Source: Podospora anserina
Taxonomy: Eukaryota
Length of the DNA stretch: 23,628 nucleotides
Direction: 5' to 3'
NCBI GenBank assembly: GCA_017654855.1
Contig: CM030335.1
Span: 3,906,001 to 3,929,628 of the forward strand
Part shown: one piece after another, positions 1 through 23,628 of the stretch
Layout of the letters: each line of letters begins with the position of its first letter
Position numbering within the stretch: the stretch's first letter is position 1
Notes under the pieces: model-generated
What the model was told of the DNA's origin: nothing
Databases searched by the model: none
What the model saw: only the letters and a program-made list of their open reading frames with translations
Made by a program: the position numbers and the translations under genes

Positions 1-228
1 GGTCATAATGGGAGTCAACGAAACCCCTCTGGTTATGCACGACGCGCGGCGTCTATGCAATTTTCAATGGTTCCGTACCCAACAGATTGGGTAATGACGG
101 ACCGACGGTGATCTCATGGCACTTGATATACGACTCTTCAAACGCTTGATTGTCCGTCTAGCCATAACTGTGGATACCTATATTGCTGCAAGGGGTTGCA
201 ATTATCCCCGACCCGCGTTTGCGAGACA

Positions 229-366
229 GGCTAGAAAGCAGCCGGCTATTACCACCAGTCTCAACGATCACGAGTCTGTATGTTTTCTGGGGTAAAGGCA
301 ATTACCAGGATCCACCGAGAATCTGGGGAACTCCGCACATTTGGCATTGATGGTATTCCGGCTAAA
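229..366 (+). promoter_or_regulatory. Candidate XlnR/Xyr1 (GGCTAR) and CreA/Cre1 (SYGGRG) sites upstream of the lactonase
   Basis: GGCTAG 229-234, GGCTAAA 360-366, CTGGGG 287-292 and 323-328. These are short motifs and could be chance matches. Confidence 0.35.
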
Positions 367-498
367 AGGGGAGAGCTTACAATCCAGCCGCCACCACCTA
401 GACGATCGCATCATGGTTGTTTGGGCATCTTTAAAAAGGGACTCTTGTTCTCGTTGTGTGAGCCAAGTTCTTGGTCATACCGCAACCTCATTCTTACC

Positions 499-1717
499 AT
501 GCTTCGCCTCGCATTGTTGGCCGGTATTGGCCTAGCCAAAGGGGCATTGGGTGTCAATCTCATTGCCTCTCACTTCAGCGGCGGCATCTATACCCTTTCT
601 CTGACCACCACAGGTACCAGCGGTACCATCTCGGTGACATCTCAAACCAACGGATGCGGGACTACTCCCGGATGGATTGAGTTGTACTCCGACACTCGAA
701 AACTTTATTGCTTTGACGAATCGTGGACGGGTCGCGGCCAACATGCCGAGTTCAACGTTCAGAACGATGGACGGCTTTCCCTAGCCTCGTCTTTGCAGGT
801 TTCAGGCAATTCTGTGCATGGGATTCTTTACGGCGGTCCCGATGGCAGGAGTTACATTGCCACGGCCGAATAGTACGTTTCCCGCTCAACTCCTCAAAAC
901 CACAATGACCTTTCCTTGACACACCCGCAGTTCTCCCTCAACCATTACCACCTACAAGCTTCCCCTCCAGGGCAGTCGGGTACAACAGACGGAAAAATTC
1001 ACCCTTGCTCGTCGTGGGCCCCATCAAAGACAGGATGTCCCTCATCCCCACGAGGTGCATCTTGATCCTACCGGAAAGTTCATCCTTGTTCCTGACCTGG
1101 GTGCCGATTTGATCCGCGTGTTCCGCATTGACACCAACTCTGGCCGTCTCACTTCATGTGCTTCCCACGCAACCGGTGCCGGTGACGGACCTCGTCACGT
1201 AAAGTTCTGGAAGTCGGAGAGCGGCAAGGAAAAGGTTTTCTCCCTCAACGAGCTTGGCAATTCCGTTTCTGCCTGGGATGTCAACTACACCAACGACTGC
1301 ATCTCGCTCACCAGGACTCACAGCATCTCCACCTACGCCCCCGGCAAGAAAGGTGGCGCCAACACCAAAGCGGCCGAGATTCGTACTTTTGGAAACTTTT
1401 TGTACGCTTCCAACAGAGCTGATCAGACGTTTGGCAACTCTCAGGATTCCATCGCCATTTACACCATCGACCCCACCACTGGTGCCATTGCCTGGCTTGA
1501 GGCGGCCAACAGTTACTCGTACTATCCCCGTACATTTGCCTTCAACAAGAACGGCACCCTCGTCGCCATTGGTGGTCAAACCTCGAGCAACGTGGCTATT
1601 GTGGCAAGAGACACTGCAACTGGTAAGCTTGGAAACTTGGTGGCCAACGTCCAAGTAGGCCAAAAAGGCCGGGCTGGTGAAGAAGATGGTTTGAGTGCTG
1701 TTGTCTGGGCCGAGTAA
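499..1717 (+). CDS. Secreted lactonase-family 7-bladed beta-propeller (6-phosphogluconolactonase / carboxy-muconate cyclase-like, probable extracellular aldonolactonase); exons 499-872 and 931-1717, 386 aa
   Basis: ATG at 499 (accATGc) opens a signal-peptide-like MLRLALLAGIGLAKG. Splicing 873-930 joins the 280..873 and 1055..1717 ORFs in frame (TA+T = Tyr, then SPSTITTYKLP...RQDVPHPHEVHLDPTGKF). Family motifs: HPH, PDLGADLIRVF, GPRH, LNEL, YASNR, YPRTF. Confidence 0.9.
873..930 (+). other. 58-nt spliceosomal intron of the lactonase gene
   Basis: GTACGT donor at 873, candidate branch motifs (aatgac, ccttgac), and ccgcAG acceptor ending at 930. Removal restores a continuous frame. Confidence 0.9.
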
Positions 1718-2458
1718 TATTGAAAAGGGCTATAAAAATAAGCAGAGGCTAAGAAAATAAGCATTCCGGTATTCCCTCTCTGTCGCTCCGCTTCACATTT
1801 AAGATTGAGCATGCAGATCCTCGTAATGAAACGCCAGCTGCAATGAGCATAACCAGGTCGTGTCCTCTTATTTCGCAAAAGCTGGGCTTGCAGAATCCGT
1901 GACCAGATGCAGGATCAAGAGCTTCGTTTTCTTTTCTCTCAAATTACCAACCTGTTCCTTGAGACGAGCTGCCAGAAGCAAAACCGAAGCATTTGCATTG
2001 CTACTGTCAAAGTATGTGAATCCCAAAAACGGTTCACACGCCTTCTATCCCACTGTTCATGACCCAAAGACCGACAGATGATGCACGAAGGCATCAAGAG
2101 CTGAAAACTTGGAAGCAGTCAGAACCGATCGTGGCTGTTGCAAGCCAATGGTCATCTCGATGATTTACATTGACTCCCTGTTTCACTAGAACCTTGCAAC
2201 TGTCCATAGGTTTTATCTAAGTTCAGATATAATACCTAACTCTTGATGCTCAGCACCAATATGTCTACCTACCGCCAAACGCCAAGCCAGATCCAAAGCA
2301 ACCACGCAAAATACATTCGTGTAAAAGCCAACTATTCAAACCAACCTTACCTGGAGGACATACAATCCAGATATACACCCACACTGTCACCGCAAAAATC
2401 CTCCAGTAATATCCTTCGGTCTTCAACCTTCATTGTCAAATTGTGGTAAAGCCCACGT

Positions 2459-3700
2459 CTATTTCTTCCCAGATACCGTGGTCTTCTTCGCTGTCGTAAC
2501 AGGGACAGAAGTCTTGGTCGCCGTAGCAGTCTTGGTCGCAACGGGGGCCGATGTTTTAGTCGCGGCGGGGGCTGAAGTCTTGGTTGCAGTAGAAGTCTTG
2601 ACGGCAGCAGTGGTCTTGGCCGCTGTCGTCGCGGTCGACGTCTTGAGTCCCGTAGTATTAGCCGGAGCTGGGACCTTTTGACCTGGTTTGCTAGCTTGGG
2701 TGTTGAGGCCAGAAGTTGACTTGTCTGCCAAAGCCGGTCGTCCGGTTGCCGGTGTGGGTTTCGCGGTTGCTGTCACGGGCTTCGAGGTCGGAGCTTTAGT
2801 AGAAGCGTTGTTGACAGGTACTGAACCGGTAGTGTTTGAAGGGCTAGTCCTGCCACCTGTCGCACCCCCTCCGGTGCTAGGCCCGGGCCTCCCGGTACCG
2901 CTCTGACCAGTGGCCCCCGTTCCACTTCCACCGGCGGCGCCTGATCCTCCCCCTCCGCCAGCCGGGGGTGTTGGGAGCTGAAGGCCACCACCGCCTTGAC
3001 CAGCGAGCCACTGTGGGTGCGGCTTTACCCAAGCCACATTCAATGTGTTGCAGCATTTCTGGCAGTTCGGATCCTTGGGTCCTCTGCTGCACGGCTCTTG
3101 AATCCCAACGTAATTGTTGGGTCCCTTGCCTGGAATCCGGCCATAGACGAGCATCTTGACCGGAGAGTTTGCTGGTGACTTGGCATAGTAACGTCCGCCA
3201 CGAACGTGTTGTGAGCGGGCCTCTTTCTCGAACCAGCTCTCAAAGACATACCAGACTCCATCTTCGGCATGGAGCTCACGGGGCCCATCTCTTGTCTGTT
3301 TCTTTCCATCCGCCGAGAGCACGACACGTGAAACAGCGTCCCACCAGGCTTGCGCTTTGTACCAGCCTTCGTCAGTCTTGAGATATTCGTTGAACCTGCC
3401 CCTCGGAATCGTGCATTGGAACACCATACCACCTCGTGCAAAGCCCATGTTGACGTAAAGGGTAGCTACGAGAAGGGAGCTGGTCGTTGAGGTATAGGCT
3501 CCCTTGTTCGCATAGTTTCTGTGCAGCCAGTCGAATGCCTCCTTTCCCCAGGCCTCAAGCTGTCTATCTGTTGGCTCCTCGGGTCCGTCAAACTCCCAAT
3601 GTCTGTACCAGACGGCACCTCCCACGTTATTGAGTGGGGGTGCTTGATCTTCCTGGCCCCAGATCTGGAGAGGAGTGTTGAGCGGAACGATGGCTGCCAT
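2459..3700 (-). CDS. Uncharacterised 413-aa protein: N-terminal domain with a zinc-deaminase-like HAE...PC-x8-C signature and a Gly/Thr/Ala/Lys/Pro low-complexity tail
   Basis: Long uninterrupted ORF with a strong start context (ccaccATGG) and a TATATAA about 175 nt upstream. Motifs ELHAEDG (HAE at 3263-3271) and EPCSRGPKDPNCQKCC (about 3050-3097). No signal peptide is apparent. Confidence 0.8.
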   Translation of the reverse strand: MAAIVPLNTPLQIWGQEDQAPPLNNVGGAVWYRHWEFDGPEEPTDRQLEAWGKEAFDWLHRNYANKGAYTSTTSSLLVATLYVNMGFARGGMVFQCTIPRGRFNEYLKTDEGWYKAQAWWDAVSRVVLSADGKKQTRDGPRELHAEDGVWYVFESWFEKEARSQHVRGGRYYAKSPANSPVKMLVYGRIPGKGPNNYVGIQEPCSRGPKDPNCQKCCNTLNVAWVKPHPQWLAGQGGGGLQLPTPPAGGGGGSGAAGGSGTGATGQSGTGRPGPSTGGGATGGRTSPSNTTGSVPVNNASTKAPTSKPVTATAKPTPATGRPALADKSTSGLNTQASKPGQKVPAPANTTGLKTSTATTAAKTTAAVKTSTATKTSAPAATKTSAPVATKTATATKTSVPVTTAKKTTVSGKK

Positions 3701-3873
3701 GGTGGGGGATATGTCCCGAGTATACCAAAGTGTTCGGCGAGGAGATTAGTCCAAAAAAGGGGATAATAATGTAGGTGACTCGACCAGCGAGAATGAACTA
3801 GAGAAAGTATCAAGGCAGTGATGGTTGTCGTGATATGGTTCCAAACATCTTACGGACATGAAGAATAGTGATA

Positions 3874-3880
3874 TTATATA
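3874..3880 (-). promoter_or_regulatory. TATA box of the 2459-3700 gene
   Basis: TATATAA on the minus strand about 175 nt upstream of the ATG at 3700. Confidence 0.45.
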
Positions 3881-4883
3881 CATGGACCTGTCTTCCACTG
3901 GTAGTCCACAGAGCTCAAGAATAGCATAACACTATCATCTCCACACGCCTACTCTGCATCAGGCCCAGCATGTTAGAAGACGGGCCATCTTTCAGACCCG
4001 GTCATTGTGTCTGAGTACCTCTATTGAAACTGCCGCAAGACACCACAATGCTATGCTGCGGCGCTGAAATCGAAAAGAGTACCTGGCCATACGCTCAAAA
4101 TGAAAGGGACAATTCTTCAGTTGCAATATCTGATGTGTCCATACCGAGATATCTCGCATCTCACAAACAGCGGCCACGGCAGATAATATCGGTATGTGCC
4201 GTAATGGTGAATGACGTCCGACGGTTTCTATCGAGAATAATGTCCCAGGAGAGAGTTCAAGTTTTCGCCTGCTGTCTTCTGTTTCCCTGGCTGGCTTACT
4301 GGTCTGGTCGTTGAAGCTCATGGTCTCACATTACCTTACGCCGCAACGACCTGACACATAGGCCACCATGGTTGGCTGGCTAGATTCTCTTTTAGTCAGG
4401 CTGAGGTGGTCAGCTGCCCACTGGCGTGCATGGTTGGCTGTTTCTCTTGACTGCACAGCGACTAAGCGAAGTTGCACTGCCAAACGCTTTCTTCATCTTT
4501 CGCCTCGCTATGCGCACTCATCATGGACTCGCAGAACGTATGTGCTTTCCATCGAAGTAAGGTACCGATGTTCGAATTGCTCAGTATCCCTTTCCTTTTG
4601 ACCCAACGGATTGGAGGCGGCACAGTGCGAAGGGACGGGGCAGTTTAGCGGCGGCCCCCAACGGTCACATGCATGTGGCACAAGCCGCACTCGGTAGCCA
4701 ATAGCTTCAGATCTTAATGGCTTGCGACGCGTTGTTGTCGCCAATTGAGAGACCACCGCGTTTCACCATCGCCACGTCTGTCAGCGGCCACCGGTGTCTC
4801 AATGCTTGGATTCAGCTATTTTCACCTTCGACCTCTCAACAACCGCCAACTCGTCGACCTGTCCAAAGCTCACCACCCTAACT

Positions 4884-6854
4884 ATGCCGCTACCTCCAAT
4901 CCTGCGCCTCTCGCCTGACACCCGCCGCAGAGTTTACCTCTACTTGGGCCTTGCACCATGGAAGCCAGCCGAGAGATACATTTTCAATCTACATAGAGGC
5001 AACGTGTTGATGGATGAATCCGATGACAGCACCAATCCTGTTCAGTTCCACGGACTTCTCCTCTCCTGTCGTGTCATCTACCAAGAAACAGCTGTCCTGC
5101 TGTACTCAGCCAACAGTTTTGTCGCCTACTTGGAGGATGACTGTGACCGTCTGCTGGCCCTGACCACAACTGCAATCTCTTCACTCACTCATCTCAAGAT
5201 TGTTGTCAACCAAAATTCCTGCCACCAGCAATGCACCCAGTGCATCAACTCCCGGATTGAGGATTCTAGTCTTTATTGCTACCACCAACCGACCCCCGAA
5301 CCTTGCGATGAGGATGCTTCACAGGCAGCAGACCAACCACCGAATGGGCGCCTTTTGACCAGCTCAGATACAACAACCGAAAGCCTGTTTGAGAATTGGC
5401 GTTCAGCTATTGAGCATCTCTCTGCGAGTCTTTTGCCTGGTCGCCTCACATTATCCGTGGTTTGCGATGTCGCGCACGATGACCTCAAGGCTGGCAAGCT
5501 TGTTGTCGCCCCAATGGCTTTACTGCCACGACTTGATGACTGCCACATTAGGCTTAGCTGGAGGGCCAATGCAAAGCTTCAACAGCTTGCTCGCGACGCT
5601 GTTGAGCAGGCACGCTGCATTGCATTGCCAAAGTCCACTGCCCCTTCTTCTTCCTCGCCTCTTCTGCGTCTTCCACGTGAGCTGCGGTTGCGTATACTCG
5701 CATACACAGATCTTGTGACCCCAATTAGGGAGGTGTCATGGGATGGGGAAACTTACAAAGCTGATGGGTCTTCAAATTACCATTCGTGGCATCGCGCGGG
5801 CTTTGTCAATGAGACACTCGCTAGATGCCGAAGCGACCATCATTATGGGTGTCAATTCAAAAGCTGCTGGTCTCGAGGCTCAGCTGACCGCTACATTGGT
5901 TGTTTCTGTTCGGTTCGACACGCCGCCGTCTCATCAACATGCCGTTGTTGGTCACCACCGACGCCGCTCTTTCTTGTTTGTCGCAGTCTGTGTTACGAGG
6001 CTCAGCATGTGTTCTTTTCCTCGAATCGTTTCATAGTTCACGATCATGTCTACACTGATACCAACTCGGGAACTCGGATGCAATCTACATGGGGGTTGAG
6101 CACATATCCCCATGCCCGCCTCACAGCCAGCAAGTTCCTTCGAGACAAGGTTCCCGATAACTCTCTTGGATCGATCCGCTTTCTTGAGCTCACTTTCCCG
6201 GCTTACAGCCACGAGGCGTGGCCTGATCCGGATGGGCCGGCAATTAAAGAATGGATCGAGACCATCAAACATGTCAACGACAAACTCAACAAACCTGGCC
6301 TTACACTTCGTATCATCATGGCAGATGCTGCACACAGCGCACAAGAGACACAACGCACCATGACGGATGAGAACGGAGAGGTGGTCAAGCGTGCGTACAC
6401 GAGTCTCATCGATCCGCTAAGATGTTTGGGTCAGGACTGCACAGGCGAGCCCTTGCACAGATTTTACGCCCATCTTCCAGACCCATTGGCGTGGACTGAA
6501 GCGAATGAAGCGTTGCTTGCTGAAGATCCATGTAAATACTTTCATGGGATCAACTTGAAAGAGCAAAAGCTACGTGAGGAGGCAGAGCGGTTAGTCTTGG
6601 GCGATGAGCGCTATGAGAAGCAGTGGGGCTTCGCCGGTGTAGACGTTGGGCACACTGGAGGAGGAGAGGGAAAGGATGACTATCATGACGATGGCAGAAG
6701 CGACAAAGATAACGACTACGCGATTAACGAGGCATCTGGTACGTTGTTGGCCAAGACGTTGGAGGAATGGGACGAGGATGAAAAAGAGCTAAAGGAGCCA
6801 AAGGGAAGCTACTGGTTATTCTTTCACCATCTTCTTCGATCGGGAGCTTTATAG
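4884..6854 (+). CDS. Fungal protein with two F-box-like modules (656 aa)
   Basis: First in-frame ATG is at 4884 (the ORF-track start at 4794 is GTG). Two motif pairs: PPILRLSPDTRRRVYLYL...LLLSCRVIYQETAVLLYSANSF and PLLRLPRELRLRILAYTDL...LFLVCRSLCYEAQHVFFSSNRF, each with a Cys/His-rich stretch. Acidic C-terminus. Confidence 0.75.
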   Translation: MPLPPILRLSPDTRRRVYLYLGLAPWKPAERYIFNLHRGNVLMDESDDSTNPVQFHGLLLSCRVIYQETAVLLYSANSFVAYLEDDCDRLLALTTTAISSLTHLKIVVNQNSCHQQCTQCINSRIEDSSLYCYHQPTPEPCDEDASQAADQPPNGRLLTSSDTTTESLFENWRSAIEHLSASLLPGRLTLSVVCDVAHDDLKAGKLVVAPMALLPRLDDCHIRLSWRANAKLQQLARDAVEQARCIALPKSTAPSSSSPLLRLPRELRLRILAYTDLVTPIREVSWDGETYKADGSSNYHSWHRAGFVNETLARCRSDHHYGCQFKSCWSRGSADRYIGCFCSVRHAAVSSTCRCWSPPTPLFLVCRSLCYEAQHVFFSSNRFIVHDHVYTDTNSGTRMQSTWGLSTYPHARLTASKFLRDKVPDNSLGSIRFLELTFPAYSHEAWPDPDGPAIKEWIETIKHVNDKLNKPGLTLRIIMADAAHSAQETQRTMTDENGEVVKRAYTSLIDPLRCLGQDCTGEPLHRFYAHLPDPLAWTEANEALLAEDPCKYFHGINLKEQKLREEAERLVLGDERYEKQWGFAGVDVGHTGGGEGKDDYHDDGRSDKDNDYAINEASGTLLAKTLEEWDEDEKELKEPKGSYWLFFHHLLRSGAL

Positions 6855-7213
6855 GAAGCTAATAAACAAAAGGGCCTTAACTGAAAGTCTGCAACAAAGG
6901 ATACCGATAGGATTTGGATAAGAGACTACAAAGGTACCGTGGATTTCCAGAATGGAATAGAAGTATAATTACTTTTAGCAGGTCCTTTTAATAGCTTACG
7001 ACTAAGTACAAGCGTAAGTTGCAGATAAAAAAATAAATTGTAAAATAAATAAGAAAAAAAAGGAAAGTTAGATATATTATTTACGATATCTTTTTAGTTT
7101 TCTTAAGCCCTATCAGTAATTCTCCGATGGATTGTAGTACAATCCGTTGAAAAGCGCACCAAAAAAAAAGGCCCCACTTTAGAAACAGGGGGTAGGATCC
7201 GTTAAAGAATTTA

Positions 7214-8157
7214 GTTGTACGATCCGATGAGATTTCTCCCGTCAAAATAAAATTTAAAGATAGTATTAGAATCGCCTGAACGAGCTGTATAGATGGTATA
7301 AGGTGTATTATCGTACGAGCGGTGTGGAATTATAATTAAAAAATATGAAGTTGGGTGTTCGTGTACTAGTAATATATATAGTTATTAAAGTGAGGTTAGG
7401 TAATGGAAAAGTAAGTTATACGATCCGATGGAATTTCTCTTATTAATAAAAAAAGTAAAGATACTATTAAAATTATTTAAATAAGCTATATAAAATAGTA
7501 TAAGGTATATTATTGTACGAGCGGTATGGAATTATAAGTAATAGATATAAAGTTAGGTATAAGTATATTAGTAATGTACGTAGATAGTAAAGTGAGGTTG
7601 GGTAATAAAAAAGTAAATTATATAATCCGATAGGATTTTTCCTATTAATATAAAAAGTAAAAATACTATTAGAATTACCTAAACGAGCTATATAAAATAG
7701 TATAAAATATATTATTATACGAGCGGTATAGAATTATAATTAAAAAATATAAAGTTAGGTATTCTTATATTAGTAATATACGTAATTATTAAAGTAAGGT
7801 TGGGTAATAGAAAAGTAAGTTATACGATTTGATAGGATTTCTCTTATTAATATAAAAAGTAAAGATACTATTAAAATTGCTTAAACGAGTTATATAGAAT
7901 AATATAAAGTATATTATCGTACGAGTAATATAAAAGTATAAATAGTAAATATAAAGTTACGTATAAGTATATTAGTAATATATATAAATAGTAAAGTGAG
8001 GTTAGGTAATAGAAAATTAAGTTATACGATCCGATAGGATTTTTTTTATTAAAATAAAAAGTAAAAGTACTATTAGTATTACCTAAACGAGCTATATAGA
8101 ATAGTATAAAGTATATTATTATACGAGCGGTGTGGAATTATAAATAAAAAATATTAA
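7214..8157. repeat. Tandem array of about 4.7 copies of a ~202-bp unit
   Basis: The anchor TAC/TAT-RATYYGATR recurs at 7218, 7419, 7621, 7823 and 8025. Shared blocks aacgagctatata, tacgagcggtRtggaattata and aaagtgaggttRggtaat. Confidence 0.93.
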
Positions 8158-8188
8158 ATTAATCGACTTTTATTATTATACGACTTAT

Positions 8189-8707
8189 TTAATTATCGGA
8201 ATTATTAATAACTATAGGTTCTTAGCTCTCTTCCGCCGCTCTTTTATTTCCCTTGCTTTTTTCTTTGGCTTTAGTACCGCTTTGTTTAGCGGTATAAAAG
8301 CTATATTTATTACTATAATCCCTTTACTTATAGTTACTATAAGTATTACCCTAGTACCTATTTATCGTACGATAATCCTTAAACGGCCCTCTATTAGGCT
8401 TACTAGTATAGGTAGTATAGGGAGAGGTAGCTACTAAACTACGGCTCTAAATTAAGATTATATTTAGGTAGCTCGGACGAGCTAGTACTTTAGCCCCCTT
8501 TACTTTGCCGGAAACGTATTCGATATCGGCCGATAGTAGAGCCGAAATTACTTATTATATCTCCTATATATTTATTAGTTTAAATATTATTATACGGGAA
8601 AAATATATATTAATATTAATATAAAAGCTTTTTATTAGCTTTTTAATATAAAGCTAGCTAGTGTCAATAACTTCGTACGAGCTACAGGTAATAAGGATAA
8701 AAGTTAT
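8189..8707 (-). pseudogene. RIP-inactivated DUF3716-like six-cysteine protein
   Basis: One minus-strand frame reads ARPSYLNIILI*SRSLVATSPYTTYTSKPNRGPFKDYRTINRY*GNTYSNYK*RDYSNKYS. De-RIPed this gives RPSYLNAILIQSRG..PCxxC..GPFKDC..ACGNCKWRDHGNKCS, matching my recollection of the DUF3716 consensus. RPSY is at 8468-8479 and the stop at 8189-8191. The start is approximate (ATA at 8705-8707). Confidence 0.75.
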
Positions 8708-9037
8708 TTTAAATATTTATTTAAAAGTTAATTGATTTATACGATTAAAAGTTTATTAGAAAAGGGCCTTATTTAAAATTAAACCTATATCTTTAGAAAC
8801 TTTAAGACTATATATACCGCTTAGTTATTATGCTTTAAGATCTTTATATTACTTCTTAAGCGATAATATTTGTAAACGATAAATCTATAAACCCCGTATA
8901 AAAATTATATAATACTTTAATATTCTATTATATAATATTTATATTATTTTATTATACGATATTTATATTATATAATAATACGATAGGCTTACTATATAAC
9001 TATCCGGGAACTAAATATCTATATCTTTTAATTAAAC

Positions 9038-9359
9038 CTTATCGTACGGTACCTAGACGGCTTAATCGGAATAATAAGGCTCTGTTATATAGCTAGGCTG
9101 TCGAGGCATTTGGAAGAAAAGGCCTGCTTTAAAAGAAAAAGTCTGCTTTTATAGCCCTAGACCCCGGCAACCGCACGCCACTGCCTTCCTACCCAGGCAC
9201 GCCCTGACCATTATACGGCACCCAGACGGCTTAATCAGAATAATAAAGCTTTATTATACAGCTAGCCTATCGAGGGATTTAGAAAAAAAGGCCTGCTTTA
9301 GAGGAAAAGGTTTACTTTTGCAAACCCAGACCCCGGCAACCGCACGCTACTACCCTTAT
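9038..9359. repeat. Two tandem ~169-bp direct repeats, the second ending at the Gypsy insertion site
   Basis: cggtacctagacggcttaatcggaataataa...agaccccggcaaccgcacgccactgcc at 9047 versus cggcacccagacggcttaatcagaataataa...agaccccggcaaccgcacgctactacc at 9216. Confidence 0.9.
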
Positions 9360-9743
9360 TGTCACGGCTTAACACTTTAGTGGGGCGCGGGGCGCACCAC
9401 GGGCCAATTATTAGTACAGGAGCGAGGACTAATTAGAGTAGGATTATTGGGATCGAGGATCGATCCAGAAGAGTCAATCCCAAAAGGGACAGTATCGATA
9501 GGATCGATAGTCGAGTTAATCGATCCAGGACAGTGCTAAGCTTAGCACAGGGTCTATATATACGGAGGAACTAGCTAGTGTAAATAGACAGTTCCGTAGT
9601 ATATAATTTAAGCCTGTATTTACGGTATTTAGTATTTATATTAAAATATTTTATTATATATTATTTAGCTACACCGAACTAATTATTAAAAGTTACCTTT
9701 AATTAGTATCCCTTTTAGAGGTTTTATATAGGGGTTCGTTATA
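9360..9743 (+). repeat. 5' LTR (384 bp)
   Basis: tgtcacggcttaacac...ggggttcgttata, colinear with 15771-16154. Confidence 0.95.
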
Positions 9744-9796
9744 CGTTATATACTTACTTTAACTTTATTACAGATAAATTAAAAGTATAAAACGCT

Positions 9797-10948
9797 ATAG
9801 CCGGAAACGTTAGTATTTAAAGGATCCCGACCTAACCTACTATCGACTAGCTTCTCGCCCGTATTTAAAAGCTTAAAGATAAGTTACGCCTTTCCCACAA
9901 CACCCTTACGCAAGAAAACGCTATACTTTACTAAGAAATTAGTACTTTACGCAGGGAGGGAAAGCGTATAAAGCTCGAGGCACTTAATCGCTATAGAGGT
10001 ATAAAGGGAGAGCTAGGAAAATTCTTAATCTAACTTAAGGTTTACTTTCGGTACTACCCTTCTCGTTTTCCAGACGAAAAATCTAAGGTTATATACGCTA
10101 CGTCCAGGCTTAAAAATATGGTACTTACGTAGTTCGAGCCGATTTTAGGAGATTACTTTAATAATACGTTTAATTAGAGGGAAGATATTACCTAAATATA
10201 TTTTAAATTATATAAAGGCTTTAAAAAGAAGATTAAGGAGGTATTTAGGGAGTATAATAAAGGTAGGCGTGCCCAGGAGCGACTAACCAACCTTAAGCAA
10301 ACTCGATCTACTACCGATTACGCTATAGTATTTAGGACAGACGTACTCCGTAGCATAATTAACGATAAACGGTTAATATAAACGTTCTACAACGGGCTTA
10401 AAGAAAAAGTTAAGGATAAGCTATATCGGATAGAACGACCGGAGACCATTAACGAGTATATCGCAATAGTAATCCGCATCGACGATCGATAATACTAGCG
10501 CCGTAAAAAGCGTAAAGGTATACGCATATAAGGACCCTACCACCCTAATAATAAAAGGAAAAGACGACCGTACGGTACTTACGTTTTAAGAACCACCTAC
10601 GCAGGACTTATAGAAGTCGATACTATTTAGTAGTAAAGGCCGTAAGGTTAAGGCCAAAGTAAAGAGAACTTTAAGTATTTTAATTATAGTAAAGTAAAAT
10701 ACTTTAAAAAGGATTATAAGGCACCTAAGTAACTCGGTTAGAAAAGGGAAATCGTAATAACTACTATATTAATAGAACCGAAAGTAATAAAGGTTACAGC
10801 TATCGGATACTAGCTAAGTAGAGCAAAGAACCGCTACTAGGTATAGATACGAAAAAGTATTAAAGAAATAAGAGGTAGAAGATAGGAGGAAGCTAGGCGG
10901 GTATAGTTAAAAGACTTTATATTACTAAATAACCCGGAGTAAAAAAAC
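9797..10948 (+). pseudogene. gag: gag (RIP-mutated)
   Basis: Frame from ATA (formerly ATG) at 9797: KLEALNRYRGIKGELGKFLI*LKVYFRYYPSRFPDEKSKVIYATSRL...*FEP, then LKQTRSTTDYA and FYNGLKEKVKDKL. Zinc knuckle YFNYSKVKYFKKDY (= CFNCGKxGHFKKDC) starts at 10676. The end is approximate. Confidence 0.88.
10942..10948 (+). promoter_or_regulatory. Candidate -1 ribosomal frameshift heptamer A AAA AAC between gag and pol
   Basis: The heptamer is phased correctly in the gag frame, and the protease and RT motifs lie in the -1 frame. RIP may have altered the exact bases. Confidence 0.55.
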
Positions 10949-13900
10949 GCTTTTAAACGATATAACCGCTTAAAAAATAATTTACGGCCCTTCGTAAGAG
11001 CCGGTAACCTTTAATGGACTACGAACGGTATTTTCGTAAATATCGGTGTAAAGTAAAAGTATAGGATAACGACCCGGTATTTACTAGCGAGGTCGCTACT
11101 ATATAGAGAAAAAGTAAGAAAAATAAACGCCTCTAAGTTATAGCGTACTAAAAAGATATTTAGGCGGTAGTATTAGTAAACGGAGGTATAGAGACAAACT
11201 TAATTTCGCTATAGTTCGTATACTAGGCTAAGATACTATAGAAGAAAAAGAAGGAATGGATCGTTATATAAAGACTATTTCCGACGTAAAGAGTCTATAG
11301 AGAAATATTACCTTTAATTATTATAGTTAAAGGAAAGATAAGTTTAATTATATTCGATATTATAAATATAGAACCCTCGAAAGATATAATTCTAAAGTAA
11401 TTATAATATAAAAACTATAATTTAAATATCGATTAAAGGGATAATAATTACCTACGACCGAAAGAACCTTAAAAGTATTTAGTTAACGATAAAAGATTAA
11501 GAGTATATATAGAGTAGAGTGTAGGATAAATACCCTTTACGGTACTACCGTAAAGAGCTTAAGAAATAATAATATACTTTATCGATATAGGCGGTAAGAT
11601 TGAAGAAATAGGGTTAATAACGTTAGTAGAGATATCGGAGGTTAATAAGTATATTTACTATAATAACGTAGAGAAAGGCGAGAAAAAAGCGGTACCGGTA
11701 GAATATTAAAGATACCTAGCCTTTACGGCTAAGTATTTAGAGAGGCTTTTAGAGCGAGGACCGTAAGATTATAAAATTAAGTTAAAAGAAGGAATTAAAT
11801 TATAACTATTTAAGGTCTATTATATTAACGATAAGCAGAGTAAAGAGCTACGGAAGTACTTAAATAAAAATCTAAAGAAAAGATATATTAAGGAGTCTAT
11901 ATTATTAGCAGAATACCCCGTATTTTTCGTACCGAAGAAGGACGGTAGTTTACGATTATATATAGACTACCGTTAATTAAATAACGTAACGGTAAAAAAC
12001 AATTACCCGCTACCGTTAATATCTAAGTTACGGAGTTAATTAGTAGGGGCGCGATACTTTATACGCTTAGATATACTTATCGGATATATTTATATACGGA
12101 TTAAAGAAAAAAATAAATAAAAGATAGCGTTTCGTATATTTTATAATTATTTCGAGTATTTCGTAATACTATTTAAGCTAACTAATATACCTGTAACGTT
12201 CTAATCTCTTATTAACTATACGATCCGAAAGTACTTTAATAAAATAATAGTATATTACCTCGACGACGTTTTTATCTATTTACGTACTTTAAAAAAGTAT
12301 AAGCGATACGTATAAGAAATATTCGACGCGCTATACGGAGCTGGACTTTTAATTAATAAGGAGAAAAGCGAGTTTTATATATAAAAGATAATATATTTAG
12401 GATATTTAATATCGCTAGGTAAGGTTTATATAGAACTAAGGAAAATTATAATAGTTAAAGATTAGTTTATACCGTAATTATAAATATACGTTAGGGAATT
12501 TTTAGGGTTTATAAACTTCTATCGGATATTTATTCGTAGGTACGTAGGAATCGCGCGACTATTTAACTACTTAACTAAAAAGGACGTAGAGTTTTAGTGG
12601 GGGTAGGAAGAGAAGTAGGCCTTTTAGGAGCTAAAAGAAGCTATTTTAAAGGACCCGGTACTTAAATTACTAAACTTTAATCGATTATTTAAGGTCGAGG
12701 CGGATATATTAGACTATACGATCGGTAAATAGTTAGGATAGCGAGATAATAACGGGAAGCTATACCTAGTAGCTTTCTTTTTAAAGAAATTAAAGGGGGT
12801 ACGTTAAAACTATTTAATCTATAATAAAGAACTATTCGCTATTATCGAAGCGTTCGAGGAGTGGAGGCTATACTTTAGTAGCACTAATTACGAAGTACAG
12901 GTCTATACGGATTATAAGAATCTACGATACTTTATTACTACGAAGGTCCTTAATGTACGGTAAATACGATAATTAAAGTTTCTTTCGGAATTTAACTTTT
13001 AAATTAATTATAAAAAGGGATCGGAAAACGCTAAGGTAAACGCACTTAACCGGCGATCTAATTACTATAAGGATGCACTTAGAGAATTATTACTATTACT
13101 CGAAAAGATATTAAAAGGTACTTTTAAATATCTACTTTAGCCGTAGATAGAGTGTTGCGTAGTATATCGTAAGTAAGCTACTTTTAGTAATAAGTATTAA
13201 GGAAGGCTAAGTAACGATATTACGGAGTAATACTAGTAAGAAAAGTTAAAGCTATAAGGTATCTAAAAAGATAGTTAGGGAAGACTGTAGTATAAGAATC
13301 GAGCGTACGTAATGCTAGGTAATAGGACGATACTAATAATAAAGATTTACGGATCGAAGTTCGGAGGATATATAGGTATCGCTAAGACTATAGAAAAGAT
13401 TAAGTAGCACTTTAACTAGCTAAAGATTAAGGATAACGTTAAGGAAGCTATTTAATTATATTATACGTATAAGAGAATAAAGGTTACGAGGTATAAGCTA
13501 TACAGATTTTTAAAGCTATTATTAATAGTAAAATAATTATAAAGTTTAGTTACAATAAACTTTATTACTAAATTACTAGAGTTAAAAAATACGGTAACCG
13601 GCGTTAAATACAATAGTATATTAACGGTAGTCGATAGGTTTACTAAGTAAATATACTTCTTATCTTATAAAGAAACTTAGTCGGTAGAGTAATTAACGGA
13701 TATAGTACTACGGTATATTATAGTAATATATATATAGTTAAGGGAATTTATTACGGACCGCGACACTAAATTCGTATTGAAGTTTTAGAAAGCGTTAATA
13801 ACTAGGCTAGGGGTAATAAGTAAAGCGTTTTCGGCCTATTATTTTTAGACGGACGGTTAAACGGAACGGTTTAATTAAATCGTAAAATAGTATTTATAAA

Positions 13901-14603
13901 ATTATATTAATTTTAAGTAGGACGATTAGGTTAAACTATTACTTACGGTATAGTTAATATATAATATATTACTAATAGAGACTACGAAAGTTATACCCTT
14001 CTTCGCGAATTTCGGCTACGAAGCAGACTTACGGTAGGGACTTACGGTTAAGGTATTTAGGGCTAAAGTTAAGGTAAATAAACTATATATACTTTACGGT
14101 AAGCTAAAGTAAGAGCTGGAGTTTATAAGGGAAAGGATATAGAAATACTATAATACTAAAAGGCTCGAGGGACTTTACTTTAAGAGGGGGAATATAGTAT
14201 TTTTTTTATACGTAATTTACGTATTAAAAGACTTAGTAAGAAGCTAAACTATAGGAGAGTAGGCCTATTTAAGGTTAAAAGAAAAATTTTAAAGACGGTA
14301 TTCGAATTGAAGTTACTTAGTACAATACGTTTACGGTTATATACTTTTTATATTTTACTTCTGGAACCCGTACTATATATAAATAAAGCTAATATATAAG
14401 TAGTGGCGGAGGACGAAGAAAAAGAATATAATATAGAAAAAATACTAGATTTACGGTTTAATAAAAATTAATTAAAGTATTTAGTTAGTTAGTTAGGATA
14501 TTTAACTATAGATAATTCGTAGGAACTAAAGGTATATCTTAATTGCCCGGATAAGTAAAAAGTATTTTACCGGTAATACCTAGACCGACCAAAACCTAAA
14601 TAA
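10945..14603 (+). pseudogene. pol: pol (protease, reverse transcriptase, RNase H, integrase, chromodomain), RIP-mutated
   Basis: PR VLVNGGIETNLIS (= ALVDGGAETNLIS) at 11170. RT FFVPKKDGSLRLYIDYR near 11925 and YLDD at 12256-12267. RH EADILDYTIG near 12697. IN INFITKLL (= MDFITKLP) at 13555, ITDRDTKF at 13750, TDG*TERFN at 13849, and GLFKV (= GPFKV) near 14262. Chromodomain EYNIEKILD..YLVS*LGY..DNS*EL at 14424-14590. Confidence 0.93.
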
Positions 14604-14658
14604 GTAAAAAGACCCAGCCCTAGGTTATAGCCAGACGGCTATAATATAGAGCTAAAAA

Positions 14659-14728
14659 AACCTCGGTAAAAATCGAACCTATATTTTCGACGTAGTGGTC
14701 GATATACTACACGCTATACTACGAGGTT
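14659..14728 (-). ncRNA. tRNA-like cloverleaf 1 in the retrotransposon 3' region (70 nt, 6-nt anticodon loop)
   Basis: Minus strand: AACCTCG TA GTAT AGCGTGTA GTAT A TCGAC CACTAC GTCGA AAAT ATAGG TTCGATT TTTAC CGAGGTT. It has a perfect 7-bp acceptor stem, a perfect 5-bp anticodon stem and a GGTTCGA T-loop, followed by a T-run. Confidence 0.7.
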
Positions 14729-14868
14729 AATAGGTATAAAAGAATTTAGGCTTAAATAGTACTATATGCCTCTACCGCAGTAGGAAAGAGCCGAAAATAT
14801 ACGACCGGCAGGGTAGCTAAAAAAATAGTATTTAAATTTACGGACTAAATCTATAAATTTAGATATAG

Positions 14869-14938
14869 AACCTCGACGGGAGTCGAACCTATACCTTCGA
14901 TTTAGTAACCGACGTGTTATATATTATATTACGAGGTT
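14869..14938 (-). ncRNA. tRNA-like cloverleaf 2 in the retrotransposon 3' region (70 nt, 6-nt anticodon loop)
   Basis: Minus strand: AACCTCG TA ATAT AATATATA ACAC G TCGGT TACTAA ATCGA AGGT ATAGG TTCGACT CCCGT CGAGGTT. It has a perfect acceptor stem and an intact B-box GGTTCGACTCC. Confidence 0.72.
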
Positions 14939-14980
14939 AGAAGGTATAGAAGGACCTAAGTATAAGTAATACTACGCGTC

Positions 14981-15664
14981 TTAACTACCCTAAGAAATAA
15001 AAGGCGCGCCTTTAGCGGTACCTTACGGAGTTAGGAAGGAAGGACCGGCTACGCCCGGGTCCAAAGAAAGGTTAGGCGGCTAGTCGAAGCCTAAGGAAGG
15101 GTCCAGGAAAGAAAAGTCGGAAGGAACGAGGGCGGAGGACTTTACCGCGGGATAATCCGGGGGACCTAAGGGAGTAAAAGTAAAAGAGGGAGCGTCGTTA
15201 AATAACGAGGGAGCTTGCGCGGCTAGCGTAGCCTTCTCCTACTCTATACACTTTAGCTCTTTAATACTGTCGAGGCTACGGGAAATAGCTATAGCTATTT
15301 ACCTAAACTATATTCGTTTCTATAAACGTAAACGGTTAATTTTTTAATTTAAAGCCGCACGTTAAGACTCGGCCTCTACTATTTCCGTCTCTAACTAATC
15401 GTATTAAGAAATAACTTTACGGAGCTACTAAACGGATAACCCACGAGCGTTATAAAGGGATTAATTATATTATATATAAGAAGCGTAACGCTTAAAGATA
15501 GAAGGGGAAATCTTATATAAAAAACTATACCTTTTATAAAAGGAATAAATATGCTTTATAATAATAGTAAACCGAAGGATAGTAATAAGTAGCTCGTTAC
15601 GATCCGCTATTTTCGAGTATAAGGGTTTAATACTAAGTTATACTTTATTTACGCGGTTAAATAT
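14981..15664 (-). pseudogene. Antisense accessory ORF of the retrotransposon (~227 codons): Zn2Cys6-like cluster, coiled coil and acidic Ser/Pro tail, RIP-mutated
   Basis: Single frame with no frameshift, and all internal stops are TAA/TAG. 15547-15452 reads Y-SF-Y-KRYSFL-Y-KISPSIFKR-Y-AS-Y-I*YN*SL-Y, followed by LETEIVEAES*RAALN*KINRLRL*KR, ISRSLDSIKELK and PSDFSFLDPSLGFD*PP. Confidence 0.68.
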
Positions 15665-15754
15665 AATAAAGTATAATAAATAGAGGAAAAAGGGAAGAAC
15701 TTATAAGTATTAGTAGACGTAAGAAAGTAGGCTAGGCCGACGGGACTTTAGTTT

Positions 15755-15770
15755 AGAAAGGGAAGTATTA
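15755..15770 (+). other. Polypurine tract
   Basis: agaaagggaagtatta immediately before the 3' LTR. Confidence 0.7.
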
Positions 15771-16154
15771 TATTACGGCTTAATACTTTAGTAGGGCGCG
15801 GGGCGTACTACAGGCCAATTATTAATACAAAAGCGAGGACTAATTAGAGTAGGATTATTAGGATCGAGGATCGATTTAAAAAAGTTAATCTTAAAAGGGA
15901 TAGTATCGATAAGATCGATAGTCGAGTTAATCGATCCAGAATAGTGCTAGGCTTAATATAGGGTCTATATATATAAAGGAACTAGCTAGTATAAATAAAT
16001 AGTTCCGTAGTATATAATATAAGCCTATATTTACGGTATTTAGTATTTGTATTAAGATATTTTGTTATGCACTATTTAGCTACACCGAACTAATTATTAG
16101 AAGTTACCTTCAACCAATATCCCTTTTAAAGGTTTTGTATAGGGGTTCGTTACA
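15771..16154 (+). repeat. 3' LTR (384 bp)
   Basis: tattacggcttaatac...ggggttcgttaca, followed by the CTTAT target-site duplication. Confidence 0.95.
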
Positions 16155-16287
16155 CTTATCCACTTATACGTAACCCACTTTACCTTTAATAGGGTATCCT
16201 TTTCTAAAAAAACTTACTAATAAACTTTAATTTAATAATATCTCGCATTATATATAACTATTATATTACTATTAATACTATATTAAA

Positions 16288-19200
16288 ATAGACCCTTTTA
16301 TTTATATCTCCCGCTTTTAAATTCTTATTTATAAAAAATATAAGGTAATTACTTTTATAAATAAAGTGCCTACCTATCTTCGTACGTCCTATAAAAATAT
16401 TATAGTTATAAATAAACTAAATATTATACGAAAATATAATAATTTATTAGCGGTCTTTCGAAAATAATAAGATTTAATAAACTTTATATTTCCTTTTACG
16501 GTAATTAATTTAATTCTAGAACTAGGGAAGCCTTCTTTTAATAGATTAAAGTGCAATACTTATACTTATATCGTACGAATTAAGAGGGCGATATAGGAGT
16601 ATTACTATACGAGGTACGATTAGGTTAACCTTAATATAAAAGGGAAAAATATTAAAGTAGCTGAATAATATTAGGGACCTTAAATAATTAGGATATATTA
16701 TTAGTGGTTTTTTAAAAGTTAGTTAGCTATTAGATATTTTAAAGTACGATTAATGGAGCCGGTAGCCGGGAGTTTTAATTTCGTATAATAAACTTAAAGA
16801 TAAAAAGAATAGTTTATAGTATTTTATTATACGATTAGTTTAACCCTTTAAAAAATATTAATAATTATTATAGTAAATAAAGGACGATTAGTTTTAAATC
16901 CCTAATTAAATAAAATAGGTTAAATATATTACTTTAGGTTTTTAAATCGGTAAACCGTATATCGTTCGACCTTTCCTAACATAAACGAAGGATAGTTAAA
17001 TAGTAAGAATCTAATTACCTTTACAGTCCTTTACAAAATCTAAAAGAGAATTAATTAAGTTATTACCGATATAATAATAAAGTCGTCGTTTAATAAAGTC
17101 AGTTACTTAGTTTTATTCGAGGTTAATAAAAAACGATCGACTAAAAACCCTTTAAACCTTTTAATAATAGTAACCTAGTTTTTTATACGATATAAAAGTA
17201 TTTTTTTATCTAAAAAAGGATTTTTAAATATATTTACTATATATACAGCTAGGATTAATAGGATCAGTTACTATACGATTTAAACGTTAATTAAATACAA
17301 AGTTTGAAAACTATTATATAAGTGATATAGGAGTTTTATTATAGTAACGATAAAGCCGGAGGAAAGTTATTAAATTAAGTACTTATCGATTTTTTTATTA
17401 GACTTTTAGATTATCCTCTTTTATAGTCGTTATACGAAAGCGCCTTCCTTTTTACCCTAGTTACTATAGCCCTAAAGGATAATAAAAAGTAATATCGGAT
17501 ATTTCTATTCCGGAAATTCCTTAAAATAATTTAAAAAATAATATAAGCTAAAATAAAATTAAGTATTCCTTTTTTTTCGATTTTAGTAATATATATTTCC
17601 GGCGGCTTTAAAATTAAATCGTATAACGAATTACCGAAAATCCTTTCCTTACCTAACTTTAGTTAAGAGAATAGGGCGATAATTATATTTATTATACGAC
17701 TAAAGCTTAATTATACCTGGACCGGATAAATAAACTTCGATTTCTCCTTTTTATTACCGTTTATTTATTAGTAAAGTTACCGCCTTATATAATAAAGCTT
17801 TTAAGTATAAGGTTTTATAATATATTAGTTAAAGGGATTAAAAATATATTTATTTAATACGGTATACCTATAATTATATTACGGTATAATAAAAGGTTAA
17901 AGTATACTAAATGATTAAAAGTTATTTATTATTATTTTTTAAGGGAGCTAGGTATAAACGTCGTATAATATTTTTAGTTTATTTACTTCTTTTATTTTAA
18001 TTTATAATACTAACTTAACGGAGTTTCTACCCCTACTTTATTCTTTTAGGATTTTAAATTTATATAGCTATTTAAAAATATTAAGTTTAGGGGTACCGGC
18101 TAAAGTATATCCTCCGGTAACCTAGGAAATTAAGAGTCGTTTAATAAAGTTAGCCGGGCCCTCGTATCGTATATAAAGCGCTACTTCGGATCTAAAATCA
18201 GTATTCGGCCTTAGTATTATATTATTATAAGTATTATTTACTAATTTCTTACTTACTTTATTTTAAAAAGTTTATTGGAAAATAAGATAGTACTGTCGTC
18301 CGATAATTATAACGGGTTTAATTTTAACTACGACGAGGATAATAAAAATAAAGGCTTTAATTCTATTATTACGGCCCAAACCGGCTACTCGGAAAGGATT
18401 GCTAGAATAGTATATATTAAGTATATTAACTAAGGAAAGTTAAAGTATACCGTATAATAATAACGGTTTATAAAGCTTAATTAATTATAGCATTAATTAT
18501 TTACCTTTAGCTCGGACGATACTTTAACCCTTTAATAAACTAAAAACTAATTTCTTTTAAAACTAATATTAAACCGTACGGTAGGGACGACTCCGGTATT
18601 TAGTTAGCCTTAATATTAAAGGCTATTTCCATTAAATATTTAATAACTTTAATATTAATTTTAAAAGTAATTAGCGTAAAGTATTAACTTTTATTATATA
18701 AAGGTTTAGCCTAATCCTTTATATTACTGGGATAGGTAATAGAAAAAGTATTATCTTTTTATTTTTAACTTATTATACGAAAGACAGAGTTATTATTATT
18801 ATTTTTTTTTATAGTACTATAAAAGGATATAGCCCGGCGTTATAAAAAATTAGGGATTAGTTATACGATTTAGAGTTTTAAAGAGGTTTCGATTAATTAA
18901 ATTATTTTTAAAACTCTAAAGGCTTTTAATATTAAAATGTTTAAGACCTTCGTTAATAGGCTTAACGTATAATAATAATTCAACCGGATTATTTTTAATA
19001 AGTATTATACTATTTTAAACTTATCGTACGAATTCGATTATTCCTCCGGTAAATTAATTAATATATAGCTTTAATCGGGATATAATTACTTTTCTTAATA
19101 GCTACCCTCTTACCTCGGGACTTACTAAGGTTTTATAAATGTTTATATTTTAATTTATAAAAGGTAATTTTCGTACGGTTTATTATATTCCGGTCGAATA

Positions 19201-20602
19201 TTAAATACTTTATAGTTAAGTATAGGGATTAAAAGGCTATTCTTTAAGCCCTCTACTAGTAAATTAATTTTATCGGTAACTATAATCTTTATATAAAGGT
19301 TATTATTTATTTCCTTTCGATCGATTTTATTATAACTATTTTATATTTACTTAAGTATCTAGTATACTATAGTAGTATAGAAAAGAGTATTTAAAAGAGT
19401 AAGATCGTACGAGGGTAAATTAAAAGCGGTAATACTATTATAGTAACGTTTGCCCTAGGTATTAGTATTAATATTCTAAACGTATAATATGTTTTTTATA
19501 CCGGGCTTTTAAAGATATTAAAGGACTTTATTTAAAAAAGTAAATAAGTTAGGAAAAATAGAGTAAAGGCCGAATCGGTAATTTTTTTTATAAAAGGTTA
19601 TACGGCCGGAAGGTTAATTACCGGAGCTATAGATTTAGTATTATTAGAGATAGAGTATTTTATACGGAATAGTAACCCATATTATAGGATTATTCTTTTC
19701 CGGGTAATAGACTGGCGGATAAATAAGGCCGGGTATAAGGAAGGTAAAAAGTTATATAAGTTATATAAAAAGCGGTTTTTTAATATAGTATATATAATAT
19801 TATTCCGAATAGAAAAGGAAGGTTATAGGTTTTATTATACGGTAACCCCGGAGGCTATAAATAAATAGGTTTTCGATATAGCTATTAATAAAGAAAAGTA
19901 ATATTAAGTTATTATAAAAAACGGGAAAGGACGAAGGATATTATATAAAACGTAAAGGTTATATTTAAAGCGTTTTTATAATTACAAGTAAATTATATAA
20001 TTTATTTTTTAAAGTATATTAAATTTAAAGAGGAATGCGTATAGTACGAATTTTAGTAATTAACAGCTTACGGACTTTATAATATTATACGAAATATTTT
20101 ATAATTAATTAAATTTTTTAATAAATTAGAAAAGCTATATATATTAAAAGGTTTATTTAAAGATAAACGGATTTAAAAAAAAAGTATGGAGTTAAGCGAT
20201 TAGCTTTTAAAGGTTAAAGGTTTAAGTTTAAGTACCGTAGGAAAGCTAAACGGAGGTTTCTAGGGGTATAATAAGTATAGGGTTCCTAAAAGGTTTTACA
20301 GGCGGTAAGAACCGTTAAGGGAAAATAAAAGTTCGTTTTATAAGTCTAGGAAAGATTATTCGTACGGGATAAAATTAATAATAAACTTAATTATAATTAA
20401 AAAAAGGGGTTTAGGTTAGTTTAAAGAGGATATTAAAGTACTTTATTAAAAATATAGGGTTATATTAAATAACGAAATAGGGGTAATATATCGGTTACTC
20501 GTACGGGTAAAAGTATTAGATATTAAGTATTTTATAATAACATTAGTTTGGGTTAAGGTATAGGAGGAAATTCGTACGAAATATCCAAAGTTAATAGAGT
20601 AA
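16288..20602 (+). pseudogene. Telomere-linked RecQ-like helicase (TLH) pseudogene, about 1,440 codons, with RIP stops and several frameshifts
   Basis: De-RIPed motifs in order: N-terminal DUF3505-like zinc domain (MDPFIH..ICKEC..VPTHLRTSH; DGLKCNTCTYI..MQEHCRTRHDWVNP); Walker A IGNRKS (= TGSGKS) at 18732-18749; NRIIFNKYY (= DRIIFDECH) at 18982-19008; LIATLLP (= LTATLPP) at 19095; FALGISINILNV (= SALGIGIDIPDV) near 19450; *KSK*VRKNR (= QESGRAGRDG) at 19533-19562; RecQ zinc motif CRR...MD...CEEGEELCELC at about 19680-19765. The end is approximate. Confidence 0.88.
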
Positions 20603-21379
20603 TACTGCGGTTTTTTTAAAAAAAAATATATATACATATATATATTTTAGAAATAAAAGTAAAAATAAACAAAAATATTATATTATAATAGTAAAAGAAT
20701 ATATAAAATTAATTATAATATTATAAAGATATTTATATAATAAGAGCTTACTAGTAAGCTATACTATACGTAGGAAAAAAAAAGATATTATAGGCTCGCA
20801 AGCTATATAATAAGTACCAGAACGGCCTGATTAGAGGGCTAGAGTATCTCATATACGTATAATATATAAAATATAAAAAAAAAGTCGATATTGTATGTAA
20901 AATAAAATATTAGAAATAAACTATATATAAATATACTAGACAAACTCCCTAATTCTTTAAAAAGTTTATATTATTATTTATACTTTTAAGAATATAGTCT
21001 AACTTTATATAAATATATATATAAAACTTTAAATATACTATTTTACGAAAAATATAATAATGTTTTATAATAAATAAGACATTAATAAATATAAAAAGAG
21101 GTTTTATTAATATTTATAAATAGTACAAAGAAATTAAATGATAAATAAAGAAAGAAAGAAAAAAGTAACTAAATAAAGAAATAATATATAGCAATAAAAG
21201 AATATTATTAATTAAATAGATTTAAAATATAAAGTTTATTATTCTTTGTAAATTAAATAAATAAAGTTAGAATTATATAAATATAAATATATAAATGTTA
21301 ATAGCTAATATATATGAGTTAAAAAAACTAGATATTATCATATAAAGATTTAAAGAATAAATAATTGCTATATATAAGT

Positions 21380-23628
21380 AGGAAAGTGCCCGAACCGCTA
21401 TATATATATATAAGGATATATAAAGACTAACTACTATATATAAGTAAGAAGGCACCGGAATTACTATACGTATATTCAAAGCTATATAAAAACTAATAAC
21501 TATATATAAGTATAAATGTATTAAACCCGCTATATATACCTAAAAAAAAGTCTTAACCGCTATGCATATAGTAAAAAAAGTACTAACCGCTATATATATA
21601 TTAAAAGGAATATTAACCTGTATATATATATGGAAAAAAGTACTAACCGCTATATATACGTAAGGAAAAGTATTAACCGCTATATATATAGTAATGAGAG
21701 TACTAACCGCTATATATATATAAGAAAAAGTATTAACCGCTATATATATATAAAAATACGTTAAAATTAACTGTGATATAAATATAAGAAGGAATAGTAA
21801 CCCGTATATATATGTGGAAAGAGGTACTAACCGATATATATATATATAAAGATACGTTAAACCTAACCGCTGTAAAAATATAGAAAGGAAGAGTAACCCG
21901 TGTGTATATGTGAAAAGAAGTGCTAACCGCTATATATATATATAAAGATACGTTAAAACTAACCGCATTATAAATATAGAAAGGAATATTAACCCGCATG
22001 TATATGTGGAAAGAAAAGCTAACCGCTATATATTTATAAAAAGAATTCTTAATTTTTAAAAATATATATAAATATCTATTAAAACTTACCGCTATGAATA
22101 TATAGAAAGAAATACTAACCGCTATATAGATATAGTAAATAGTGTTAACCGCTATAGATATATATAAAGATTCGTTAAAACTAAGCGCTATATATAACGT
22201 AAAAAGCGTATTAAATAGCTATATATCTATATAAAAGTATATAAAAATTAACCGCTTTATATATAGGAAGGAATACTAACCGGTATATATATAATAAAAG
22301 GAGTATTAATCGATAAATATAAAGAAAAAGACTATTAACGGTAATATATACATATATATATAAATTAATTAAAGTTAACTACTATATAAATATAGAAAGG
22401 AATATAAACTCGTATATATATATGGAAAAAGGGGCTAACCGCTATATAAATATAAGGATACGTTAAAACTAACCACTATAGAAATATAGAAAGGGATAGT
22501 AACCCGTATATATATATGGAAAAAAGTGCTCACCGCGATATATATATAAGGTTAGGTTAAAACTAACCGCTATAGAAATATATAAAGGAATTGTAAGCCG
22601 TATATATCTATGGAAAAAAGTACTAACCGCGATATATATATAAGGGTAGGTTAAAACTAACGGCTATAGAAATATAGAAAGGAATAGTAATCCGTATATA
22701 TAAAAAGGAAAAAGTGTTAACCGCTATATAAATATAAAAAGGAATATTAACTTATATATATATATAAAGAAAATGCTAACGGCTATAAATATATAAAAAG
22801 AAATTTTAATTATTATAAATATATAGAAAGATCCGTTAAGATTAACCGCTATAAATATATGGAAAGAAGTACTAACCGCTATATATATATAGAAAGAAGT
22901 GCTGACCGCTATATATATATAGAAAAAAGTGCTAACCGCTAAAAATATATATAAAGATACGTTAAAACTAAGCGCTATCTATATAGTAAAAAAAGTATTA
23001 AACCGCTATATATATATATATATAAAAGTATATAAAAAATCAACTGCTATATATATATCTAAAGATATATTAACCGATATATATATATATAAAGAAATAC
23101 TTACCGCTATATATAAAGAAAAAAAATATTAAATGCAATATATATATATATAATAAATAAAAACTAAGCGCTAGATATATAGTATAAGAAATACTAAACG
23201 CTATATTTATAGTAAAAAGCATGCTAACCGCTATATATATATGATAATATATTAAGACTAACCGCTATAAATATATTAAAAGAACTATTAATAGTAAAAA
23301 GCATAATAACTGCTATATATATATAATAATATATTTAAGACTAAGCGCTATAAATATATTAAAAAAAAAGTGCTAACAGCAAAAAGCATACTAAACGCTA
23401 TATATATATAATATTATGTTAAAACTAACCGCTATAAATATATTAAAAAAAGTACCAAAAAAAAAAAGCATACCAACCGCTATATATATATAATAATATA
23501 TTAAAACTAACCGCTATAAATATATTAAAAAAGTACCGACAGAAAAAAAAGCATACCAACCGCTGTATATATATAATGATATGATACGACTAACCGCTAT
23601 GATTATGTTAAAAGGAAGTGCTGCCCGC
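21380..23628. repeat. Degenerate ~30-bp minisatellite (core TAACCGCTATATATATA) with higher-order units, running off the window end
   Basis: Dozens of aaccgc cores about 30 bp apart. About 94-bp trimers at 21788-22030 and 22394-22730, and about 83-bp units from 23214 to the end. Confidence 0.92.

Follow-up and report, generated by a model that had tools for sequence, protein, structure and literature searches.

The window analysed here is a stretch of 23,628 nt of Podospora anserina DNA (assembly GCA_017654855.1, contig CM030335.1, positions 3,906,001 to 3,929,628, forward strand), and coordinates refer to it unless a related locus is named. Its genic part occupies positions 1-7000 with a GC content of about 52%; the window also contains an AT-rich repeat block. 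The gene at 4749-6854 is 97% identical to a Podospora pseudocomata protein. In the repeat block lies a plus-strand Ty3/gypsy chromovirus of the autonomous type, about 6.8 kb in length, that has been mutated by RIP: its TpA/ApT ratio is 1.72 and its (CpA+TpG)/(ApC+GpT) ratio is 0.16, compared with 0.68 and 1.25 for the genic part. The 5′ LTR (9364-9756, plus strand) and the 3′ LTR (15775-16166, plus strand) are identical at 344 of 393 positions (88%), and a purine tract, AGAAAGGGAAG, stands before the latter. The pol gene (11689-14603, plus strand) encodes RT, RNase H, integrase, an SH3-like domain and a chromodomain (about 14409-14590); it carries many stop codons made by RIP and a frameshift near 14160-14201, where other copies have an extra C at 14201/14202 relative to the window. 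Pfam matches in the element comprised gag, RT and two RNase H-like families, and an SH3_Tf2-1 match of 20 bits fell below the Pfam cut-off of 30. The proteins nearest to the window pol carry Pfam PF00385, and tblastn with the C-terminus of the pol of a related locus, L001, found the window pol with an E value of 2.5e-29. The element thus shows the features of a chromovirus, namely LTRs, gag, RT, RNase H, integrase, a C-terminal chromodomain and the purine tract.

Behind pol, the plus-strand order is the pol stop, about 55 nt, a first tRNA-derived copy, 140 nt, a second copy, about 45 nt, the end and then the start of an antisense ORF, the purine tract and the 3′ LTR. The antisense ORF is a relic at 14984-15667 on the minus strand, which tblastn with its L001 counterpart recovered at 33% identity over 232 aa (E 6e-22); in it, six of the six motif cysteines have become tyrosine and several stop codons have arisen. 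An ORF ending just upstream of the tRNA-like sequences had been proposed from the letters; it proved to be real and conserved, with copy 2 beginning about 45 nt past its end.

The tRNA-like stretch lies on the strand opposite to that of its carrier, 837 nt ahead of the 3′ LTR. Copy 1 (14659-14728, minus strand; loop CACTAC) and copy 2 (14869-14938, minus strand; loop TACTAA) are each 70 nt long, and their starts are 210 nt apart. The original prediction had described two such elements antisense to a chromovirus, with acceptor arms AACCTCG/CGAGGTT, T8-A9, GGTTCGA and 6-nt loops, and reading the sequence against the plus-strand carrier confirmed every part of this description. In both copies the anticodon loop is flanked by 5-bp stems. 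The 7-nt anticodon loop with U33 of decoding tRNAs is absent, since both loops have 6 nt and an A at the second position. A pair table showed that copy 1 keeps 7/7 acceptor pairs, 4/4 D-stem pairs, 5/5 anticodon-stem pairs and 4/5 T-stem pairs; copy 2 has an intact B box (GGTTCGACTCC) and keeps two of the four D-stem pairs. The A box is degraded in the window copies, and every unpaired stem position in them is explicable by a RIP-type transition. The two copies differ from each other at 22 of 70 positions, by 21 transitions and one transversion.

The Rfam tRNA model (RF00005) spans both copies end to end (positions 1-71), with scores of 31.1 bits for copy 1 and 27.5 bits for copy 2, obtained with lax filters and to be read against a gathering score of 29 bits; both alignments are one base short in the anticodon loop. 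The E values were 1.2e-4 and 1.3e-3 in a search of 501 nt, and 0.0057 and 0.059 when the whole window was searched on both strands with 4227 Rfam families. In that search the two copies were the top two of three matches and the only tRNA matches in the window, and the LTRs of the window element gave no tRNA match. Rfam in gathering mode with default filters found no match in the window, and ARAGORN with default settings, which miss introns and 6-nt loops, found no tRNA there. With a relaxed threshold, ARAGORN reported copy 1 as a tRNA with a two-base anticodon, that is, with a 6-nt loop. Minimum-energy folding gave no cloverleaf for copy 1, copy 2 or the precursor of the related tRNA gene described below, and the fold z-scores of the window copies and that precursor were -1.84, 0.14 and -0.57. 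The likeness to tRNA is real and beyond chance, yet the sequences are degraded. As judged from the full-length alignments to the tRNA model, the tRNA ancestry of both copies that had been suspected from the letters is demonstrated.

A MAFFT alignment of the two units showed that the duplication extends beyond the tRNA-like parts. The upstream flank of copy 1 (14729-14800, minus strand) duplicates that of copy 2 (14939-15010, minus strand), the latter containing the 3′ end of the antisense ORF relic; about 65 nt of flank aligns, somewhat more than the roughly 50 nt first noticed, and belongs to the 210-nt unit. Tandem Repeats Finder did not detect this duplication. T-runs follow both copies, as had been pointed out: one (14654-14658, minus strand) abuts copy 1 and resembles a Pol III terminator, a likeness to be read with the caveat that T-runs are frequent in RIP-mutated DNA, and the other (14819-14825, minus strand) lies 43 nt after copy 2, with a counterpart (TTTT) about 40 nt after the tRNA of the relative L051.

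To survey relatives, we used the window pol, read with X at its stop codons, as a protein query. The best matches were fungal chromovirus polyproteins with 45-47% identity, the named ones coming from Chaetomium and Sordaria. An alignment of ten such proteins led to 79 metagenome loci totalling 714 kb; viral contigs were also scanned, and no relatives were found in them. ARAGORN found nothing in the 79 loci with its default settings and a single tRNA, in the locus L051, with introns allowed, and Rfam with lax filters found a tRNA in one of the 17 related loci searched, again L051. A scan of the 714 kb for a B box together with an acceptor stem returned 42 candidates, none of which, beyond the window copies, resembled an antisense tRNA behind pol, and BLAST of the L051 spacer and tRNA against all loci gave the self-match only.

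L051, a metagenomic locus, is an intact element. Its 486-bp LTRs are 100% identical, begin with TGTCACGG as the window LTR does, and are bounded by a 5-bp target duplication (GCAGG); no RIP signature was found in it. Its gag (2883-5330) stops with TAA, and its pol (5204-9220), in the -1 frame and overlapping gag, stops with TAG, behind which 67 further codons are open. With this arrangement of the frames and a TAA at the end of gag, a need for readthrough from gag into pol was rejected. The antisense ORF of L051 (10359-9802, 186 codons) encodes a CX2CX6CX8CX2CX8C motif followed by a coiled-coil-like stretch, and a Pfam search assigned it to no significant family. The tRNA (9770-9645, minus strand; Rfam tRNA 44.3 bits) has its start 28 nt past the stop of this ORF, and 425 nt separate it from the pol stop. 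The possibility that the element encodes its own primer tRNA was rejected, there being no complementary match of at least 8 nt within about 50 nt after the 5′ LTR of L051.

The L051 tRNA keeps the conserved tRNA positions: U8, A14, G18-G19, A21 and U33 are present, position 37 is a purine and the T-loop contains GTTCGA. Its anticodon loop has 7 nt. Its A box is TGGCGCAGTGG and its B box is the same GGTTCGACTCC; here as in the window the boxes were assigned by the A and B box consensus. A 54-nt insert interrupts the anticodon loop. The canonical site of eukaryotic tRNA introns lies between positions 37 and 38, and removal of the insert at this site leaves the loop CU-CUA-AA with the amber anticodon CUA. 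The third-last base of the intron, a G, can pair with C32, a pairing that fits tRNA splicing of the yeast type. In the ARAGORN prediction the intron interrupts the anticodon itself and the gene is read as Lys(ctt); we consider the canonical placement more likely. By its sequence, this gene has the make-up of a textbook tRNA gene, and at that level it is demonstrated that an intact element contains a canonical tRNA gene with an intron, matching the window copies in place and orientation.

The three tRNAs were compared by hand-set segments. The T-loop TTCGACT is identical in L051 and both window copies, and all three read CTA at the anticodon position. Of the 52 positions that could be compared, the three sequences agree at 18; another 22 differ in the RIP direction only and 12 differ otherwise. 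Ten of these 12 lie in five base pairs (6:67, 7:66, 29:41, 30:40 and 31:39), all five of which are paired in the window. Because any two tRNAs differ by paired changes, such apparently compensatory pairs alone are no proof of selection. The window loops, (C/T)ACTA(A/C), correspond to the loop part of the first exon of L051 (CTCTAA) with T33 changed to A, and they lack the base that comes next after the intron in L051. Because the window loop matches the exon 1 loop and the post-intron base is missing, the simplest reading is that the 6-nt loop arose by a deletion that took the intron and one extra base, and that it would not be a designed feature. The idea that the 6-nt loop is a conserved design did not hold up, the intact relative having a 7-nt loop, U33 and an intron. 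As the 6-nt state is common to both copies, it is older than the tandem duplication.

The stretch was also found in 20 runs from eight studies of one species, none of the 20 recorded as RNA. We compared the contigs of four runs that were at least 80% alike to the window. Over 14622-14997 the summed contig depth was about 4 to 11 times that of a single window-identical contig, and over pol it was 40 to 90 times, with the reservation for both figures that contig depth is not copy number. The low level extends through the non-coding stretch as far as 15843, where the LTR has already begun, and because it covers this whole region, low depth over 14622-15843 marks fast divergence or a sub-family and not an insertion. 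In run X1, ten contigs have A at 14916, where the window has G. One contig per run shows the same two-unit spacing: it matches 14506-14610 and 14768-14873, and the 157 bases in the middle are diverged but equal in length. X3 and X15 have a joint that runs from 14766 to 14981, skipping 214 nt, with CT between; this is what a copy with a single unit would give. The two-unit spacing thus recurs in at least one further genomic copy, which hints that the altered-loop version may have been present in elements still mobile. The elements had been expected to be a feature of the lineage rather than of one copy, and these other genomic copies, together with the un-RIPed L051 tRNA at the same place, bear this out.

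Taken together, these results indicate that the window probably holds the remains of a captured tRNA gene that is carried by a chromovirus lineage and that here was duplicated in tandem and decayed by RIP. An ancestor of the lineage would have captured one tRNA gene and carried it antisense, with the pol stop on one side and that of the conserved antisense ORF on the other; this one capture may have been followed by retention and, in the branch leading to L001, by loss. In live elements the gene may be an independent Pol III unit with its internal A and B boxes as promoter, whose transcript would end at the downstream T-run and be processed as a host tRNA is. In the Podospora branch, the intron and one loop base would have been deleted and U33 changed to A before the duplication. 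The altered product could presumably no longer decode, and its four stems would have stayed paired until RIP set in; the 210-nt unit would have been duplicated in tandem, with RIP decay to follow. Because decoding features would have been lost while stems were kept, we consider it most likely that, if the gene was kept for a reason, this lay in its fold or its promoter boxes (through Pol III/TFIIIC or RNase P/Z) and not in its anticodon. Both window copies are dead, RIP-degraded relics, and nothing speaks for their being functional today.

A different role can be imagined for the same fold, the main one of the three that had been suggested from the letters: an RNase P/Z processing signal, a Pol III/TFIIIC site or a source of small RNAs. 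A Pol II antisense transcript might be cut by RNase P/Z at the cloverleaf, as in mascRNA, so that the tRNA-like part would make the 3′ end of the antisense mRNA; decoding would be irrelevant to such a signal, and a 6-nt loop would therefore be tolerated. The start of the tRNA close behind the antisense stop, at a distance of 28 nt in L051 and of about 45 nt in the window, is what this explanation would lead one to expect, and so is a Podospora-branch version that lost U33 and one loop base with its stems still paired. However, this short distance may be no more than a legacy of where the gene first inserted, and the L051 gene has the ordinary marks of a Pol III gene, an intron and a downstream T-run, none of which a cleavage signal needs. 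Moreover, tblastn placed the antisense ORF on the minus strand behind pol in ten loci (L006, L001, L011, L009, L010, L008, L012, L002, L007 and L023), where it overlaps the 3′ end of pol by 101 to 899 nt (182 nt in L001) and no tRNA is present. The ORF thus does not need the tRNA, and only in L051 and the window are the pol and antisense stops separated with a tRNA between them. For these reasons we regard a processing signal as an unlikely explanation.

The capture of a single gene, as assumed in the captured-gene reading, was weighed against two captures on a quick maximum-likelihood tree built from the RT-RNase H region with 56 rows (the window, 45 loci and ten database proteins), from which loci without a stop-free match of at least 440 residues were left out. 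The window, whose row has a very long branch and skewed composition, grouped with L001 and the database proteins P0001-P0003 (SH-aLRT 95), and L051 grouped with P0006 and P0007 (SH-aLRT 99); the two groups are sisters in one clade of eight rows (SH-aLRT 96). L001, a permuted one-LTR contig of a single element, is nearer the window than L051 is and is the closest relative whose 3′ region was compared, and it has the antisense ORF but no tRNA. Because of this, one capture calls for a later loss in the L001 branch, and on this tree one gain and one loss equal two gains in the count of events. Two independent captures, or an exchange by recombination, with the same place hit by coincidence or as a hotspot, would account for the state of L001 directly. 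They would also fit the five pairs at which the stems differ, as they do between different tRNA genes, and the flanks of L051 and the window, between which homology was not detectable: in a purine/pyrimidine local alignment, 38 to 255 of 300 shuffles scored as well. On the other side, L051 and the window agree in interval, in strand and in how near the tRNA lies to the antisense stop, the T-loop and the CTA are shared by all three sequences, 40 of the 52 comparable positions are identical or differ in the RIP direction only, and one tRNA in 714 kb of related loci marks captures as rare. Given the agreement in interval, strand, T-loop and CTA and the rarity of captures, we favour a single capture, and two separate ones seem quite unlikely.

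It is also conceivable that the chromovirus lineage carries its own amber-suppressor tRNA. After canonical splicing the L051 gene would give CUA, and CTA is kept in both window relics. Such a tRNA might serve readthrough of UAG, for example at the pol TAG of L051 with its open codons behind, or might blunt the amber codons that RIP makes from CAG and TGG. The available text of the Podospora anserina genome paper reports no obvious suppressor tRNA in the genome (PMC2441463), and in the literature found there was no autonomous retrotransposon that brings its own recoding tRNA. We judge this possibility very unlikely. Weakest of all is the idea that a host tRNA gene or a tRNA-derived SINE inserted once, into a single copy, and was duplicated later, which we hold to be highly improbable: tRNA-derived SINEs are common in fungi and pol is covered about ten times as deeply as the tRNA stretch, but diverged copies of the stretch occur in four runs, L051 has a tRNA at the same place, the low depth spans 14622-15843 including the LTR start and not the tRNA alone, and two SINE insertions would not share the roughly 65 nt upstream of the tRNA that were duplicated along with it.

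By analogy, the closest known kind of element to the captured-gene chromovirus appears to be the TRIMp3 group. This group comprises Cassandra, Helenus and Ajax, short non-autonomous LTR elements of 311-1263 bp, in which Cassandra carries a 5S rRNA-derived and Helenus a tRNA-derived LTR sequence (Kojima, 2024; PMC10886601). As far as the available text of that paper goes, Helenus is reported from Pucciniales and a few Agaricomycetes and not from Sordariales, all tRNA-Sup-CTA predictions in Uromyces and Cronartium are Helenus, and the tRNA-like part of TRIMp3 is proposed to be the element's own promoter (PMC10886601). Judged by the same text, the likeness is that of LTR retrotransposons carrying sequence from a small Pol III gene whose A and B boxes are conserved, and it extends to the spread of tRNA-like sequences in fungi. 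In contrast to that group, the carrier in the window and L051 is an autonomous chromovirus of about 6.8 kb, the tRNA gene is internal and antisense instead of inside the LTRs, L051 has a complete cloverleaf with an intron, and the present host group is Sordariales. We therefore do not assign the element to TRIMp3 or Helenus, as it is autonomous, its tRNA lies outside the LTRs on the opposite strand, and its LTRs have no tRNA match. In the available text, LTR retrotransposons bearing small-RNA genes are known only as short, non-autonomous elements with the sequence in the LTRs (Cassandra, Helenus and Ajax). A search of literature titles and abstracts found no autonomous LTR retrotransposon with an internal tRNA gene.

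Other comparisons are more distant. Like the sequences described here, tRNA-derived SINEs are dispersed repeats with a tRNA head containing A and B boxes. Unlike them, a SINE starts at its tRNA head and moves alone, whereas here the upstream flank was duplicated together with the tRNA and the whole is cargo of an LTR element. With about 65 nt upstream in the duplicated unit, and with the stretch lying within an LTR element in both the window and L051, membership among tRNA-derived SINEs was rejected. The mascRNA at the 3′ end of MALAT1 is a non-decoding, tRNA-like fold directly downstream of a Pol II transcript. A non-decoding tRNA-like fold behind a Pol II-type transcript would be a common trait, predicted here from position only, but there is no stabilising 3′ structure here, the intact relative has a normal tRNA gene, and the antisense ORF occurs in ten related loci with no tRNA. 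Phages and giant viruses carry complete host-type tRNA genes, usually explained by codon supply. They share with L051 a complete host-type tRNA gene in a mobile or viral genome; however, theirs are DNA genomes, whereas the present carrier multiplies by way of an RNA, to which its tRNA gene lies antisense.

The interest of these findings lies in the lineage, above all in its intact relative L051. An autonomous chromovirus with an internal, backward, intron-bearing tRNA gene would widen the picture of such elements that is based on TRIMp3, and it would be another route by which tRNA genes, pseudogenes and 'suppressor' predictions are scattered through fungal genomes. It would also offer a tractable case in which to learn what use a Pol III gene is to an element transcribed by Pol II, be it as a boundary, a processing site, a source of antisense RNA or a means of recoding. 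For annotation, the window carries a warning that RIP-decayed tRNA relics in AT-rich blocks can be the cargo of retrotransposons. A gypsy/Ty3 family, crapaud, has been named in Podospora in the available text of an earlier paper (PMC6660238).

The chromovirus clade has a conserved antisense ORF of about 190–235 codons between pol and the 3′ LTR. It is found on the minus strand of L051 (9802–10359), an intact metagenome relative of the window element, as well as in the related metagenome loci L001, L002, L006–L012, and L023, and it persists as a relic on the minus strand of the window (14984–15667). The overlap of the antisense ORF with the pol frame amounts to 101–899 nt in 10 related loci. 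The predicted protein contains a CX2CX6CX8CX2CX8C motif, which resembles the fungal Zn2Cys6 cluster, followed by a coiled-coil-like stretch; a Pfam search assigned it to no significant family.

In the window relic (15667–14984, read on the minus strand), all six cysteine positions of the motif are occupied by tyrosine, the Cys-to-Tyr replacement that RIP produces by turning TGY into TAY. The window pol has a frame shift at 14160–14201. Contigs from other genomic copies of pol have an extra C after position 14201 or 14202, and a base has therefore been lost from the window copy.

The L051 element is free of RIP mutation, whereas the dinucleotide bias of its left flank (1–2361) is RIP-like, with a TpA/ApT ratio of 1.97; for this reason the element looks like a young insertion in old RIP-mutated DNA. 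A pair of repeats, spaced by about 937 nt, is also present in the left flank. The gag-frame ORF of L051 (2883–5330) is unusually long (815 codons), extending some 450 codons past the zinc knuckle, and is followed by pol (5204–9220) in the −1 frame. Compared with the window, the integrase region of L051 has an additional cysteine-rich insert. The complement of a 13-nt stretch in the first bases of the L051 LTRs (2373–2385 and 10444–10456) resembles the T arm of the L051 tRNA, agreeing at 12 of 13 positions, a likeness that may be due to chance (BLAST E about 3).

The window also contains repeats outside the element. About five 202-bp units, 73–84% alike, form a tandem array at 7208–8198 in AT-rich DNA adjoining the genic part. 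A 169-bp unit is present twice in tandem (83% alike) at 9045–9354, immediately before the 5′ LTR. The region 21340–23620, which extends to the window end, is a long and degenerate minisatellite; its periods are 30 and 94–96 nt and its core is TAACCGCTATATATATA.
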